NCBI GenBank assembly: GCA_029866325.1
Contig: JARWZO010000005.1
Location: 215,049-279,048 of the forward strand
Length of the DNA stretch: 64,000 nt
Direction: 5' to 3'
DNA from: Fluviicola sp.
Lineage (GTDB): Bacteria > Bacteroidota > Bacteroidia > Flavobacteriales_D > Crocinitomicaceae
The notes below the pieces were generated by a model, which saw only the letters and a program-made list of their open reading frames with translations, had not been told where the DNA came from and did not search any database. The position numbers and the translations under genes are program-made. This document shows positions 1-64,000 of this stretch, piece by piece. Position 1 is the first letter of the stretch. Every line of letters begins with the position of its first letter.

Positions 1-1
1 G

Positions 2-775
2 GTATTGGATGATGAAGGGAATGAGTTGATCTTGCCGAAATCAGAACAAATTCCTTCCGATTACTTCAAAAAAGGCGAATCCATTCGTGCAGTTGTATCG
101 AAAGTGGATATGCGCAACAGCAGCCCGGTAATTATCCTTTCACGTATCGCCCCTGAGTTCTTGGAGCGTTTGTTCGAATTGGAAGTTCCGGAAGTATTCG
201 ACGGATTGATCACCATTAAGCGCATTGTGCGTGAACCGGGAGAACGTGCTAAAGTTGCCGTAGAATCGTATGATGATCGTATCGATCCTGTTGGAGCTTG
301 CGTAGGTATGAAAGGTTCTCGTATTCATGGAATCGTTCGCGAGTTGCGCAACGAAAACATCGATGTGATTAACTTTACAAACAACCCTAAGTTGTTGATT
401 CAGCGCGCATTATCGCCTGCTAAAATCACTAACATTGAAACAGACGAAGAAACGAAACGCGCAAGCGTTTACCTGAAACCCGATCAAGTATCGTTGGCCA
501 TCGGAAAAGGTGGGTACAACATTCGCTTGGCTGGGAAACTAACAGGATATGAAATAGATGTGTTTAGAGACGGAGAAGCTGACGTGGAAGATGTTGATTT
601 GGAAGAGTTTGCAGATGAAATCGATAGCTGGATCTTGGATGAATTGAAGGCTGTCGGTTGCGATACCGCCAAGTCTGTTTTGGAATTATCGTTAGAGGAT
701 TTGGTGCAACGCACCGACCTCGAGGAAGAGACCATTCAGGAAGTTCTAAAGATTCTTCGTTCGGAATTCGAATAA
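2..775 (+). CDS. nusA: Transcription termination/antitermination factor NusA (5' part lies outside the window)
   Basis: KH-domain motifs REPGERAKVAV, DPVGACVGMKGSRI and LAIGKGGYNIRLA; directly upstream of infB. Confidence 0.97.
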   Translation, partial: VLDDEGNELILPKSEQIPSDYFKKGESIRAVVSKVDMRNSSPVIILSRIAPEFLERLFELEVPEVFDGLITIKRIVREPGERAKVAVESYDDRIDPVGACVGMKGSRIHGIVRELRNENIDVINFTNNPKLLIQRALSPAKITNIETDEETKRASVYLKPDQVSLAIGKGGYNIRLAGKLTGYEIDVFRDGEADVEDVDLEEFADEIDSWILDELKAVGCDTAKSVLELSLEDLVQRTDLEEETIQEVLKILRSEFE

Positions 776-873
776 TTGACCAACACTAACTATCTTTATC
801 CACTGAAATACAGCGTTAAATCTATCTTTTGGTAGGTGAAAGTGCTGATTATTAAAAAAGGAGCAAATTAAAT

Positions 874-3753
874 ATGGCCGGTAAAGCACAGCGTTTAGGC
901 AAAGCAGCAGGGGAGTTGAATGTGGGAGTTTCCACCATTGTCGAGTTTTTGAACTCGAAGGGAGTTTCCATTGATATGAATCCCAATTCCAAATTGGAAC
1001 CGGAGCAGTATGAAATGCTGCGAACCCAATTTGCTGCAGACCAAAACTTGAAGGAGCAATCCAAATTGTCTGCGGTGAAACGCGAAAAACGCGAAACAAT
1101 AACGCTTCGCGATGTAAAAACGGAAGATACAGTAGTGGAAGATGATGATGATTTTGATTCCTCTGTATTGGAACGTGTGAAAACACAACCTGTGGCCGCA
1201 CCGAAGCCTGTTGCTGAAACTCCTGCTCCTGAAGCAAAAGAAATCGTACCGGAAGAACCGAAAGCAGTAGAACCTGAAGTTGTTGCTCCAACAGTCGCTC
1301 CTATTGTAGAACCGGCAGCAGATTCTTCAGATGTGGGAGATGCAAATGCTGGACCGCAAGTAATTGGGAAAATCGACCTCGATAAACTCAATACACGCAC
1401 CCGTCCGGATAAACGCAAAAAAGAAGACGGACCGATTGATAAATCGGACTATCCTACTACAGCAACACCGGATGCTGCGGCAGAACCTGCGAAAATTGAA
1501 AAAGAAGAAAAACCGACTCCAGAACCGGATGCACCTAAGGAAATTGAAACAATTCGCGTTGAAACTCGCAAATTATCAGGTCCAACTGTACTCGGTAAAA
1601 TAGAATTGCCTGTTGAACGACCGAAATCGGTTGGTTCTTCACGCCCTGGTGATGATCGCAAGAAGCGTAAACGCATCAAAAAAGAACTTCCGGCTAAACC
1701 GGGAACTACAGGTCAAGCTCCGGGAACAGGACAAGGAAATCAGAATCGTCCTGGCGGCGGTCCGGGTGGACAAAATCGTCCGGGTGGTGGTCCAGGCGGG
1801 GCAAACAAAGGAAACAACTTCAACAAGTCGCGTTTTGATAAACCGGCCGTTTCCGAACAAGACATTCAAAAAGAAATCAAAGATACGCTTGCCCGTTTAT
1901 CTTCTACCGGAGGTAAATCGAAAAGCTCCAAAAACCGTCGTGCGAAACGTGATTACTTATCACAACGTCGTGAATTGGAGCAGGCAGCAGCCGAAATGGC
2001 GGAAAGCATCTTGAAACTAACCGAATTCGTAACGGTTTCGGAGTTGGCAAGTATGATGAACGTTTCTCCGACACAAGTTATCTCGGCTTGTATGTCGTTG
2101 GGAATTTTCGCTTCCATCAACCAGCGTTTGGATGCTGAAACCATTCAGATCGTAGCCGAAGAGTTCGGATTTGAAACGGAATTCGTTTCTGCCGACTTGC
2201 AAGAAGCTATTCCTGAGGTAGAAGACCGCGAAGAAGATTTGATTGACCGTCCGCCGATTATTACGGTAATGGGTCACGTCGATCATGGTAAAACGTCGTT
2301 ATTGGATAAAATTCGTAATGCGAACGTAACCGAAGGCGAGGCTGGAGGAATCACCCAGCATATCGGTGCTTACTCGGTAACGTTGAAAGATCAGCGAAAA
2401 ATGACTTTCCTCGATACACCGGGTCACGAAGCCTTTACCGCGATGCGTGCACGTGGTGCTCAGGTAACGGATGTCGCCATTATTATCGTAGCAGCAGACG
2501 ACGATGTGATGCCACAAACAAAAGAGGCAATCTCTCACGCTCAGGCAGCAAACGTACCGATGGTATTTGCCATTAACAAAATTGATAAACCGGGAGCAAA
2601 TCCTGATAAAATCCGCGAACAACTTTCTGCCATGAATATTCTGGTGGAAGAATGGGGTGGAAAATACCAATGCCAGGAAATTTCGGCCAAACAAAACCTC
2701 AATATCGATGCCTTGTTAGACAAAGTATTGCTGGAAGCAGAAATATTGGCATTGCGTGCTAATCCGTCGAAAAATGCTATTGGTACCGTAATTGAATCTT
2801 CATTGGACAAAGGAAAAGGATATGTTACCAACATGTTGGTACAAGCCGGAACCATGAAAGTGGGAGATGTGATCTTGGTAGGTAGAAATTACGGTCGTGT
2901 GCGTGCCATGCACGATGAGCATGGTGTGACTTTAAAAACTGCGGGTCCAAGTCAACCGGTTTCCGTGTTGGGAATCAATGGCGCGCCAAGTGCAGGAGAT
3001 ACCTTCCACATCATGGATGACGAACGCGAAGCGAAAGCAATTGCTTCTAAACGCGAGCAGTTGTACCGTGAGCAAGGTTTGCGTACTACAAAACACATTA
3101 CATTGGATGAAATCGGTCGTCGTTTGGCGATTGGTGATTTCAAGGAATTGAACTTGATTGTAAAAGGTGACGTGGATGGATCCATCGAAGCACTTTCCGA
3201 TTCATTGTTGCGATTGTCAACTGAGCAAATTCAGGTAAACATCGTTCACAAAGGAGTTGGTGCCATTACCGAGGCCGATGTGAATTTGGCTTCCGCATCC
3301 GATGCAATCATTGTCGGTTTCCAGGTAAGACCTTCGGTTCCAGCCCGTAAATTGGCTGAGCAAGAACAAATCGACATTCGACTTTACTCGGTAATCTACA
3401 AAGCCATCGACGAGTTGAAAGCGGCCATGGAAGGAATGCTTTCACCGGATATCGAAGAAAAAGTAATCGGAACAGCCGAAATTCGTGAGACATTCGACAT
3501 TACCAAAGTGGGAACCATTGCAGGTTGTTATGTAATGGACGGATTGATCAAACGTAGCTCTAAAATACGCGTGATTCGCGATGGTATTGTGATCCACAGC
3601 GGAACTTTGGGTTCATTGAAACGTTTCAAAGACGACGTGAGAGAAGTGAAAAACAATTACGAATGTGGTTTGAACATTGATAAATTCAACGACATCAAAG
3701 TAGGTGACATAGTTGAAGCGTACGAAGAAGTAGAAGTTGCACGTAAGTTGTAA
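874..3753 (+). CDS. infB: Translation initiation factor IF-2
   Basis: G-domain motifs GHVDHGKTSLLD, DTPGHEAF and NKID; typical C-terminal domains; follows nusA. Confidence 0.99.
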   Translation: MAGKAQRLGKAAGELNVGVSTIVEFLNSKGVSIDMNPNSKLEPEQYEMLRTQFAADQNLKEQSKLSAVKREKRETITLRDVKTEDTVVEDDDDFDSSVLERVKTQPVAAPKPVAETPAPEAKEIVPEEPKAVEPEVVAPTVAPIVEPAADSSDVGDANAGPQVIGKIDLDKLNTRTRPDKRKKEDGPIDKSDYPTTATPDAAAEPAKIEKEEKPTPEPDAPKEIETIRVETRKLSGPTVLGKIELPVERPKSVGSSRPGDDRKKRKRIKKELPAKPGTTGQAPGTGQGNQNRPGGGPGGQNRPGGGPGGANKGNNFNKSRFDKPAVSEQDIQKEIKDTLARLSSTGGKSKSSKNRRAKRDYLSQRRELEQAAAEMAESILKLTEFVTVSELASMMNVSPTQVISACMSLGIFASINQRLDAETIQIVAEEFGFETEFVSADLQEAIPEVEDREEDLIDRPPIITVMGHVDHGKTSLLDKIRNANVTEGEAGGITQHIGAYSVTLKDQRKMTFLDTPGHEAFTAMRARGAQVTDVAIIIVAADDDVMPQTKEAISHAQAANVPMVFAINKIDKPGANPDKIREQLSAMNILVEEWGGKYQCQEISAKQNLNIDALLDKVLLEAEILALRANPSKNAIGTVIESSLDKGKGYVTNMLVQAGTMKVGDVILVGRNYGRVRAMHDEHGVTLKTAGPSQPVSVLGINGAPSAGDTFHIMDDEREAKAIASKREQLYREQGLRTTKHITLDEIGRRLAIGDFKELNLIVKGDVDGSIEALSDSLLRLSTEQIQVNIVHKGVGAITEADVNLASASDAIIVGFQVRPSVPARKLAEQEQIDIRLYSVIYKAIDELKAAMEGMLSPDIEEKVIGTAEIRETFDITKVGTIAGCYVMDGLIKRSSKIRVIRDGIVIHSGTLGSLKRFKDDVREVKNNYECGLNIDKFNDIKVGDIVEAYEEVEVARKL

Positions 3754-3773
3754 TCAAACATTTGACATAATTG

Positions 3774-3810
3774 AATCCCTTTCTGCTTCGGTGGAAAGGG
3801 ATTTTTGTTT
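3774..3810 (+). terminator. Rho-independent terminator after infB
   Basis: Hairpin AATCCCTTTCTGC-TTCG-GTGGAAAGGGATT followed by TTTGTTT. Confidence 0.85.
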
Positions 3811-3903
3811 GGGGTAAAACAAAAAGGGCATCCTGTTTATTAACAAAGACACCCTTTTCACACAAATTATTATACTAACCATTGATTAAACAATCAAACA
3901 GAA

Positions 3904-4341
3904 TTATTGTTTATTCGGAATTAATTGATAAATCACACATCCAACGCAAAATGAAAAAACAGATTCCAATGTGGCGAAGATGATTAATAGACTTACGATT
4001 ACCAATGCTGTAATCGGCAAATCGATTAATTGGGAAAACAAGAATGTTGCAATCACCATCAAACCAAGCAAAGCTGCAAATTGTTTGGGTGCTGCATCGG
4101 TTGGTTTCGGAGTCAATTTGAAAAGATTGCTTAAACCAAGAGCCAACTGTCGTAGCAAACTAAAGCGCGCCGCATCAAATGCACGAAATCCGAAATCGAT
4201 TAGTAAAAACAACGTGATCAATGGCTGTTCTAACCACCAAGCTAAAAGCCCAAGAACAATTACTTGCGCAGCTATCAACCGCACCACATACTCGTTTACC
4301 CGCACCCCGTTTACCGGACAAGATACACCAACGCTTTCCAT
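3904..4341 (-). CDS. DUF4395-family membrane protein
   Basis: N-terminal CPxxxxRVNExxVR, hydrophobic helices and C-terminal LESVFSFCVGC; start set at the ATG of MESVG (4341), just after the peroxiredoxin stop. Confidence 0.7.
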   Translation of the reverse strand: MESVGVSCPVNGVRVNEYVVRLIAAQVIVLGLLAWWLEQPLITLFLLIDFGFRAFDAARFSLLRQLALGLSNLFKLTPKPTDAAPKQFAALLGLMVIATFLFSQLIDLPITALVIVSLLIIFATLESVFSFCVGCVIYQLIPNKQ

Positions 4342-4342
4342 G

Positions 4343-4981
4343 TTAATCAATGTTCGGTTGAGGTGTCAAACGCAGATAAGGTTTCACTTCCGTAAATCCT
4401 TTCGGGAATTTCGCGGGGATATCAGCCGTTTTGATAGCAGGAATAACCACCACATCTTCACCGTTTTTCCAATCGGCAGGGGTCGCTACACTGTAATTCG
4501 CTGTTAGCTGAAGTGAATCGATTACGCGTAAAATTTCATCAAAATTTCTTCCCGTGCTAGCCGGATACGAAATGATCAGTTTCACTTTTTTATCTGCTCC
4601 GATCACAAACAACGAACGAACTGTAAATGATTCCGAAGCATTCGGGTGAATCATGTCGTATAATTCGGCTACTTTTTTGTCTTTATCGGCGATAATCGGA
4701 AAATTCACCGTGGTATGTTGCGTTTCGTTGATGTCTTGAATCCATCCTTTGTGTGATTCTACATCATCAACCGATAAAGCCAGCACCTTTGTATTGCGGG
4801 CTGCAAACTCTTGAGCCAACTTGGCCGTTCTGCCCAATTCTGTGGTACAAACCGGTGTGTAATCCGCAGGATGCGAAAACAAGACGCCCCAGGAATCGCC
4901 CAGAAAGTCATATAAGTTAATGGTTCCAACAGAACTTTCTGCCGTGAAATCAGGGGCTATATCGCCAAGTCTTAGTGCCAT
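4343..4981 (-). CDS. 1-Cys peroxiredoxin (Prx6 subfamily)
   Basis: FSHPADYTPVCTTELG active-site motif, YPASTGRNFDEILR, and only one Cys in the protein. Confidence 0.93.
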   Translation of the reverse strand: MALRLGDIAPDFTAESSVGTINLYDFLGDSWGVLFSHPADYTPVCTTELGRTAKLAQEFAARNTKVLALSVDDVESHKGWIQDINETQHTTVNFPIIADKDKKVAELYDMIHPNASESFTVRSLFVIGADKKVKLIISYPASTGRNFDEILRVIDSLQLTANYSVATPADWKNGEDVVVIPAIKTADIPAKFPKGFTEVKPYLRLTPQPNID

Positions 4982-5116
4982 TTTATGAGGTTTTACTGTT
5001 TATAATCTATATATTCTACCAAATAAGTAGATTACAAAAGTAACAATACTTTTGTTAAAACAAACAGGATTGAAAAAAACAAGCAATATGTTTACAAGTG
5101 GGGATCAAAAATCCAC

Positions 5117-5168
5117 GAGCAAAATGCCAAATTCGTCTGCCGCGGCAGACAAATTTGAAATATTGCTC
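5117..5168. repeat. Intergenic palindromic (REP-like) element
   Basis: Perfect 16-bp palindrome GTCTGCCGCGGCAGAC (5135-5150) inside a longer imperfect stem GAGCAAAAT...ATATTGCTC; related palindromes occur at 29845, 45262, 45297 and 56163. Confidence 0.6.
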
Positions 5169-5232
5169 CTGAAAATCTGAAGGAAGTTCGTTAAAATGAA
5201 CGCCAACAGTCAATTACTTCATTCTTCCTGCT

Positions 5233-5240
5233 TACATTTG
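5233..5240 (+). promoter_or_regulatory. Bacteroidota sigma-A -7 promoter element (TACATTTG)
   Basis: Matches TAnnTTTG, 4 nt before the ATG at 5245. Confidence 0.6.
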
Positions 5241-5244
5241 CACC

Positions 5245-6513
5245 ATGTTATCTCCGGGTTCGAAAGGATGGATGGCCAAGTATTTTCAATTGGTTGAAAG
5301 CAAGCAAGTTGTATTGCGTTGGGAACAACCCGATGCGCTTCCTACCGAACAGTTTAATCACCACTTTTTGGCACAATCCGGAATTGTTTTCGGTTATCCT
5401 TCACAATTGCTGTTTGGAAAGGAACTCGATCAAACAAAATGGACCAAAAACGAAAAACTGACCGTTTTACTTTTCGAAGCACAGTTGTTTACCTACATGC
5501 GTGTCCGAAGACCTGATTCGTTTGAACCGGAGGTGTTTATTGATGAACTGACGAAGTTTTATAAGAACCATAAAATCAAGTCGCTGAGTTCGTTGATAGG
5601 CTATTTTTTCAAAGAAAGCAAAGAAGAAAAACTAGAGCGTATTTTGGCTAAGCGCACCGAGGTTCCCAAAAACATCGTTCACACCAAATCGTGGATGAGT
5701 TACCTCAACAATGCGTTTGTTTACCTAGATGTATTGTTGTTTGAAGAATTTCTCCTCACCGAAGGCGAAATGCGCTTCGATTATCAGGAACTGGCCATGC
5801 TTGCCCTTGCGGTAATTACCCTTTCAGCGTATTCCGACGGTGAATTAGAGGAAAAGGAAAAAACGATTTTCGAAGCGTTTTTGGTGTCTGCCGAATTGGA
5901 TGGTGATGAACGCGAAATAGCTCGACTTCGCTTCAAGGAAGGATCTTCGCTCAATGAATTGACGTCGGAATTGATTGATTCGTGGTACTACAAACGCTAC
6001 CTGCTTGATTTATCGTCGCTGACCATTTACTCGAATCACGATGCAGCCATAGAAGAGAAAGTATTTCTGCAGGAATTGTGTGCTTGGTTGCAGTTGGAAG
6101 AAATCAACCTCGATGAAGCCTTGGTAAGTTCCAATCAATTTGTGTTGGAAAACAACCAGCAAGTAGCCTTTTTACACGATGCTTCTTCGGTAGAATTGAT
6201 GGTGGATAATGTGTCCAAACGGTGGATCAAGATTCTGGGACGCAACAAAGACAAACTCGCCGTAGAATTGCGTCAGAGCAAAGAATTGGTGCAGTTGATC
6301 CGAAAATCCTCGAAAGAAGAACTGTCCAAGGAAGAAAAAGAAAAGGTAAAAACACAGTTTATGGACATTGTGAAATCAATGCCTGCCTTGGCAATTTTCT
6401 TGTTGCCGGGTGGTGCGTTATTGTTACCGATTGTCTTGAAAATCATTCCTAACCTCGTTCCCTCTGCTTTTCGGGAAAATGAGATTGAATCACAATCGAC
6501 GCCCAAAAAGTAG
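5245..6513 (+). CDS. LETM1-related protein with a TerB/DUF533-like middle domain
   Basis: C-terminal KAMPALAIFLLPGGALLLP-like LETM1 segment; central AYSDGELEEKEK resembles TerB-like folds. Confidence 0.65.
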   Translation: MLSPGSKGWMAKYFQLVESKQVVLRWEQPDALPTEQFNHHFLAQSGIVFGYPSQLLFGKELDQTKWTKNEKLTVLLFEAQLFTYMRVRRPDSFEPEVFIDELTKFYKNHKIKSLSSLIGYFFKESKEEKLERILAKRTEVPKNIVHTKSWMSYLNNAFVYLDVLLFEEFLLTEGEMRFDYQELAMLALAVITLSAYSDGELEEKEKTIFEAFLVSAELDGDEREIARLRFKEGSSLNELTSELIDSWYYKRYLLDLSSLTIYSNHDAAIEEKVFLQELCAWLQLEEINLDEALVSSNQFVLENNQQVAFLHDASSVELMVDNVSKRWIKILGRNKDKLAVELRQSKELVQLIRKSSKEELSKEEKEKVKTQFMDIVKSMPALAIFLLPGGALLLPIVLKIIPNLVPSAFRENEIESQSTPKK

Positions 6514-6537
6514 GTCCAACCATCATCACAACACTAG

Positions 6538-7485
6538 TTACTCATCAAAATACAGGCTGTAAAACGCTTCAACATTATCCAGATAAGTGCCGTCAAACCC
6601 GACATTGATGAGTTTCTTCGTGTATGAATCGTCGTTACCGTAAATGATTTCTTTCCATTCTTTTTTCCAGAATTTCACCCAAATCTCCTCTGAATATCCG
6701 TCGTATTCCTTTTTCAGCCAACGTGGTTTGTGTAGTTTCCAATCGTCTTGCCAATAGTAACGGTACTTTTCCGCCGAACCAACACTCATGTAGGCGATAA
6801 TCATGCGTTTTCCGCCATTTAATTTGGTTTTTAACGCATTGATTTCAGCCGAAGTATACAGATCTTCACCATAAAACGCGTCCATGATTACCACATCAAA
6901 GTTGGTTTGCTGAATGGCGGCCAAATAATCCTGTTTTGTTGAATATCCGCCATCACTTATGAGGTACAAATAGTTGCGGGCGTCGGATAATTTCAGCACA
7001 TCATTAGCATTTTCATTGGTAACCGTGGTTGGAATCTGCAGGTAATCGTAATTGCTCGAAACCCTCGGAAAAGCCAGAAATCCGGCATCGGCGTTGTATT
7101 GCACAGCTTGATTGTAATCGGCATCATTGCCCAAATAATCGGCTACCAAAACCGGAATGCGGACTTTTGCTTTCAAGAGCATTTGCAAGCGGTAATCATC
7201 GGGTGAGTAATTACCACCGTTGTAAAAAACCTCTTCAATACCAATGGCGTCAATCGCATTGATCAATCGTTCATCCAATGCGGATTCGCTATCCAAGTCG
7301 GTAAACAACAATTCTTCACCGTTTTGAGGAATGATGGCAAAATCAGGGTCAATTCCTTTGGCGTAATCACTGATTTCCACAATGAAATCCTGCATTTTAT
7401 GGCCTGCTTTATTACTCCGACGTTCCTTGAAACAGGAAGAAAGTGTCAGGATAATTACCAAAGAAAGAAATACCGGAATTCTCAT
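6538..7485 (-). CDS. Lipoprotein, endo-alpha-1,4-polygalactosaminidase (GH114 / TM1410-MJ1477-like)
   Basis: Lipobox LSSC; motifs IIPQNGEEL, IAYMSVGSAEKYRYYW, VKFWKKEWKEII and GFDGTYLDNV. Confidence 0.75.
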   Translation of the reverse strand: MRIPVFLSLVIILTLSSCFKERRSNKAGHKMQDFIVEISDYAKGIDPDFAIIPQNGEELLFTDLDSESALDERLINAIDAIGIEEVFYNGGNYSPDDYRLQMLLKAKVRIPVLVADYLGNDADYNQAVQYNADAGFLAFPRVSSNYDYLQIPTTVTNENANDVLKLSDARNYLYLISDGGYSTKQDYLAAIQQTNFDVVIMDAFYGEDLYTSAEINALKTKLNGGKRMIIAYMSVGSAEKYRYYWQDDWKLHKPRWLKKEYDGYSEEIWVKFWKKEWKEIIYGNDDSYTKKLINVGFDGTYLDNVEAFYSLYFDE

Positions 7486-7976
7486 AAGCGTTCATTCAAT
7501 AACTCCAGCATAACACTCCATTTTTCTATCTTCTTTTCAAGCCGCATACTAGCATAAGCACCACTTGGTGATGGCAACAGGGCATAGTTTTTAGTAGGAT
7601 TTAGGCCAACGTGTTTTTTGTAGAATTTCTCAGCTTTTCGACTCGTCCAAAATACATGTTGAATCTTCGGATGTGTTGCGTAAAATGTTTTAAAATCATT
7701 CGGGACTTCATTGCGGATAGCCGTATCTGCGCTTCCTTCGCCTTCGCAATGCGAAAGAACATCCCACAAGGCAATGTGTTTTCGCTGCACCAGATCAATG
7801 CGTTTTTTGTAATCTTTCGTAAAAGGTTCGTCAAACAGAGCAAAGAGTATTTTCCAGAACTGATTTCCGGTATGACCGTAATATTGTTGCAATTCCAACG
7901 AACGAACTCCGGGCATTGTGCCCAGAATCAAAATGTTGCTTTCCGAATCGATGATAGGCTGAAAGGCTACTTTCAT
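7482..7976 (-). CDS. DNA-deoxyinosine (hypoxanthine) glycosylase, UDG superfamily
   Basis: ILILGTMPGVRSL...YY...NQFW and LPSPSGA motifs. Confidence 0.85.
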   Translation of the reverse strand: MKVAFQPIIDSESNILILGTMPGVRSLELQQYYGHTGNQFWKILFALFDEPFTKDYKKRIDLVQRKHIALWDVLSHCEGEGSADTAIRNEVPNDFKTFYATHPKIQHVFWTSRKAEKFYKKHVGLNPTKNYALLPSPSGAYASMRLEKKIEKWSVMLELLNERL

Positions 7977-9106
7977 GTTTTGTTCTCGCTAAATGATGAA
8001 ACAATCGCCTTCCAACACACTTCAGCCGTTTTATCCCAAGAAAAAAGTTGACCTCTTTCCAAACCTGCTTTTTTTAGTTGGTTATAGATTTCCAAATTGT
8101 TGACCAATTCATGCATTTTCTCTGTAATCGCGGCAACATCAAACGGATCGCAATACAAGGCTGCATCTCCTGCCACCTCAGGCAAACTGGTTTTATTTCC
8201 GGAAATAATCGGGACTCCACATTTCATCGCTTCCACCAACGGAATTCCGAAACCTTCGAAATAAGGAACGTACACCAAACTGTGAGCAGCACCAACCAAT
8301 CGAGTTAAATCGGTTTGCGAAACATGTCCTGTAAAATGAATGCGGGTTTTGATGGATTCGCTCAAATCGGGTAACAGTAGTTGATTGTTTTTCCAAAGTG
8401 CTTCGCCTATGATCACCAAATCGATCTCCGTATTCCGTTCGCAGAATTGTGAATATGCTTGTAATAACCTTCCTACGTTTTTGCGCGGATGCAACGCTCC
8501 TACAAAAATAAAGTAGGGTTTTCCGGAACTGTGGCTTTTTCGCACTTCTGTAATGGTCATTTCATCGAGCGGTTTGAATAACTCAGAAGCACCGTTCCAG
8601 CCCACACTTACCTTGCTCTCCGGAATACCGTAAGTAGCACAAATATCTTGTTTTGAATATTCCGAAACGGTTACAATCTGCGCTGCCTTGCGAGCAAATT
8701 TCGGGAAGAAACGCTTTAAATATATGCGCGGTTGCCAGGGAATATCCTGTGGGTAATGCTCAAAATTCAAATCATGAATTACTCCTACCTGTGGCACGGT
8801 TGAACCAAGCGACAGATAACCGTCGGGCGAGAAAAACACATCTATTTTGTGTTTTTTCAGGGCACGCCTCACCGACCATTCAAACCAAATGTAGAATAGA
8901 ATCGGGTGCCTTGCCGGAGGATTGAGCACAACAGGAGTTACATTGGGACCGAACACAAATTTCGGATCAAACGCGCGATCAAAGAAAAACACAAACTCGT
9001 GTTCGGGGTGTTGTTCTACCAATCGTTTCACCACTTCGTAGGTATACCAGCCAAAACCTTCCATTTTGGAAGACAATAAAAACCGTGTGTTGATGGCGAT
9101 ACGCAT
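7973..9106 (-). CDS. Glycosyltransferase family 4 (GT-B)
   Basis: VGALHPRKN and YFEGFGIPLVEAMKCGVPII (EX7E motif). Confidence 0.9.
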   Translation of the reverse strand: MRIAINTRFLLSSKMEGFGWYTYEVVKRLVEQHPEHEFVFFFDRAFDPKFVFGPNVTPVVLNPPARHPILFYIWFEWSVRRALKKHKIDVFFSPDGYLSLGSTVPQVGVIHDLNFEHYPQDIPWQPRIYLKRFFPKFARKAAQIVTVSEYSKQDICATYGIPESKVSVGWNGASELFKPLDEMTITEVRKSHSSGKPYFIFVGALHPRKNVGRLLQAYSQFCERNTEIDLVIIGEALWKNNQLLLPDLSESIKTRIHFTGHVSQTDLTRLVGAAHSLVYVPYFEGFGIPLVEAMKCGVPIISGNKTSLPEVAGDAALYCDPFDVAAITEKMHELVNNLEIYNQLKKAGLERGQLFSWDKTAEVCWKAIVSSFSENKT

Positions 9107-9284
9107 GTGTGGTCAAAATAACTCATTTTTGATCAATCACCGGTTCGGTTCAATAGAATTCCGCTCATTTTTCCATACAAAATCACTACAAACAACAACA
9201 TTCCGTCAGGAATCCTATAAATAACCAACTAAATGTTCCTTTGGGTTTCCAACTTTTCCTAACTTCGCGGCATCATATAGGTGA

Positions 9285-10013
9285 ATGAAGAACGGCGTAA
9301 AATATCTATTGCAGAAAACATTGGGTTTACAGACCTATCTTTATGTGTTCGCGCTTTACAAAATCCGCACGCTTCGCTCCGATAAAAAGGAAAATGATTT
9401 TTTCACCTTCCTTTCAATGCTCAAAGATGGTAAAGGTGATGTTCTAGACATTGGCGCCAACTTGGGAATCATGACGGTGCATTTGGCCAATCATCTTCCC
9501 AATTCGACCATTCACGCGTTTGAACCAATGCCAACCAATGCGTCTATTTTGAAGCGCATTATCGCAAAATTCCATTTAAATAAAGCTAAAATTCACGAAG
9601 TTGCGCTCGGCGATGAGTCCGGAACGGTAAAAATGGTGCTGCCGGTAAACGGAGCAACTGTTATGCAGGGCTTGAGCCACGTGAAACACGAATCCATCAC
9701 AGAATGGAACGAAGGCAAAGAGGTGGATGTAAAATTGGATAAACTGGACAATATCATTAATGGTCAGATAATTCAAGGAATTAAAATAGATGTAGAGAAT
9801 TTTGAATATTTTGCCTTGAAAGGCGGAACCCGCATTATCAGTGCACATCATCCGATTATTTATGCTGAATTGTGGGACAATGAAAATCGCAAACAGTGTT
9901 TCGATTTGTTGACTAGTTTTAATTATTCGGTTTTTGTAGCAGGTAAAAACGGGCTTGAACCCTTCCAACCGCTTGTGCATCAAACTCAGAACTTTATCTT
10001 CGTAGCTGAATAG
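9285..10013 (+). CDS. FkbM-family methyltransferase
   Basis: VLDIGANLG, HAFEP and IKIDVENFE motifs. Confidence 0.88.
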   Translation: MKNGVKYLLQKTLGLQTYLYVFALYKIRTLRSDKKENDFFTFLSMLKDGKGDVLDIGANLGIMTVHLANHLPNSTIHAFEPMPTNASILKRIIAKFHLNKAKIHEVALGDESGTVKMVLPVNGATVMQGLSHVKHESITEWNEGKEVDVKLDKLDNIINGQIIQGIKIDVENFEYFALKGGTRIISAHHPIIYAELWDNENRKQCFDLLTSFNYSVFVAGKNGLEPFQPLVHQTQNFIFVAE

Positions 10014-10023
10014 CACCCCGCGC

Positions 10024-11460
10024 ATGCAGCAAATCTTTCTTAGAGGTCTGGGAATAACTCTTTTACTTAATTTATTAGTAAAACCTGCCACCATATTTGG
10101 TGTAGACGTTGTGATGCAAAATGAAATCGGATTGGTCCCTTACGGCGATTTTTCTGCTTTTCTCAATTTCACTTTCTTGTTTTGTATGATTCTCGATATG
10201 GGAATTACCAATTACATGACACGATTGATAGCTCAGCACCCGCATTTGATTCGCCAATACAGCCACCAACTATTCACCCTGCGCCTATTTTTGGCGGTTA
10301 TTTATATCATCTGGACGGTTTCGCTCTTCTTTCTCTTTGGTTTGCCCATCAATTATTGGTGGATGTTGGGATTGCTCATTATACATCAAATCAGTATCAA
10401 TACCGTAAATTATGTGCGAGCCTACACCGGTGGCTTGATGCGCTTTAAGCTGGATGCGGTTCTTTCCGTTATCGAGCGATTGGTTTACCTCATTTTAGGA
10501 TTGTTGTTATTGTACACCACTTTAGTCAGACCGATCTCATTGGGTTGGTTTGTTGGAATTTTTGTGTCGTCTTCCTTTATTTCATTTCTGTTTGCAGGTT
10601 TTGTGTATGTGTCGTTGGTCGAATTTCCCCGCTGGAAATGGAACACAATCTTCTTCAAAGCCATTTTCAAACAGTCATTTCCTTACGCATTATTGGTTAT
10701 TCTAATGATGCTCAACTCGCGTATCGATACAGTATTTATCAAACTGGTTCATCCGAACGGAGCAACACAGGTAAGTTATTATGTTCAAGGTTTCCGCTTG
10801 TTAGATGCGTGTTGGATGTTCGGTATTTTGTTCGGTGGAATCTTATTACCCATTTTTTCACGCTTGCTGAAAGAAAAAGAAAGCGTTTCAGGAATCATGA
10901 CCAATGCCTTCAACCTGCTGATCAGCGCAGGATTACTCATGGTTGTTTTATCCATTGGAACACGAGAAATACTGTTTGACGCTTTGTACAAAGATGCCAC
11001 CCAAATGACCTATGATTCGTGGATCTTCCTCTCGATTTCCTTTCTACCGATGTGTTTTACGCTGGTTTTCGGAACACTGCTCACAGCCAACGGAAGTCTG
11101 CGTCAGCTCAACATCATGGCGATCATTGCTTTGTCAATCAATGTGATCCTGAACATCATTCTCATCCCGATTTTAGGGGCAAAAGGAGCTGCCATTACCA
11201 CACTTACCGCTCAAACGGTGTTTGGTGTACTGCAATGGATTTTGGTACGTTACCGCATGAATGAACGCTTACAAAAGGCGGCTTGGGTAAAACTAGGAAG
11301 TCTGGCGGTAGTGCTTGGAACAATGTTATGCCTGCGCTATGCGTTTGACTGGAATATCATTTATTGGATTGCAACCTTGTTTTTTGTGTGGTTTGTTTGG
11401 ACCTTCTCGCTACGCATTATTGATGTAAGAGCCGTATTATCATTGCTGAAAAAATCATAA
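10024..11460 (+). CDS. Oligosaccharide flippase / Wzx-like polysaccharide export protein
   Basis: Many hydrophobic helices; ILDMGIT, RIDTVFI and LIPILGAKGAAITT motifs of the MOP/Wzx family. Confidence 0.82.
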   Translation: MQQIFLRGLGITLLLNLLVKPATIFGVDVVMQNEIGLVPYGDFSAFLNFTFLFCMILDMGITNYMTRLIAQHPHLIRQYSHQLFTLRLFLAVIYIIWTVSLFFLFGLPINYWWMLGLLIIHQISINTVNYVRAYTGGLMRFKLDAVLSVIERLVYLILGLLLLYTTLVRPISLGWFVGIFVSSSFISFLFAGFVYVSLVEFPRWKWNTIFFKAIFKQSFPYALLVILMMLNSRIDTVFIKLVHPNGATQVSYYVQGFRLLDACWMFGILFGGILLPIFSRLLKEKESVSGIMTNAFNLLISAGLLMVVLSIGTREILFDALYKDATQMTYDSWIFLSISFLPMCFTLVFGTLLTANGSLRQLNIMAIIALSINVILNIILIPILGAKGAAITTLTAQTVFGVLQWILVRYRMNERLQKAAWVKLGSLAVVLGTMLCLRYAFDWNIIYWIATLFFVWFVWTFSLRIIDVRAVLSLLKKS

Positions 11461-11481
11461 CCGCTATATTTAGCGATACGT

Positions 11482-12516
11482 ATGAAGAAAACGGAAAAGA
11501 TACTCGTTACAGGTGGTGCCGGTTATATTGGCTCACATACCGTTATTGAGCTCATCGAACAGGGTTATACTCCGGTTATTCTCGACAATTTTTCCAATGC
11601 GCATCCTTCAGTGATTCCTTTGATGGAAGCCATTGCCGGAGAACCGATTCTTATGGTACAAGGTGATTGTAACGATTCGGAACTACTTCGTAACCTGTTT
11701 TCCGAACACGATTTTTCCGGAGTTATTCATTTCGCAGCATTTAAAGCAGTGGGCGAATCGGTAGCAAATCCCTTGAAATATTATCAAAACAACCTCTTTA
11801 GCCTCATTCAGTTGTTGCGTGTCATGGAGGAGTTTAAGGTAACCAAGCTTGTGTTTTCTTCATCGTGTACTGTTTACGGAACCCCCGTGGGTGCAACCAA
11901 GGTAGATGAACAAACGCAATTGGGAGTTCCAAACTCACCGTATGGCTGGACCAAACTCATGTGCGAGCAAATTCTTCGTGATGCTGTTATTGCCAACCCG
12001 AAGCTTCAGGTCATTTTTCTGCGTTATTTTAATCCGATTGGTGCACATCCTTCCGGAAAAATCGGTGAATTTCCACAAGGTGTTCCCAACAACATTCTCC
12101 CATATATGACGCAAACCGCTAGTGGGATTCTTCCGCAACTGACGGTTTATGGCAATGATTACCCAACTCCGGATGGAACCTGTATTCGCGATTACATACA
12201 CGTTTGCGATCTGGCTGACGCTCATATTTGCGCGCTCGATTACCTGAGTGTTCCACGTGAATTGGCGGTGTTTAATATAGGAACCGGCACCGGTGTGTCA
12301 GTATTGGAATTGATTGCGGCATTTGAACAAGCAACCGGAAAACCACTGAACTGGAAATTTGGCCCACGACGCGTTGGAGATGTAGTTAAAATTTACGCTG
12401 ATGCGCAATCGGCAGCAGAAAAAATGAATTGGAAAGCTACCCGAACCGTGAACGATGCCGTGCGCGACGCCTGGAAATGGGAGCAAAATAGACTGGCAAA
12501 TGAAAATCGTAATTAG
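11482..12516 (+). CDS. galE: UDP-glucose 4-epimerase
   Basis: ILVTGGAGYIGSHT, YGWTK (YxxxK), LRYFNPIGAHPSG and RDYIHV. Confidence 0.95.
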   Translation: MKKTEKILVTGGAGYIGSHTVIELIEQGYTPVILDNFSNAHPSVIPLMEAIAGEPILMVQGDCNDSELLRNLFSEHDFSGVIHFAAFKAVGESVANPLKYYQNNLFSLIQLLRVMEEFKVTKLVFSSSCTVYGTPVGATKVDEQTQLGVPNSPYGWTKLMCEQILRDAVIANPKLQVIFLRYFNPIGAHPSGKIGEFPQGVPNNILPYMTQTASGILPQLTVYGNDYPTPDGTCIRDYIHVCDLADAHICALDYLSVPRELAVFNIGTGTGVSVLELIAAFEQATGKPLNWKFGPRRVGDVVKIYADAQSAAEKMNWKATRTVNDAVRDAWKWEQNRLANENRN

Positions 12517-13240
12517 TATCATCTGCACACTTTTTGTGCTGACTTCATTAGCACAATACGACGGAAAAGATCCGAAAATTGCTTCGCGTTTTCGTCCCGG
12601 ATTCATGTGGTTCAACACCGGATGGCGCCCTGCCAAAGAAGATCGTGCGCGCAAATATGATCGTTTGATGGTAGATCTTACCTACAACGATTGGATAAAC
12701 GATTCATCACTTTTTTTGGTGAAACCGTCTTCTATCGGATACAACATCAATTGCATGTGGGATATACCGTTAACTGATGGCAATAAAGTAGCACTCGGCA
12801 TCGGTTTGTCTTATCGCTATCAACGTGTGAGTTACAACGGTGTCATGTTCCGCGATTCGGTGAATCAATCAACAGAATGGATGCTTTACAAAGGTGATCA
12901 ATCGGGTCCGGATAAATCAGTTTTCGGAAGCCATGCCTTTGCAGTTCCCATCGAATTAAGGTTCCGCGCTGAAAAATGGAAGCACTTTAAAGTTCACATT
13001 GGTGGTTTTATCGGTTACCGCACACAAACCTTTACCAAAGCGTGGTACAACGATCAAAAAACATCGGTAAAAGATCGTTCGTTTTTCGATGACGACCCCT
13101 TCTTTTATGGAGTACATGCCCGTGTGGGGATTCGCAATTGGGCATTGTTTGCCAGTTATACATTAACCGAGCAATTCAAATCGGATAAAAGCACAAGTCT
13201 GAAACCGATTTCATTTGGCTTAACGGTCTCGTTATTTTAA
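12500..13240 (+). CDS. Outer-membrane beta-barrel (porin/PorT-like family) protein
   Basis: Signal peptide from the ATG at 12500 (MKIVISII...SLAQ), amphipathic strands, VPIELRFR and a C-terminal Phe. Confidence 0.6.
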   Translation: MKIVISIICTLFVLTSLAQYDGKDPKIASRFRPGFMWFNTGWRPAKEDRARKYDRLMVDLTYNDWINDSSLFLVKPSSIGYNINCMWDIPLTDGNKVALGIGLSYRYQRVSYNGVMFRDSVNQSTEWMLYKGDQSGPDKSVFGSHAFAVPIELRFRAEKWKHFKVHIGGFIGYRTQTFTKAWYNDQKTSVKDRSFFDDDPFFYGVHARVGIRNWALFASYTLTEQFKSDKSTSLKPISFGLTVSLF

Positions 13241-13286
13241 GATAATTTTATCGGTTTGTTTTCTTAACGATCTGTAAGACAGAATG

Positions 13287-13320
13287 TTAAATTCAGTAAT
13301 CCCGCAATATTACGGAAAGA
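13287..13320. repeat. Dispersed 34-bp element, copy 1 (inverted relative to the copy at 44106-44159)
   Basis: TTAAATTCAGTAATCCCGCAATA (13287-13309) is the exact reverse complement of 44137-44159; ATTACGGAAAGA matches TCTTTCCGTAAT at about 44106-44117. Confidence 0.7.
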
Positions 13321-13386
13321 CCTAAACCTCATTTATTTACCATGTTTATTTTTTCTCCTATCAAGAGTGGATTCACGGAATCTGAC

Positions 13387-13394
13387 TATTTTTG
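13387..13394 (+). promoter_or_regulatory. -7 promoter element (TATTTTTG) for mreC
   Basis: TAnnTTTG immediately before the ATG at 13398. Confidence 0.55.
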
Positions 13395-13397
13395 CCT

Positions 13398-14246
13398 ATG
13401 CGCAATTTGATCGCTTTTTTTCAGCGCTTTCGTATTTTTCTCGTCTTTGCATTGCTTCAGGTAGTTGCGCTGAGTATGTATTTCACTTACTCGGATTTCC
13501 CACGATTTCAGATGCTTACAACAGCCGGAGCGATCAATGCTGAAATTTTGACCATCCGTAACGATGTTACCAAACACTTTAATTTAGAAGAAACCAATAA
13601 GCAGTTGCAATGGGAAAACAAACGACTGCGTGAAAAACTAAAAAACTCCCTTTACAAGGAAAATAAAGGAGTAATTACGGTAGATGATACGCTTTTCCGC
13701 CAAAATTACAGCTACATACCCGCAACGGTCATCAATAGCACGTTCGACAAACGGGATAATTACATGACCATCGACATTGGTAAGAACCACGGAATTAAAC
13801 GTGGTGATGGTGTGTTTTCTTCAAGAGGCGTGGTGGGAATTGTCCACTTGGTAAGCGATAAGTATGCAGTCGTAAAAACGGTGCTTTCCAAAAACATCAA
13901 CATCGATGTGATGGTCGAGAAAGGAGGTTCGTTTGGGTTGTTAAAATGGAATGGACTAGATGCCAAAAGAGGTTCGATCAGTGGTATTTCAAACGACATG
14001 CGCATCAAAAAATGGTCGAAAGTAGTTACACGTGGCGGCTCGGGCATTTTCCCAAGAGGTATTTTGGTCGGTCGTGTAGAAAAGAAAGGTTACATTGAAG
14101 GAAAACCGTTGTGGGATATCACCGTGCGTTTTTCCGAAGATTTTAGAAGCATACAACACGTGTATGTGGTGAAAAACCTGATGCAGGAAGAATTCGACAC
14201 CTTGCAGCAACAAATTCCGGAAGACTCCGAAGAACCCGAATTATAG
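13398..14246 (+). CDS. mreC: Rod shape-determining protein MreC
   Basis: N-terminal TM, coiled coil LQWENKRLRE, IDIGKNHGIKRGDGV and VVTRGGSGIFPRGILVG. Confidence 0.93.
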   Translation: MRNLIAFFQRFRIFLVFALLQVVALSMYFTYSDFPRFQMLTTAGAINAEILTIRNDVTKHFNLEETNKQLQWENKRLREKLKNSLYKENKGVITVDDTLFRQNYSYIPATVINSTFDKRDNYMTIDIGKNHGIKRGDGVFSSRGVVGIVHLVSDKYAVVKTVLSKNINIDVMVEKGGSFGLLKWNGLDAKRGSISGISNDMRIKKWSKVVTRGGSGIFPRGILVGRVEKKGYIEGKPLWDITVRFSEDFRSIQHVYVVKNLMQEEFDTLQQQIPEDSEEPEL

Positions 14247-14247
14247 C

Positions 14248-14766
14248 ATGAGAGGAATCATCTTACATACCGTTCGTTTCATCGTGTTCGTGCTTTTTCA
14301 AGTGCTTGTGCTCAACCATCTTGAAATTCAATGGGGAATTTACCCGATGCTGTATCCGTTGTTTATCCTCTTATTACCATTCGAAATGGCAACGGTTCCT
14401 TTGTTGTTGATTGCTTTTGCTTTAGGACTTTCCATCGACGTGCTTTCCAATACCTTCGGATTACACGCTTCTTCGGCATTGATTTTTGCGTACTTCAGGC
14501 CGGTGATATTTAAGTTATTTGCCCCACGCGACGGTTATGAAAATACCGAAGAAAGTAATATTTACACCATGGGAACCCGTTGGTTTATCTATTCGTTTGG
14601 CTTGTTATTACTCATTCACCATACGTGGTTTTTCCTTATCGAAATTTTTAAGTTGAATGAAATTCTACTCTTGCTTCGAAAAATCGGACTGAGTGTTCCA
14701 TTTTCATTCTTACTTGCCTTGTTTGCTCAGTTTATTTTTAGCTCCAAGAAGAAAAGTGAACGATGA
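14248..14766 (+). CDS. mreD: Rod shape-determining protein MreD
   Basis: Hydrophobic; AFALGLSIDVLSNTFGLHASS; lies between mreC and mrdA. Confidence 0.9.
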   Translation: MRGIILHTVRFIVFVLFQVLVLNHLEIQWGIYPMLYPLFILLLPFEMATVPLLLIAFALGLSIDVLSNTFGLHASSALIFAYFRPVIFKLFAPRDGYENTEESNIYTMGTRWFIYSFGLLLLIHHTWFFLIEIFKLNEILLLLRKIGLSVPFSFLLALFAQFIFSSKKKSER

Positions 14767-16646
14767 ATCTTGACGGACGGAAATATGTGATTCTTGTCTT
14801 CATCATTTTGGTGGGAATTGTTTACCTCGCGCGCTTGTTTTTCATGCAGGTGGTAGATGATACATGGAAATTACGTGCTGAAGAAATTGCTGAAAAAAGG
14901 AAAGAAATTACTCCGCCACGGGGTATTGTTTTCGACCGAAAAGGAAAAAAAATTGTCACCAACCGCAGTTATTACAATCTCATGATGCGCGAAGACGACA
15001 TCGTTGATTTGGATACGGTGGCCTTTGCTAAATTATTGGGTTGGACACCTCAGGAAGTGAAAAACCGCTTTTGGAACATTCGTAAGAAGGAAGGAAAATA
15101 CCGAAATCCACACACAGGAAAACTTCAGGAAAATTACCAATCACAACGACCGTATCCGTTTATTGAAGAATTAACCATCGACGAGATTACACGAATCGCA
15201 CCGAATCTGTCGAAATTTCCCGGTTTTTACGAAGATTTGACATCTATGCGTTTTTATCCGTATGCCGGTGGAGCCAATATCTTCGGATACCTTTCAGAGG
15301 TAAATCAGGAGGAAATTGACGAGGATCCGTTCTACCGAAGAGGTGATCACATCGGTAGAGCTGGAATGGAACGGTTTTACGAAAAAGAATTACGCGGAAG
15401 GAAAGGAATCAAGTACATTGTAACTTCCGCCTCCATGAACGCCATCGAATCTTACGCCAACGGAAAATACGATACCACCGCACGCCAAAGTCCACCGCTT
15501 AAAATGGGTGTTGACATAGATCTACAGGTTTATGGCGAACGGCTGATGATAAACAAACGTGGCTGCATTGTGGCCATTGAACCGGCTACGGGCGAAATTT
15601 TGGCACTTGTTTCATCACCAAGTTTTGACCCCAATTTATTGGTCGGAAAACAAAACATCAGTAAAAACTACCCCACCTTTTTGCTCGATGAAGGGAAACC
15701 GCTTTACCCACGTCCATTGGCGGCAGAATATCCTCCCGGTTCGATTTTTAAACTCGTTCAGGCTCTGATCGGACTTCAGGAAGGTGTTATTACTCCTGAA
15801 TCTGGTTTCCCATGCAATAAATCGATGGTGGGTTGCCACAATCACCCAAGTGCAGGAAGCTTACCGGATGGCATTAAACACTCGTGCAACCCTTATTTTT
15901 ACTACGTTACACGGCGCATCATTCAGCAAGGAAAAAAACGTAGTATGTTTGCAGATGCAGAAGTTGGGTTGAACCGCTGGTCGGATTTCATGCATAGTTT
16001 TGGGCTCGGCGAAAAATTCGACTCCGATATTACCGGTTTACGTCCGGGATTGATTCCAAACGCAGCTTATTACGATGAATGGTATGGCCATCATACTTGG
16101 GCGTTTTCTACCATTCGTTCCATTTCCATCGGTCAGGGAGAGGTAAAAGTAACGCCACTTCAGATGGCTAATATTGCAGCTATTATTGCCAATAAAGGAT
16201 GGTATTACACACCGCATTTTGTGCGCTCTATTGGCGATAGCGGACCGTTACCTCAGTTTCGCAAGAAACACTACACCATGGTTGAATCGCAGCATTTCAC
16301 TCCTGTAATCGAAGGAATGCGTAGGGCGGTATATGCACCGGGCGGAACAGCGCACAGAGCCAGTTTTGCCGAAGATATTATTGTTTGTGGTAAAACCGGA
16401 ACGGCTCAAAATCCTGCCGGAGAAGATCACTCTATTTTCATTTCCTTCGCACCGATGGACAAACCCAAAATTGCCATTGCTGTCTTCATTGAAAATGCCG
16501 GATTCGGCGGTGTTTGGGCGGCTCCGATGGCCAGTTTGATGATGGAGAAATACCTCAAAGGAAAAATAACTGACAAAGAAAAAGAAACCCGAATTCTGAC
16601 CGCCAATCTTCTCAATGTGAAGCCGAAACCCAAGAAAAGGAAATGA
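14763..16646 (+). CDS. mrdA: Penicillin-binding protein 2
   Basis: PPRGIVFDRKG, catalytic PPGSIFK (SxxK), SCN (SxN) and GKTGTAQ. Confidence 0.96.
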   Translation: MNLDGRKYVILVFIILVGIVYLARLFFMQVVDDTWKLRAEEIAEKRKEITPPRGIVFDRKGKKIVTNRSYYNLMMREDDIVDLDTVAFAKLLGWTPQEVKNRFWNIRKKEGKYRNPHTGKLQENYQSQRPYPFIEELTIDEITRIAPNLSKFPGFYEDLTSMRFYPYAGGANIFGYLSEVNQEEIDEDPFYRRGDHIGRAGMERFYEKELRGRKGIKYIVTSASMNAIESYANGKYDTTARQSPPLKMGVDIDLQVYGERLMINKRGCIVAIEPATGEILALVSSPSFDPNLLVGKQNISKNYPTFLLDEGKPLYPRPLAAEYPPGSIFKLVQALIGLQEGVITPESGFPCNKSMVGCHNHPSAGSLPDGIKHSCNPYFYYVTRRIIQQGKKRSMFADAEVGLNRWSDFMHSFGLGEKFDSDITGLRPGLIPNAAYYDEWYGHHTWAFSTIRSISIGQGEVKVTPLQMANIAAIIANKGWYYTPHFVRSIGDSGPLPQFRKKHYTMVESQHFTPVIEGMRRAVYAPGGTAHRASFAEDIIVCGKTGTAQNPAGEDHSIFISFAPMDKPKIAIAVFIENAGFGGVWAAPMASLMMEKYLKGKITDKEKETRILTANLLNVKPKPKKRK

Positions 16647-18040
16647 GAAGGGACGATTCATTGACGCAACATGTAGACTGGTGGCTGTTCACGGTAGTGA
16701 TCATCATGTTGGGAATGGGTATTGCCAACGTTTATTCGGCGGCTTATAATCCGGATCATCCAAGCATTTTCGATTTTTCACAGAAATACGGAAAACAAAT
16801 CATTTGGGTGGGCGTCTCCTTGTTTTTGGGTCTCATCGTATTTCTCATTGACGCCGATATTTACCGAAAATTCGCCATTCCCATCTACCTATTTACCTTC
16901 AGCTTACTCGTTTTGGTATTATTTATGCCCGCGGTTCATGGCGCAAGAGCTTGGTTGGGATTTGGTTCGCTCGGGATTCAACCTGCCGAGTTTGCTAAGA
17001 TTGGAACCGCTATCGCCTTGAGTACCTATATAAGTCAGGTGAATATCAAGCAACAAAACATACCAACGGTTTTCCTCGCATTGGGAATTGTTGTAGTGCC
17101 AATGATTATGATTCTCTTGCAGCCGGATGCTGGAACCTTTGTGGTGTTTACTTCGTTCTTTTTTGTTTTGTACCGTGAGGGAATTACGTTTGATCCCATT
17201 GTTTTGCGTATTGTGAACACCCTTCCGGGAGTAAAATTTAAAGAAACGTGGGTGGGGAGTCACTTTATTCCGATTTTGTTTTTCACAGTATTCTTGTCTC
17301 TAATTACCTTATTGATGAGTGGAAATGAATACGAATTTACATTCATGCGGGGCGTTCTGATCTCGGGTTTTTGGGGGATCATCATCGTTCTAGTAATTAT
17401 AGCAATTCTGGCGTATTTACTACTTCGTTTTATTTCTTCTAAACGTGAAAAGGGACGCGTTTTAGCCATTGTATTGATTGGGTTTTCACTTTCTGCCATT
17501 ATTGCAACAACGGTTAATTTCTCATTTAAAAACCTGGCTGAACACCAAAAAGACCGGATTGAGTTATTTCTTGGATTGAAACAGGATCCGGATGGGGAAG
17601 ACTACAACCGAAATCGCGCAATGGCTGCCGTAGGATCGGGCGGTATGTTCGGGAAAGGGTACCAGCAAGCCAGTGTGGCCAGTGTAGAAGCCAATCACGT
17701 TCCCGAAAGTGAAACCGACTTTATTTTCTGTCCGTTGGCAGAAGAATGGGGATTTATGGGAAGCATCGCTATTGTGTTTTTGTTCATGTTTATGCTCATC
17801 CGTATTGTTGTCATTGCCGAGCGACAGCGATCTACATTTAACCGGGTTTATGCCTATTGTGTAGCCATGATTGTGTTTTATCACTTTGCCGTAAACATTG
17901 GTATGAACATCGGCTTTGCACCGGTAATCGGGATTCCGTTACCGTTTTTCAGCTATGGTGGTTCGTCGTTGATGTCTTTTTCAATGATGTTGTTTATCCT
18001 GCTGAAATTGGATAGCCAACGGCGGGATGTCCTGCATTAA
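16643..18040 (+). CDS. rodA: SEDS peptidoglycan glycosyltransferase RodA
   Basis: IQPAEFAK, LQPDAGT, PESETDFIF and GIPLPFFSYGGSS. Confidence 0.95.
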   Translation: MRRDDSLTQHVDWWLFTVVIIMLGMGIANVYSAAYNPDHPSIFDFSQKYGKQIIWVGVSLFLGLIVFLIDADIYRKFAIPIYLFTFSLLVLVLFMPAVHGARAWLGFGSLGIQPAEFAKIGTAIALSTYISQVNIKQQNIPTVFLALGIVVVPMIMILLQPDAGTFVVFTSFFFVLYREGITFDPIVLRIVNTLPGVKFKETWVGSHFIPILFFTVFLSLITLLMSGNEYEFTFMRGVLISGFWGIIIVLVIIAILAYLLLRFISSKREKGRVLAIVLIGFSLSAIIATTVNFSFKNLAEHQKDRIELFLGLKQDPDGEDYNRNRAMAAVGSGGMFGKGYQQASVASVEANHVPESETDFIFCPLAEEWGFMGSIAIVFLFMFMLIRIVVIAERQRSTFNRVYAYCVAMIVFYHFAVNIGMNIGFAPVIGIPLPFFSYGGSSLMSFSMMLFILLKLDSQRRDVLH

Positions 18041-18144
18041 TCTTTGTGATTGTTGGGTGGCGTAACTTATCAGCCTTTGGCTGATCTCGACCTGGATACT
18101 ATAAAACAAACAGGCATACGATTCTTAGCATGGCCTGTTCAATG

Positions 18145-18822
18145 TTATTCTACCGCAGCCTTCTTTTTCTTCCATTCAAACCCGTATTCCAACGAAATCA
18201 AATGTTCGTTATACGGATTTCCGGTATTGTACTTCCGACCGTAATAGTAGGTGAAACTGATTGTGTTTGGTCCGGGTATATCAATTTCAGTTCCCAATCC
18301 GAAACGCATACGGTTGAATCGTTGACCAAATTCACCGAATACCGGATTGTAGAAAAATTCTGCCGAAAAACCGGGTGTAAAACGCGTGTTGGCAATCGCA
18401 TAGTCAATATATGGTTTTAGCCGCAACGCCGGATCAAGATCAGTCCCCGACCCATTACCTGAACCGATGACCAATTGATAACGTGCCCGAAAACCAATCT
18501 TGGTTTCTTTGATTTTCTTTCTGAAATCGGCATTCAGGTTAAAGCGATTGGAATAAGTCGGGTTACCATTATCGGCATACGAAGTGATGAAACGGTAATC
18601 AATAGATGGTCGGAACCATTTCAAATGCTCGCTTTTGATACTGACTTCCTGAAACAATGTTTCCAACTTCCCGGCAGTTTGAATGCGCAGGTTGGTTTGA
18701 ATACCCACAACAAGGTCTTTGACAACCTCGCGCTGAATGCCGGCACCAAGCCAAATTTCCGACCTGTTCTGTGCAAATGCAGCACTACCCAACAAACAGA
18801 GAAGAACTAACAGGCGTCTCAT
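18145..18822 (-). CDS. DUF2490-like outer-membrane beta-barrel protein
   Basis: Signal peptide, amphipathic strands, FTPGFSAEFFY and RMRFGLG. Confidence 0.6.
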   Translation of the reverse strand: MRRLLVLLCLLGSAAFAQNRSEIWLGAGIQREVVKDLVVGIQTNLRIQTAGKLETLFQEVSIKSEHLKWFRPSIDYRFITSYADNGNPTYSNRFNLNADFRKKIKETKIGFRARYQLVIGSGNGSGTDLDPALRLKPYIDYAIANTRFTPGFSAEFFYNPVFGEFGQRFNRMRFGLGTEIDIPGPNTISFTYYYGRKYNTGNPYNEHLISLEYGFEWKKKKAAVE

Positions 18823-19205
18823 TTTTTCAGATTAATGGTACCAACGTCAGTCGCTTTCTTTTTGTCAACGGTAATGGTCGTAATAATTGCTTCTTCACCA
18901 CCATTACATGTCAGACAATCCGAATAAGCAAAAATGGTATAGGTTCCCGGTTCCAAATACTTGAACTCAAACGAACCGTCGTAACTGGCTTCAATCTTAT
19001 CATCAAACGTATTATCACCTGTACCGTAAATGATGTAAATGTCTTCTTTCGCACCCGGATATTCACTCAACAAGACAGTTTGGTTTACGTTGTAATCCTG
19101 AATGTTGATTTTTCCGGTGATGGAACCCGATCCACCTTCACCTTCTACTTTTTTACAGGCTGTGAACAATAACAAGCCTAAAGGAATAATTGCAATTAAT
19201 TTCAT
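18819..19205 (-). CDS. Small lipoprotein with a prealbumin/carboxypeptidase-regulatory-like beta fold
   Basis: Lipobox FTAC followed by KKVE; DGSFEFKYLEPGTYTIFAYS; CLTC motif. Confidence 0.6.
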   Translation of the reverse strand: MKLIAIIPLGLLLFTACKKVEGEGGSGSITGKINIQDYNVNQTVLLSEYPGAKEDIYIIYGTGDNTFDDKIEASYDGSFEFKYLEPGTYTIFAYSDCLTCNGGEEAIITTITVDKKKATDVGTINLKK

Positions 19206-19432
19206 GAACGTTGTTGATATGTTAAGACAATATTAAGTGAAAAAAATGAATCAAATCGACCAACTAAAATAAATAACGGCGAATAACAAGATTAATTTTT
19301 TTTCAGGCAACATTCCTGCATTTGGTTCATAATAAGTGATTAAATGCGAATATGTTGTGCGAAATTTAACAATTTGATAATATCAAGCAACTTTTTGCTA
19401 AATTTAGAGTCCTTTAGTAAAACTGTATCTCC

Positions 19433-22400
19433 ATGATTACACGCGTTCTATTACCGCTTTTCGCTTTTCTCTCGCTGCTTCCGTTCTCAGGTTGGTCGCA
19501 GGTAGTGATTAACGAATACTCTTGTTCAAATATGAACGGTATCACCGATGCTTTCGGTGAGCGAGAAGATTGGATCGAATTATACAATACTTCTGCAACG
19601 GCAGTTGATTTGACGGGTTATTATTTGTCGGACAATGATAATAACCTCACAAAATGGCTTATTCCATCAGGATCAATTCCTGCGAATGGGTATAAAATGG
19701 TTTTCTGTTCCGGTAGAGATTTGGTATCAGGCACACAATATCACCCGAACTTTAGATTGACGCAAACAGAAAACGATTGGATTATTCTTACACTTCCTAA
19801 TGGAAACGTGATGGATTCCATTCAGATCGTGCACATGACGAAAGGTGATCACTCAGTTGGACGTTCTAACAATGCAGCAATTGATTGGAAATTATTTACA
19901 ACTCCTACACCCAATGCGGCCAATACCGGAGCGGTTAATTTTTATACGGACACACCTGTTTTCAGTGTAGCCCCCGGATTTTATGCTGGTGCCCAAAGCG
20001 TAACAATTACTTGTCCGGATGCTTCAGCTACCATTCGCTATACAACAGACGGTTCGGTTCCAACAGCAGCATCAACGCTTTATGCTGGACCTGTAAACAT
20101 CGCAACAACAACCGTTTTACGCGCCCGCGCTTTCTCGGCAAATCTCACAAGTTTTTCTCAATCTGGAACCTACTTTATCAATGTGAATCATACGGTTCCG
20201 GTTGTTTCTGTTGCGGGAGCAGGTAACGGTAGTGTAGCTGATTTACTTAATGGCAACCAAGTTACACCTCAGGGCTTTTTTGAATTGTGGGAAGACGATC
20301 AAACATTAGCCGGAAAAGGTGAAGGTGAGTTCAATAAACACGGAAATGACTCTTGGGCTTATGATCAACGCGGTTTCGACTACATCATGCGTGATGAATT
20401 CGGCTACAACAACGACATCGCTCACCAGATTTTCCCTGAAACTCCAAGAAACAACTTCCAACGCCTCATTTTGAAACCGGGGGCGAGTGATAATTTTCCA
20501 TTTGAAGGTGGTGGTGCGCATATCAGAGACGCATTCATTCACACGCTTTCGCAGAAAGCAGACATGAAATTGGATGAGCGAACATGGAGACCCTGTGTTG
20601 TTTATCTAAACGGTCAGTATTGGGGAGTGTATGAAATTCGTGAAAAAGCAGATGATGCTGATTACACTGATTATTATGCTGATCAAGATAAATACCATCT
20701 GCAATACTTGAAAACGTGGGGTGGAACTTGGGAGGATTATGGTGCGCCAAATGCCTTAAATGACTGGAATGCTTTGAGGACTTATATCAACGCCAACAAC
20801 ATGGGTGTTCAAGCCAATTTTGATTATGTAGATAGTCAACTTAATTGGGAATCGTTGGTGGATTATTTTGTTATCAACTCTTATACTGTGAACCAAGACT
20901 GGTTAAACTGGAACACTTCTTGGTGGCGCGGTACCGATCCGTTGGGTGACAAGAAAAAATGGCGTTATTCTCTTTGGGATATGGATGCCACTTTTGGACA
21001 TTACGTTAATTATACTGGAATTCCAGATAATACTCCAGCAGCCGATCCATGTAATGCCGAAAATTTACCAGATCCGGGTGGCCAAGGACATACTGAGATT
21101 CTATCAAAGTTGATTGCCGAAAATCCGGTAGTGGAACAATATTACATCGCTCGCTATTCCGATTTGGTAAATACATACTTGTCATGTGATTACATGAATT
21201 TCCTGTTGGATAGTATGATCAATGAAATTCAACCGGAAATGGCACAACATGCCACAAGATGGGGTGGTAATTATGCTACCTGGCAAGCGAATGTGCAGGC
21301 ATTGCGCGATTTTATTGATACACGTTGTTTGGAACTTACCCAAGGAATGATCGATTGTTACGAACTGGAAGGGCCGTATAACTTGGTTGTTGATGTTTCC
21401 CCAGCTGGTGCCGGAGAAGTAAAGGTGAATTCTGTTTGGGCTCCTGTTTATCCGTGGGCAGCGACTTATTTTGGAGGAATCAACACCAACTTTATTGCAA
21501 AGGCAAATATCGGCTATGTGTTTGATCACTGGGAATTTACCACGGGACCCATGCTCCAAGCGATAGGTGAAGACACCAACGCCATGTCATTGACCGGTCC
21601 CGAAAATGTGGTAGCCGTATTCATTGCCGACAATCCTGATTTGGATGGTGATGGCATTTTGAATGTGGATGAGGTTGCCAATGGCACCGATCCGAATAAT
21701 CCGGATACGGATGGTGACGGTGAAAACGATGGTGTTGAAACCGGAGCAGATCCTGCTAACCCACTTGATACGGATGGTGACGGCATTATCGATGCATTGG
21801 ATTCTTCTATTGTTGATACAGATGGAGATGGTGTAAACGATGAAACCGATCCGGCAAATACCGATCCTTGTATTCCAAATCCGAATGCCGGTCCTTGTGA
21901 TCAGGATGGTGATGGCTTGACGAATGCAGAAGAAGCAACTGAAGGTACAGATCCTACCAATCCTGATACGGATGGTGATGGAATCAATGACGGAAGTGAG
22001 GTAACTGCTTCAACCGATCCGCTAGACCCATGCGATCCACCAAATGCTACACCTGGTTGTAACATCGATACCGATGGCGATGGACTATTGGATACACAAG
22101 AAACATTGATCGGAACCGATCCGAACAATCCTGATACGGACGGTGACGGAATTGCCGACGGTGTTGAAGTTGCCGGTGGAACAAATCCACTCGACGATTG
22201 CGATCCGAACCCTGTGGGAGACAATTGTTTCAATGGAATCTTCATGCCAACCGGATTCTCTCCGAATGGAGATGGATTGAACGATTACCTAAGCCCTAAA
22301 GTGGGGAATAACGTAGTGAAATTCACATGGTTCTTATACGATCGTTGGGGTAACCGCATGGTGATGTCATCTGACCCAGTCTTTAAATGGGACGGAAACT

Positions 22401-22507
22401 TTAACGGAGTGAAAGTAAACTCCGGAGCTTACGCCTACATGCTAGAGGTAGAATATACAGATGGTAAGAAAGAAACGTTGTCCGGCAACGTTACCGTAAC
22501 AAGATAA
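19433..22507 (+). CDS. CotH-family kinase with lamin-tail and Fn3-like domains, DxDGDG Ca-binding repeats and a T9SS type B (gliding-motility/CHU_C) C-terminal domain
   Basis: VINEYSCSN...DWIELYN (lamin tail), [25 protein letters not shown] and WDMDATFG (CotH), eight DxDGDG motifs, [10 protein letters not shown]...YDRWG...WDG. Confidence 0.85.
21638..22210 (+). repeat. Intragenic thrombospondin type-3-like repeats (8 x DxDGDG)
   Basis: Repeated DTDGDG..D..E...GTDP.NP units in the translation. Confidence 0.8.
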
Positions 22508-22510
22508 GCA

Positions 22511-23548
22511 ATGAAACGCTGGATAATTGGAATAATAGTAGGTCTTGGATCAACCGTGAGTTGGTCTCAGGATCTTCATTTCTCACAGGTTTTGCAATCT
22601 CCCGTATTGCTGAATCCGGGTGCCACCGGAGTTTACAACGGATGGGAGCGCATTACCTTGCACCACCGCAATCAATGGCTGGGTGCTAACACACAATTTA
22701 TGTCGACCGCATTTGCAGCGGAAGCTACCTTTTTGAAGAATCCTCGCAAAAACACCGGTTATTTGGGAATAGGAGTTTCATTCTTTAATGACATGGGTGG
22801 TGACGCAAAATTCGGGAATCAATTGGGAGCACTAACCTTATCAGGTGTACTTCCAATGGGCGGAGCAGGTCAGATTTCATTAGGAATCCAAGGCGGCTTC
22901 GGTAACCGAAAAGGAGACATGTCGCGATTGCTTTATGAAAGTCAATGGAACGGCTCCGGGTTTGATCCTACCATTTATTCCGGTGAAGGCGACGGCTTAA
23001 ATTCATTCAGTTATGCAGATGTTTCTACAGGAATCTTTTATCAATACGATGGCAGTTCATCTACCTTCGCACGTAATAACAACATGAAGTTGCAGGTTGG
23101 TGCGGCTGTTTACCACGCAAATGCTCCACAGATGAACTACAGAGCCGGCGGAACGGAACAATTGGCGCGAAAATATGTCGGTTTGGTCAATTATGCCATG
23201 GATCTTCCGAATACGGAATGGTCATTCGACGTTCAATTTGTACAGTTCATTCAAGGTGGTCACTACGAAACCATTTTCGGAGGGTTAACGCGCAGACGTT
23301 TTCAGGAAGGGACCAAAATTACCGGTTACTCGCAAGATGCATCGTTTGGTTTTGGAGCGTATGTGCGCATGAAAGACGCGATCATTCCAACTGTACAGGT
23401 CGATTATAAAGGTTTTCGCTTCGGGTTATCGTATGATCTGATCATCTCACGTATGCGTAGATCGTATGGTGGAGGAAGCATCGAATTATCTGTTAGTTAT
23501 ACCAATATGGCTCACGCACTTTTCAAAGGGCGTAGAAAAGGGTACTAA
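22511..23548 (+). CDS. PorP/SprF-family T9SS membrane protein
   Basis: QDLHFSQ...LLNPGATG, HRNQW, FRFGLSYD and GGSIELS; 3 nt downstream of a type B CTD cargo. Confidence 0.9.
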   Translation: MKRWIIGIIVGLGSTVSWSQDLHFSQVLQSPVLLNPGATGVYNGWERITLHHRNQWLGANTQFMSTAFAAEATFLKNPRKNTGYLGIGVSFFNDMGGDAKFGNQLGALTLSGVLPMGGAGQISLGIQGGFGNRKGDMSRLLYESQWNGSGFDPTIYSGEGDGLNSFSYADVSTGIFYQYDGSSSTFARNNNMKLQVGAAVYHANAPQMNYRAGGTEQLARKYVGLVNYAMDLPNTEWSFDVQFVQFIQGGHYETIFGGLTRRRFQEGTKITGYSQDASFGFGAYVRMKDAIIPTVQVDYKGFRFGLSYDLIISRMRRSYGGGSIELSVSYTNMAHALFKGRRKGY

Positions 23549-23568
23549 AAACGATAAATTACACGAAG

Positions 23569-23608
23569 GAGTCGTTGTTCAGTTGAAAGACAGAATAACG
23601 GCTTTTTT
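23569..23608 (+). terminator. Rho-independent terminator after the porP-like gene
   Basis: GAGTCGTTGTTC...GAATAACGGCTT stem followed by a T run. Confidence 0.7.
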
Positions 23609-23695
23609 GTTGGTTAACAATTTTGTAATATCCCGAATAAAGGAATATTTTCTAGTTTAACGCAAGAAAAAAAATAAAAAAGCATCTAACAGAAC

Positions 23696-24427
23696 ATGTG
23701 TTGTTTTCTAAGAAAAGGTGCTGCTAAAATCAAGCTGTTAATTTCCGATGGGAAAACCACATCACTATTGATTGGGTTTTTGTCAGCTTTTTCGCTTACC
23801 GCGCAAACCGATTGGAGTGTTTCTTTCAAGCCAATGATCGAACAACAACCGTTGGTACTCAACCAAATTTATGCAGTTAAAAACGATACCTTTCGCATTG
23901 ACGTATTCCGTTTTTATCTTTCAGGGATTTCTTTTTTGAAGCAAGGGGAAACTGTATTTAGTGAATCGAATAGTTATCATCTGATTGATGCCGAAGACAC
24001 TGCAAGTTACCGAATCGCGTTTCATTCACCCAAAAACCTCACGTTTGATGAAATTCAATTCAATGTAGGAATAGACAGCGCTACCAATGTTGCAGGTGTA
24101 ATGGGTGGAGATTTGGACCCGACAAAAGGAATGTATTGGTCGTGGCAAAGTGGTTATATCAACTTTAAACTGGAAGGCTGGAACCCGAAATCAACAGCCC
24201 GGAAACACGAATTTCAATACCATTTAGGTGGTTACATGGTTCCCTATTCGGCGCTTACAACCGTTCGAATTCCTTTTGATAAAGAGCAATCAACGGATAG
24301 TATTACAGTTCAACTGGCTACTTTTCTGGAACAATTAAATACAGCCGAATTGCCCGCAATTATGTCGCCCGGTGAACGCGCGGTGACATTATCTCAAGTC
24401 TTACCAACGATTTTCTCCTCAAAATGA
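23696..24427 (+). CDS. MbnP-family protein
   Basis: FRFYLSGI, IQFNVGID and DLDPTKGMYWSWQSGYINFKLEG with the WxW motif; start codon uncertain. Confidence 0.8.
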   Translation: MCCFLRKGAAKIKLLISDGKTTSLLIGFLSAFSLTAQTDWSVSFKPMIEQQPLVLNQIYAVKNDTFRIDVFRFYLSGISFLKQGETVFSESNSYHLIDAEDTASYRIAFHSPKNLTFDEIQFNVGIDSATNVAGVMGGDLDPTKGMYWSWQSGYINFKLEGWNPKSTARKHEFQYHLGGYMVPYSALTTVRIPFDKEQSTDSITVQLATFLEQLNTAELPAIMSPGERAVTLSQVLPTIFSSK

Positions 24428-25440
24428 TTCATCGGTTCTACCTCATTCTCTTACTGATCTTTGTCGGTTTTGCTATGATGAAACCCGATAAAAATCCGGT
24501 GATTCATGTGCCGAAGGGGTGGCCGAAACCGACGTATGATTTTAAAAAAAATCCGCTTAACGAAGCGACCATCGAGTTGGGTAGACAACTGTTTTATGAT
24601 CCGGTTTTATCGCGAAACGATCAGGTTTCGTGTGCCAGTTGTCACCTGCAACAAACAGCATTTACACACATTGATCACGCGTTGAGTCATGGGATAGACG
24701 ACCGCATCGGAAACCGTAATTCGCCGGCATTGGTCAACCTGGCCTGGGGCAAGATTTTCATGTGGGACGGAGCGGTAAATCACTTGGATGTGCAAGCTCT
24801 TGCCCCAATCGAAAATCACCTTGAAATGGATGAGAAAATAGCGAATGTGGTGCTAAAACTGCAAGCGTCTAAAACGTATAGAGGGCGTTTTTTCAACGCT
24901 TTCGGCGACAGTACGGTTACAGGTGAGCGAACCTTGAAATCCATTTCACAATTCCTACTCACTTTGGTAAGCACCAATTCCAAATACGATCAGGTAATGC
25001 GAAAAGAAAAAGGTATTCAATTCAGCGAATCAGAGCAAAAAGGATACGTCTTGTTCAAAAAGCATTGCGCTGCTTGCCATACGGAGCCTTTGTTTACGAA
25101 TGGTTTGTTTGAAAACAATGGCCTTAAACCTGATTCTACACTGAACGACATTGGTAGAATGGGCGTCACACACCGTAGTTCCGATTCACTCAAATTTAAA
25201 GTACCCACACTTCGGAATATTGAACGATCACCTCCTTATATGCACGATGGCCGATTCAGGAACCTGCAAATGGTACTATTTCATTATAGCAACGGAATTC
25301 ATGCATCTCCCACGCTTTCTCCACAACTCAAGAATACAATTGCGTTGAACGAACAGGAAAAAGGGTGTGTGATTGCATTTTTAAAAACACTTACGGATAC
25401 CGAATTTTTAATGAATCCGAAGTACGGTTACCCCAAATGA
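24424..25440 (+). CDS. Di-heme MbnH/MauG-type cytochrome c peroxidase-family protein
   Basis: Two CxxCH motifs (CASCH, CAACH), LGRQLFYDP, FMWDG and FKVPTLRNI...PYMHDG; overlaps the mbnP-like gene by 4 nt. Confidence 0.88.
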   Translation: MIHRFYLILLLIFVGFAMMKPDKNPVIHVPKGWPKPTYDFKKNPLNEATIELGRQLFYDPVLSRNDQVSCASCHLQQTAFTHIDHALSHGIDDRIGNRNSPALVNLAWGKIFMWDGAVNHLDVQALAPIENHLEMDEKIANVVLKLQASKTYRGRFFNAFGDSTVTGERTLKSISQFLLTLVSTNSKYDQVMRKEKGIQFSESEQKGYVLFKKHCAACHTEPLFTNGLFENNGLKPDSTLNDIGRMGVTHRSSDSLKFKVPTLRNIERSPPYMHDGRFRNLQMVLFHYSNGIHASPTLSPQLKNTIALNEQEKGCVIAFLKTLTDTEFLMNPKYGYPK

Positions 25441-25472
25441 GGGAAGTAAATAACGATAAATAATAGAAGAGT

Positions 25473-26771
25473 ATGAAAAAGCTATGTTTGATGTTAGCAG
25501 GGTTTAGTGGCTTCGTAGCGTATGCCCAACCCGAGATTGAAAATTGGTTGATGAATCAAGGAGAGTATGCCAGTTATTGGGAAAACACCGGGGGCATGGG
25601 TAATCCCGACAATTTTGTGTTTAGCACGAGCACCGTACTTGCCAATGTTACCCGAGTGTGTTACAACAGCACGTATGTTTGGGTAGAATCGGATGGAATG
25701 ACTACTAGTATGGGACAATTCTTGAACCCGGGAGCACCGTCAGCACAAGATTACACTTATCGTTTTCCGCGAACACCAACTGTTCCGGCAACCAAGACAG
25801 GTGCTCCTTATGAAGGCTCCATTGGTTTGCTGAACAACGGAGTTCCTGTATATGGATTGTCAAATGCCCATTATTACAATGGTTCGGGCAACAATGGAAA
25901 TGGAACCGGAACATGGAATGTAGAAGTTTATTTGGCAGAAGGTTTCGTGCTTGATTCTACGCTGGGTGCTCATCCGCAGCAACAAGGCGCTTATCACAGT
26001 CATGCCAAACCGTATCGATTGTATGCTACAACACCGAGTAATGAACATTCACCGATTGTTGGCTATGCCTTCGATGGTTACCCGATTTACGGACCTTACG
26101 GATATACAACGGCGATGAACGCATCAAGCGGAATTTCACGTATGAAAACCGGATTTTCATTGCGCAATATCACCACGCGTACCACTTTACCTGATGGAAG
26201 TAGTTTGAGTGCCGCAGATTACGGTCCGGCAGTTAGCTCTACGTATCCTTTGGGAACCTATATCGAAGACTACCAATGGTCGGCTGGCAACGGTGGCGAT
26301 TTGGATGAATACAACGGTCGTTTTTGTGTAACACCCGAATACCCGAGCGGAACGTATGCTTATTTCGTAACGATTGATGCCAACGGAACACCGGAATTTC
26401 CGTATTACATCGGAACGGAATATTACGGAGCGCCAGAGGTAGACGATATCACGATGGGAGCGACAATTACTGTTCCTTCTTCTGGTGTGACTTGTTTCAC
26501 AGATCCGTTATCAGTGAATGAAGCTGCACAAAAAGAAACCATTTTAGTAGCTCCAAATCCATCGAATGGTGTATTTAACCTTCAATTACCGGATATATCA
26601 GGAAGCACAACGGTTGAAATTTACAATACAGCTGGTCAGCAAATCTTTACACAAACCATCACAACAAATGAATTACTCATCGATCTTTCTGCTCAAAATA
26701 GTTCAGGAGTATTGTTGCTGAAAGTTACCAATAACGGTCAATCCTATTATTCGAAAATCGCTTTGAAGTAA
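25473..26771 (+). CDS. YHYH-domain protein with a T9SS type A sorting domain
   Basis: IGLLNNGVPVY, GAHP...GAYHSHA, HSPIVGYAFDGYPIYGPYG, DLDEYNGRFCVTPEYP.G.YAYF; CTD VAPNPSNG...IYNTAGQ...KIALK. Confidence 0.85.
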   Translation: MKKLCLMLAGFSGFVAYAQPEIENWLMNQGEYASYWENTGGMGNPDNFVFSTSTVLANVTRVCYNSTYVWVESDGMTTSMGQFLNPGAPSAQDYTYRFPRTPTVPATKTGAPYEGSIGLLNNGVPVYGLSNAHYYNGSGNNGNGTGTWNVEVYLAEGFVLDSTLGAHPQQQGAYHSHAKPYRLYATTPSNEHSPIVGYAFDGYPIYGPYGYTTAMNASSGISRMKTGFSLRNITTRTTLPDGSSLSAADYGPAVSSTYPLGTYIEDYQWSAGNGGDLDEYNGRFCVTPEYPSGTYAYFVTIDANGTPEFPYYIGTEYYGAPEVDDITMGATITVPSSGVTCFTDPLSVNEAAQKETILVAPNPSNGVFNLQLPDISGSTTVEIYNTAGQQIFTQTITTNELLIDLSAQNSSGVLLLKVTNNGQSYYSKIALK

Positions 26772-26790
26772 AGTAGGTTTATAGACGAGG

Positions 26791-26828
26791 AACCCGGTAG
26801 CTGTTTTGGTTATCGGGTTTTCTTTTTT
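26791..26828 (+). terminator. Rho-independent terminator after the YHYH gene
   Basis: AACCCGGTAGC-loop-GTTATCGGGTT followed by a T-rich tail. Confidence 0.75.
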
Positions 26829-26913
26829 CGGGCAGACTATTCTTAAAGTTGACTTCAAACTAAAACGATTTACATTCTTTTAAACACCGTTCGTTTTTCC
26901 CGATTAAAGACAC

Positions 26914-26921
26914 TACTTTTG
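26914..26921 (+). promoter_or_regulatory. -7 promoter element (TACTTTTG) for purH
   Basis: TAnnTTTG 23 nt before the ATG. Confidence 0.6.
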
Positions 26922-26944
26922 CGGTCTCAAAAATCAGGAAAAGC

Positions 26945-28477
26945 ATGGAGCAGTCAACGAAAATCACAGCAGCACTTATTTCGGTTTATTACAAAGACGG
27001 ATTGGAACCGATTGTTCGTCGTTTGCATGCCGATAACGTGGTTATTTACTCAACCGGTGGAACGCAGGCTTTTATAGAAGCATTGGGTATTCCGGTAGTT
27101 GCTGTGGAATCGATGACCAACTATCCTGAGATTTTTGGAGGTCGTGTAAAAACGCTTCATCCTGCTATTTTCGGCGGAATTTTGCATCGAAGAAACCTGC
27201 AAGCCGACCTTGATCAAGCTGCGCAATTTAATATTCCCACCATCGATTTGGTGATCGTGGATTTGTATCCGTTTGAAGAAACATTGGCTTCAGGAGCTGC
27301 TCACCAGGATATTATTGAGAAAATTGATATCGGTGGCATTTCACTCATTCGAGCTGCAGCTAAGAATTACAATGATGTGGTGATTATTCCTTCAGTGAAT
27401 CAATATGCTCGTTTCCAAGAAATCTTGGAGGCAAACGGAGCTGCAACTACATTGGAACAACGCAAGGCATTTGCGCGTGATGCGTTCATGGTTTCTTCCC
27501 ATTACGACACGCACATTTTTCGTTACTTCAATCAGCAAGATCCGCTGCCGGTTTTCAAAGAAAGTATACTTGAATCGCAGCCGCTGCGTTATGGAGAGAA
27601 CCCACACCAACGTGGTTGGTTCCATGGTGATTTCGCTGCGATGTTTAATCAATTGCACGGAAAAGAATTATCCTACAACAACTTATTGGATGTTGATGCA
27701 GCGGTTCAGCTCATGGCCGAATTCAAAGACAACGATCCTACATTCGCAATATTAAAACACAACAATGCCTGTGGATTGGCAACGCGTTCAACCTTAAAAC
27801 AAGCCTACGCCGATGCGTTGGCAGGCGATCCTACTTCAGCTTTCGGTGGTATTTTGATCGCTAATCGTCCGATTGATTTGGCTACTGCCGAATTGGTAAA
27901 CGACCTGTTCTGTGAAGTGGTAGTAGCTCCGTCGTTCGATGCAGATGCGCTGGAAGTATTGAAAAGCAAAAAGAACCGCATTTTATTAATACAGAAAGAA
28001 GCCGCAATGCCACAACGTCAATTCAGAACATTACTGAATGGCGTATTGGAGCAAGACAAGGATTTATTGTCTGAAACGGCTGCAGATTTCACACCACGTA
28101 CCAACACGGTTCCAACGGCCCAAGAAGTAGAAGACTTGGTGTTTGCCAACAAACTGGTGAAGCACACCAAATCAAACACAATTATTTTGGCGAAAAACGG
28201 ACAATTGATTGCGAGCGGTACGGGTGAAACATCTCGTGTTGATGCGTTACGACATGCCATCGAAAAAGCAAAAGCATTTCAGTTCGACCTCAACGGTGCG
28301 GTTATGGCTTCGGATGCGTTTTTCCCATTCCCTGATTGTGTTGAAATAGCTCATTTAGCCGGAATTACAGCTGTTGTTCAACCCGGAGGTTCCATCAAAG
28401 ATGAATTATCAATTGATTATTGCAACGCCAATGGAGTAGCTATGGTCTTTACCGGAAACAGACATTTTAAACATTAA
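26945..28477 (+). CDS. purH: Bifunctional AICAR transformylase / IMP cyclohydrolase
   Basis: STGGT, GRVKTLHP, IDIGGISLIRAAAKN, LRYGENPHQ, MASDAFFPF and FTGNRHFKH. Confidence 0.98.
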   Translation: MEQSTKITAALISVYYKDGLEPIVRRLHADNVVIYSTGGTQAFIEALGIPVVAVESMTNYPEIFGGRVKTLHPAIFGGILHRRNLQADLDQAAQFNIPTIDLVIVDLYPFEETLASGAAHQDIIEKIDIGGISLIRAAAKNYNDVVIIPSVNQYARFQEILEANGAATTLEQRKAFARDAFMVSSHYDTHIFRYFNQQDPLPVFKESILESQPLRYGENPHQRGWFHGDFAAMFNQLHGKELSYNNLLDVDAAVQLMAEFKDNDPTFAILKHNNACGLATRSTLKQAYADALAGDPTSAFGGILIANRPIDLATAELVNDLFCEVVVAPSFDADALEVLKSKKNRILLIQKEAAMPQRQFRTLLNGVLEQDKDLLSETAADFTPRTNTVPTAQEVEDLVFANKLVKHTKSNTIILAKNGQLIASGTGETSRVDALRHAIEKAKAFQFDLNGAVMASDAFFPFPDCVEIAHLAGITAVVQPGGSIKDELSIDYCNANGVAMVFTGNRHFKH

Positions 28478-28482
28478 TGCCA

Positions 28483-28552
28483 AATTGAAAATGTAAAATT
28501 GAAAAGGGTGGAATCACTTACTTTTCAATTTTACATTTTCAATTTTCAATTA
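28483..28552. repeat. Heptamer-built perfect inverted repeat (24 bp) with a 14-nt spacer
   Basis: AATTGAAAATGTAAAATTGAAAAG (28483-28506) and CTTTTCAATTTTACATTTTCAATT (28521-28544). Confidence 0.8.
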
Positions 28553-28588
28553 ACCTGATAATTCCCCCGTAATTCAATTTATTTACTC

Positions 28589-28596
28589 TACTTTTG
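28589..28596 (+). promoter_or_regulatory. -7 promoter element (TACTTTTG) for mreB
   Basis: TAnnTTTG in the purH-mreB spacer. Confidence 0.55.
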
Positions 28597-28656
28597 TAAC
28601 CATTTCCGGATTTTTACGAAAAAGGGGAAGTTTACAAGCATAACGCAGCGCAATAA

Positions 28657-29682
28657 ATGGGACTCTTTAATTTTCTTACGCAAGAAATTGCTATCGACTT
28701 AGGTACTGCTAACACACTCATTATCATGAATGATAAGGTGGTAGTGGACGAACCGTCTATCGTGGCAAAAGACATTCAAACGGGCAAAGTTGTGGCTATC
28801 GGTAAGAAAGCACAGCAGATGCACGGAAAAACACACAAATTAATTGAAACGGTAAGGCCATTGAAAGATGGTGTGATTGCCGATTTCCAGAGCGCAGAAC
28901 AAATGATTCGCGGGTTTATCAAAATGATCAATCCCGGAAAACGTATGTTTAATCCTACCTTGCGAATGGTGATTTGTATTCCTTCGGGAATTACAGAGGT
29001 TGAAAAACGTGCCGTTCGTGACTCTGCCGAACATGCAGGAGCAAAAGAGGTTTACCTTATTCACGAGCCAATGGCTGCAGCAATTGGTATTGGTATCGAC
29101 GTTGAAGAGCCAATGGGAAATATGATCATCGATATCGGTGGTGGTACTTCCGAAATTGCGGTAATTGCGTTGGGAGGAATTGTATGTGATAAATCGATCC
29201 GTATTGCGGGTGATGATTTCACATCAGACATTGAAGAGTACATGCGTCGTCAGCACAACATTTTGGTGGGCGAGCGTACAGCTGAACAAATCAAAATTGA
29301 AGTAGGTGCAGCATTGCCGGAATTGGATAATCCGCCAGCAGATTTCGCCGTTCGTGGTCGCGACTTGATGACGGGGATTCCGAAGGAGATTATCATTACT
29401 TACTCGGAAGTAGCTCATGCACTGGACAAAACGATTTCTAAAATCGAAGAAGCGATTTTGAGTGCGTTGGAGCAAACGCCACCGGAATTGTCAGCCGATA
29501 TCTATAAAACAGGTATTTACCTTGCGGGTGGTGGTTCTATGCTTCGTGGTTTGGATCGCAGAATTAATGAGAAAACCAAATTGCCTGTTCACATTGCCGA
29601 AGATCCGCTTCGCGCAGTAGCTCGTGGTACAAGTATCGCGTTGAAGAATCTGGATCGATTCCAGTTCTTGATAAAGGATTAA
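28657..29682 (+). CDS. mreB: Rod shape-determining actin homologue MreB
   Basis: IAIDLGTANT, ICIPSGITEVEKRAV, IDIGGGTSE, AGDDF and LAGGGSML. Confidence 0.98.
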   Translation: MGLFNFLTQEIAIDLGTANTLIIMNDKVVVDEPSIVAKDIQTGKVVAIGKKAQQMHGKTHKLIETVRPLKDGVIADFQSAEQMIRGFIKMINPGKRMFNPTLRMVICIPSGITEVEKRAVRDSAEHAGAKEVYLIHEPMAAAIGIGIDVEEPMGNMIIDIGGGTSEIAVIALGGIVCDKSIRIAGDDFTSDIEEYMRRQHNILVGERTAEQIKIEVGAALPELDNPPADFAVRGRDLMTGIPKEIIITYSEVAHALDKTISKIEEAILSALEQTPPELSADIYKTGIYLAGGGSMLRGLDRRINEKTKLPVHIAEDPLRAVARGTSIALKNLDRFQFLIKD

Positions 29683-29701
29683 ATTACAATTACATAAAGA
29701 G

Positions 29702-29731
29702 AAGGTGTCAGCGATGTTGGCGCCTTTTTTT
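29702..29731 (+). terminator. Rho-independent terminator after mreB
   Basis: AAGGTGTCAGC-GAT-GTTGGCGCCTT followed by a T run. Confidence 0.8.
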
Positions 29732-30142
29732 GTGGGGTGATTTTCGCCGAGGAAATTTCCAAATTGGACATTTGTCAAATTTGCCACATGGTAAATTTGA
29801 AACATTGCTCGTGTAATTTTCCCCGAAATTTTTTGAGAAAATACTATCCGTCGCGGCGGATAAACGTCTAAAATTGCGCAATTTTAAAATTGTACTCCGC
29901 CTGAGGCTGACAAAGAAGTGTATTTTCACTGACCTACAGAGCTAACCCCTTCCTAATTCCAACCTTTTTGGTGTCCGGACATCACTTACCGGTAATTTAG
30001 TTTTCGAAGGACAATCAGTCTTGTTTCCAGTTCAAAAAAATGACATTATCAAATCAAAAGAATGGGTGTACCAATGATTTAATTTGGGCTACACTTTTTA
30101 GATAAACACAGAATGTTATATATTTAAGTGTAAATTTTTGCT

Positions 30143-31363
30143 ATGAAAACCAACTTATTACTTCTCGTAACGCTGTTGATTTCTGTTTCTGTCAAAGCAC
30201 AGTTGAATGGATATCTCAGTTACCTCCACAATCCCGGTTGTGATAATCAAAGTGGTGCAGTGGCTGTACAAGCCGTTGGCGGAGTAGGCAATTACACCTA
30301 TTTATGGTCAAATGGTTCCACAAACGATACGGTTTACAATCTTGGCGCCGGAGTTTATTCCGTAACGGTTTACAGCGGAAGTGATTCAATTATACAAACC
30401 ATTACCCTTGATCCGTTTGGCATTGAAAATGTAGCGGTTCAACATGACTGCAACGGCGATGGTGGCAGTATTTTTCTTGACAATATAGTAGCATCATATC
30501 CCTTGCAATTCCATTGGTATCAAAATCAAGTATTGATGAACGAAACGGGGTTTTTCGTAAACAATCTAACGGCTGATAACTACCAATATGCCGTAATAGA
30601 TGCCGAAGGATGTATCGATTCCGGAACGGTAGTAATCAGTGCGTCTTCTCCTCACATGGACGTCTTCCTTTCCGATTCCACACTTTGTTGGGGTCAGAGT
30701 TCTCAGGTTTGGTTTACGCCCGGTTTCACCCTCATCGATGGCAGTGGAAATTACTTTAATTCAACGATTGATACGTTTACGTACGTCGATCAAATGGGAT
30801 CGAGTGGCATTCCGCAAGATGGGATGGATTCACTGGGTTGTTTGACAAATCACATTGATCAATTCCCTTTTATTTACTTGCAGCCACATCCTGATGCAAT
30901 GACGATTTACACCTTTCAAGACACCCTTTCACTAACGTTTGGGCCTGTTTTGTCGCCAGATCCATTGAACACATATAGTTGGTATAAAGATGGGGCCTTG
31001 CTTACTGAAAATGCGTTTTCATATTTAGTAGTGAACACAGGCGGGTTGTATTCAGTGATCAGAACAAATCAATTCGGTTGTTCCAACTATGGGGTAACTC
31101 AGGTTACGTTTGCCGATATTGATCTACCGGAAATAGAAGAAATCAGTATTTACCCAAATCCTGCTGTTGGCGGTGAAATATGGCAAATTGAGATCGCGGA
31201 TTTTAACAGAATACTGAGCTATTCACTATTCGACAGCAATGGTCGTGAACTAACATCCGGTGAGTTATCGGCCTCTGTAAGCACAATTTCAGCTCCGGAT
31301 AAAGCAGGCATATATTTCCTTGAAATCGAAAACCGACGGTTTAAACTCATAAGTGTCCGTTAG
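30143..31363 (+). CDS. T9SS type A cargo with SprB-like repeats
   Basis: Signal peptide; GGVGNYTYLWSNG...NLGAGVYSVTV (SprB repeat); CTD IYPNPA...LFDSNGRE...GIYFLEI. Confidence 0.75.
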   Translation: MKTNLLLLVTLLISVSVKAQLNGYLSYLHNPGCDNQSGAVAVQAVGGVGNYTYLWSNGSTNDTVYNLGAGVYSVTVYSGSDSIIQTITLDPFGIENVAVQHDCNGDGGSIFLDNIVASYPLQFHWYQNQVLMNETGFFVNNLTADNYQYAVIDAEGCIDSGTVVISASSPHMDVFLSDSTLCWGQSSQVWFTPGFTLIDGSGNYFNSTIDTFTYVDQMGSSGIPQDGMDSLGCLTNHIDQFPFIYLQPHPDAMTIYTFQDTLSLTFGPVLSPDPLNTYSWYKDGALLTENAFSYLVVNTGGLYSVIRTNQFGCSNYGVTQVTFADIDLPEIEEISIYPNPAVGGEIWQIEIADFNRILSYSLFDSNGRELTSGELSASVSTISAPDKAGIYFLEIENRRFKLISVR

Positions 31364-31396
31364 AAATACGGTTCGACTCTTGATTACTTGCTTGTT

Positions 31397-32011
31397 CTAG
31401 TGTTTTTGCTCTGCGATTGCCTGTACCATCGACGAAATATTAGTGGTAAACAGTTTCACCGCTATAGCCAGCAAGATAATCCCGAAGACTTTTTTCAAAA
31501 TGGCAATTCCACCTGGACCAAGGAAAATCTCCAACCGTTTGGTTAAACGCAGAACGACGTATACAATTATAACATTGATCATAATTGCCAGGATGATATT
31601 GATATTTTGAAACTCTGCTCTCAGTGAAACCAGCGTTGTCATGGTTCCCGCTCCGGCAATAATCGGAAACGCCAATGGCACAATACTTGCCGTTTTTCCC
31701 GAAACATTGTCGCGAAACAAGCGAACCCCCAAAATCATTTCCAGACTCATCGCGAATAAAATCAATGAACCTGCCACGGCAAACGATTTAATATCAACGC
31801 CGAATAACTTCAGGATGCTTTCTCCTAGAATCAAAAAACCGATCATAATTCCCAGCGAGACCAAACTAGTGCGCATCGGGTGAAGATCGCCGGCTTGTTC
31901 TTTGAGTTTGATGATCAGCGGAACAGAACCGACAATATCAATTACAGCAAACAAGACCATCGTAGCCTTGAACAATTCGGAAGGATTGAATCCTGAAAAA
32001 AATGCGTTCAT
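31397..32011 (-). CDS. MarC-family membrane protein
   Basis: LFAVIDIVGSVP, VPLAFPIIAGAGT and GIILLAIAV. Confidence 0.9.
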   Translation of the reverse strand: MNAFFSGFNPSELFKATMVLFAVIDIVGSVPLIIKLKEQAGDLHPMRTSLVSLGIMIGFLILGESILKLFGVDIKSFAVAGSLILFAMSLEMILGVRLFRDNVSGKTASIVPLAFPIIAGAGTMTTLVSLRAEFQNINIILAIMINVIIVYVVLRLTKRLEIFLGPGGIAILKKVFGIILLAIAVKLFTTNISSMVQAIAEQKH

Positions 32012-32586
32012 ACCTGTTCTAGAATTACGGTTTCTACCACATCGGAAAAATGGCGATGTTCCAATTCCTGCACTTTTGCAGCCACTGACTCCGGTGTATC
32101 GTTTGCAGAAATGGCAACTTTAAATTGCGCCAACAATCGCCCTTTATCAAACTCTTCGTTCACTAAGTGAATAGAGATGCCCGTTTCCGGCTCACAGGCG
32201 TCCACTACAGCCTTATGTACATACATTCCATACATTCCCTTCCCGCCAAACTTTGGAAGCAGCGCAGGGTGTATGTTAATGATGCGATCCTGAAACCCAC
32301 GAATGATGTTTACCGGTATTTTACGCAGAAATCCGGCCAGAACAATCCAATCAATGTGGCGGTAATGTAATTCCTGCAACAACGTGAGTCCGCTTTCAAA
32401 TGAAGCATTGTCCATTACCAGCACTTCTATTCCCAATGCGCGCACTTTTTCCACAACAGGCGCGTCGGGTTTGTTGCACACCAACAATGCTACCGAAATG
32501 GTAGAAGAAGCAGTAAAATGCTCAATCAGACGAATTGCATTGGAACCGGTTCCGGATGCAAACACAGCTATGGACTGAATATTCAT
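32008..32586 (-). CDS. purN: Phosphoribosylglycinamide formyltransferase
   Basis: IAVFASGTGSN, LAGFLRKI, NIHPALLPKFGGKGMYG and HLVNEEFDKG; start refined to 32586 because a TACCTTTG promoter box lies at 32591-32598. Confidence 0.96.
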   Translation of the reverse strand: MNIQSIAVFASGTGSNAIRLIEHFTASSTISVALLVCNKPDAPVVEKVRALGIEVLVMDNASFESGLTLLQELHYRHIDWIVLAGFLRKIPVNIIRGFQDRIINIHPALLPKFGGKGMYGMYVHKAVVDACEPETGISIHLVNEEFDKGRLLAQFKVAISANDTPESVAAKVQELEHRHFSDVVETVILEQV

Positions 32587-32820
32587 GCCGCAAAGGTAAG
32601 TTCTCTGAACCGAATAGGAGTGTTTAGTGCTCAAAATCCGCAGGATATTTGCCAAGACGTGTTATTTAACATAGTTGCAAAACCGCTCTAAAGGGCAGCA
32701 AACAAACCAACTATCACGCTTTTGACGAAAGCCTTTCATCAATTAAGTTCAGATATATTTTGTTTATATGGGTTTTCCTTTTTTCTTTGCAAGCTGAAAA
32801 ACCTTATAAACGATTTTGAG

Positions 32821-33057
32821 ATGTCTGATATCAAGTCAAGAGTAATATCTATCATAGTAGATAAATTAGGAGTTGAAGAAACTGAAGTAACAAACGAAGC
32901 AAGCTTCACAAACGATCTAGGTGCTGATTCCTTAGATACAGTAGAGTTGATTATGGAATTCGAAAAAGAATTCAATATCGCTATTCCTGACGATCAAGCA
33001 GAAAACATTCAAACTGTTGGTGACGCAGTTACTTACATTGAGCAAAACGCTAACTAA
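32821..33057 (+). CDS. acpP: Acyl carrier protein
   Basis: [17 protein letters not shown] phosphopantetheine motif; start at ATG 32821 (MSDIKS). Confidence 0.97.
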
Positions 33058-33101
33058 GAATTTGCTTCAACGGAGCAGATAGACGAACGAACATCACATT
33101 T

Positions 33102-34355
33102 ATGGAGCTTAAGAGAGTTGTTGTTACTGGGCTTGGTGCATTAACACCGATAGGAAATACCGTTACCGAGTATTGGGAAAATCTTCTCAAAGGTAAGAGT
33201 GGAGCCGCCCCTATTCAACAATTTGATGCTTCGAAGTTCAAAACGCTGTTTGCTTGTGAAGTTAAAAACTTTAATGTCGAAGATTTTATCGACAGAAAAG
33301 AAGCTCGGAAATTAGATCAATTTTCACAATACGCCATGGTCTCTGCTACAGAGGCCATGGTTGATTCTAAATTATTGGAATCGAATCCAAACTTGGATCG
33401 TATCGGTGTGATTTGGGGTTCGGGAATCGGAGGTCTGAAAACGTTCCAGGATGAAGCACAAAATTTCTTCGCCGGTGACGGAACTCCTAAATTCAATCCG
33501 TTCTTTATTCCGAAAATGATCGCTGACATAGCGGCCGGGCACATTTCCATTAAGTATGGTTTGCGCGGACCGAATTATGTCACCGTTTCTGCATGTGCTT
33601 CTTCCACCAATGCAATCATCGATGCGTTTAACCTGATTCGTTTGGGGAAAGCCGATGCATTTGTTACAGGTGGTTCCGAAGCGGCAGTAAATGAAATGGG
33701 GATGGGAGGTTTCAATGGTTTGAAAGCCCTTTCTACCCGCAATGATTCACCTGAAACGGCTTCTCGTCCGTTTGATTTGGATCGCGACGGTTTTGTACTT
33801 GGCGAAGGTGGTGGTGCGTTGATTCTTGAAGAATACGAACACGCAATCAAGCGCGGTGCAAACATCTACGCAGAAGTTTTGGGTGGCGGAATGTCGGGTG
33901 ATGCTTATCACATGACGGCTCCACATCCGGATGGAATCGGTGCACGAAACGTAATGATCGCCGCATTGGAAGACGCAAATCTTTCACCGGAATCGGTTGA
34001 TTACGTAAACGTTCACGGAACTTCCACACCTTTAGGTGATATCGCTGAAACGAAAGCAATTTTGCAGGTTTTCGGTGAGCACGCTTATAATCTCAACATC
34101 AGTTCAACCAAATCCATGACGGGTCACCTATTGGGAGCAGCAGGTGCTATTGAAGCAATTGCATGCATTTTGGCAGTGAAAAATGATATTGTTCCTCCTA
34201 CTATTAATCACTTCACAGACGATCCTGAAATCGACAACCGTTTGAATTTCACGTTCAACACTCCGCAAAAACGTACTGTTGATGTTGCATTGTCAAATAC
34301 CTTTGGTTTCGGTGGTCACAACACGTCTGTGATTGTTCGAAAATTCAAAGGCTAG
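33102..34355 (+). CDS. fabF: 3-oxoacyl-ACP synthase II
   Basis: RVVVTGLG, SACASS, NVHGTSTPLGD, KSMTGHLLGAAG and SNTFGFGGHN. Confidence 0.97.
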   Translation: MELKRVVVTGLGALTPIGNTVTEYWENLLKGKSGAAPIQQFDASKFKTLFACEVKNFNVEDFIDRKEARKLDQFSQYAMVSATEAMVDSKLLESNPNLDRIGVIWGSGIGGLKTFQDEAQNFFAGDGTPKFNPFFIPKMIADIAAGHISIKYGLRGPNYVTVSACASSTNAIIDAFNLIRLGKADAFVTGGSEAAVNEMGMGGFNGLKALSTRNDSPETASRPFDLDRDGFVLGEGGGALILEEYEHAIKRGANIYAEVLGGGMSGDAYHMTAPHPDGIGARNVMIAALEDANLSPESVDYVNVHGTSTPLGDIAETKAILQVFGEHAYNLNISSTKSMTGHLLGAAGAIEAIACILAVKNDIVPPTINHFTDDPEIDNRLNFTFNTPQKRTVDVALSNTFGFGGHNTSVIVRKFKG

Positions 34356-35078
34356 TTGCGATTTAGATTCCCATTTTTAGCAGGACGAAAGTCGCCGGAA
34401 GATCTTGATCTTATCCGCTTTTTTATTGAAAAATTTGGCTACCGTCCCAAAAATCTGGAACTGTTTTACGAAGCCATTACCCATCGTTCCATCGCGTTTG
34501 CTGCACCGAAAGAATTTTCCAATGAACGACTCGAATTTTTGGGCGATGCAATTCTGGATGCGATCATTGCCGAATTCCTGTTCCAAAAATTCCCGGATCA
34601 AGACGAAGGTTATCTCACCAAAGTGAAATCAAAAGTAGTTTCCAGAAAAACCCTTTCCGATTTGGGAGAAGAATTGGAATTGCGTAAAATTTTGCGTTAT
34701 AACAAAGGTCGGTCTATCAACCTCTCATCGCTTGAAGGAAATGCCTTTGAAGCAATTATCGGTGCTATTTACCTCGATAGTTCGTTTGAAACGGTCAAAA
34801 AAATCTTGCATCATCATATTTTTCGCAAGTATGTTGATTTGAATAAAATCCTGATAGAGGAAATCGATTTTAAGTCGAAACTGTTTATTTGGAGCCAAAA
34901 GCGCCGTTTGGAACTGGAATTTCAAGTGCTTCTGGAAGAAAACACCCATGGAACCTGGAAATACGAAGTCATGGTTCAGGTCAACGGAACCAACTACGGA
35001 AAGGGAACGGGAGCTTCCAAAAAGATTGCAGAACAAGCTGCAGCCCGCGAAACGCTCATTTTGATGGGAGAACTTTAG
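34356..35078 (+). CDS. rnc: Ribonuclease III
   Basis: NERLEFLGDAILD signature and a C-terminal dsRBD (G.GASKKIAEQAAA); TTG start directly after the fabF stop. Confidence 0.93.
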   Translation: MRFRFPFLAGRKSPEDLDLIRFFIEKFGYRPKNLELFYEAITHRSIAFAAPKEFSNERLEFLGDAILDAIIAEFLFQKFPDQDEGYLTKVKSKVVSRKTLSDLGEELELRKILRYNKGRSINLSSLEGNAFEAIIGAIYLDSSFETVKKILHHHIFRKYVDLNKILIEEIDFKSKLFIWSQKRRLELEFQVLLEENTHGTWKYEVMVQVNGTNYGKGTGASKKIAEQAAARETLILMGEL

Positions 35079-35082
35079 GAAA

Positions 35083-35274
35083 TTTTGATGTTGGATGCTT
35101 GATGTTGGATTGGGCTTCAGGTATGCATGACATTTATGGAACGGAAACATGACTTTATTGATAAGTAAGAGTTAGAATCCCAAGAATCAAACACCCGGTT
35201 AATATAGCTTCCTAGCTCTTAAAACCTTAGGAAAATTCAATCAAACATCAAAAATCAAGCATCCAACATCAAAA
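35083..35274. repeat. Heptamer-built 21-bp inverted repeat enclosing ~150 bp of decayed coding-like sequence
   Basis: TTTTGATGTTGGATGCTTGAT (35083-35103) and ATCAAGCATCCAACATCAAAA (35254-35274) are exact reverse complements. Confidence 0.8.
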
Positions 35275-35377
35275 ATCTGTTATTCACATTCCGGTGATCA
35301 AAAGATAATTCAAAAGCCCGTTCTAACTGCCCGCTATCTGCCGTATTATGGTTAATTTAGTGGCTCATTCCAAGAGT

Positions 35378-35806
35378 ATGGGCAAACAGAAGCGACACTT
35401 ACTTTCATTGGAAACTTCGGTTGATTTCGAATTGATTGGTATTTGTTCCCATCACAGTGATTATCGTTTGACGTGGGGTCTCAATCAGGAATTACGACTC
35501 CAGTTGGCCAAAAGCGACGAACTGTTTGCCATTACCAATAAGAAAGGACAAATTGTTTCGGAACACTCGTATTACTTTTGGTTTGACCCTGAAAATCAGA
35601 TCGAGTTTTACCTGATTAAAAACAAAAACGAAGGGAAGTTTCTGATTCCGGAGCGCAACCAGATTGATTATTTTCTGTTTGTTCGTGATAATGTGACACT
35701 GGAAATGGAGGATGTATTGGAAGAGATAAAGAAAATTAATAGCGTGATGGCAGCTTACCTGTTTGAACCGGAAAGTTTGCCTTCTGCTGAACAAATTATA
35801 TTTTAA
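35378..35806 (+). CDS. IPExxxVDY-family protein
   Basis: FLIPERNQIDYFL motif; the rnc-IPExxxVDY-pyk order is typical of Flavobacteriales; start set at the second ATG. Confidence 0.85.
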   Translation: MGKQKRHLLSLETSVDFELIGICSHHSDYRLTWGLNQELRLQLAKSDELFAITNKKGQIVSEHSYYFWFDPENQIEFYLIKNKNEGKFLIPERNQIDYFLFVRDNVTLEMEDVLEEIKKINSVMAAYLFEPESLPSAEQIIF

Positions 35807-37227
35807 TGAAAAAAACAAAAATTGTTGCCACGTTAGGGCCTGCTTCAACGAGTGACAAAGAAGTATTGCGCCAGATGATGCTGGAAGGTGTGAATGTTTG
35901 CAGATTGAACTGCTCACACGGATCACACGAAGATCACAAGCGCAACATCGACATGATTCGCGAACTGAATGCCGAAACGGGCTTGAATGTAGCCATTTTG
36001 GCCGACTTACAAGGCCCGAAGATTCGTACCTATGAAATGGAAAACAACGGAGTAATGCTGGAAAACGATACCATCGTAACCATTGTAACCGATAAAATTG
36101 TTGGAAACGCAGAGCGTTTCGGTATCAGCTACAAACATATGCCCAGAGATGTGAAACCGGGCGAGCGCATTTTGCTCGACGATGGTAAACTCATGATGGA
36201 AATCGTTTCTACTGATGGCAAAACTGAGATCAAAGCCAAGGTGATTCACGGTGGTATTTTATCTTCTAAAAAAGGAGTAAATCTACCGAATACCTACATT
36301 TCACTTCCTTCGTTGACGGAGAAAGACCGCGAAGATCTTGACTTTGCATTGAACGAAGATGTAGATTGGATCGGTTTGTCGTTTGTGCGCTCAGCACGCG
36401 ACATTATCGAATTAAAACACATTATTTCGCAACAACACCGCAAAGCCCGAGTTATCGCAAAAATCGAAAAACCGGAGGCCGTTGAAGACATCGATGAAAT
36501 CATCAAAGTAAGTGATGCTTTGATGGTGGCTCGTGGCGATTTGGGCGTGGAAGTTCCGTACCAAAACGTACCGTTGATTCAAAAAATGCTTATCCGCAAA
36601 GGACATTTGTATGCCAAACCGGTAATAGTTGCTACCCAGATGATGGAAAGTATGATTACCAACATTTCACCAACCAGAGCTGAAGTAAATGATGTAGCAA
36701 ACGCCGTACTCGATGGAGCCGATGCGGTGATGTTGTCCGGCGAAACTTCTGTGGGTAAATTCCCAATCGAAGTGATCAAAACAATGGCAAACATTGTGCG
36801 CGAAATGGAGAATTTTGAAGGAATCTACAATAAAGAACAATTGCCGGAGAAGTCGCAATCGCGCTTTATTTCCGATTCAATTTGCTTCAACGCTTGCCGT
36901 TTGGCACAACGTGTGGAAGCCGATGCCATCATTACAATGTCGTATTCGGGTTATACAGCGTACAAAATCGCGTCGCAGCGACCGAATGCGCCGATCTTTG
37001 TATTCACTGCCAACAAGGAAATTCTCACCCAACTCAATCTTGTTTGGGGTGTGAAATCGTTTTATTACGACAAAAAAGTCAGTACCGATCACACCATTGC
37101 AGATATCAAGTATTTACTCACCAAAGAAGGTTTGCTCAAGCAAGGCGATTTGGTGATCAATATCGCTTCTATTCCGATTGAAGAAAATGGAAAATCGAAT
37201 ATGTTGAAATTGAGTTACGTAGAATAA
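35806..37227 (+). CDS. pyk: Pyruvate kinase
   Basis: KTKIVATLGPA, DLQGPKIR, IAKIEK, MVARGDLGVE, ATQMMESM and MLSGETS. Confidence 0.98.
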   Translation: MKKTKIVATLGPASTSDKEVLRQMMLEGVNVCRLNCSHGSHEDHKRNIDMIRELNAETGLNVAILADLQGPKIRTYEMENNGVMLENDTIVTIVTDKIVGNAERFGISYKHMPRDVKPGERILLDDGKLMMEIVSTDGKTEIKAKVIHGGILSSKKGVNLPNTYISLPSLTEKDREDLDFALNEDVDWIGLSFVRSARDIIELKHIISQQHRKARVIAKIEKPEAVEDIDEIIKVSDALMVARGDLGVEVPYQNVPLIQKMLIRKGHLYAKPVIVATQMMESMITNISPTRAEVNDVANAVLDGADAVMLSGETSVGKFPIEVIKTMANIVREMENFEGIYNKEQLPEKSQSRFISDSICFNACRLAQRVEADAIITMSYSGYTAYKIASQRPNAPIFVFTANKEILTQLNLVWGVKSFYYDKKVSTDHTIADIKYLLTKEGLLKQGDLVINIASIPIEENGKSNMLKLSYVE

Positions 37228-37251
37228 ATAGTTTGCCTTTCCGGGTAAAAC

Positions 37252-37283
37252 AAAAGCGTCCCTACACTGTAAGGACGCTTTTT
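37252..37283. terminator. Bidirectional terminator after pyk
   Basis: AAAAGCGTCC-loop-GGACGCTTTTT. Confidence 0.8.
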
Positions 37284-37330
37284 GGTTTTATCAAGGATAT
37301 AATGTATTGGCTAGCTGATGCGCTATTTTA

Positions 37331-37432
37331 TCCCACAGATGCGCAGATTTTTTTGCGCTCCTAACGGCAGCGCTTAAAATAATAATTGCGAGTCAGCCTT
37401 AGGCTGAGAGCAAAATCTGTGTATCTGTGGGA
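37331..37432. mobile_element. ~102-bp MITE/REP-like element, copy A
   Basis: Terminal inverted repeats TCCCACAGAT..CAGATTTT / AAAATCTG..ATCTGTGGGA and an internal palindrome TCAGCCTTAGGCTGA; homologous to the inverted copy at 40666-40768. Confidence 0.65.
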
Positions 37433-37477
37433 GTCCTTTTAGCCTGATTTTAAAATGAGATCTAAGTGTTCAGCGAA

Positions 37478-37957
37478 TTACTTAATCGCAAAACGCGCTG
37501 CAATCGCGCCACCGAAATAAGCCTCAGTGTAAGGGAAAAGTCGAAAAGAAGGCCCTGCATCTAAAGCAAGATTCAGCGGAATTTCAGTAAACGTGTATTC
37601 AATCCCTATTACGCCATCTAAACCACCAAAGCTTCCGCTGTTGTAATACTGATTGTTATAATAATGACCATTATCAGTGTCGTAATTCCAAAAGCCGATG
37701 TGTCCGCCGACTCCCCAGTACCAATCAAAACCTTGCCCAAGTGCATAGTTACGTTCATACAATCCCTGAATAAAGAATGAATGTCTGCCGCTACCCAAAC
37801 GAAACTCGCCTGCCGATGCTCCAAAGAAATGTTTAAGATTTAGAGATCCATTATACGGAAAGCCGCCTTTAAATCCAATTGCAGTTTTATACTGCTGCCC
37901 GACTGCGGTAGAGAGCATCGCAATGGCAAAAATGAATGTGATTCCAATTTTTCTCAT
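37478..37957 (-). CDS. Small outer-membrane beta-barrel protein (hypothetical)
   Basis: Signal peptide MRKIGITFIFAIAML...GQ; QQYKTAIG, WYWGVGGHIG and GLDGVIGIEYTFTEIPLNLALD. Confidence 0.7.
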   Translation of the reverse strand: MRKIGITFIFAIAMLSTAVGQQYKTAIGFKGGFPYNGSLNLKHFFGASAGEFRLGSGRHSFFIQGLYERNYALGQGFDWYWGVGGHIGFWNYDTDNGHYYNNQYYNSGSFGGLDGVIGIEYTFTEIPLNLALDAGPSFRLFPYTEAYFGGAIAARFAIK

Positions 37958-37985
37958 GATGTATGAGTTTAGTGCAAAAATATAC

Positions 37986-40559
37986 TCAATCCAACTTTCC
38001 TGCCAAAGTAAAGGCCACACGTTTTGCAAATTTTGTAGCTCCATCAACTGAAAAAGCTTCCATGACGGCCAAATAAACACCCACTCCGGCTTTTGTATTA
38101 TTGTCGTTTACACCGTCCCAACTAAGGTTTCCGCTTAAACCTAATAGTTCGCTCTTTGCGACTTCGCGAATAAGACGACCTTGATCGTCAAAAATACGTA
38201 TGGTGGCAATCATTCCGGGCTGCGACATGGTATAGAAAAATTGGATAACATCTTCCAAACCGTCATTGTCGGGCGAGAAAATTGGTAATACGGTTCCGAA
38301 ATCGCCCGTTACACCACCAACTTGGTACTGCGAATTTTGTCCGCCCGGTGTACCAAAACCAATCGGTTCGGCAGCCGTATGCCAATTTCCTTTGGAAGAA
38401 GACAATCCTGCTGGATCAATGCGCTCTAAGGTTTTGTTTTCCGTTTCATCAATCAGTGACAAATGCCAGTCTGCGAAGTAAGAAACTTTGTCAAGAACCA
38501 CAGAATCATAGATGAGGTAAATCGTGCTGGAATCATTGTTCAACGAAGGAAGACTCATTTGGTAAAACGTTCCTGAAACTGCCGCCGGAAATTGATCTTT
38601 CTGGAAAGAACTGTCGGCCGTCAATACGACATAATCACCCGGGAAAAGAAGGTAGTTCGTTGTAATTGTTTTGATATTATCAATGGTGTCGTTGTCAAAG
38701 TTGGCGATGCTGTAGTCCTTTAAATTCAACACTTTCGATGAGCGGTTATACAATTCAACAAAATCGGTTCCACCGGTTCCCGGATCAAAAAGTATTTCAT
38801 TGATCACCAAATCACCCGCTACCGGAAGGTCTGCCAAGGCAAATTGTCCGAAAAGAGTAGTGGAGTTGAGCCAGCAGTCATTCACCGTTCCGATGGTAAA
38901 ATCGTAGAGCTGACTCGCCATCAGATTTTCGTTGAAAGTAATGGTAAACGAAGTTGGGAAAGGATCGAGAATGCTGTAATTGTTGACCGTCAAAGCCGGA
39001 TTCACCGTAAACACCGAATTGGCTATAGAAGTCGAATCCATGCCTTCGGAGAAATACAATTCCACCTGATTGGGAGCCAGAGCATTTGCCAACACCAGCG
39101 AAGGTGCTTGCGTATCTGGTGTAAGGTCGTAAACACTATTTTGTGTTCCGGGAGTTCCACCGGCAATCCAATCACTGGCTGTCCAGTTTGCCTGATCCGA
39201 ACAGGGATCGTTGGGATTGATGAGTTCCAACGTATACCCACCATCCTGTTTGATCGGATCGTTGTACCAATCATCGGTGTATACTATTTTGTCGATGATC
39301 ACTAAACCTGTGTCTTTCAATACCACATCATCACCGGCGTTGTTCAAACTCGGGAAACTGGTTACGGCAAAACTACCTGAAAACGAAGCTACGGACGAAG
39401 TGGCGCACAAAATCTTGTATTCGCCCGGCAAAATCCATCCGGCGGTAATGGTACCATCAGCTGAAGCATCGCCGATTTTCCAGTCTGTGAGGTCAAAAAT
39501 CTTGGTGCTTACATTGTGAATTTCGATAAATTCCAATTCCGGCAAACCGATAGCGGGCGTTGGGTCAGCCATAAATTCCGTGACGATCACATCGCCCGGT
39601 GCGGCAACTTCGCCCACTAAAAAGGTACAATTGGTGGTGAGATTGGTGGCTGTATTTCCCGCCAAATCATCAATAGACGCAATCGTTACCTGATATGTTT
39701 GTCCGTTTTGAAGATTGCTTGAGAGGGTTAAATGTACCAACGCCCCATTACTGCCATCGATGGTTGCCGATTGAACCGCAACACTCGGATTTAAGGTGTA
39801 ATTTCCCGCGGTTGTAGCTGCTGCACCCGAAATGACCTCATTGAACAAAACATCTATTTGCGTAGCCGAAATCACGGATGAACTCGTAATCGAAGGTGCT
39901 TGTGTATCGAAAATCTCCGGACCGACATAGACATTGTCGAAGAAGAACTTATTAGCGTTGCTCACGGTATAGGTTCCCAAAACCCCGAAATGCGTTCCCA
40001 ATAAATTGGCAGCATCAGTTCCCGAAGCTTGAAAAGCATAATTGATTCCGCCGGCTGCGTCTACATACAACGACCACAATCCTGCGTTACTGCGCACCAC
40101 TCTGATTCCAACGGTAAACGAATTGGCGATCTGAGCACTTGTTCCGGCGCAAATTTCAGTTGAAGCACCACCTACCGATTTGAATAAACGAATGGCATCC
40201 AATGATCCTGACTCGCCTAACTGAAGGTAAAACCCGTCAGGATTTGTTGTTAAATCTGCAGCTGCTGAAGTGAGGTAAACGCGTCCGAAATTACTGGATG
40301 AAGGCGAGAAGCTTTGTTTCACCCAAATGCGCCATTCTTGGCCGTCGAGTGTGCTTAATCCGTGCGGAGTCGATAAATAAGATGTGGCCGCAATGCTGTT
40401 GTTGATTTGCAGTTCTTGTCCCGCATTCACAATAAAATCGGCAGTTGTTCCGCTCCAAACGGGATTTGCAGTAAAATTCCCATCCGAGAAATCATCGGTC
40501 AGTTGTGCCCATGAATTAGCGGTGAAGAAAAGTAATAGTAAAAGAAAACCCGTTTTCAT
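37986..40559 (-). CDS. Secreted protein with lamin-tail and bacterial Ig-like domains and a CHU_C/FlgD-like C-terminus (probable T9SS cargo)
   Basis: Two Ig-like units (DTQAPS...IDVLFNE / VELYFSE), two lamin-tail units (VIVTEFMADP...EFIEIHN; LVINEILFDP...DFVELYN), C-terminal FSPDNDG...WDGVND...GVYL. Confidence 0.75.
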   Translation of the reverse strand: MKTGFLLLLLFFTANSWAQLTDDFSDGNFTANPVWSGTTADFIVNAGQELQINNSIAATSYLSTPHGLSTLDGQEWRIWVKQSFSPSSSNFGRVYLTSAAADLTTNPDGFYLQLGESGSLDAIRLFKSVGGASTEICAGTSAQIANSFTVGIRVVRSNAGLWSLYVDAAGGINYAFQASGTDAANLLGTHFGVLGTYTVSNANKFFFDNVYVGPEIFDTQAPSITSSSVISATQIDVLFNEVISGAAATTAGNYTLNPSVAVQSATIDGSNGALVHLTLSSNLQNGQTYQVTIASIDDLAGNTATNLTTNCTFLVGEVAAPGDVIVTEFMADPTPAIGLPELEFIEIHNVSTKIFDLTDWKIGDASADGTITAGWILPGEYKILCATSSVASFSGSFAVTSFPSLNNAGDDVVLKDTGLVIIDKIVYTDDWYNDPIKQDGGYTLELINPNDPCSDQANWTASDWIAGGTPGTQNSVYDLTPDTQAPSLVLANALAPNQVELYFSEGMDSTSIANSVFTVNPALTVNNYSILDPFPTSFTITFNENLMASQLYDFTIGTVNDCWLNSTTLFGQFALADLPVAGDLVINEILFDPGTGGTDFVELYNRSSKVLNLKDYSIANFDNDTIDNIKTITTNYLLFPGDYVVLTADSSFQKDQFPAAVSGTFYQMSLPSLNNDSSTIYLIYDSVVLDKVSYFADWHLSLIDETENKTLERIDPAGLSSSKGNWHTAAEPIGFGTPGGQNSQYQVGGVTGDFGTVLPIFSPDNDGLEDVIQFFYTMSQPGMIATIRIFDDQGRLIREVAKSELLGLSGNLSWDGVNDNNTKAGVGVYLAVMEAFSVDGATKFAKRVAFTLAGKLD

Positions 40560-40665
40560 ATCCATTCTGTAGGGAATAAAGATAAAAAAACAGGTTGATT
40601 TCTAAGTTAAACGAGTGTTGTTTTTACAAATGTCTCAAAGTTGACTGAGATTAATCACTTTTTGT

Positions 40666-40768
40666 TCCCACAGATTCACTGATTTTTTGCCCTTCAGCCT
40701 AAGGCTGACAGCGCATTTTGTGTGCTTGTTCATCATTTAGCCGAGCAGAAATCTGGGCATCTGTGGGA
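40666..40768. mobile_element. ~103-bp MITE/REP-like element, copy B (inverted relative to copy A)
   Basis: TCCCACAGAT...TCAGCCTAAGGCTGA...AAATCTGGGCATCTGTGGGA; its reverse complement aligns end to end with 37331-37432. Confidence 0.65.
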
Positions 40769-40803
40769 AATTGATGTATCGGCCAGCCGATACGGGATAC
40801 CAT

Positions 40804-41934
40804 TTAGTTCTTCAAACTTACAGTTCCCTCAGGAATTGCCTGATTGATGAGCTTGGTAATTCCTTTCAAATATTGTTTTTCGTCGGAAGAACAAAACGAG
40901 ATCGCTTTACCAGTAGAACCCGCACGACCAGTACGACCAATGCGGTGAACATACGTTTCGGCCACTTCCGGCAATTCGAAATTAATCACGTGACTCAGTT
41001 GGTCTACATCAATACCGCGCGATGCGATATCGGTAGCAACCAAAATCCGGATTTCGCGGTTCTTGAATCCTTTCAAAGCACGTTCGCGCGCGTTCTGCGA
41101 TTTGTTTCCATGAATGGCTTCCGAGCGGATTCCGAATTTATTCAATTCTTTCGCTACGCGGTCGGCACCGTGTTTAGTGCGTGTAAATACCAACGCGTGT
41201 TCGATGTTTTCTTTTTCGATCACACGTTTCAGCATCGAGCGTTTCTCTTCTTTTTCTACATAGTAAACCGACTGTGTAACCAATTCGGCAGTAGAAGAAA
41301 TAGGATCAACCTGCACATTCGCCGGATCAAATAACAAGGTTCCAGCCAACTGCTTGATTTCAGGAGAAACGGTGGCAGAGAAGAAAATGGTTTGTTTGTT
41401 TTTCGGCAACTTAGCCAATACTTTTTTGATATCGTGGATGAAACCCATGTCGAGCATGCGATCGGCTTCGTCTAATACAAAATGCGTGATGTGTTGCAAG
41501 GTAATGAAACCTTGTTGCATCAAATCGAGCAAACGGCCCGGCGTAGCGATCAGGATATCAATTCCTGCGCTCAACTGATTCACTTGTTTGTGTTGCGAAA
41601 CACCACCGAAAATAACGGCTGAACGCAACTTGGAGTTTTTCCCGTAATCGCGGAAACTTTCACCGATTTGGATTGCTAATTCGCGCGTTGGAGCCAAAAT
41701 TAGGGCTTTTACGTTGCGTTTTCCTTTTACGCCTTCTGTCGGCTCCAATAATTGAAGTAAAGGTAGGGCGAAAGAAGCCGTTTTACCGGTTCCTGTTTGT
41801 GCGCATCCGAAAATGTCGCGACCTGCTAAAATGTGTGGAATGGATTGTTCCTGAATAGGGGTTGGTGTGGTGTAACCCACGGCTTCGAGCGCATCCAATA
41901 AGGATTGACTCAAATCTAAATCTTTAAATAACAT
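40804..41934 (-). CDS. DEAD-box RNA helicase (RhlE-like, short C-terminus)
   Basis: PTPIQ, AQTGTGKT, PTRELA, TPGRLLD, DEADRMLDMGF, SAT and HRIGRTGRAG. Confidence 0.93.
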   Translation of the reverse strand: MLFKDLDLSQSLLDALEAVGYTTPTPIQEQSIPHILAGRDIFGCAQTGTGKTASFALPLLQLLEPTEGVKGKRNVKALILAPTRELAIQIGESFRDYGKNSKLRSAVIFGGVSQHKQVNQLSAGIDILIATPGRLLDLMQQGFITLQHITHFVLDEADRMLDMGFIHDIKKVLAKLPKNKQTIFFSATVSPEIKQLAGTLLFDPANVQVDPISSTAELVTQSVYYVEKEEKRSMLKRVIEKENIEHALVFTRTKHGADRVAKELNKFGIRSEAIHGNKSQNARERALKGFKNREIRILVATDIASRGIDVDQLSHVINFELPEVAETYVHRIGRTGRAGSTGKAISFCSSDEKQYLKGITKLINQAIPEGTVSLKN

Positions 41935-42048
41935 GTATTCTTTTGGTATGTATTATCCGAACTGGATGTCACGTGTGTTTGTACTTTACAACACTCACAT
42001 ATCGGGAAACCAGTATCGAAAAAACAGTCTTTCAACCTGATTGCGGTG

Positions 42049-42056
42049 CAAAGATA
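42049..42056 (-). promoter_or_regulatory. -7 promoter element (TATCTTTG) for the helicase gene
   Basis: The reverse strand reads GTATCTTTGCACC upstream of the helicase. Confidence 0.6.
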
Positions 42057-42188
42057 CGGTAAAAAGTGTGAAAAAGTGCCAAAAAGCAGTTAGGAGCACA
42101 AGTTACGCGAAAGATTGATCTTGTTTCCGGCACATTTATCGCCCCAAATCATGTAATTTTACCCCGAATTTTATTCCAGATAACAAAC

Positions 42189-43181
42189 ATGAATGTAGCT
42201 GTTGTAGGCGCTACCGGAATGGTGGGCCAGGTGATGTTGGAAGTGTTGAAAGAACGCAACTTCCCGATTACACAATTGATTCCCGTAGCTTCTGAAAAGT
42301 CGGTCGGTAAAATGATCGAATTTGGTAGTTTGCAATTCCCGGTGGTCGATTTGCCAACGGCGGTTTCGATGAAGCCCGATGTAGCGATCTTTTCTGCCGG
42401 TGGTGAAACATCACTTGAGTGGGCACCGAAGTTTGCAGAAGTTGGTACAACCGTGATCGATAATAGCTCGGCATGGCGCATGGATCTGGATAAAAAACTG
42501 ATTATTCCTGAAATAAACGGCGACCAGCTCACTGCCGAAGATAAAATCATTGCCAATCCGAATTGCAGTACCATTCAATTGTTGTTGGCATTGGCTCCCT
42601 TGCACAAAGCCTATACCGTGGAACGTGTGGTGGTTTCTACTTACCAATCCATTACCGGAACAGGCGTAAAAGCCATGCAGCAATTGGAAAACGAACGTGC
42701 AGGTATTACGGGCGAAATGGCTTATCCGTATCCGATTGATAAAAACTGCTTGCCGCATTGCGATTCGTTTTTGGACAATGGTTACACGAAAGAAGAAATG
42801 AAATTGACGAAGGAAACCAAGAAAATTTTGGATCCTTCTATCCGCGTTACGGCTACAGCGGTGCGTGTTCCGGTGGTGGGTGGTCACTCCGAAGCGGTAA
42901 ACGTAGAGTTTAAACACGATTTTGATTTAGCCAACGTTCGTAAGTTATTGCATGAAGCCGATGGTATTACCCTGAAAGACGACCCAACTTCCAATTCATA
43001 CCCGATGCCGCGTTATGCGCAAGGCAAAGACGATGTGTTTGTGGGAAGAATTCGCCGCGACGAATCACAAGAAAACACCTTGAACATGTGGGTAGTTGCC
43101 GATAACCTTCGAAAAGGAGCAGCAACGAATGCGGTTCAAATTGCAGAATTGCTAATCAAAAAAGGTTTACTAACGGTATAA
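42189..43181 (+). CDS. asd: Aspartate-semialdehyde dehydrogenase
   Basis: VVGATGMVG, IDNSSAWRM, NPNCSTIQ, VRVPVVGGHSE and DNLRKGAATNAVQI. Confidence 0.97.
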   Translation: MNVAVVGATGMVGQVMLEVLKERNFPITQLIPVASEKSVGKMIEFGSLQFPVVDLPTAVSMKPDVAIFSAGGETSLEWAPKFAEVGTTVIDNSSAWRMDLDKKLIIPEINGDQLTAEDKIIANPNCSTIQLLLALAPLHKAYTVERVVVSTYQSITGTGVKAMQQLENERAGITGEMAYPYPIDKNCLPHCDSFLDNGYTKEEMKLTKETKKILDPSIRVTATAVRVPVVGGHSEAVNVEFKHDFDLANVRKLLHEADGITLKDDPTSNSYPMPRYAQGKDDVFVGRIRRDESQENTLNMWVVADNLRKGAATNAVQIAELLIKKGLLTV

Positions 43182-43242
43182 TTGTTGCAAACAATTTTTG
43201 GGCGGTTTAAACGTTTTAGAAACAAAGAAGATGATTTTCAGT

Positions 43243-44067
43243 ATGAAACAATGGTTGTTGGCAGTTTTACTGCTTGTGAATGGTGTCGCCTTCGGGCAGC
43301 GTCAAACCAAAATGTCGCGCTCTGAAATCGGGATTATGGTTGGTGGATCGTATTATATAGGCGATTTGAATACCATGAAACATTTCAAGAACACCAACCT
43401 TGCTTATGGCGTTTTGTACCGTTTCAACATTCACCCGCGGCTTACATGGCGTTCCAATTTCACCTACGGTTTTGTGGAAGGTTACGATTCTGATGCCAAG
43501 CGAGATGTGCTGGTGAACCGCAATCTGTCGTTTCAAACCAAATTGTGGGAGCTTGGAAGTGGTGTTGAATTTTCTTATTTCCCGTTTCAGATTGGTCACA
43601 GCCGTTACCGCGGAACTGCGTATTTATTGGCAGAATTGGCCTTGGTGCACATCAATCCGACCACCGATTACAATGGCGACCAAATAGAATTACAACCATT
43701 GGGAACCGAAGGACAAGGAACCAGCGCTTCCAATAGAAGCAATTATGCCTTGAATCAATTGGCCGTTCCGTTGGGAGTTGGTTGTCGACTTTCACTAGGC
43801 AAACGCGCATCTTTTGGTTTGGAATACGGCATTCGTTTCCTATTTACCGATTATTTGGACGATGTAAGTGGTTATCGCTATGCAGATCCTTCGATCATTG
43901 CCGCTGAAAACGGCCCTATCGCCGCTGCTTTGAGCAATCGCAGTTTAGATGGTTCACGTTTCGGTAGAAGAGGCAATCCTGCTTCGCGTGACTGGTATTC
44001 GTTTTTCGGAGCTACACTAACGTTCCGTTTGGGTGATCCTTCGAATTGTCATTTTACGAATCAGTGA
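43243..44067 (+). CDS. DUF6089 / PorG-like outer-membrane beta-barrel protein
   Basis: EIGIMVGGSYYIGDL, RNLSFQT, LQPLGTEGQ, FTDYLDDVS and RGNPASRDWY; start set at MKQWLL. Confidence 0.7.
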   Translation: MKQWLLAVLLLVNGVAFGQRQTKMSRSEIGIMVGGSYYIGDLNTMKHFKNTNLAYGVLYRFNIHPRLTWRSNFTYGFVEGYDSDAKRDVLVNRNLSFQTKLWELGSGVEFSYFPFQIGHSRYRGTAYLLAELALVHINPTTDYNGDQIELQPLGTEGQGTSASNRSNYALNQLAVPLGVGCRLSLGKRASFGLEYGIRFLFTDYLDDVSGYRYADPSIIAAENGPIAAALSNRSLDGSRFGRRGNPASRDWYSFFGATLTFRLGDPSNCHFTNQ

Positions 44068-44105
44068 TTTTTTGTTGATTTTTCGACTCCTAATTCGCCG
44101 TTTTT

Positions 44106-44160
44106 TCTTTCCGTAATCAGTCTGAGCCTGATGCGGTATTGCGGGATTACTGAATTTAAA
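44106..44160. repeat. Dispersed element, copy 2 (with an internal insertion relative to 13287-13320)
   Basis: TCTTTCCGTAAT-[cagtctgagcctgatgcgg]-TATTGCGGGATTACTGAATTTAA. Confidence 0.7.
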
Positions 44161-44212
44161 CCATTGAATATCAAAGGTTTTAATTCATTTATTGAAAAAA
44201 TTATTGTTTACA

Positions 44213-44242
44213 AAAAAGGGTCGCGATAAATCGGCGACCCTA
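44213..44242 (-). terminator. Terminator for the 44270-45037 gene
   Basis: The minus strand reads GGGTCGCCGA-TTTA-TCGCGACCC-TTTTTT. Confidence 0.7.
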
Positions 44243-44269
44243 CAATTTCTTCTTCAACACCAAATCCCA

Positions 44270-45037
44270 CTACCTCGTAAACAACTCCTTGTTCCCATTC
44301 GATCCGGTAATAAGCAACGCATTGTTTTCTGCGTACCAGGTTCCTAAAAGCACGGATTGCCACTTTCCTTCAGCGAAAGCGATGACGTACAAATTTTTTC
44401 CTTTCGCGTACCATCCAACTCCCGGAAGTTTTCCGGTACCGTTATCCGAGCTTTGACCGGAATAATCAGAACTGCTCATCGTGGCTGAACTTCCGTTGTC
44501 GGAAATGCTTCCATCTGCATAAAGGGTCATCGATTGTGAAAACGTAGAGCCCATATAATTATCTCCGTAGCCGGAATTATAGTTTTCGCTTTTGGTCCAT
44601 GTGCCTTGCAAGGCCACCGGAAATGTTACATCTGCCGGGAACGGTATTTTTGTAGGAACGTTTTCTGTTTGAGTGGAAGCTGTTTCGGTTTCATTTGCCG
44701 TAGCTTTCTCCACAGTAAAAGGAAATTCCGTGCGTTCACCGCTCATTTCAACGATCAATTGACAATTCAGCACGGCATCACTTCTTTGAGCGGTTAAGCC
44801 GAAACTGAGTGTGCTAATACTTTCTACAGCAGTTCCCGCAAAAGAATTGCCGCTTACAGTTCCTGAAATGATATAGGTTTGCTGTGAATCTTTCATGTCT
44901 CCGGATACGGTTGTGCCATCTTGCAGTAGGTTCATCACAACGGCATCTCCGTTCACGGTTCCGTAATACGTTCCAGCCCACTGAGCATAAAACGTGGTTA
45001 TCCAAAAAAGACTGATAAAAAGTGCTGCTGATTTCAT
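44270..45037 (-). CDS. Secreted hypothetical protein with two small beta-rich domains joined by a Thr/Glu linker
   Basis: Signal peptide MKSAALFISLFW...AQ; WAGTYYG and LQGTWTK (lipocalin-like GxW starts). Confidence 0.6.
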   Translation of the reverse strand: MKSAALFISLFWITTFYAQWAGTYYGTVNGDAVVMNLLQDGTTVSGDMKDSQQTYIISGTVSGNSFAGTAVESISTLSFGLTAQRSDAVLNCQLIVEMSGERTEFPFTVEKATANETETASTQTENVPTKIPFPADVTFPVALQGTWTKSENYNSGYGDNYMGSTFSQSMTLYADGSISDNGSSATMSSSDYSGQSSDNGTGKLPGVGWYAKGKNLYVIAFAEGKWQSVLLGTWYAENNALLITGSNGNKELFTR

Positions 45038-45261
45038 TGACCAATTGTTTTCACTTCCAAAATAGGAAAAAAGGATCAACTTTCCGGTATTCGTTGTGAA
45101 TTATTACCCTGAGAACCAAGACTGGGCGGTTTCAATTGAAGCCCAAAAGGCTGTCTCCCATCCGCCTGAGATGGAAATGCAATTGAATTACTGAATTTAA
45201 ATCGAAACGTAAGTTCAGTGAAGCTAATAATTGAAACTTGTTTCCATTTTGTTTAGTGAAG

Positions 45262-45312
45262 ACTCGCCGTGGCGAGTTATTCGTAAAGAATTGTACATCC
45301 GCCGCGGCGGAT
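45262..45312. repeat. Pair of GC-rich palindromes (REP-like)
   Basis: ACTCGCCGTGGCGAGT (45262-45277) and perfect ATCCGCCGCGGCGGAT (45297-45312). Confidence 0.6.
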
Positions 45313-45400
45313 TATTCGTTCATTCGTGGTGGAAAATACGTAGTACGTCAAATTCTACAAAGCTTGTGTGTTTAAATTGGAAATCATCCAAAAGGGAGTT

Positions 45401-45844
45401 TTAAAAAAACAACCTTCCGTTCACCCATTCCGGGTCTAGAATTGCTTCGTGTTTTTTGTAGAATTCCAATGCGGGTTCGTTCCATTCCAATACCTGCCAG
45501 TCCATGCGTTTTACCCCACGTTCTTTGGCAATGCTTACCACTTGCTGAAACAATCGACCGCCGATTCCACCACGACGGTATTCGGGCAAAACATAGAAAT
45601 CTTCCAAGTACAAACACCGACCTTTCCAGGTAGAATAAGAAGTGTAATACAACGCGAAACCGACTACTAGATCGTTATCGGTTGTTACAACGAGCGCATC
45701 ACAAATCTTGTCTTCAAACAAATCAATGCGCAGTTGTTCGGGTGTATTGATCACTTCATCCGGTGCGCGCTCGTATTCGGCCAAGGCCTGAATCAAACCA
45801 TGGATCGCGCGTTCATCTCCCGATTGTGCTTCGCGAATCAGCAT
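45401..45844 (-). CDS. GNAT acetyltransferase (spermidine/spermine N1-acetyltransferase-like)
   Basis: LAEYERA, YSTWKGRCLYLEDFYV, RRGGIG and WQVLEWNEPALEFY. Confidence 0.85.
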   Translation of the reverse strand: MLIREAQSGDERAIHGLIQALAEYERAPDEVINTPEQLRIDLFEDKICDALVVTTDNDLVVGFALYYTSYSTWKGRCLYLEDFYVLPEYRRGGIGGRLFQQVVSIAKERGVKRMDWQVLEWNEPALEFYKKHEAILDPEWVNGRLFF

Positions 45845-48800
45845 TACAAACCACCTAAGTTGTAACGGAATCGAAGACCCGTACTCATGTTTCCTGTAGG
45901 ATAAGACGTTGCAATTTTCGGCGTGGTGATCACTTGGTCGTAGTAAAGCTGAATCGTGAGGTTGTTCCCCAGATTATAATCTACCGACGATTTGATGGAA
46001 ACCACACGCTGACCTGCCGTTGCCTGATTGGTTCCTTCTACAATTTTACGAATCACCGTAAGGTTATCGCGGAATGTGAAATCGAAACGAATGTTCAACG
46101 GATTCTCAGGTTTTTTGCCACGTACTTTAAAAGGCAATTGTACTTTTTCAAATTTGTACCCCGTTCCGATTACGAACTCACTACCCATCACCTCAGTTAC
46201 CTGATTGTTGTTCAATGAAAGCGTTGCGCTGCGGTCTTTTTTGTACTCGAACTTGGTAATCAATCCTTGTCCGTTTACATTCCAAGTTGCATCTACTCCA
46301 ATCAGCGGCGAGAAACGTTCTGAAATGGTTACCGATTGCACGTTGTTGCGCGGAATGAAGTTGTCGTTCAAATCAAGTGCTGAAATATCGCCGTTCGCGT
46401 CAAGTGTGGCAAGTAAATTTGATTGTACACCTGCCATGGTCACATTAGAAGAGTACCCGTGACGAACCACAAAGTTTTTCACGTATTTCTTCATGAACTC
46501 AAACTTGGTAAGACCGTTGTAGTTAACTGTCCAGTTTGGCAATGGCATCGATTTAAACGGATTCGTCGTACGCTCCGAAACGCTTGTTTTGGTATATGCC
46601 GTTAAGAATGCTCCAATCACTACTTCTTGCTGTGATAAGCCATAACCGTCGGCATAACCGCTGCTTGTAGTTGTCGAATTACTGTTTTGAGCTCCCAAGA
46701 ATTGAGACACCAATTCGGTATTGCCACGCAAGTTATTAAAGTTAGTTGATGTGTAACCCGAGCCCAATTTCGTAAATGCCGAGCGAATGGAAATGGTTGA
46801 ATACGTTAAGGTAGAAATCTGCATACGACTTTGCGATTCGAACACGGCGTTGTCTTCATTCCAACGGAAGAAATCGGAGGTGTTTTTCGTCATCGTACGG
46901 TTCAGGTTCAAATCGATGGTGAAATCTTTGAACGGTTCCAATGTGCTTCGTCCGGTGATGGTTTGCGAATGCGTAATGGTATGCTGACGGTTGAGCGCAC
47001 TGTTTTGTACCAACCAACCATTGTCTGCAGCAATACGTGCGAAATCATAGCCTGTTTCTTTTCCGGTTACCGAATACGATTGCTGACCGAAAATGAAGCC
47101 GGACATTGGTGAACTCATAGCAGGATTAAATCCTAACAAACGCGCATCCTGATTATAACCCGGAAGCAAGGTTCCGTTTGTTTGAGCATACGTTCCGGAA
47201 ACATTACGAACAGTCATTAATAAGCGTCCGCCAAAGCCAACTACCGGATTTACCTTGTTGTTTTTCTTGCGTTTTTTCTCGCGCTCAAACTTGCGTTTTT
47301 TGCGGTTCCATTTGCGCAATTCCTTCTTGGTCATTTCCTCGATAGGCTTGTCGGGTTTCAGTTCTTCTTCCACTACAGGTTTATCAGCAGCTTCGGATTT
47401 ACCGCCACCGCCATCTGAACCTGCGGCAGCTCTTCTTCCACCTTTTCCGTCGCCGTTGATCTTTTTCAGGAAGGCAACTTTGTTGTAAAGATTGGTGAAA
47501 TTGGCCTGACCCTGTGCATTGATCGTACGGCTGTTTTGAACCATATTTCCGAAATTCTTGGATGGATCGTTTGGTTTTCCATCTGATCCTATATCTCCTT
47601 GTCCAAGAGCGGCGCGTTGCCAGTTGTAAGTTCCGGAGTATTTCACGTTACCGGAAATCCAGTCAAGTGCCGGGATTTTATCAAACGGAAGGGTGTAGGC
47701 AATGCTGTAATCGTGCGTGTAATCCATGGTTTTACCCAACGTACGCATTTGGTTCCAAACCGTATCTTTGAATTCACGGTAACTGGTAGGGTCTGCCTTA
47801 CGGTCAACGATACCGTTTTTTTCGTCAAACAACGAGCGGTTATTGGCATTGAAGGTTCCTTTGAGGTTTTTGGTGAAATCCCAACCCAATTTGTAATTAC
47901 GGTTCCACGTAAAGTTTTTCACGTAAACCGGCTGGAACACGAATGTCTGATCGATGTTATTGCGAATCTGGCGCTCGTTGTAATTACGCACCATATCATT
48001 CGTAAACGAAATGTTTTTAGGAAGTGGTGACAGACTGATATCACGAACGATTGCCCACCATTTCGATTTCTGCATGAACGGTACTTTCTTGAATGGTTCA
48101 TACGGTTTAGCACTAAAGCTATATGCGTAATTCAATCCACCTTTCCATACTTTGGTACGGTCGTAATTGGTGTTGAAATCGCGGTGTAAGTTTTCACTAT
48201 AGGCATAAGAAGCTGTCCAGTTGGAAATGTCAAAGAAGTGTGCTTTTTTACCTGCTGCACGTTCTTTGCGAACCCCTTGGAAATTGTACGAACGACGTTC
48301 TGTGAAATCTTGCCCTAAACGAGCACGCTCTTTTCGTGTTGCTGCGTCGTAGGCTTTCAGTTTCGTATCCGGATTGTACGGATCGTATTCAGGATTAATG
48401 ATTCCCAATGAATAACCGTAGAAGAACGGAACCGAAATTTTCAAGCGATTGCCAAGGAATTGACCCAATTGCATGGTGGACTGGAAGTCGAAACCAATTT
48501 TTTCATTTCGCTGACGATCTTGAACACGACTGTCTACTGCTCCCCAGTTGATGCCACTGTAGTTTCCTGACATAGAAACATTGGCAAAGTCGGCAGCTTG
48601 TAATTGCATTTGAGCTACCGCTGCTGAACCACCGTCGTCTACGAAATCGGTTAAGCGCAATTCATTCACCCAAACTTCCACACATTTCGCCAAACCGTCG
48701 TCAGTATTCGGATTAGCATTCTTGTTTGGATTTCTAATTCCCACCATGACCGTCCGAATGCCTTGAAGATTAGGATTACCCTTTACTTTAATAAAGCGTG

Positions 48801-51800
48801 CACTGTTATTCGGATCAGGGATAACATATTCAACAGTTGTAGAAACATTGGAGCCACTTCCGGTAAGCTCATTTCGACGCATTTTTAGGTTGATGAGGTC
48901 GTCGAAGACAATTTCGAGGTCATTGTTTGTAGGCCAAATACTTTCAGGTGTGGTAGATCCCCACGGAGTAAGTGACAACGGCATTTCATATTCGTAATAG
49001 TTATCAGTAAAGTCTGTTCCCAAACGCACAAATACGGTAACGTCATTATCTTTCAGCGAGTTTGGTGTTTTCTCTTCACCGTGCACAAACATTTTCAATT
49101 TTTTGTACGTACGCACATCGAATTGTACATTTCGGTATGCGGCACGTGCATCGCCGTCTTGTAAACCACATACGTTTAATGCAAGTGATTGCTCGTTCAT
49201 CTGACGTTGGTATGGTTGCGACGGATCCACCTCACGAATAATTCCCGGAGGAATTTCGTATTTCACTGGCGATTTCTGATCATTTTCTTCAACGTTTACA
49301 GCTCCGATGTTGAAGTCTGTAAGATTTGGGTCAACTTGCACACCATCGCCCGGTTGCGTCAAATCCAACAGGTACTGACGCCATTCACCACGGATGAATT
49401 CCAAACGTGCGAAACGCAACAATACTTCTTCATCGAAACCTTTCATGAACATACGCATGAAACGAATAGAACGGAAATCACGGATTCCATTTACCGTTCT
49501 TTCCGGAGCTCTTACCGGAATTTTGAATTGGTACCAACGCTCGGTTTTTGAACCGTTTTGGTAAATCTGCACGTTGGTAATAAAGTTTTGTCCTACTACC
49601 ATGTCTTGTGGACGCAAACTCACACGGTATTGGAAATACGCCTCAGATTCAGCCAAGTTATTGTCTTGATTGATGTCTTCCAAATCGGGCATGTTGGTAG
49701 CAGCAGTTGTATACTTGTCGACGTTCATGGTGTCCGACATTTCCGGAGTAGCAGCATTGCCTTGCATTCCGTTATAACGTTTATAGCGTTGCAAGATATT
49801 TAATTGCTCGGCGTCATAATTGTCATCGCGGTAGAAGTTATAATCATCATTCGAAGGGTCGGCGATCATACGGTTTTTCGTTGCTTGATCCAGCGTTCCG
49901 TTTGTTTGTACCCAAGTCACATAAGAGGCATAAGCAGTTCGCTCACGATCATTGTTGTAACCATCCAGTCCCACATCCTGATTGATCCGGTTGTTCGGAT
50001 CGGTATCGAATGCATTTACTACCGTTTGCTGATTGGTTACACGTGCCCACGGAGTGAAATCCGTATTGTCATCACTACCATTGGCAGGTAATCCGTTTTC
50101 AGAAGATTTACGCGAATCGGCCAAGACGTCTTCCGACATATTTCCAAGGTTGAAATACAAATCTCCACCGTTGTGCGGACCCGGATTTACGTTTTCAGCA
50201 TCATCGTTAAACGGATCCAATACCCAAAACTGAATGTACTCGATATTGGCTTGCTCGAAGTCGTTTGTGCTCAAGGCACGCATGATTCCTCCCCAACGTT
50301 CTTCAGGATTGGTCCAAGTACCGTCTGGATTTACCGTATTCGATTGATCGTAGTTGTACATTCCACGCTCTTTCGGGTAATAAGCCAATTCGAGCAACTG
50401 AATATTCGGAATGGAACCGTATTGTTGTTGAAGGTTCGGGAAAATGTCGGTTTGATTCACCAAACGCATACGGCTATCCGACAATTGTGACGGATCGTCT
50501 TTGATGTGCTGTGGCGTTAAGTTATTGCTTTGGTAAAACAATGGGTCGATCAGGTACCAGGCTGCTTTTGATCGCTTGAAACCGGTTGCCAGATCTTTTT
50601 GCATTCCTTCAGGGAACAAATCCGGCTGACCTTGTGGTGTAGAAGCCAATCGCCAAGCACTTGCGGTACGTAAATCGATGGTACTTTGGCTACCTTCAAA
50701 ATCGTCTAAGTATGAAATTCCGGCCTTACTAATTGCGCGCGGCGTACCGGGAATCAAATGAGCACCTTCTCCTTTGAACGTAAGGATCGATTTTTCTTTG
50801 GTCGAAATAATCGGAAGGAAATCAATGGCTTTGGTCAAAAACGGCAATTCTGTGCGGTAATTGATATCCAAACCAAGTACATTGTTTTTGTAGGGTTCCG
50901 AACCGATATCCACTTTTTGGGTTACCGGACGTTCCATCATCCGCATCCAGGTAGCCCCGATGTTGAAGTCTTTACTGAAACGGTAATTCAGGTGTGTTCC
51001 GAGCAATGATTTTGCCTGGAATCCGAATACGGAGTTACTTTCGATGGAAATTTTGATCGGGGTATTCGATTCCAAAATTCCTGTGTTAAGGATTTTTACG
51101 CGACCTAAATTGTAGTCAACGGTATAATCTTGACCTTCAACCAAATTGATTCCTCCTGCGGTTACGGTAACTGCTCCTTCGGGAACGTTCAGTGCGTTGA
51201 GCGGAATATCGGAAGACACCGAAGATTGGTATTCTCCTTTGAAAAGGAAACGGTTTTTACTTGGAATTTGCTGAGCCGCCGTTTTGGTTGAATCGTACAA
51301 TTCGGTATAGGCAATTCGGTCGATAATGATATCCGGAATACCTTCGGCTTGCATTTTTTGCTCTAATTTTCTACCAAAAGGTTCCACTGATGTAAAGAAA
51401 ATTCGACCATTTCGTGTGTTGATCGTACCACCGGTTTCTGCTTTATTTCCTGTATAAGTCACTGGAATGAAGTCGAAAACCCCGTCAGAGAAATTTTGAT
51501 TATTGATGTTGTAACGATCCATGTCAATCATCGACACAATTTGCTCATCATCCAACCCATCGAATGGGAAATACGGAATCGGAACACTGGTTTCGGGATT
51601 GTTGTACATGATATTCAAACGGAATCCTTCTTTATCAACCTGATAAGCTCCAATGGAATACACGTTTTTCATCATCAAATCCCAAACACTGATGGTAGGA
51701 TTGGTAATGGTGGGCTTCAACAATTTGAGGAATAAAGCTTCCTGACCGGCAATACCATCAGTCGAGAATTCACCGACTTGATACGTTTGACCACGATAGG

Positions 51801-53196
51801 TATATTCGTAAGCCACGGCCAATACTTCATCGTTGTTCAACGGCTGGTTTAAGGAAATGAAACCCAACAACGCATTGTAACTGAATTCCGATTCGGTGAG
51901 TTTACGCGCGTTCTCTACTTTTTCGTAGTGAATGGCTTGCTGAAATGGGCCTGGTGTTGCTGCTTGTCCGCTCAATGTGCTCACAGCAGAATTGAAATTA
52001 CGCACACTTGCCTGACTCGCTAACCACGGGTACAAACCATTTGATTCGTTGTCGGGTAAATCCTGAGGGGCAAATCCGCCCGGATTTCCTTCACAGTTTT
52101 CCGGCTTGGCTTCTCCCAAATCAGAAAATGCCAAAATGTTACGGGTGTTTTCGGTATTGTTTACACGATTGGTCAACCACACCTCCATACGAGTGATGTA
52201 AGTTTCGGCAGCAACGTTTGGCAATTGCGCCATAGAATTATCGTACTGATCGTGGAAGTATAAATTCACGAAATAGTGACGGTTGGCTTCGTAGTTGTCG
52301 GCCGAAACTTCAAACGGCTGCACTTGAGCCTTTCCGGTAATATTGATTTCCTGACGTTTTCCTTTCGAAGAGGCGGCAATTCCGTCGACGGTCAAATTCC
52401 CGAAACGCAATTTGGTGTAAGCTCCGAAAAGCGTTTGTGAACCGGGGATAAGTGAAGTTTGCATTGGCATGGAAACATTCCCCAATTCGATGCGCTGCAT
52501 GATCTGATCTTCATCACCCGAATAACCGAGTTTGGTAATATTGTCGAAGTCGAAAGCAGCTTGAGTATTGTAACTTGTGTTGAGTTTCAGTTTGGTTCCG
52601 ATTTGTCCTACGAGATTCATTTGAATCTGCTGCTGGAAGTCAAAACGGGTAATGCGGCGCTGTTTTACCGGAAGCAACGGATTGTCATAACGCGAGGAGT
52701 TGACCCCAAACGACAATTCAACGCTACCTTGTGGGCGGATGGTAATTTCATCCGATCCGAAGAAACTTTCAAAGGCTTTCCCGGGGATTTTAATCGGGAA
52801 CTCTAGCGCACGGTCTTCCTCGGTTTGTTCGTCGATTTTACCTTTCCAGTTTTCTTTGAGTGTTTTCTGACGTTCATACTCGAGGTATTCTTCGAGTGTC
52901 ATCATCGATGGATTGCGGTAATTGAGGTTGGAACCTCCAATGGTTTCTTTGAAGACGTAGGTTCCGGTAACAGGATCAAAAACAATGGTTTGCTTCATGT
53001 TGGTGGGATCACCAAGGTCAAAACTTTGTGGATTGTTTAGGGTAGGATCCTGCGGATTGGTAATCGGGAAAGGTAGTGTTACCTCGTTACTGTCAGGCTG
53101 AGCCAAAGCAATCGGCGTCAGCAAGCAACCTCCTACAACGATAAAGATGAGTTGTAGCAAGGCAGCGTAATAGTTAGCGACTTTTTTCTGTTCCAA
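45844..53196 (-). CDS. sprA: T9SS outer-membrane translocon SprA (Sov)
   Basis: 2450 aa; FDFQQQIQMNLVGQIG, FEVSADNYEANRHYF, IRFMRMF and WVNELRL; follows ruvA as in other Bacteroidota. Confidence 0.95.
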   Translation of the reverse strand: MEQKKVANYYAALLQLIFIVVGGCLLTPIALAQPDSNEVTLPFPITNPQDPTLNNPQSFDLGDPTNMKQTIVFDPVTGTYVFKETIGGSNLNYRNPSMMTLEEYLEYERQKTLKENWKGKIDEQTEEDRALEFPIKIPGKAFESFFGSDEITIRPQGSVELSFGVNSSRYDNPLLPVKQRRITRFDFQQQIQMNLVGQIGTKLKLNTSYNTQAAFDFDNITKLGYSGDEDQIMQRIELGNVSMPMQTSLIPGSQTLFGAYTKLRFGNLTVDGIAASSKGKRQEINITGKAQVQPFEVSADNYEANRHYFVNLYFHDQYDNSMAQLPNVAAETYITRMEVWLTNRVNNTENTRNILAFSDLGEAKPENCEGNPGGFAPQDLPDNESNGLYPWLASQASVRNFNSAVSTLSGQAATPGPFQQAIHYEKVENARKLTESEFSYNALLGFISLNQPLNNDEVLAVAYEYTYRGQTYQVGEFSTDGIAGQEALFLKLLKPTITNPTISVWDLMMKNVYSIGAYQVDKEGFRLNIMYNNPETSVPIPYFPFDGLDDEQIVSMIDMDRYNINNQNFSDGVFDFIPVTYTGNKAETGGTINTRNGRIFFTSVEPFGRKLEQKMQAEGIPDIIIDRIAYTELYDSTKTAAQQIPSKNRFLFKGEYQSSVSSDIPLNALNVPEGAVTVTAGGINLVEGQDYTVDYNLGRVKILNTGILESNTPIKISIESNSVFGFQAKSLLGTHLNYRFSKDFNIGATWMRMMERPVTQKVDIGSEPYKNNVLGLDINYRTELPFLTKAIDFLPIISTKEKSILTFKGEGAHLIPGTPRAISKAGISYLDDFEGSQSTIDLRTASAWRLASTPQGQPDLFPEGMQKDLATGFKRSKAAWYLIDPLFYQSNNLTPQHIKDDPSQLSDSRMRLVNQTDIFPNLQQQYGSIPNIQLLELAYYPKERGMYNYDQSNTVNPDGTWTNPEERWGGIMRALSTNDFEQANIEYIQFWVLDPFNDDAENVNPGPHNGGDLYFNLGNMSEDVLADSRKSSENGLPANGSDDNTDFTPWARVTNQQTVVNAFDTDPNNRINQDVGLDGYNNDRERTAYASYVTWVQTNGTLDQATKNRMIADPSNDDYNFYRDDNYDAEQLNILQRYKRYNGMQGNAATPEMSDTMNVDKYTTAATNMPDLEDINQDNNLAESEAYFQYRVSLRPQDMVVGQNFITNVQIYQNGSKTERWYQFKIPVRAPERTVNGIRDFRSIRFMRMFMKGFDEEVLLRFARLEFIRGEWRQYLLDLTQPGDGVQVDPNLTDFNIGAVNVEENDQKSPVKYEIPPGIIREVDPSQPYQRQMNEQSLALNVCGLQDGDARAAYRNVQFDVRTYKKLKMFVHGEEKTPNSLKDNDVTVFVRLGTDFTDNYYEYEMPLSLTPWGSTTPESIWPTNNDLEIVFDDLINLKMRRNELTGSGSNVSTTVEYVIPDPNNSARFIKVKGNPNLQGIRTVMVGIRNPNKNANPNTDDGLAKCVEVWVNELRLTDFVDDGGSAAVAQMQLQAADFANVSMSGNYSGINWGAVDSRVQDRQRNEKIGFDFQSTMQLGQFLGNRLKISVPFFYGYSLGIINPEYDPYNPDTKLKAYDAATRKERARLGQDFTERRSYNFQGVRKERAAGKKAHFFDISNWTASYAYSENLHRDFNTNYDRTKVWKGGLNYAYSFSAKPYEPFKKVPFMQKSKWWAIVRDISLSPLPKNISFTNDMVRNYNERQIRNNIDQTFVFQPVYVKNFTWNRNYKLGWDFTKNLKGTFNANNRSLFDEKNGIVDRKADPTSYREFKDTVWNQMRTLGKTMDYTHDYSIAYTLPFDKIPALDWISGNVKYSGTYNWQRAALGQGDIGSDGKPNDPSKNFGNMVQNSRTINAQGQANFTNLYNKVAFLKKINGDGKGGRRAAAGSDGGGGKSEAADKPVVEEELKPDKPIEEMTKKELRKWNRKKRKFEREKKRKKNNKVNPVVGFGGRLLMTVRNVSGTYAQTNGTLLPGYNQDARLLGFNPAMSSPMSGFIFGQQSYSVTGKETGYDFARIAADNGWLVQNSALNRQHTITHSQTITGRSTLEPFKDFTIDLNLNRTMTKNTSDFFRWNEDNAVFESQSRMQISTLTYSTISIRSAFTKLGSGYTSTNFNNLRGNTELVSQFLGAQNSNSTTTSSGYADGYGLSQQEVVIGAFLTAYTKTSVSERTTNPFKSMPLPNWTVNYNGLTKFEFMKKYVKNFVVRHGYSSNVTMAGVQSNLLATLDANGDISALDLNDNFIPRNNVQSVTISERFSPLIGVDATWNVNGQGLITKFEYKKDRSATLSLNNNQVTEVMGSEFVIGTGYKFEKVQLPFKVRGKKPENPLNIRFDFTFRDNLTVIRKIVEGTNQATAGQRVVSIKSSVDYNLGNNLTIQLYYDQVITTPKIATSYPTGNMSTGLRFRYNLGGL

Positions 53197-53199
53197 GTG

Positions 53200-53778
53200 T
53201 TACAATATTTTCAAGGCTCCTTTGATCAATTCTTCAACTGACTCGGCTCCGGTTGCAATTTTTTCAATAGCTTTTTCCGCGGCTTTTTTATCAAAACCTA
53301 AGGAAATCAAAGCTGTTAACGCATCAAATCGATTAGTATTGTGACCGACAAAAATATTTGTGCCTGCTCCCCATTCCACTTTTATCATTTTGTCTTTCAA
53401 GTCGATAATGACACGTTGGGCAGTTTTTGCTCCAATTCCTTTGATGGATTGGATAGTCAGCACGTCGTCGGTTTGAATAGCTTGTGCTATTTCTGTAGGT
53501 TGCAGCGATGAAAGCATGAGAATGGCTGTGTTGGGGCCAATTCCAGAAACGGACAACAGCAAGTTGAATAACTCACGTTCTTCCAATGTTGCAAACCCGA
53601 ATAACAAGTGAGCGTCTTCGCGAATAATTTGTTGGGTAAAGAGTTTCAATTGTTCATCAGAACCCAATGCAGAAAAGGTGTTGAGCGAAATTTTCACATA
53701 ATAGCCTACACCGCCACATTCGATGATTACGTTTGTAGGATTTTTTTCTACCAGCCGGCCATTCAAGTGTGCTATCAT
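53200..53778 (-). CDS. ruvA: Holliday junction DNA helicase subunit RuvA
   Basis: ECGGVGY, IREDAHLLFGF, VSGIGP, IKGIGAKTAQR and ALISLGF. Confidence 0.97.
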   Translation of the reverse strand: MIAHLNGRLVEKNPTNVIIECGGVGYYVKISLNTFSALGSDEQLKLFTQQIIREDAHLLFGFATLEERELFNLLLSVSGIGPNTAILMLSSLQPTEIAQAIQTDDVLTIQSIKGIGAKTAQRVIIDLKDKMIKVEWGAGTNIFVGHNTNRFDALTALISLGFDKKAAEKAIEKIATGAESVEELIKGALKIL

Positions 53779-53784
53779 ACTTGC

Positions 53785-56049
53785 TTATTTGTTTTGAGCG
53801 TCAACCACGGCTACTTTCACCATGTTTACAATTTCGCGAACGGAAGATCCCATTTGCAATACGTGAATCGATTTTTTCAATCCTACCAAAATTGGTCCGA
53901 TGGCTTCACCTTCTGTGATTTCCTGCAATAATTTGTAGGCAATATTTCCGGAAGATAAATTCGGGAAGATGAGTGTATTGACTTCTTTATTGGCCAAGGT
54001 AGAGAAGGCAAACTTCTCATTCATCAATTCGTTGTTGAGGGCAAAATTTGCTTGCACTTCTCCGTCGACAATAATTGTTGGGTATTTTTCGTGCAAAATC
54101 TGAACGGCATCTGCCATTTTGATGGCATCGTTACCGACTGCCGAACCGAAATTGGAATAACTCAATAAGGCAATACGCGGTGTGACTTTGAACTTGCGCA
54201 GGGTTTTCGCCACGTTGTTGGTAATTTCGGCAATTTCCTCAGCCGTCGGATTCATATTGATGGTTGTATCGGCTAAAAACAACGGGCCTCTTTTTGTCAT
54301 CAGGATGTAAACACCAGCTACGAGATTGACATCTTTTTGCAAACCAACCGTTTGAATTGCCGGGCGAACCACATCTCTGTAGTTACGCGTCAAGCCTGAA
54401 ATCATAGCATCGGCGTCGCCGTATTCTACCATCATTGCACCGAAATGATTGCGTTCACGCATAATCTGAATGGCTTCAAATTCGGTAATTCCTTTGCGTT
54501 TGCGTTTCTCGAAGAAAGCCTTTCCGTAGCATTGTCTGCGCGCTTTTTCGGCTTCCGATTTCGGGTCAATGATTTGAAAGTCGGAAATTTCGAGACTGTA
54601 TTCCTGAATCAGCGATTCAATCATTTTGAGATTTCCAAGAAGAATCGGTGTACAAACACCTTCTTCGGCAGCAGTTTGAGCAGCTTTCAGAATTTTCAGA
54701 TTATCGGCTTCGGCAAACACAACACGTTTCGGGTTGAGTTGTGCTTTTTCGGTGATGTTTCGCACCAATTTGTTGTCGAGACCCAATCGTTTTTTCAACT
54801 CCGTTTCGTAGTCGTCCCAATTGGCAATGGGTTTTCTGGCTACGCCGGAATCCATGGCTGCTTTTGCAACTGCCGGAGCAACGGAGTAAATAAGTCGCGG
54901 GTCAAGTGGTTTCGGAATGATTTGATCTCGTCCGAAAGCGATGTGTTTTTCGCCGTAGGCTTCGATTACTTCATCGGGAATGGTTTCTTTGGCAAGTGCC
55001 GCAATAGCAAGAACCGCAGCTAATTTCATTTCTTCATTGATCGTTGTTGCGCGTACATCCAATGCTCCTCTGAAAATGAACGGGAAACCAAGCACGTTGT
55101 TGACCTGATTAGGATGATCGGAGCGGCCGGTTGCCATAATAATATCATTGCGCACAGCCATAGCGTCTTTGTAAGATATTTCCGGCTCGGGATTCGCCAA
55201 CGCAAATACGATCGGATTTTTCGCCATTGCTGCAATCATTTCTTTAGACACCAGATTTCCTTTCGACAACCCAAGAAACACATCCATTCCTTTGAAAGCT
55301 TGTTCTAGTGCGATGTCTTTCTTGTGATGTGCATATCTTTTCTTCTCTTCATCGAGGTCGGTTCTACCGGCGTGGATCAACCCTTTGCTATCGAACATAA
55401 AGATGTTCTCTAAGCTTGCTCCGAGCGCAACATATAAACGCACGCAGGAAATAGCTGCAGCACCGGCACCCGAAATGAGTATTTTAACCTTTCCTATTTT
55501 TTTATTGGCCAATTCCAATGCATTGAGCAGGGCAGCCGAAGATATAATGGCTGTTCCATGCTGGTCATCGTGCATTACAGGAATATCCAATTCTTCTTTC
55601 AGGCGACGTTCTATCTCAAATGCTTCGGGAGCTTTGATATCTTCTAGGTTAATACCACCAAAAGTAGGAGCAATTGCTTTTACTGTTTGAATGAAAAGTT
55701 CAGGATCTTTGGCATCGATTTCAATATCAAACACATCGATATCCGCAAAGATTTTAAAGAGTAAACCTTTTCCTTCCATGACCGGTTTAGAGGCTAACGG
55801 ACCAATATCACCGAGTCCTAAAACAGCCGTACCATTCGAGATAACAGCTACTAAGTTTCCTTTGCTGGTGTATTTGTATACATCTTCGGGGTTTTCAGCG
55901 ATTTTGAGACATGGCTCCGCTACTCCCGGGGAGTAGGCAAGAGAAAGATCGCGCTGCGAAGCGTAAGGTTTCGTTGGAACGACTTCTATTTTACCTGGTC
56001 GCCCTGAGGCGTGATAATCCAATGCGTCTTGTTTGCGAATTTTTGGCAT
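53785..56049 (-). CDS. maeB: NADP-dependent malic enzyme (with a PTA-like C-terminal domain)
   Basis: LSLAYSPGVAEPC, GGINLEDI, MHDDQHGT, GAGAA and NQVNNVLGFP; start refined to MPKIRK. Confidence 0.95.
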   Translation of the reverse strand: MPKIRKQDALDYHASGRPGKIEVVPTKPYASQRDLSLAYSPGVAEPCLKIAENPEDVYKYTSKGNLVAVISNGTAVLGLGDIGPLASKPVMEGKGLLFKIFADIDVFDIEIDAKDPELFIQTVKAIAPTFGGINLEDIKAPEAFEIERRLKEELDIPVMHDDQHGTAIISSAALLNALELANKKIGKVKILISGAGAAAISCVRLYVALGASLENIFMFDSKGLIHAGRTDLDEEKKRYAHHKKDIALEQAFKGMDVFLGLSKGNLVSKEMIAAMAKNPIVFALANPEPEISYKDAMAVRNDIIMATGRSDHPNQVNNVLGFPFIFRGALDVRATTINEEMKLAAVLAIAALAKETIPDEVIEAYGEKHIAFGRDQIIPKPLDPRLIYSVAPAVAKAAMDSGVARKPIANWDDYETELKKRLGLDNKLVRNITEKAQLNPKRVVFAEADNLKILKAAQTAAEEGVCTPILLGNLKMIESLIQEYSLEISDFQIIDPKSEAEKARRQCYGKAFFEKRKRKGITEFEAIQIMRERNHFGAMMVEYGDADAMISGLTRNYRDVVRPAIQTVGLQKDVNLVAGVYILMTKRGPLFLADTTINMNPTAEEIAEITNNVAKTLRKFKVTPRIALLSYSNFGSAVGNDAIKMADAVQILHEKYPTIIVDGEVQANFALNNELMNEKFAFSTLANKEVNTLIFPNLSSGNIAYKLLQEITEGEAIGPILVGLKKSIHVLQMGSSVREIVNMVKVAVVDAQNK

Positions 56050-56127
56050 ATAAACCGTTTCGTTAAGGGGGATAAAGTTAATAAAACTAGGCAGAGTAGC
56101 CACAAGAGTTCGTAATCAAAAACAAAA

Positions 56128-56177
56128 AACCCGTCATCTGCATAAAGCGGATGACGGGTTACTCCGCCTAAGGCGGA
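56128..56177 (-). terminator. Terminator for the Omp28-T9SS gene plus an adjacent REP-like palindrome
   Basis: AACCCGTCATCTGC-ATAAA-GCGGATGACGGGTT preceded by an A run; TCCGCCTAAGGCGGA at 56163-56177. Confidence 0.7.
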
Positions 56178-56185
56178 AAGAAGTA

Positions 56186-58021
56186 TTATTGTACTACTAC
56201 TTTTTGAGTAGAAACAGCACCTTCAGTTTTAACAGTAACGATGTAGTTACCAGCTTTAAGGTCGTTTACAGAGATAGCAACATTTTGTGCGCCTTCTGCA
56301 TTAGTAACACTTTGAGTAGAGATTGTTCTACCAGCAAGGTCAGTAATTGCGATTTCGTAGTTACCACCTTTACCTTCAAACTTAACGTTTACAACATCAG
56401 AAGCAGGGTTAGGATAAACATCCATTCCAACTTGGTTCAATTCATTAACACCTGCAGCAGCGATATTGATGTTATCAACGTACAGGTTGTTTCCGTATTG
56501 AGATGTAGCAGTAAATTTGATATGTAATTTAGAAGCACTTGCGTAGCTAGCCAAACTTACAGTCTCATTTCTCCAATCTGAAGAAGCAGCTGGTGTAAAT
56601 GCAGCTGTTTGAGCAGCACCTGTAGACAATGTAGTTCCTTGTTTAGAGTAAACAGAAGTCCAAGTGGCACCACAATCAGAAGAAACAAAAACTTCCAATT
56701 TATCATTTTCAGTTTGGTATTGACGGTAAGCTACATCAAATGTCATGTTTGCACTTGAGATAGAAGTCATGTCAATCGGAGCAATGTACGTATCACCTTT
56801 TTTACCTGCAGTAAAGTTGTAGTTATCATACTTGATACAACCTGTGTTTGCCGTTGCACGTACCCAGTTATCTCCAGTTGTTGAAGCTACGTGGTAGTTT
56901 GTGTAAGGGAAAGCTGAACTTGTAAAGTTTTGAGAGAAGTTACCAATAGTACCAGCATCAGAGATATTTGCAAACGTAGTTGTTGCAGTACCTACAGGAG
57001 ACATTGAACCTGAACCGTTGATGTTTGTCAAGTAAGATGTCAATGTGTGTGATCCTGAAGCAGCAGCTGTAGTTGGGATAGCGAAGTTTGTAGTTCCACC
57101 TGGAGCAATGCTTCCAGAGAAAGGAGCCGTTTGAACCGTTCCACCATCAATTTGGTAATTTACAGTTGCAGTAGTAATTGTAGTACCACCATCATTGCTC
57201 AATACAGCAGTTGCACCTGACAAATCACTTGCACAGCTATAGTTTGAAGGAACAGACAAACTTTGAACTACTGCATAGTCATCCAATACAACAGGCAAAG
57301 AAACGCCAGCTTGGTAAACTTCTTTTGTTGTGTTGTTTTGAACCCAAGCAACGAAGCTCAATTCACCTAAGTCATAAAGGTAAGTAGGAATAACTACGTC
57401 GTCGAATGTAAATGTTTGTGAACCACCTGCTGAAGCAAAGTTAGAAGCTACAACTGCAGTTCCTGCTGTTCCAGGGAACATTTTACGCATTACGTTGTGG
57501 AATTCAGTTTCTCCGTTTGAACCAGGAGCAGAAGCAAAAGTGATATCTTTTTCAACCAATGCCAATTGCAATACCGTGTTTGCCGGGTTCCAAATAGCAG
57601 GAGCAGTAATTGTTACTGATACATCTGCAGTAGCAAACCCTGGATTAACGCTGTGCGTAATAGTCATAGATATAGGAGAAGCTACAGCATAACGTGTGTC
57701 GATAGCACTTTGTGTAATATCCATATTTGTTCCATCCATTACACGATCAGGAACTCCACTGATACCATAGTAACTAACACGTGAATCGATTTCTGCTGGG
57801 TTGTGGTTGTACATTGGGTCATAACCAGGCCAGCTAACTTGGTATTTAACAGCTACAATCTTAGTAGTATTCGCATCTAAAGTCGCTTGCATAGCTGGGT
57901 TTTGAGCTGCACAAGGACCACAAGAAGCTTGTGAGAACGCCTCTGCAAGAACCAAACGTTGTTGTGAGTAAGTTACTCCGAATGCAGAAAGCGCTCCGAA
58001 GAATAGTAAAGCTTTTTTCAT
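56186..58021 (-). CDS. Omp28/thioredoxin-like domain protein with Ig-like and adhesin-like domains and a T9SS type A CTD
   Basis: LVLAEAFSQASCGPC (CxxC), VKYQVSWPGYDPMY, GVPDRVMDG, HNVMRKMFPG, YIDNI-like YVDNINI, CTD VYPNPAS...GNYIV...KVVVQ. Confidence 0.8.
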   Translation of the reverse strand: MKKALLFFGALSAFGVTYSQQRLVLAEAFSQASCGPCAAQNPAMQATLDANTTKIVAVKYQVSWPGYDPMYNHNPAEIDSRVSYYGISGVPDRVMDGTNMDITQSAIDTRYAVASPISMTITHSVNPGFATADVSVTITAPAIWNPANTVLQLALVEKDITFASAPGSNGETEFHNVMRKMFPGTAGTAVVASNFASAGGSQTFTFDDVVIPTYLYDLGELSFVAWVQNNTTKEVYQAGVSLPVVLDDYAVVQSLSVPSNYSCASDLSGATAVLSNDGGTTITTATVNYQIDGGTVQTAPFSGSIAPGGTTNFAIPTTAAASGSHTLTSYLTNINGSGSMSPVGTATTTFANISDAGTIGNFSQNFTSSAFPYTNYHVASTTGDNWVRATANTGCIKYDNYNFTAGKKGDTYIAPIDMTSISSANMTFDVAYRQYQTENDKLEVFVSSDCGATWTSVYSKQGTTLSTGAAQTAAFTPAASSDWRNETVSLASYASASKLHIKFTATSQYGNNLYVDNINIAAAGVNELNQVGMDVYPNPASDVVNVKFEGKGGNYEIAITDLAGRTISTQSVTNAEGAQNVAISVNDLKAGNYIVTVKTEGAVSTQKVVVQ

Positions 58022-58047
58022 ATTGCTTGAAATTTTATAGTACATAC

Positions 58048-58125
58048 CAAATCTAAGAGATGTTTTTGTTACTTACTAATTAATGTTACCTTAAAAGAAG
58101 TTTGATTATTGGAATGCTAAATTTG
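58048..58125. promoter_or_regulatory. Divergent -7 promoter boxes (TAGATTTG on the minus strand, 58048-58055; TAAATTTG on the plus strand, 58118-58125)
   Basis: Both match TAnnTTTG, about 25 nt upstream of the respective start codons. Confidence 0.55.
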
Positions 58126-58148
58126 TGTCAAATTGATAGTTTAGAAGT

Positions 58149-58844
58149 ATGAAGCTCAAAATGATTGTTTTAACCGGGGCAGGAATCAGTGCTGAAAGTG
58201 GTATTGCGACGTTTCGCGATTCTGACGGGTTGTGGGAACAGTACCGTATTGAGGATGTTGCCACACCTGAAGCTTGGAAGAAAAATCCGGAATTGGTGCA
58301 GCGCTTTTACAACGAGCGCAGAAAACAGGTAATGGCTTGTGAACCTAATGCAGCACATCGTTTCTTTGCGCAATGCGAAGAATTGTTTGATGTGACAATT
58401 ATTACACAGAATATTGACGATTTACACCATCGCGGAGGTAGTTCGAACATCTTACACTTACATGGTGAAATTCGAAAAAGTAAGAGTTCCGGTCCGAAAC
58501 AGGAAGATGCCTATTACGACATTGAAGGCTGGGAATTAACGATGGAGAATCGCTGTAAGGATGGTTATACGCTCCGGCCACACGTTGTTTGGTTCGGTGA
58601 AGCCGTTCCGAATCTTGAAAAAGCCGTTTTAACAGTTGCCGAAGCAGATATTTTAGTGGTGGTAGGAACGTCATTGAATGTTTATCCGGCAGCAAATCTG
58701 ATTCATTACACACCCGACCATTGCCGCAAATTTGTCATTGACCCGAAAGCGGATGAATTGGAAGTACCTCGATCGTTTACCAAGATCAACGCCACGGCTG
58801 TAGAAGGAGTGAAGCTACTTGAAGAATTTCTGACTCAAAAGTAA
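58149..58844 (+). CDS. cobB: NAD-dependent protein deacylase (sirtuin)
   Basis: LTGAGISAESGIATFRD, ITQNIDDLH, HLHGE, LRPHVVWFGE and VGTSLNVYPAA. Confidence 0.93.
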   Translation: MKLKMIVLTGAGISAESGIATFRDSDGLWEQYRIEDVATPEAWKKNPELVQRFYNERRKQVMACEPNAAHRFFAQCEELFDVTIITQNIDDLHHRGGSSNILHLHGEIRKSKSSGPKQEDAYYDIEGWELTMENRCKDGYTLRPHVVWFGEAVPNLEKAVLTVAEADILVVVGTSLNVYPAANLIHYTPDHCRKFVIDPKADELEVPRSFTKINATAVEGVKLLEEFLTQK

Positions 58845-58850
58845 GAGCAT

Positions 58851-58884
58851 AAAAAAAGTCATCCGCCCGAGACGAATGACTTTT
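58851..58884. terminator. Bidirectional terminator between convergent genes
   Basis: AAAAGTCATCCG-loop-CGAATGACTTTT. Confidence 0.75.
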
Positions 58885-58908
58885 CAAAGTTATAACTGAG
58901 TAATTAAA

Positions 58909-59664
58909 TCAATGCTTCACCACAATGCGTCGTGTTTGAATGGCTTCACCTTTTTCGGCAACTGTAATTAAATAAACACCGTTTTTGAAGTTGCTGACAT
59001 CAATTTTCTCGATTGCACCTGCTTCATCAGCGTAAACTACTTTGCCCAATATATCTGTCACACGAACTGTGTAATCGCCTGAAGCACCTACTGTATTAAT
59101 AGTGATCATGCTAGACGCAGGATTCGGGTAAGCGGTCATGCCAGCTTGAATAGGTTGTGGCTCATTGATTGAAGCAGTTTGGTTAATGTGAATATCAATA
59201 CTATCCAATTTAGTTGAACCATCCAGGAAATAATAACGGTATAATCCACCACCTTCTGTCGTGTTAATCGTAAATTTTGGTTTAAACTCAGCGGTAGAAT
59301 CATTCATTACCGTCATAGTACTAGGAGAAGTCCAAGGATTTACTGCGCTATAAGGATAGCATGTACCATTAAAGTCTGGATCATAACATGGCGCCCAGCA
59401 ATTTACTTCAGTCCACTCGCTTGGCACATCCAACCGATTACGTTGGATAGAGATCATCTTTGTTGATCCGGACATATTTTTTATGTAAAAATGAAGCTCT
59501 ATTTGTCCGCCGACCGGAACGTCATTTTCAACATGTACAGTGCCTCCGACATCAACAGATCCAGCATCAGCAGCATCGCAAGAGGTCACATGGTAAACTT
59601 CATATTGTCCCCAGCTCAAAGAGACAAGTGACAAGGCGGCAAAAAAAGTGTATATTTTTTTCAT
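58909..59664 (-). CDS. Small T9SS type A cargo with one Ig-like domain carrying a CWAPCY motif
   Basis: Signal peptide; NCWAPCY...GTCY; CTD AYPNPASS...VTDILGKVV...NGVYLI...RRIVVKH. Confidence 0.8.
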   Translation of the reverse strand: MKKIYTFFAALSLVSLSWGQYEVYHVTSCDAADAGSVDVGGTVHVENDVPVGGQIELHFYIKNMSGSTKMISIQRNRLDVPSEWTEVNCWAPCYDPDFNGTCYPYSAVNPWTSPSTMTVMNDSTAEFKPKFTINTTEGGGLYRYYFLDGSTKLDSIDIHINQTASINEPQPIQAGMTAYPNPASSMITINTVGASGDYTVRVTDILGKVVYADEAGAIEKIDVSNFKNGVYLITVAEKGEAIQTRRIVVKH

Positions 59665-59704
59665 GTGCTATATTATTTGTGTGTATAAAATTTACTAGAT
59701 TATT

Positions 59705-60799
59705 TTAGTTTCCAGAGTCAGTAATAATAAACCCCGTTACTAGGTTTACCGGAGATGCATAAGAATTAGGTAAAGTTAGTATATCTCGTTCTGTGATTGT
59801 TGAAAAAACAGAGGAAGTTGTTGTAGACCAAGTGCTAATTGGAGGTGAAATGCCAAGTGGATGATATAAATATAGTTTTGCCCAGTCATACGCAGATCTC
59901 GATAGAAAGCCATCTGAAGCGACATCTACTTCATGGTTAAAACTAAAAGTAGTTTGAGGTAAATTCAAATTTGTGATTGTTTCGGTCAAGGAAGTTAGAT
60001 TTAATCTGTATAACTGACTTCCGACATTTGCACCGGTTGAAACATTTATTCGACGTAGATACATGATATTGTTTTCCGCAGGATTACCTGTAAGTGATCC
60101 AGAGAAATCCATACCTGCGAAAGCAATTCCTGGGTAAGATTTAACCAATGTTGCAGCACCAGTTGTAGGATTAATTCTGGCTACTATAGAATTTGAGACA
60201 AAAGTTGAACTATTACACCAAATGAACAGGCCATACATTTCGCTACTTACATTGTCATACTCAATATCGTGCAGTACCCAACCACTACTTGCCGGAGCAA
60301 AGGACGCCGTAACGATAACCTGCGAATTTATGGTATAGTTATTTGTTGCATTCATAGTTGCAAACAACAGATAATGCTTGGAATTGGCCGAAACGCTCGT
60401 TATGCTACTTGATGTACTTAAAATCAAACTTGGGTTATATGGACTAACGGCTCTATTTACCGCCAAACCAGTCAAAGACCAACTTCCACCTATTTCATTT
60501 GGTAATTCACCCAACAAATTCGGATTGTAAACTTGAGAGGCGGATGTGCCATTTGAATTCAAAACACCAAGTGTCAATCGCGAAAAAGGGTTTGAAGTGC
60601 CCCATGGGGTTATCCCATCAGGCAAAAAACCTATTCTTGGCCGTTGATTTGCTGGAATAAGCACTATTGTACAAGGAGGGGATATTTTTTCAGATTTTAA
60701 GTTAACGCCACTAAGATTTTTGTTTTTCGAGATTTTGTTACATCCTTGAAAAACTAAAACACTACTTAAGGTTAATAACGTAAGTAACTTAATTTTCAT
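59705..60799 (-). CDS. AT-rich hypothetical lipoprotein (possible beta-propeller)
   Basis: Long ORF with lipobox VFQGC from MKIKLL; Ser/Thr/Asn-rich; no recognised family. Confidence 0.6.
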   Translation of the reverse strand: MKIKLLTLLTLSSVLVFQGCNKISKNKNLSGVNLKSEKISPPCTIVLIPANQRPRIGFLPDGITPWGTSNPFSRLTLGVLNSNGTSASQVYNPNLLGELPNEIGGSWSLTGLAVNRAVSPYNPSLILSTSSSITSVSANSKHYLLFATMNATNNYTINSQVIVTASFAPASSGWVLHDIEYDNVSSEMYGLFIWCNSSTFVSNSIVARINPTTGAATLVKSYPGIAFAGMDFSGSLTGNPAENNIMYLRRINVSTGANVGSQLYRLNLTSLTETITNLNLPQTTFSFNHEVDVASDGFLSRSAYDWAKLYLYHPLGISPPISTWSTTTSSVFSTITERDILTLPNSYASPVNLVTGFIITDSGN

Positions 60800-61081
60800 C
60801 ACTTTAATGTTTTGAACAAATATAAGCCAAAAATCCACTTGATTTATAGGCGTTTTCAAGGCTTTGTTCGATAAGAATACAATTTTTCAGCATTTCCACA
60901 TACAGGCTTACTACTAAAAAAGGGTAAAATTCGCCGTAAACATCTTGTATTGGCTTTTTCGTTGATTAAACGGTAAAAAAGTATTTGTGTTAGCTTTTCA
61001 ATAATTATAGTCAAGCTTTGTTATTTTTAGGAATACAAGAGTCTGTTGAAACTCAAAAATACAGAACTGAGTATTTCGGCT

Positions 61082-61089
61082 TATATTTG
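61082..61089 (+). promoter_or_regulatory. -7 promoter element (TATATTTG) for the TlpA operon
   Basis: TAnnTTTG 45 nt upstream of the ATG at 61134. Confidence 0.55.
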
Positions 61090-61133
61090 GATTTCGGCAT
61101 GGAAGTTGAAAGATTGCTGAAAAATCATAAACT

Positions 61134-61637
61134 ATGAAAAAAATTGCTTTACTATTTATCGGACTTGCACTCACCACATTGTCTATCGCACAAGAAGAAG
61201 GAAGTGTAAAACAATTACCTGAAGTGACGTTGAAAGACATGGAAGGGAAAACGGTTAAAACGAATAAATTGGGCTTTGAAGGTCCGGTGGTGATTTCGTT
61301 TTGGGCAACTTGGTGTGCACCATGTAAACGTGAATTGAATACCATTCATGAGACGTATGCAGATTGGCAAGCAGAAACCGGGGTGAACATTGTAGCCATT
61401 TCCATCGATGATCAAAAAACAATGGATCAGGTGCCAGTATACGTAAACGGAAAAGGATGGGAATATCTTGTATTGATGGACCCGAACGGTGATTTCAAAC
61501 GCGCTATGGGAGTAAACAACGTGCCACATACATTTTTGGTTGATGCTGATGGAAACATCGTTTACTCGCACAACAGTTACGCACCTGGCGACGAAGAAAA
61601 ACTCTACGAAGAGATCAAAAAACTAGCTAAAAAATAG
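61134..61637 (+). CDS. TlpA-family periplasmic thiol-disulfide oxidoreductase
   Basis: Signal peptide; SFWATWCAPCKREL; VAISID; cis-Pro loop VPHTFLVD. Confidence 0.92.
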   Translation: MKKIALLFIGLALTTLSIAQEEGSVKQLPEVTLKDMEGKTVKTNKLGFEGPVVISFWATWCAPCKRELNTIHETYADWQAETGVNIVAISIDDQKTMDQVPVYVNGKGWEYLVLMDPNGDFKRAMGVNNVPHTFLVDADGNIVYSHNSYAPGDEEKLYEEIKKLAKK

Positions 61638-61648
61638 ACATCCTCTAC

Positions 61649-63325
61649 ATGAAAAATTGGATCATTGGTATCGCTGCATTGTCCGGGTCGCTTAACGCAC
61701 TCGGACAATCTTCTTTAGGGTCGATTACAGGGAATATGGAAGCTACTTTCCAGTACCTGAATAACGACTCGCTTATAGGCGCAACACAACCTGCTGAAAA
61801 GGGTTTGTTGAATTCGTACATGAATGTATTTTACACCAACGGGCATTTCAAAGCCGGTGCGCGTGTTGAATCATACCTGCCGCGAATTCAGGGATATCCG
61901 AATCGTTTCGACGGAACGGGAATAGGGATGCGTTATGTAGGTTACGTCAATGATTATGTGGATGTGACGCTCGGAAATTTCTACGAACAATTCGGTTCCG
62001 GAATGATTTTCCGTGCTTACGAAGATCGCAACTTAGGGTATGACAATACCGTTGATGGCGGACGTCTTATTCTGCGTCCGATTAAAGGGATTCAACTAAA
62101 AGGAATTTACGGAATACAACGCTATTCATTTGAAGGTGGTCGTGTAGTAGGAGCAGCCGGGATTACACGTGGCTTTGATGGTGAATTGCACTTAAATTCA
62201 CTCCTCCCGCGGCTTGATTCAAGTGGATTCGACATTACGTTTGGCGGTTCATTTGTGAGCAAATACCAAAAAGATGATCGCGAAGATTTGATACTTCCGG
62301 AGAATGTAGGAAGTTACGGTGGACGTTTTCAAGTGCGCTATAAAAAATTCGACTTAAAAGCAGAATACATCCACAAAGAAAACGATCCTTCTGAGGACAA
62401 TTATTACATCTACAATCCCGGGCATGCGGCCTTAATTAATTTTGGGTATTCGCGAAAAGGATTTGGTTTTGCACTTTCTGCCAAATCGGTAGACAATATG
62501 AGTTACCGTGCCGATCGCACCAAAGGTTTGCAAGATGCATTCATCAACTATTTGCCTGCGTTGAACAAAACGCATTCCTACAACTTGGTTGCTACCTTGT
62601 ATCCTTATGCAACCCGACCTGTTGGTGAAATTGCTTATCAAGCAGAAGTTTTATACACGATTGCAAAGGAAAAAACCCGCAGAGGAAAATATGGCATTCC
62701 AATCAATGTGAACTTTTCAACGGCTTATATGCCCATGCTGCACACGTCAGGAATCGATTCGACTGATGGAAGTGGAATTATGTATGTTGGCAGACCGTTT
62801 GATATGAGTGATAGTTTGATGTGGCGTGATTTTAACGTCAATATCTCCTACAAATTCAACAAAGCAGTGAGCTTGACCCTTGCATATTTCAACATTACAT
62901 TGAATAATGATGTTTCTAAAGTAACTGAAGATGCAGTGGGATTGATCAATGCCAATATCGGGGTTGCTGAAATCGGTTGGAAGATCAATAAGAAACACAA
63001 TCTCCGTACCGAGTTACAAGCGCTGTTTGTTCCCAATGACAATAACGGACTTGCAATTGACAAAGGAAATTGGGCAACAATTGTAATGGAATATACCATT
63101 TCACCGGGATGGTTCTTTGGTTTAATAGATCAATATAATTATGGAAATTCGAATGAAGATCGTCGATTGCACCATGTTTACGGTTCAATTGGGTGGATAA
63201 AAGACGCAACTCGTTTAACAATCAACTATGGTCGTCAACGTGCCGGGTTGTTTTGTGTAGGTGGTGTGTGTCGTGTGGTTCCTGCATCTAATGGACTCAC
63301 ACTTTCATTCACGCAAAGTTTTTAA
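61649..63325 (+). CDS. DUF6029-family outer-membrane beta-barrel protein
   Basis: Signal peptide; GNFYEQFGSGMIFRAYEDR; C-terminal YGRQRAGLFCVGGVCRVVP...SF ending in Phe. Confidence 0.8.
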   Translation: MKNWIIGIAALSGSLNALGQSSLGSITGNMEATFQYLNNDSLIGATQPAEKGLLNSYMNVFYTNGHFKAGARVESYLPRIQGYPNRFDGTGIGMRYVGYVNDYVDVTLGNFYEQFGSGMIFRAYEDRNLGYDNTVDGGRLILRPIKGIQLKGIYGIQRYSFEGGRVVGAAGITRGFDGELHLNSLLPRLDSSGFDITFGGSFVSKYQKDDREDLILPENVGSYGGRFQVRYKKFDLKAEYIHKENDPSEDNYYIYNPGHAALINFGYSRKGFGFALSAKSVDNMSYRADRTKGLQDAFINYLPALNKTHSYNLVATLYPYATRPVGEIAYQAEVLYTIAKEKTRRGKYGIPINVNFSTAYMPMLHTSGIDSTDGSGIMYVGRPFDMSDSLMWRDFNVNISYKFNKAVSLTLAYFNITLNNDVSKVTEDAVGLINANIGVAEIGWKINKKHNLRTELQALFVPNDNNGLAIDKGNWATIVMEYTISPGWFFGLIDQYNYGNSNEDRRLHHVYGSIGWIKDATRLTINYGRQRAGLFCVGGVCRVVPASNGLTLSFTQSF

Positions 63326-63343
63326 TTTAATTAGGTAAGTAAG

Positions 63344-64000
63344 ATGAAAAAAATCCTTGTTGCATCAGTTCTTTTGGCAGGTATCTTAGTTGGTAGTTCC
63401 TGTGATCGGGTTACGAATATAAATCCACAAACAACCTCAACTACTTTAGATTGGTCGTTGTATCCGGGCGGAGATTCCTTGACGTATGTTCAAAACAACC
63501 TCTGGCCTTCATTCACACCCAATACGAATACGTTACGCAATGTGCTAATTGAAGATTTTACGGGTCATCAGTGCGTGAATTGTCCGGATGCCACGGCCAA
63601 TATGGAGCAATTGATTGCCACCAATCCATCTCGTATTTACGGTGTGGCTATTCATGCCGGAGCAACTGGATTGACATCTTTTCAAGAAGTGAATGCTGAT
63701 TTTCCGAACCATTTGTATTGCGATGAAGGTTTGGAGATAGGAACTTTCTTTGGTTCTATACCCGGTTCTGATTTTTTTGGGAATCCTAAGTTTTGTGTAA
63801 ACCGCGTAATAGCAAATGATCAGTTTATGTCAAATGCTGGTTCAGCAATCGCCAATAAAACCACTAACTGTTTGGCTTCAGGGCTAAAGGTTAATATACA
63901 AGCTGCTTCGAATTATTTTGCCAGTACACGTGGCTTGTTCTTGCATACGGAAGTTGATCAATTAGATCAATCAATAACCAGTGATTTGGGTATTGTAGTA
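63344..64000 (+). CDS. Omp28-family outer-membrane lipoprotein (3'-truncated by the window; absent from the ORF track)
   Basis: Manual translation gives MKKILVASVLLAGILVGSSC-DRV...RNVLIEDFTGHQCVNCPDA...GVAIHAG, with a lipobox and the EDFTGxxCxxCP Omp28 motif. Confidence 0.85.
   Translation, partial: MKKILVASVLLAGILVGSSCDRVTNINPQTTSTTLDWSLYPGGDSLTYVQNNLWPSFTPNTNTLRNVLIEDFTGHQCVNCPDATANMEQLIATNPSRIYGVAIHAGATGLTSFQEVNADFPNHLYCDEGLEIGTFFGSIPGSDFFGNPKFCVNRVIANDQFMSNAGSAIANKTTNCLASGLKVNIQAASNYFASTRGLFLHTEVDQLDQSITSDLGIVV

Follow-up and report, generated by a model that had tools for sequence, protein, structure and literature searches.

A three-gene mbnP-like, mbnH-like and YHYH unit behind an ECF-type promoter in Fluviicola: a candidate periplasmic maturation module for an exported protein

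What does an MbnP/MbnH pair do outside a methanobactin operon, and why should the gene of an exported YHYH-domain protein stand next to it? The role of such pairs is still open according to a recent review (2025; PMC11951088). We address the question with a locus of Fluviicola sp. lying in a window of 64,000 nucleotides, by which we mean the whole stretch of DNA that was analysed (assembly GCA_029866325.1, contig JARWZO010000005.1, positions 215,049 to 279,048). Positions 23696-26771 of the window hold three co-directional genes on the + strand, in the order mbnP-like, mbnH-like and YHYH with a C-terminal sorting domain (CTD). The best explanation is that they form an operon, a reduced form of a cassette that is conserved among Bacteroidota; we give this reading, taken as a whole, an even chance of being correct. 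The features are as follows.

23563..23608, + strand: hairpin and T-run, probable intrinsic terminator of the porP/sprF-like gene (RNA fold)
23661..23689, + strand: ECF-type promoter CGCAAG-N16-CATCTAA (motif scan of window and genome)
23696..24427, + strand: mbnP-like gene, 243 aa (PF20243, MbnP fold)
24424..25440, + strand: mbnH-like gene for a MauG-type di-haem enzyme, 338 aa (PF03150, Tyr288)
25473..26771, + strand: YHYH-domain gene, 432 aa, whose product has a signal peptide and a C-terminal T9SS type-A sorting domain (PF14240, PF18962, TIGR04183)
26789..26831, + strand: intrinsic terminator with a 15-bp stem and a T-run, closing the operon (terminator scan)

The initial annotation placed the unit between two terminators. 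The one at the 3' end is placed by the consensus terminator scan at 26789-26821, with a T-run after it; the scan does not report the one at the 5' end. The latter is plausible because 23563-23608 folds as a long hairpin with TTTTTT on its 3' side (-24.8 kcal/mol, z -3.6); this hairpin, 3' to a porP/sprF-like gene that ends at 23548, is probably the 5' boundary of the unit. The mbnP and mbnH reading frames share a 4-nt overlap, ATGA, through which the mbnH-like gene is translationally coupled to mbnP. On its 5' side the unit is flanked by a gene for CotH/CHU_C cargo together with that of the PorP/SprF partner, and on its 3' side by purH and mreB. No TonB-dependent transporter is present among the annotated flanking genes, in agreement with the initial annotation. 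Its statement that methanobactin genes are lacking holds for MbnB: in a profile search of the whole genome, the best match reaches 47 bits against a cut-off of 325. The MbnB search supports the view that the unit stands outside any methanobactin system.

The product of the first gene has a Sec signal peptide, judged by eye to end in ...SLTAQ, and matches PF20243 at 154.6 bits (cut-off 27). Its score for TIGR04052, the 'four-Cys motif protein' of NCBIfam, is 37.9 bits, far under the equivalog cut-off of 140, and the mature protein has no Cys, so that the four conserved Cys of that family are absent. Family membership is settled, beyond the Pfam score, by comparison of the predicted fold. In a Foldseek search with the AF2 model (pLDDT 84), the sole PDB matches with E <= 0.001 are six chains of MbnP from Methylosinus trichosporium (7L6G; E 6e-8, TM 0.51-0.58). 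The YWSW that was first noticed as an MbnP feature is present at residues 147-150, within a set of motif residues comprising M146-x-W148-x-W150, H176 and M223. In the MbnP family a WxW motif holds the Trp that is turned into kynurenine, and His and Met serve as further copper ligands (PMC11951088). All of 36 homologues and five paralogues retain M146-x-W148-x-W150 and H176. When the five paralogues are combined into a profile, GMxWxW and YHxGG align with GMAWNW and VHVG of 7L6G, at a marginal E of 0.093; a profile of 36 Bacteroidota homologues has no match among PDB sequences.

The second protein belongs to the CCP_MauG family (PF03150, 172 bits), in which canonical cytochrome c peroxidases have to be told apart from MauG- and MbnH-type enzymes by His/Met or His/Tyr ligation of the electron-transfer haem (PMC11892367). 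The two haem motifs, CASCH at 70 and CAACH at 215, and a Tyr located 14 residues past the His of PYMH had been read directly from the sequence; PYMH is at 271-274, and Tyr288 follows His274 at exactly this distance. The suggestion that this Tyr occupies the axial position of MauG is borne out by alignment, which places it in the column of MauG Tyr294 and of the Tyr in 'DIYSEG' of MbnH, and which puts Trp114 of FMWDG at the inter-haem site, opposite the FWDG of peroxidases. The 3orv chain has His in this column (ILFHN); we take 3orv to be the Y294H variant of MauG. All five paralogues in the genome have HY at this position. An ordinary peroxide-detoxifying cytochrome c peroxidase, situated beside two unrelated genes, would nevertheless agree with one result: over the whole length, the canonical Nitrosomonas peroxidase 1iqc (2.8e-39) ranks slightly ahead of MbnH 6e1c (1.8e-35) among PDB entries, the protein aligning full-length to 6e1c. 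The order is reversed in the C-terminal region, which ranks MbnH over MauG over 1iqc. Tyr288 fills the column of the Met ligand, and in a tree the Met-ligated peroxidases 1iqc, 3o5c and 4aal form a clade of their own (support 100/99), apart from the protein, which joins the 6e1c clade (93/87; branches are long and MauG is not included). A grouping with Met-ligated peroxidases, named at the outset as the outcome that would count against an MbnH assignment, is thus not what the tree gives. Coupling to a gene of MbnP fold, and the fusion of the two elsewhere, also speak against a plain peroxidase, which we consider highly improbable and reject on the Tyr ligand and the tree. The top NCBIfam family is TIGR04039, MbnH, with 205 bits, under its cut-off of 362.85. 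These comparisons support a Tyr-ligated enzyme of the MauG/MbnH type in which Tyr288 is the predicted distal ligand of the electron-transfer haem.

Many bacteria and phages encode the YHYH domain, for which, to our knowledge, neither a function nor a solved fold has been described. The third gene was initially read as a member of this family (here YHSH) with a T9SS CTD, and three lines of evidence concur: PF14240 scores 154.6 bits (cut-off 25), the T9SS type-A domain TIGR04183 scores 42.4 bits (cut-off 23), and in Foldseek the C-terminal domain matches the CTD of NucA in a T9SS complex (8glk_D, TMt 0.75). Por_Secre_tail (PF18962) is matched as well, at 37.6 bits. Foldseek found the C-terminal domain only; the YHYH domain itself has no PDB fold match, and the AF2 model is weak around its His cluster (pLDDT 45-61). 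The YHSH motif is at residues 174-177. Across 144 YHYH sequences, conservation is 90% or more for Y174-H175-S176-H177, H167 and H192, and the invariant core comprises H167, H175, H177, H192, D201, E265, D266, D278, R223, R231, R236 and R283. With four His, four Arg and several Asp/Glu, this core looks like an active site. A site of three His binding a metal has been predicted in two independent papers (PMC7824862; bioRxiv 10.64898/2026.10.18.759936), one of which predicts a hydrolase with a Zn site (PMC7824862). Relatives of the domain are found in phage baseplate and virion proteins.

Is the YHYH gene a chance neighbour of the pair? A survey of their co-occurrence, as initially proposed, argues otherwise. 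Within the order, MbnH (plus MbnP) is directly adjacent to YHYH on the same strand in 33 of 65 YHYH loci, and seven more have ECF, CpxP-like and YHYH genes without MbnPH; across phyla, a di-haem gene adjoins YHYH in about 33 of 79 loci. That the linkage is kept in different families and phyla shows that the YHYH gene belongs with the mbnPH pair. The arrangement of the partners varies. Fusion proteins of MbnP and MbnH (588-631 aa) are encoded next to YHYH in Phycisphaeraceae (L111) and Verrucomicrobiota (L153, L140), where Pfam confirms them, in L139 by sequence inspection, and in L136, L137 and L149 as judged by size and HMM score only. In four loci of MAGs from Planctomycetota and Deltaproteobacteria (L107, L117, L118, L127), the place of MbnP is taken by a YtkA-like gene with an HGHGM...FHM motif, and the di-haem enzymes adjoining YHYH are a separate Tyr-type lineage. 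In B. subtilis, YtkA/CtaK is a domain that delivers copper outside the cytoplasm (PMC13344008). From the fusion and the YtkA/CtaK-like swap, what stays constant is therefore a core of di-haem enzyme and YHYH, accompanied by a copper-binding beta-sandwich partner. The replacement of MbnP in four loci gives independent support to a link with copper, the metal being suggested by the two partner families only. The genome itself has a second such locus on another contig (C11), with the genes YHYH-CTD, ASST-like-CTD, MbnP and MbnH, which is paralogous to the unit.

The ECF-type promoter before mbnP is new for this genome, and a promoter with the same elements precedes an ECF sigma gene on contig C21. 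CGCAAG-N16-CATCTAA occurs once in the window (0 of 100 shuffles) and twice in the 4.68 Mb genome, the other copy lying upstream of the sigma gene; 0.3-0.4 matches are expected in the genome for this strict motif, which was defined after both sites had been seen. Only 6 nt separate the end of the -10 element from the mbnP ATG, a distance that would require a leaderless or near-leaderless mRNA. The promoter block is conserved in a genome of the same genus (G080, locus L071), the class of promoter motif co-varies with the clade of the ECF factor, and in 9 of 53 loci (0.46 expected) the -10 word C[AG]TCTAA lies upstream of the gene that opens the cassette. Neither the C11 locus nor any other MbnP locus of the genome has the promoter. 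On contig C26 there is a partial match within a coding region, which is probably due to chance. The C21 cassette encodes the ECF sigma factor, a 93-aa single-pass membrane anti-sigma factor, a CpxP-ZraP-like membrane-anchored protein and a second YHYH protein; the genome has no other ECF of the cassette type. Among 15 homologues of the CpxP-like protein, six match PF13801 (Metal_resist) and five LTXXQ, and the genome's own copy matches PF13801 under the cut-off.

These results can be combined into a model in which a sigma-controlled periplasmic module metallates or oxidatively matures YHYH before export; we consider that it may be right or wrong with equal probability, and its chemistry is deduced rather than observed. 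The sigma factor encoded on C21 would transcribe the operon. Since the sigma cassette includes the second YHYH gene, both YHYH paralogues would answer one envelope or metal signal. MbnP and MbnH would be periplasmic, and MbnH with peroxide would convert a Trp in the MxWxW motif of MbnP by oxidation into kynurenine, generating a copper site, by analogy with Methylosinus trichosporium. YHYH would fold in the periplasm ahead of its export by the T9SS, and there it may receive copper from MbnP, undergo oxidative maturation by MbnH, or both. At the cell surface or in the medium, the exported protein could act as a metal-dependent enzyme or as a binding protein on an extracellular polymer. That YHYH is a second substrate for oxidative modification, one of two roles initially proposed for it, is somewhat favoured by pairs of di-haem and YHYH genes without MbnP. 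Columns specific to di-haem-linked YHYH, which might have hinted at a modification site, were sought in 71 linked and 73 unlinked sequences and none was found. About half of the YHYH genes are without a di-haem neighbour, and with no discriminating column any dependence on MbnPH would have to act in trans or be dispensable.

The other role initially proposed for YHYH is that of an extracellular scavenger, which takes the place of a chalkophore or receptor, binds extracellular copper or some other metal and supplies it to periplasmic MbnP. The secretion signals of YHYH, its four conserved His and the lack of both an MbnB match and an adjoining TonB-dependent transporter would fit such a role. 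When the flanking genes of 64 linked loci are clustered, however, no outer-membrane transporter, ATPase or other uptake component recurs, so that no way for the metal to re-enter the cell is apparent. The Arg and Asp/Glu residues that accompany the His in an active-site-like core also speak against it, as do the close relatives of the domain in phage baseplates and virions, which do not scavenge metals (PMC7824862), and the occurrence of YHYH in phyla without a T9SS, often without MbnP. The evidence thus turns against the scavenger, which we regard as improbable. Less easily set aside, if still unlikely, is that the genes merely share a sigma regulon: MbnP and MbnH would handle periplasmic copper or peroxide stress, and YHYH would be an independent hydrolase of the zinc type, as predicted (PMC7824862), or a binding protein for surface or extracellular polymers. 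This would account for the YHYH genes that have no di-haem neighbour and yet have the same core as the linked ones, for the seven loci with ECF, CpxP-like and YHYH genes alone, for the domain in phage baseplate proteins, and for the common occurrence of MbnP/MbnH pairs without YHYH (among 151 genomes, MbnP is present in 144 and YHYH in 62). On the other hand, the adjacency survives changes of gene order, the fusion of MbnP with MbnH, and, in distant phyla, the exchange of MbnP for an unrelated copper-chaperone domain; shared regulation alone is not expected to yield such persistence.

The maturation model has a bolder extension, which we hold to be unlikely. YHYH may be a previously unrecognised exported copper enzyme whose four-His centre, possibly with a cofactor derived from Trp or Tyr, is assembled in the periplasm by a dedicated MauG-type enzyme and a copper-chaperone partner (MbnP, fused MbnP or YtkA-like), and which oxidises extracellular or cell-surface polymers. 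If so, the presence of the domain in phage baseplates would also be explained, and MbnP/MbnH outside methanotrophs would be a machine for maturing a secreted enzyme and not for copper uptake. A linkage that outlasts fusion and partner replacement across phyla offers one testable hypothesis for both the role of MbnP/MbnH and the function of YHYH, and its recurrence in several phyla ties an orphan family, testably, to copper handling. This genome is a natural experiment in itself, in which the trio has been parted from the sigma module and the two still share promoter elements, so that the regulon and its inducing signal could be tested cleanly.

The closest known system is the pair of M. trichosporium OB3b (7L6G, 6E1C), the 'metallo-mystery pair' of TIGR04052/TIGR04039, whose genes are adjacent and co-directional as they are here. 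MbnP has the same fold, with MxWxW and the following His aligned to 7L6G in the marginal profile match, and MbnH shares the Tyr ligand and the clade. The MbnP-like protein has none of the four Cys of the characterised family; both proteins score well under the NCBIfam equivalog cut-offs, no MbnT-type transporter is nearby and MbnB is not found in the genome. A conserved third gene and ECF control are present here, and both go unmentioned in the published texts on MbnPH that were consulted. MauG of Paracoccus denitrificans is likewise a Tyr-ligated di-haem enzyme, whose substrate is a distinct periplasmic protein, pre-methylamine dehydrogenase, oxidised at Trp residues once it has folded. Its similarity to the MbnH-like protein is lower than that of MbnH, and the two systems have different clients and products, with MADH lacking here and TTQ not expected to form. 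The YtkA/CtaK and PCuAC chaperones (B. subtilis CtaK, the C-terminal domain of YcnJ; PMC13344008) are small beta-sandwich proteins that hand copper to an extracytoplasmic client. Their client is the CuA centre of cytochrome oxidase and not a secreted protein, no haem enzyme takes part, and the unit described here has MbnP and no YtkA. With the metal and envelope stress modules consisting of an ECF sigma factor, an anti-sigma factor and a sensor of the CnrX, ZraP or CpxP type, the likeness lies in the C21 sigma factor, the 93-aa protein with one TM segment and the protein of the Metal_resist/LTXXQ families, as well as in an apparently autoregulatory promoter, here common to the C21 cassette and the operon. 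What differs is the target genes, which are novel here.

Three ORFs, all in one direction, occupy window 23696-26771, the first two overlapping by 4 nt:

23696-24427: gene 1, mbnP-like, 243 aa (Pfam MbnP, 154.6 bits)
24424-25440: gene 2, mbnH-like, 338 aa (Pfam CCP_MauG, 172 bits)
25473-26771: gene 3, YHYH, 432 aa (Pfam YHYH, 154.6 bits, and a T9SS Por_Secre_tail domain)

The motifs cited in the initial annotation were all found in the three proteins at the spacing it gave: YWSW at residues 147-150 of the MbnP-like protein; CxxCH at 70 and 215, PYMH at 271 and Tyr288 (His +14) in the di-haem protein; and YHSH at residue 174 of the YHYH protein. Of the terminators proposed to bound the unit, the 3' one was recovered by a consensus terminator scan (26789-26821); the 5' one was absent from that scan, although RNA folding of 23563-23608 gives a strong hairpin, with a T-run after it. 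Upstream lie a CotH/CHU_C cargo gene and a PorP/SprF partner gene, and downstream purH and mreB; as originally noted, no TonB-dependent transporter adjoins the trio, and the methanobactin gene mbnB is absent (best genome-wide MbnB match 47 bits, cut-off 325). T9SS cargo is abundant in the window. The CotH-kinase-family protein (1024 aa), which carries a CHU_C type-B T9SS signal besides a lamin-tail and TSP3 repeats, forms with the PorP/SprF-family gene directly 3' of it a pair of cargo and dedicated outer-membrane partner (together 19433-23548) separate from the trio; a 406-aa protein (30143-31363) combines a SprB repeat with a T9SS sorting domain.

The gene 1 product is a member of the Pfam MbnP family and fold, not an equivalog of methanotroph MbnP: it scores only 37.9 bits with TIGR04052 (cut-off 140), and its mature chain has no Cys. 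The only PDB fold matches of its AF2 model (pLDDT 84) are six chains of the MbnP structure 7L6G (E 6e-8 to 9e-7, TM 0.51-0.58), and a profile of five paralogues, in a marginal match, places invariant GMxWxW and YHxGG on GMAWNW and VHVG of 7L6G. The host genome has five MbnP genes and four YHYH genes. On another contig, within C4:21793-23859, a 317-aa MbnP paralogue has its own T9SS sorting domain and adjoins a di-haem gene, with another nearby, and a 347-aa paralogue (C2:92341-93384) has a C-terminal extension of ~100 unmatched residues and lacks a di-haem neighbour. The MbnP-like proteins of this organism may be exported themselves.

The linkage of YHYH to mbnPH, which the initial annotation had proposed to survey, recurs widely. 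HMMs from the host genome's own paralogues were run on 65 YHYH loci, taken from 151 genomes of its order, and in 33 of them MbnH (with MbnP) directly adjoins YHYH on the same strand; across bacteria, sampled at one genome per species, a di-haem gene adjoins YHYH in about 33 of 79 loci, the closest relatives being from Fluviicola. The complete cassette runs ECF sigma, small single-pass membrane protein, CpxP-like protein, MbnP, MbnH, YHYH. Clustering of the genes around 64 linked loci gave no evidence of an uptake route: neither a transporter nor an ATPase recurs near the cassette, and the only recurrent flanking genes are regulators. Bacteroidota have ECF modules there; Verrucomicrobiota and part of the Bacteroidota have a histidine kinase and an NtrC-type response regulator. 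Locus L078, recorded as Chryseobacterium hispalense DSM 25574, has the complete ECF-MbnP-MbnH-YHYH cassette, and its YHYH shares 71% identity with the Fluviicola-type protein of the window; since this identity is unusually high for a different family, horizontal transfer or a mislabelled contig may account for it. A second, paralogous host locus (C11:108634-113405) has a different order: YHYH-CTD, an arylsulfotransferase-family (ASST-like) beta-propeller ending in a T9SS CTD, MbnP, MbnH. ASST-like genes adjoin YHYH in five further loci (L040, L119, L125, L134, L144) and may therefore represent a fourth recurrent partner.

The composition of the module varies, as these genes beside YHYH in other genomes illustrate:

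L111:8100-9995: MbnP-MbnH fusion, Phycisphaeraceae MAG
L153:8512-10278: MbnP-MbnH fusion, Verrucomicrobiota MAG
L140:8729-10573: MbnP-MbnH fusion, Verrucomicrobiota MAG
L117:8263-8607: YtkA/CtaK-like gene
L118:8290-8646: YtkA/CtaK-like gene
L127:5146-5631: YtkA/CtaK-like gene
L107:4802-5473: YtkA/CtaK-like gene

In the first three, a single protein of 588-631 aa begins with an MbnP domain and ends with a di-haem domain, with MbnP and CCP_MauG confirmed in one chain by Pfam; sequence inspection gave the same fusion in L139, and size and HMM score alone indicate it in L136, L137 and L149. The other four loci, from Planctomycetota and Deltaproteobacteria MAGs, have a di-haem enzyme of a separate Tyr-bearing lineage. 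No MbnP was found in them, and its position is taken in all four by a YtkA-like gene (PF13115) encoding an HGHGM...FHM motif. In Bacillus subtilis the extracytoplasmic YtkA/CtaK domain has been implicated in supplying copper to the CuA site (PMC13344008). Because of this replacement, the constant pair is the di-haem enzyme and YHYH, with a variable third partner drawn from two unrelated copper-binding families. The two families give independent support for copper, and the constancy of the pair suggests that YHYH rather than MbnP is the functional endpoint.

The sigma module is missing from the window and is found on another contig, C21, in a cassette that spans 193745-196537 with its promoter, which the window operon also has:

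Window 23661-23689: promoter CGCAAG-N16-CATCTAA, 6 nt before the mbnP ATG
C21:193793-194371: ECF sigma gene
C21:194384-194665: single-pass membrane protein, 93 aa, likely the anti-sigma
C21:194662-195144: CpxP-like (CpxP/ZraP-like) protein gene
C21:195194-196537: second YHYH-CTD gene

Of 15 proteins homologous to the CpxP-like protein, 6 match PF13801 Metal_resist (best E 8e-11) and 5 match LTXXQ. With the promoter this close to the ATG, the mbnP transcript is expected to have little or no leader. The promoter motif, set in strict form after both sites had been seen, has only two copies in the 4.68-Mb genome, counting both strands (0.3-0.4 expected), the second upstream of the C21 sigma gene. 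Their spacers are wholly different (T-rich and A-rich), so that they share no more than the -35 and -10 elements, and both sites are kept in a genome of the same genus. A looser match, GCAAG-N16-CATCTAA at C26:54375-54402 (minus strand), ~230 nt 5' of a methyltransferase-like ORF, is apparently inside a coding region and probably due to chance. In 9 of 53 loci (0.46 expected), the 100 nt before the first cassette gene contain C[AG]TCTAA, and motif class tracks ECF phylogeny: within one ECF clade each of the six members, C21 included, is preceded by GCAAG...CATC, and the Fluviicola ECF clade (L014, L076, L077, L089) by TAAAC...TCTTAA. By the tree, the window MbnH is orthologous to those of trios behind the second class; its promoter is of the first, and no second-class ECF was found in the host genome. 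We read this as a split cassette, its trio rewired to the remaining sigma.

We put at about even the chance that a sigma-controlled periplasmic module readies YHYH before T9SS export. The MauG-type enzyme and its copper-binding partner would prepare YHYH in the periplasm, by metallation, oxidative maturation or both, and the prepared protein would then leave via T9SS. Gene identities, conserved linkage and the promoter match are direct observations; the chemistry and the metal are inferred. That the functions are separate, with only a regulon in common, is an unlikely alternative; in its favor, seven further same-order loci pair the sigma module with YHYH without MbnPH, and an alignment of 144 YHYH sequences yielded no column separating di-haem-linked from unlinked proteins. 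The extracellular scavenger favored by the initial annotation is less probable still. A three-His metal site has been predicted for YHYH (PMC7824862; bioRxiv 10.64898/2026.10.18.759936), with a hydrolase role in phage tails also proposed (PMC7824862). In the same alignment H167, H175, H177, H192, D161, D201, E156, E265, D266, D278, R223, R231, R236 and R283, together with several Trp and Tyr, are conserved at 90% or more. Confidence in the AF2 model is moderate (pLDDT 72.8, lower near the His cluster), and its PDB fold match is confined to the C-terminal sorting domain. Residues 187-345 have matches in large families of phage baseplate and virion proteins (E 1e-48 to 1e-27).

Readying of YHYH by a MauG-type enzyme also has to be weighed against an ordinary peroxidase. 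By whole-length score the di-haem protein is about equally close to canonical peroxidases and MbnH, and the ligand column was therefore examined directly. Tyr288 shares its column with MauG residue 294, as the initial annotation had proposed. The column holds His in the 3orv chain, the MauG Y294H variant. His/Tyr as opposed to His/Met ligation divides MauG-type from canonical enzymes (PMC11892367). A search with the last 83 residues alone ranks MbnH (6e1c, 2.3e-10) above MauG (3e-6), and MauG above a Nitrosomonas peroxidase (2e-5). In a maximum-likelihood tree, three Met-ligated PDB peroxidases form their own clade (support 100/99), and the MbnH clade (93/87) includes the window protein, all five genome paralogues and the MbnP-MbnH fused forms. 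Since the protein clusters with MbnH, apart from the Met-ligated peroxidases, the grouping that the initial annotation had named as counting against it was not found, and an ordinary peroxidase is highly improbable.

None of the literature searched describes the conserved third gene, the partner swap or the ECF control, which are new relative to it. The window pair is a distant relative of methanotroph MbnP/MbnH; the logic of the module is similar to that of MauG, which acts on a folded client, and to that of the copper chaperones CtaK or PCuAC.

What the first reader, a model, noticed from the sequence alone, without database searches (positions are those of the whole stretch)
61134..64000. 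TlpA - DUF6029 barrel (Cx4C) - Omp28 CxxC lipoprotein operon: candidate trans-outer-membrane disulfide relay
Seen: three tightly spaced genes (gaps of 11 and 18 nt) follow one TAnnTTTG promoter, and each carries a thiol motif. The periplasmic TlpA has WCAPC. The 558-aa predicted beta-barrel has its only two Cys as CVGGVC, just before the final strand and terminal Phe. The lipoprotein has EDFTGHQCVNCP. Known: TlpA proteins are reductive thioredoxins normally fed by DsbD/CcdA, and Bacteroidota export lipoproteins to the cell surface; I know of no established function for DUF6029 or Omp28. Inference: the barrel's Cys pair could shuttle electrons from periplasmic TlpA to a surface thioredoxin-fold lipoprotein, acting as an outer-membrane analogue of DsbD that controls the redox state of surface or T9SS-secreted proteins.
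Basis: partly seen in the sequence, partly recalled or inferred. Interest (0 to 1): 0.72.

Follow-up and report, generated by a model that had tools for sequence, protein, structure and literature searches.

The report
Conserved TlpA-barrel-Omp28 thiol-redox gene trio
Three adjacent genes (a periplasmic disulfide reductase, a large outer-membrane barrel with an invariant cysteine pair, and a thioredoxin-like outer-membrane lipoprotein) form a module that Bacteroidota gain and lose as a unit; it probably carries thiol-redox chemistry to the cell surface, but no experiment has tested this.

Summary
Window 61134-64000 holds three tightly spaced genes:
- a TlpA-like thioredoxin (WCAPC);
- a 558-aa DUF6029 barrel whose only two Cys form CVGGVC, just before the last strand;
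- an Omp28-family lipoprotein (CVNC; full length 325 aa, running past the window end).

- The Cx4C is present in 138 of 141 loci; the other three are truncated or broken. It sits in one of the two most conserved segments of the family.
- The trio is co-inherited. Omp28 genes occur almost only in DUF6029-positive genomes. The specific TlpA orthologue is missing from congeners that lack the barrel.
- All 102 adjacent Omp28 partners are either lipoproteins (94) or carry a type IX secretion tail (8). Where Omp28 is missing, a Redoxin CxxC protein with a type IX tail takes its place.

The Omp28 protein models as a relative of P. gingivalis HBP35, a surface protein with measured thioredoxin activity.

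Two points remain unproven. No electron passage through the barrel has been shown. By strand topology the Cys hairpin lies on the extracellular side, and its reach to periplasmic TlpA could not be tested. I found no paper describing the module. Best reading: a periplasm-to-surface disulfide relay (about 0.45).

The parts
61082..61089 (+). Candidate Bacteroidota -7 promoter box TATATTTG, 45 nt upstream of the first gene
   Evidence: Seen in the sequence. The pattern is not enriched in the window (61 found, 59.7 expected), so this is weak evidence.
61134..61637 (+). TlpA-like periplasmic thioredoxin-fold protein, 167 aa, with a signal peptide ending SIA-QEE. It belongs to the 2m72-type subfamily that is dedicated to this module.
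   Evidence: Pfam AhpC-TSA and Redoxin. PDB 2m72 scores E 4.5e-47, against 7e-18 or weaker for ResA/DsbE structures. Other TlpA paralogues in the same genome score 57.5 bits or less, against 377 for the protein itself.
61314..61325 (+). Codons of the TlpA active-site motif C61-A-P-C64 (WCAPC)
61649..63325 (+). DUF6029 outer-membrane beta-barrel, 558 aa, modelled with about 24 strands and ending in a terminal Phe
   Evidence: PF19494 at 571.7 bits. AlphaFold2 model with mean pLDDT 94.8. In the PDB it matches only generic large barrels; the best TM-score is 0.44, to the FimD usher pore.
61982..62050 (+). Codons of loop L3 (residues 112-134, YEQFGSG...LGYDN), the most conserved segment of the barrel
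   Evidence: Mean conservation 0.74 against 0.45 for the whole protein. By strand topology it is an extracellular-side loop.
63254..63271 (+). Codons of the invariant Cx4C (C536-V-G-G-V-C541). It forms a two-residue-turn beta-hairpin (strands 533-537 and 540-544) between strand 23 and the last strand.
   Evidence: The motif is present in 138 of 141 loci. C541 is invariant, and only 1 of 118 representatives lacks C536.
63344..64000 (+). Omp28-family lipoprotein. The full protein is 325 aa and would end at window-equivalent position 64321. It has a lipobox Cys20, a thioredoxin-like N-domain with C77-V-N-C80, and a beta-sandwich Omp28 domain.
   Evidence: AlphaFold2 model with pLDDT 92.1. The best PDB matches are HBP35 5y1a (E 5e-13) and Omp28 2r2c.
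63572..63583 (+). Codons of the Omp28 CxxC (C77-V-N-C80), invariant in 102 partners
56186..58045 (-). Possible further client of the module: a 619-aa protein with an Omp28 domain (SCGPC) and a type IX secretion C-terminal sorting domain
   Evidence: Pfam Omp28 at 39.7 bits and Por_Secre_tail at 57 bits. Similar Omp28 proteins with type IX tails lie near the trio in other genomes.

Best explanation
The three genes encode a dedicated envelope thiol-disulfide module of Bacteroidota that supplies reducing equivalents to thioredoxin-fold proteins on the cell surface.

Proposed path:
1. The inner-membrane DsbD, encoded elsewhere in this genome, reduces the soluble periplasmic TlpA-like protein.
2. 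TlpA reduces the disulfide of the invariant C-x-G-G-x-C hairpin of the DUF6029 barrel.
3. The hairpin reduces the CxxC of the Omp28/HBP35-like protein anchored on the outer face of the outer membrane.
4. That protein acts on extracellular substrates, which are unknown.

The hairpin is an all-beta Cys pair placed between two thioredoxin-fold partners. This would play the role that the immunoglobulin-fold nDsbD domain (Cys103-Cys109) plays between cDsbD and CcmG/DsbC.

Shown here:
- the identity of the three families;
- the invariance and position of the Cys pairs;
- the co-inheritance of the trio;
- the surface-targeting signals of the third partner;
- the HBP35-like fold.

Inferred, not shown: every electron-transfer step, the accessibility of the hairpin from the periplasm, the direction of flow, and the substrates.
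For: 1. Invariant Cys pair. The Cx4C is present in 138 of 141 loci, and the three exceptions are truncated or frameshifted. Among 118 representatives at 50% identity or less to each other, C541 is invariant and only one lacks C536. G538, G539, R542 and P545 are each conserved in at least 90%. The hairpin loop (conservation 0.72) and loop L3 (0.74) are the most conserved segments, whereas exposed loops are usually the most variable parts of barrels.
2. Gene linkage. A TlpA-like CxxC gene lies directly upstream in 125 of 136 loci, and an Omp28 CxxC gene directly downstream in 102 of 132. No other gene family is co-conserved in the flanks.
3. Co-inheritance.
- 68 of 74 Omp28-positive genomes are DUF6029-positive (odds ratio 89).
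- In three within-genus or within-family contrasts, the specific TlpA orthologue (120-140 bits) is present only where the barrel is.
- Where TlpA is not adjacent, the orthologue is elsewhere in the genome.
4. Compartments.
- TlpA has a cleavable signal peptide.
- All 102 adjacent Omp28 partners are either lipoproteins (94) or type IX secretion cargo (8).
- In lineages without an adjacent Omp28, the downstream gene is a Redoxin CxxC protein with a type IX tail. So the function 'surface-directed thioredoxin fold' is kept across a change of family.
5. The Omp28 protein models as a thioredoxin-like domain plus a beta-sandwich. Its best structural match is HBP35. HBP35 reduces insulin in a Cys-dependent way, is on the cell surface, and has no known electron donor (PMC2907840).
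6. A DsbD gene is present in the genome.
7. There is a precedent for a non-thioredoxin beta-structure Cys pair relaying electrons between thioredoxin folds: nDsbD (PMC3137068).
Against: - By strand topology the hairpin lies between strands 23 and 24, on the extracellular side. TlpA would have to reach it through the lumen. I could not test whether the lumen is open, because the tools gave no model coordinates and no multimer prediction.
- A two-residue-turn hairpin with Cys at cross-strand positions is also what a purely structural staple looks like.
- This window's lipoprotein has CDRVTN after the lipid Cys. That is not the published surface-export signal C-X-K-(D/E)2 or SDDDD/SDDFE, so its surface exposure here is unproven.
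- Eight of the 61 phylogenetically spread loci have no Omp28 or Redoxin-tail partner within 5 kb.
- In Paraprevotella clara, genes 00503-00508 next to the Omp28-related 00502 were dispensable for trypsin degradation (PMC9477747). I did not establish whether those genes include this trio.
- There is no expression, biochemical or genetic evidence for any step.
Confidence: 0.45

Rival explanations
1. The module is a surface redox unit, but the barrel has only a structural disulfide. The barrel would be the docking platform or the uptake channel for the Omp28/HBP35-like surface protein, much as a TonB-dependent transporter pairs with its surface lipoprotein. The Cx4C would simply staple a conserved loop. 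TlpA would serve during biogenesis, keeping or restoring the right thiol state of the barrel and of the CxxC partner as they cross the periplasm.
For: - The hairpin geometry (strands 533-537 and 540-544 with a GG turn) suits a cross-strand staple.
- The hairpin is on the extracellular side.
- The barrel resembles large transport barrels in general shape.
- HBP35 is linked to haem use.
- Synteny and co-inheritance are explained equally well by a physical complex.
Against: - A staple alone does not explain why R542, P545 and both Gly are also nearly invariant.
- It does not explain why a dedicated reductase subfamily is inherited strictly with the barrel.
- It does not explain why the third partner can be replaced by an unrelated Redoxin with a type IX tail while keeping the CxxC.
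Confidence: 0.25
2. The trio is an inward relay of a thiol-bound cargo rather than of electrons. The surface CxxC protein would capture a thiophilic substrate (a metal or metalloid, or sulfur or selenium in a bound form). It would pass the cargo by ligand exchange to the barrel's Cys pair and then to TlpA, as Hg(II) passes from MerP to MerT in the mer system (from my own knowledge).
For: - There are three successive Cys pairs in three compartments.
- The barrel shares its general shape with metal and cofactor importers such as OprC and BtuB.
- HBP35 binds haemin.
Against: - The motifs are classical redox motifs: WCxPC in TlpA, and CxxC at a helix N-terminus in a thioredoxin-like fold.
- HBP35 shows disulfide reductase activity.
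- No metal-handling gene is co-conserved in the flanks.
Confidence: 0.12
3. DUF6029 is an export or assembly factor that moves the Omp28 lipoprotein to the outer leaflet. TlpA would keep the CxxC of Omp28 reduced before export.
For: - The machinery that brings Bacteroidota lipoproteins to the surface is reported as not well defined (abstract of PMC12889592).
- The lipoprotein partners share a conserved motif after the lipid Cys, C-D-[KR]-[VI]-[DE]-N-P, which could be a recognition signal.
- The genes are tightly linked.
Against: - Partners with a type IX tail already have their own export route, yet they keep the barrel and TlpA next to them.
- An exporter has no obvious need for an invariant Cys hairpin.
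Confidence: 0.08
4. DUF6029 is a Wzi-like porin for polysaccharide export, as suggested from HHpred similarity in PMC9603273.
For: That paper reports strong HHpred similarity between DUF6029 and plug-less Wzi barrel homologues found near OPX genes.
Against: - No polysaccharide-export family is co-conserved in the flanks of the 61 phylogenetically spread loci (L002-L062). Only the thioredoxin-like and Omp28 families are.
- The model has about 24 strands, and Wzi is not among the best 50 fold matches.
- That paper made the suggestion without synteny data for DUF6029 itself.
Confidence: 0.03

Closest known systems
DsbD/CcdA to TlpA/ResA/CcmG reductive pathway of the bacterial envelope, especially the cDsbD to nDsbD to CcmG/DsbC steps
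   Same: It is a cascade of Cys pairs that alternates thioredoxin folds with a non-thioredoxin beta-structure Cys pair (nDsbD Cys103-Cys109; PMC3137068). The first gene is a TlpA/ResA-like periplasmic thioredoxin with WCxPC. A DsbD gene is present in the genome.
   Different: - The middle component here is a beta-barrel of about 24 strands in the outer membrane, with no homology to DsbD.
- The presumed acceptor is outside the cell.
- The TlpA-like protein does not reach the NCBIfam cut-offs for TlpA, ResA or DsbE. It belongs to its own subfamily, of the 2m72 type.
HBP35 of Porphyromonas gingivalis (PDB 5y1a) and Omp28 of P. gingivalis (PDB 2r2c)
   Same: - The window's third protein has the same fold: a thioredoxin-like domain with CxxC followed by the Omp28 beta-sandwich. 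Against 5y1a, Foldseek gives E 5e-13 and TM 0.56. Profile matches are 2r2c at 3e-36 and 5y1a at 5e-14.
- HBP35 is on the cell surface and has Cys-dependent thioredoxin activity.
   Different: - HBP35 is type IX secretion cargo, whereas this protein is a lipoprotein without a type IX tail.
- Sequence identity is only 17%.
- The papers I read on HBP35 and on the neighbouring type IX regulator PorA describe no link to a barrel or a TlpA partner.
MtrCAB porin-cytochrome conduit (PDB 6r2q)
   Same: The logic is the same: a large outer-membrane barrel connects a periplasmic redox protein to a surface redox lipoprotein. MtrB appears among the generic barrel matches.
   Different: There are no haem motifs. 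The chemistry here would be thiol-disulfide exchange, not electron hopping between haems. The fold similarity is generic (TM 0.37).
Paraprevotella clara 00502, an Omp28-related type IX surface protein
   Same: It is an Omp28-related protein anchored on the cell surface by type IX secretion, with a demonstrated extracellular function: recruiting trypsin and promoting its autodegradation (PMC9477747).
   Different: It is a much larger multidomain protein. No redox role was examined. The neighbouring genes 00503-00508 were dispensable for trypsin degradation, and I did not establish what they are.

Membership tests
DUF6029 (Pfam PF19494) | Full-length match to the family model above its gathering score | tested here: met
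   571.7 bits against a cut-off of 27, covering profile positions 1-538.
DUF6029 (Pfam PF19494) | C-terminal C-x-[GSN]-G-x-C hairpin before the last strand. I propose this as the family signature. | tested here: met
   CVGGVC at residues 536-541. The motif is present in 138 of 141 loci, and only 1 of 118 representatives lacks the first Cys.
TlpA/ResA/DsbE-type periplasmic thiol-disulfide oxidoreductases | Thioredoxin fold of the Redoxin/AhpC-TSA type, with a W-C-x-P-C motif and an export signal | tested here: met
   Pfam AhpC-TSA at 82.1 bits and Redoxin at 77.5 bits, the motif WCAPC, and the signal peptide MKKIALLFIGLALTTLSIA.
TlpA/ResA/DsbE-type periplasmic thiol-disulfide oxidoreductases | Score above the curated cut-off of a specific NCBIfam model (ResA, DsbE or TlpA) | tested here: not met
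   ResA 83.9 against 170, DsbE 64.6 against 123, TlpA 46.6 against 230. It is a separate subfamily; the closest solved structure is 2m72, at E 4.5e-47.
TlpA/ResA/DsbE-type periplasmic thiol-disulfide oxidoreductases | Kept reduced by DsbD or CcdA | not testable with these tools
   Only the presence of a DsbD gene in the genome was shown (C12:242183-242818, 62.4 bits).
Omp28 family (Pfam PF11551; NCBIfam NF033782) | Match to the Omp28 domain model above its cut-off | tested here: met
   The full-length protein scores 65.3 bits against 34.9 in Pfam. The NCBIfam lipoprot_Omp28 score of 62.3 against 150 was obtained only on the 219-aa piece inside the window.
Omp28 family (Pfam PF11551; NCBIfam NF033782) | Lipoprotein signal peptide with a lipobox Cys | tested here: met
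   The sequence LVGSSC places the lipobox Cys at residue 20. That column is Cys in 94 of 102 partners.
HBP35-like surface thioredoxin-fold proteins | Thioredoxin-like domain with a CxxC at the start of a helix, followed by a beta-sandwich | tested here: met
   In the model (pLDDT 92.1) strand 67-72 is followed by C77-x-x-C80 and then helix 80-93. The best fold match is 5y1a.
HBP35-like surface thioredoxin-fold proteins | Disulfide reductase activity and cell-surface location | not testable with these tools
   Both are known only for HBP35 itself (PMC2907840).
Bacteroidota surface lipoproteins with a lipoprotein export signal | C-X-K-(D/E)2-X, or SDDDD/SDDFE-like acidic residues, right after the lipid Cys (PMC5080379) | tested here: inconclusive
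   The window protein has CDRVTN, with one acidic residue. The family motif is C-D-[KR]-[VI]-[DE]-N-P, with net charge -1.46 against +0.16 for 155 candidate lipoproteins of the same genome.
Type IX secretion cargo | C-terminal sorting domain (Por_Secre_tail) | tested here: not met
   The window's Omp28 lipoprotein has none. It is present in the 8 non-lipoprotein partners, in the Redoxin partners, and in the neighbouring 619-aa protein.
DsbD-like trans-membrane disulfide relay (function, not homology) | A membrane-embedded Cys pair accessible to redox partners on both sides | not testable with these tools
   The Cys pair is invariant. By topology it is on the extracellular side. No coordinates or complex models could be obtained.
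DsbD-like trans-membrane disulfide relay (function, not homology) | Homology to DsbD or CcdA | tested here: not met
   The protein is a beta-barrel whose only Pfam match is DUF6029. It matches only barrels in the PDB.
Wzi/OPX-associated polysaccharide porins | Encoded next to polysaccharide export genes | tested here: not met
   No such family is co-conserved in the flanks of the 61 phylogenetically spread loci.

The most novel reading that the evidence does not exclude
DUF6029 is the first thiol-based electron conduit across a bacterial outer membrane.
- The periplasmic TlpA-like protein has about 147 mature residues, similar in size to the plug of a TonB-dependent transporter. It would enter the open periplasmic mouth of the barrel of about 24 strands.
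- There it would reduce the invariant Cys hairpin, which together with loop L3 caps the barrel.
- The hairpin would then reduce any of several Omp28/HBP35/Redoxin-type proteins displayed on the surface as lipoproteins or by type IX secretion.
- This would supply the unknown electron donor of HBP35. It would mean that many Bacteroidota, including oral and gut species, actively run reducing chemistry on their outer surface.
Probability: 0.35. Interest if true: 0.9.

Novelty: new variant of a known kind. Interest (0 to 1): 0.75.

Why it matters
Envelope disulfide relays are known to end in the periplasm. No route is known that brings reducing power across the outer membrane by thiol chemistry.

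Surface thioredoxin-like proteins of Bacteroidota do exist. HBP35 has measured activity, and an Omp28-related protein is needed for trypsin degradation by a gut commensal. Their electron source is an open question.

This module gives a concrete, testable candidate for that source:
- three small genes;
- an invariant Cys pair to mutate;
- solved structures for relatives of two of the three proteins;
- presence in about a quarter of sampled Bacteroidota genomes.

It would also assign a function to a Pfam family of unknown function. Even if the barrel's disulfide turns out to be structural, the strict co-inheritance defines a new outer-membrane complex.

Tried and rejected
- Polysaccharide porin reading (PMC9603273). 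Rejected because no export genes are co-conserved near DUF6029.
- Close structural relative for the barrel in the PDB. None was found, only generic barrels with TM 0.44 or less.
- Selenocysteine forms of Omp28 (NCBIfam NF045500), sought as an independent sign of redox catalysis. No member was found in 401 Bacteroidota genomes, and the control genomes did not ring either, so the search says nothing.
- RNA or DNA sequencing runs to show co-transcription.
- Terminator and sigma-70 promoter scans. Neither exceeded chance, and the scan does not cover Bacteroidota promoters.
- The TAnnTTTG motif. It is not enriched in the window.
- Natural fusions of the barrel with a thioredoxin or Omp28 domain. 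None was apparent from the lengths and matched stretches of the 150 listed representatives or from the loci.
- Placing the hairpin in the lumen or on the rim. The structure tool returns only confidence values and secondary structure, so only the side of the membrane could be inferred.
- The claim in earlier scan notes that P. gingivalis PG2175-PG2174-PG2173 is this trio. I could not check it directly. I saw only consecutive locus tags in vesicle proteome papers, annotated thioredoxin-domain protein, uncharacterised protein and Omp28, plus the PDB matches to 2m72 and 2r2c.
- Papers on PorA. They do not discuss the neighbouring genes.


Full report
**1. What is there**

Window 61134-64000 holds three same-strand ORFs separated by 11 and 18 nt.

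- The first (61134-61637, 167 aa) has a cleavable signal peptide and WCAPC.
  - It matches Pfam AhpC-TSA, Redoxin and Thioredoxin_8.
  - It resembles ResA, DsbE and TlpA in NCBIfam but stays below all their cut-offs.
- The second (61649-63325, 558 aa) is a full-length DUF6029 protein, at 571.7 bits against a cut-off of 27.
  - It has exactly two cysteines, in CVGGVC at residues 536-541.
- The third starts at 63344 and runs off the window. In the genome (the window is G000:C5:215049-279048) it is 325 aa.
  - It has a lipobox (LVGSSC) and the motif EDFTGHQCVNCP.
  - The full-length protein passes the Pfam Omp28 cut-off, at 65.3 bits against 34.9.

A TATATTTG box lies 45 nt upstream of the first gene, but the pattern is no more frequent in the window than chance. 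Only the promoter claim is weak.

**2. Is the cysteine pair of the barrel conserved?**

DUF6029 is present in 105 of 401 evenly sampled genomes of the phylum.

- I fetched the flanks of 60 phylogenetically spread loci and 80 more from named genome records, mostly Flavobacteriales.
- With the window's own locus that makes 141 loci. Of these, 138 have C-x-[GSN]-G-[VI]-C at the same place. The three exceptions are truncated or broken by frameshifts or N runs.
- I also aligned 118 proteins, each representing a cluster at 50% identity and 28-59% identical to the query.
  - C541 is invariant and only one protein lacks C536.
  - G538, G539, R542 and P545 are each conserved in at least 90%.

**3. Structure of the barrel**

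AlphaFold2 with this alignment gives a very confident model: mean pLDDT 94.8 and pTM 0.90.

- There are about 24 membrane strands. Short turns of 2-5 residues lie on one side and long loops on the other.
- With both termini periplasmic, as in all known barrels of this kind, the Cys pair falls in the last long loop, on the extracellular side.
- There it forms a small hairpin (strands 533-537 and 540-544, GG turn), with C536 and C541 facing each other across the strands.
- Per-segment conservation shows that this loop (0.72) and loop L3 (residues 112-134, YEQFGSG...; 0.74) are the most conserved parts of the protein. Both exceed the membrane strands (0.48) and the other loops.
  - That is the opposite of what exposed loops usually show. 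It suggests that these two loops form a functional core, perhaps folded over or into the lumen. This is an inference.
- The tools return no coordinates, so I could not decide between lumen and rim.
- Foldseek finds only generic large barrels: the FimD usher pore (TM 0.44), TonB-dependent transporters and MtrB.

**4. Are the three genes co-conserved?**

- A TlpA-like CxxC gene lies directly upstream in 125 of 136 loci with enough flank. It is on the same strand, or divergent in nine of the phylogenetically spread loci.
- An Omp28 CxxC gene lies directly downstream in 102 of 132.
- In the 61 phylogenetically spread loci (the window's own plus the 60 fetched), 49 have an Omp28 gene within 5 kb. 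Four more have a Redoxin CxxC gene with a type IX tail directly downstream instead.
- Clustering of all flanking ORFs found no other co-conserved family.
- At genome level, 68 of 74 genomes with a Pfam Omp28 match also have DUF6029. This gives an odds ratio of 89 and Fisher p 3e-42, not corrected for phylogeny. Five of the six exceptions are below the Pfam cut-off.
- Three contrasts give a control for phylogeny: G203 against five congeners, G271 against one congener, and G251 against four genomes of its family.
  - A high-scoring orthologue of the window's TlpA (120-140 bits) exists only in the genome that has the barrel, right beside it.
  - The relatives have only generic paralogues (60 bits or less) and no Omp28.
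- In genomes where TlpA is not adjacent, the orthologue is found elsewhere at 99-189 bits.
- In the window's genome the other TlpA paralogues score 57.5 bits or less.
- The closest solved structure, 2m72, scores E 4.5e-47, against 7e-18 or weaker for ResA and DsbE structures.

The TlpA is therefore a dedicated subfamily, and the trio behaves as one heritable unit.

**5. Where is the third protein?**

- All 102 adjacent partners match Pfam Omp28, and C77 and C80 are invariant.
- Ninety-four have the lipobox Cys, and the eight that lack it all carry a type IX secretion sorting domain.
- Type IX cargo is attached to the cell surface. This is shown for HBP35 in PMC2907840.
- In the most distant barrel lineage and in some Flavobacteriales, the downstream gene is a Redoxin-type CxxC protein (CPHC or CGPC) with a type IX tail.
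  - So what is conserved is a surface-directed thioredoxin fold, not one particular family.
- For the lipoprotein forms the evidence is weaker.
  - The published export signal is C-X-K-(D/E)2-X, or SDDDD/SDDFE (PMC5080379).
  - The family shows a conserved acidic motif, C-D-[KR]-[VI]-[DE]-N-P, with net charge -1.46 against +0.16 for 155 candidate lipoproteins of this genome.
  - The window protein itself has CDRVTN.

**6. What is the third protein?**

- Its model (pLDDT 92.1) has a thioredoxin-like domain, with the CxxC at the start of helix 80-93, followed by a beta-sandwich.
- The best structural match is HBP35 of P. gingivalis (5y1a; E 5e-13, TM 0.56). Next come a DUF1223 thioredoxin-like protein (2axo) and the Omp28 domain 2r2c.
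- A profile of the partners matches 2r2c at 3e-36. It matches HBP35 at 5e-14 across the CxxC.
- HBP35 reduces insulin faster than E. coli thioredoxin, and this depends on its two Cys. It is on the cell surface, and its authors could not say what keeps it working there.
- An Omp28-related type IX protein of Paraprevotella clara is required for recruiting and degrading host trypsin (PMC9477747).

**7. Mechanism**

The most economical reading is a disulfide relay from the periplasm to the cell surface.

- The path would be DsbD (present in the genome), then TlpA, then the barrel hairpin, then the surface CxxC protein.
- The middle step has a precedent. In DsbD, the all-beta nDsbD domain, with Cys103 and Cys109, passes electrons between thioredoxin-fold partners (PMC3137068).
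- The weak point is geometry: the hairpin is on the outer side.
  - A 24-strand barrel should have a C-alpha diameter near 44 Å. This is my own estimate from standard barrel geometry.
  - The mature TlpA is about the size of the plug domain of a 22-strand transporter, so entry from the periplasmic mouth is conceivable. It is untested.
- I give the relay 0.45.
- The rivals:
  - a structural disulfide in a docking or uptake barrel, with TlpA acting in biogenesis (0.25);
  - an inward relay of a thiophilic cargo (0.12);
  - a lipoprotein export factor (0.08);
  - a polysaccharide porin (0.03).

**8. Novelty**

- The only paper in the library that names DUF6029 guesses at polysaccharide secretion from HHpred similarity (PMC9603273).
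- The HBP35 paper and the PorA papers do not mention the barrel or the TlpA partner.
- Earlier notes of this scan describe the same module in many other genomes, with the same reading.
  - I used them as leads only, and re-derived the PDB links, the synteny and the conservation here.
  - Their claim that P. gingivalis PG2175-PG2174-PG2173 is the same trio fits the annotations in vesicle proteome papers, but I did not verify it.

**9. Limits**

- The genome-wide association is not phylogeny-corrected, apart from the three contrasts.
- ORFs in the loci were called mechanically.

Noticed in passing
window 56186-58045 (-): A 619-aa protein with an Omp28 domain carrying SCGPC, a choice-of-anchor J / MAM-like domain and a type IX secretion tail. 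It is a second surface-directed thioredoxin-like protein, 3 kb from the trio, and a third Omp28 match lies on contig C20 of the same genome.
   Followed up: partly
window 58909-59664 (-): A 251-aa type IX secretion cargo protein with a cysteine cluster (NCWAPCYDPDFNGTCYPY) and no other Pfam domain. It could be a substrate of surface thiol chemistry, but it is not co-conserved with the trio.
   Followed up: partly
window 59705-60859 (-): A 384-aa ORF with a lipoprotein-like N-terminus and no Pfam match, directly upstream of the trio on the opposite strand.
   Followed up: no
L012:2835-4286, L020:2868-4334, L022:2880-4346, L121:6725-8200 and others: A recurrent family of about 480-520 aa, with an N-terminal Redoxin-like domain (CGPC or CSPC) and a type IX tail. 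It lies 640-700 nt upstream of TlpA, or directly downstream of the barrel, in many Flavobacteriales loci, making a fourth and optional member of the module.
   Followed up: partly
L036, L038-L042, L044, L045: In one lineage (barrel motif CIGG[VI]C-R-[YF]-EP) the gene order is different. The Omp28 genes, most of them with type IX tails and up to 767 aa, lie upstream of TlpA and the barrel rather than downstream.
   Followed up: partly
L024 (G077:C49) and L056 (G289:C4): The barrel ORFs are interrupted by X/N stretches or a frameshift, which removes the Cys hairpin from the called ORF. In L024 the missing C-terminal piece is found as a separate match in the same contig, so this is probably an assembly artefact rather than a real loss.
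   Followed up: partly
barrel residues 339-349 (window 62663-62695): One periplasmic turn (AKEKTRRGKYG, family consensus LGGKYGT) is unusually conserved (0.63) compared with the other turns (mean 0.40). It could be a docking site for a periplasmic partner.
   Followed up: no
L002:10668-14483 (beyond the window end, G000:C5:286167-289982): A 1271-aa protein made of long internal repeats (TNKIPKWNGTTLVDG...) with a coiled-coil-like C-terminus, preceded by a 160-aa ORF (L002:10179-10661) whose C-terminal sequence looks to me like a type IX sorting domain (not tested). It is unrelated to the trio.
   Followed up: no
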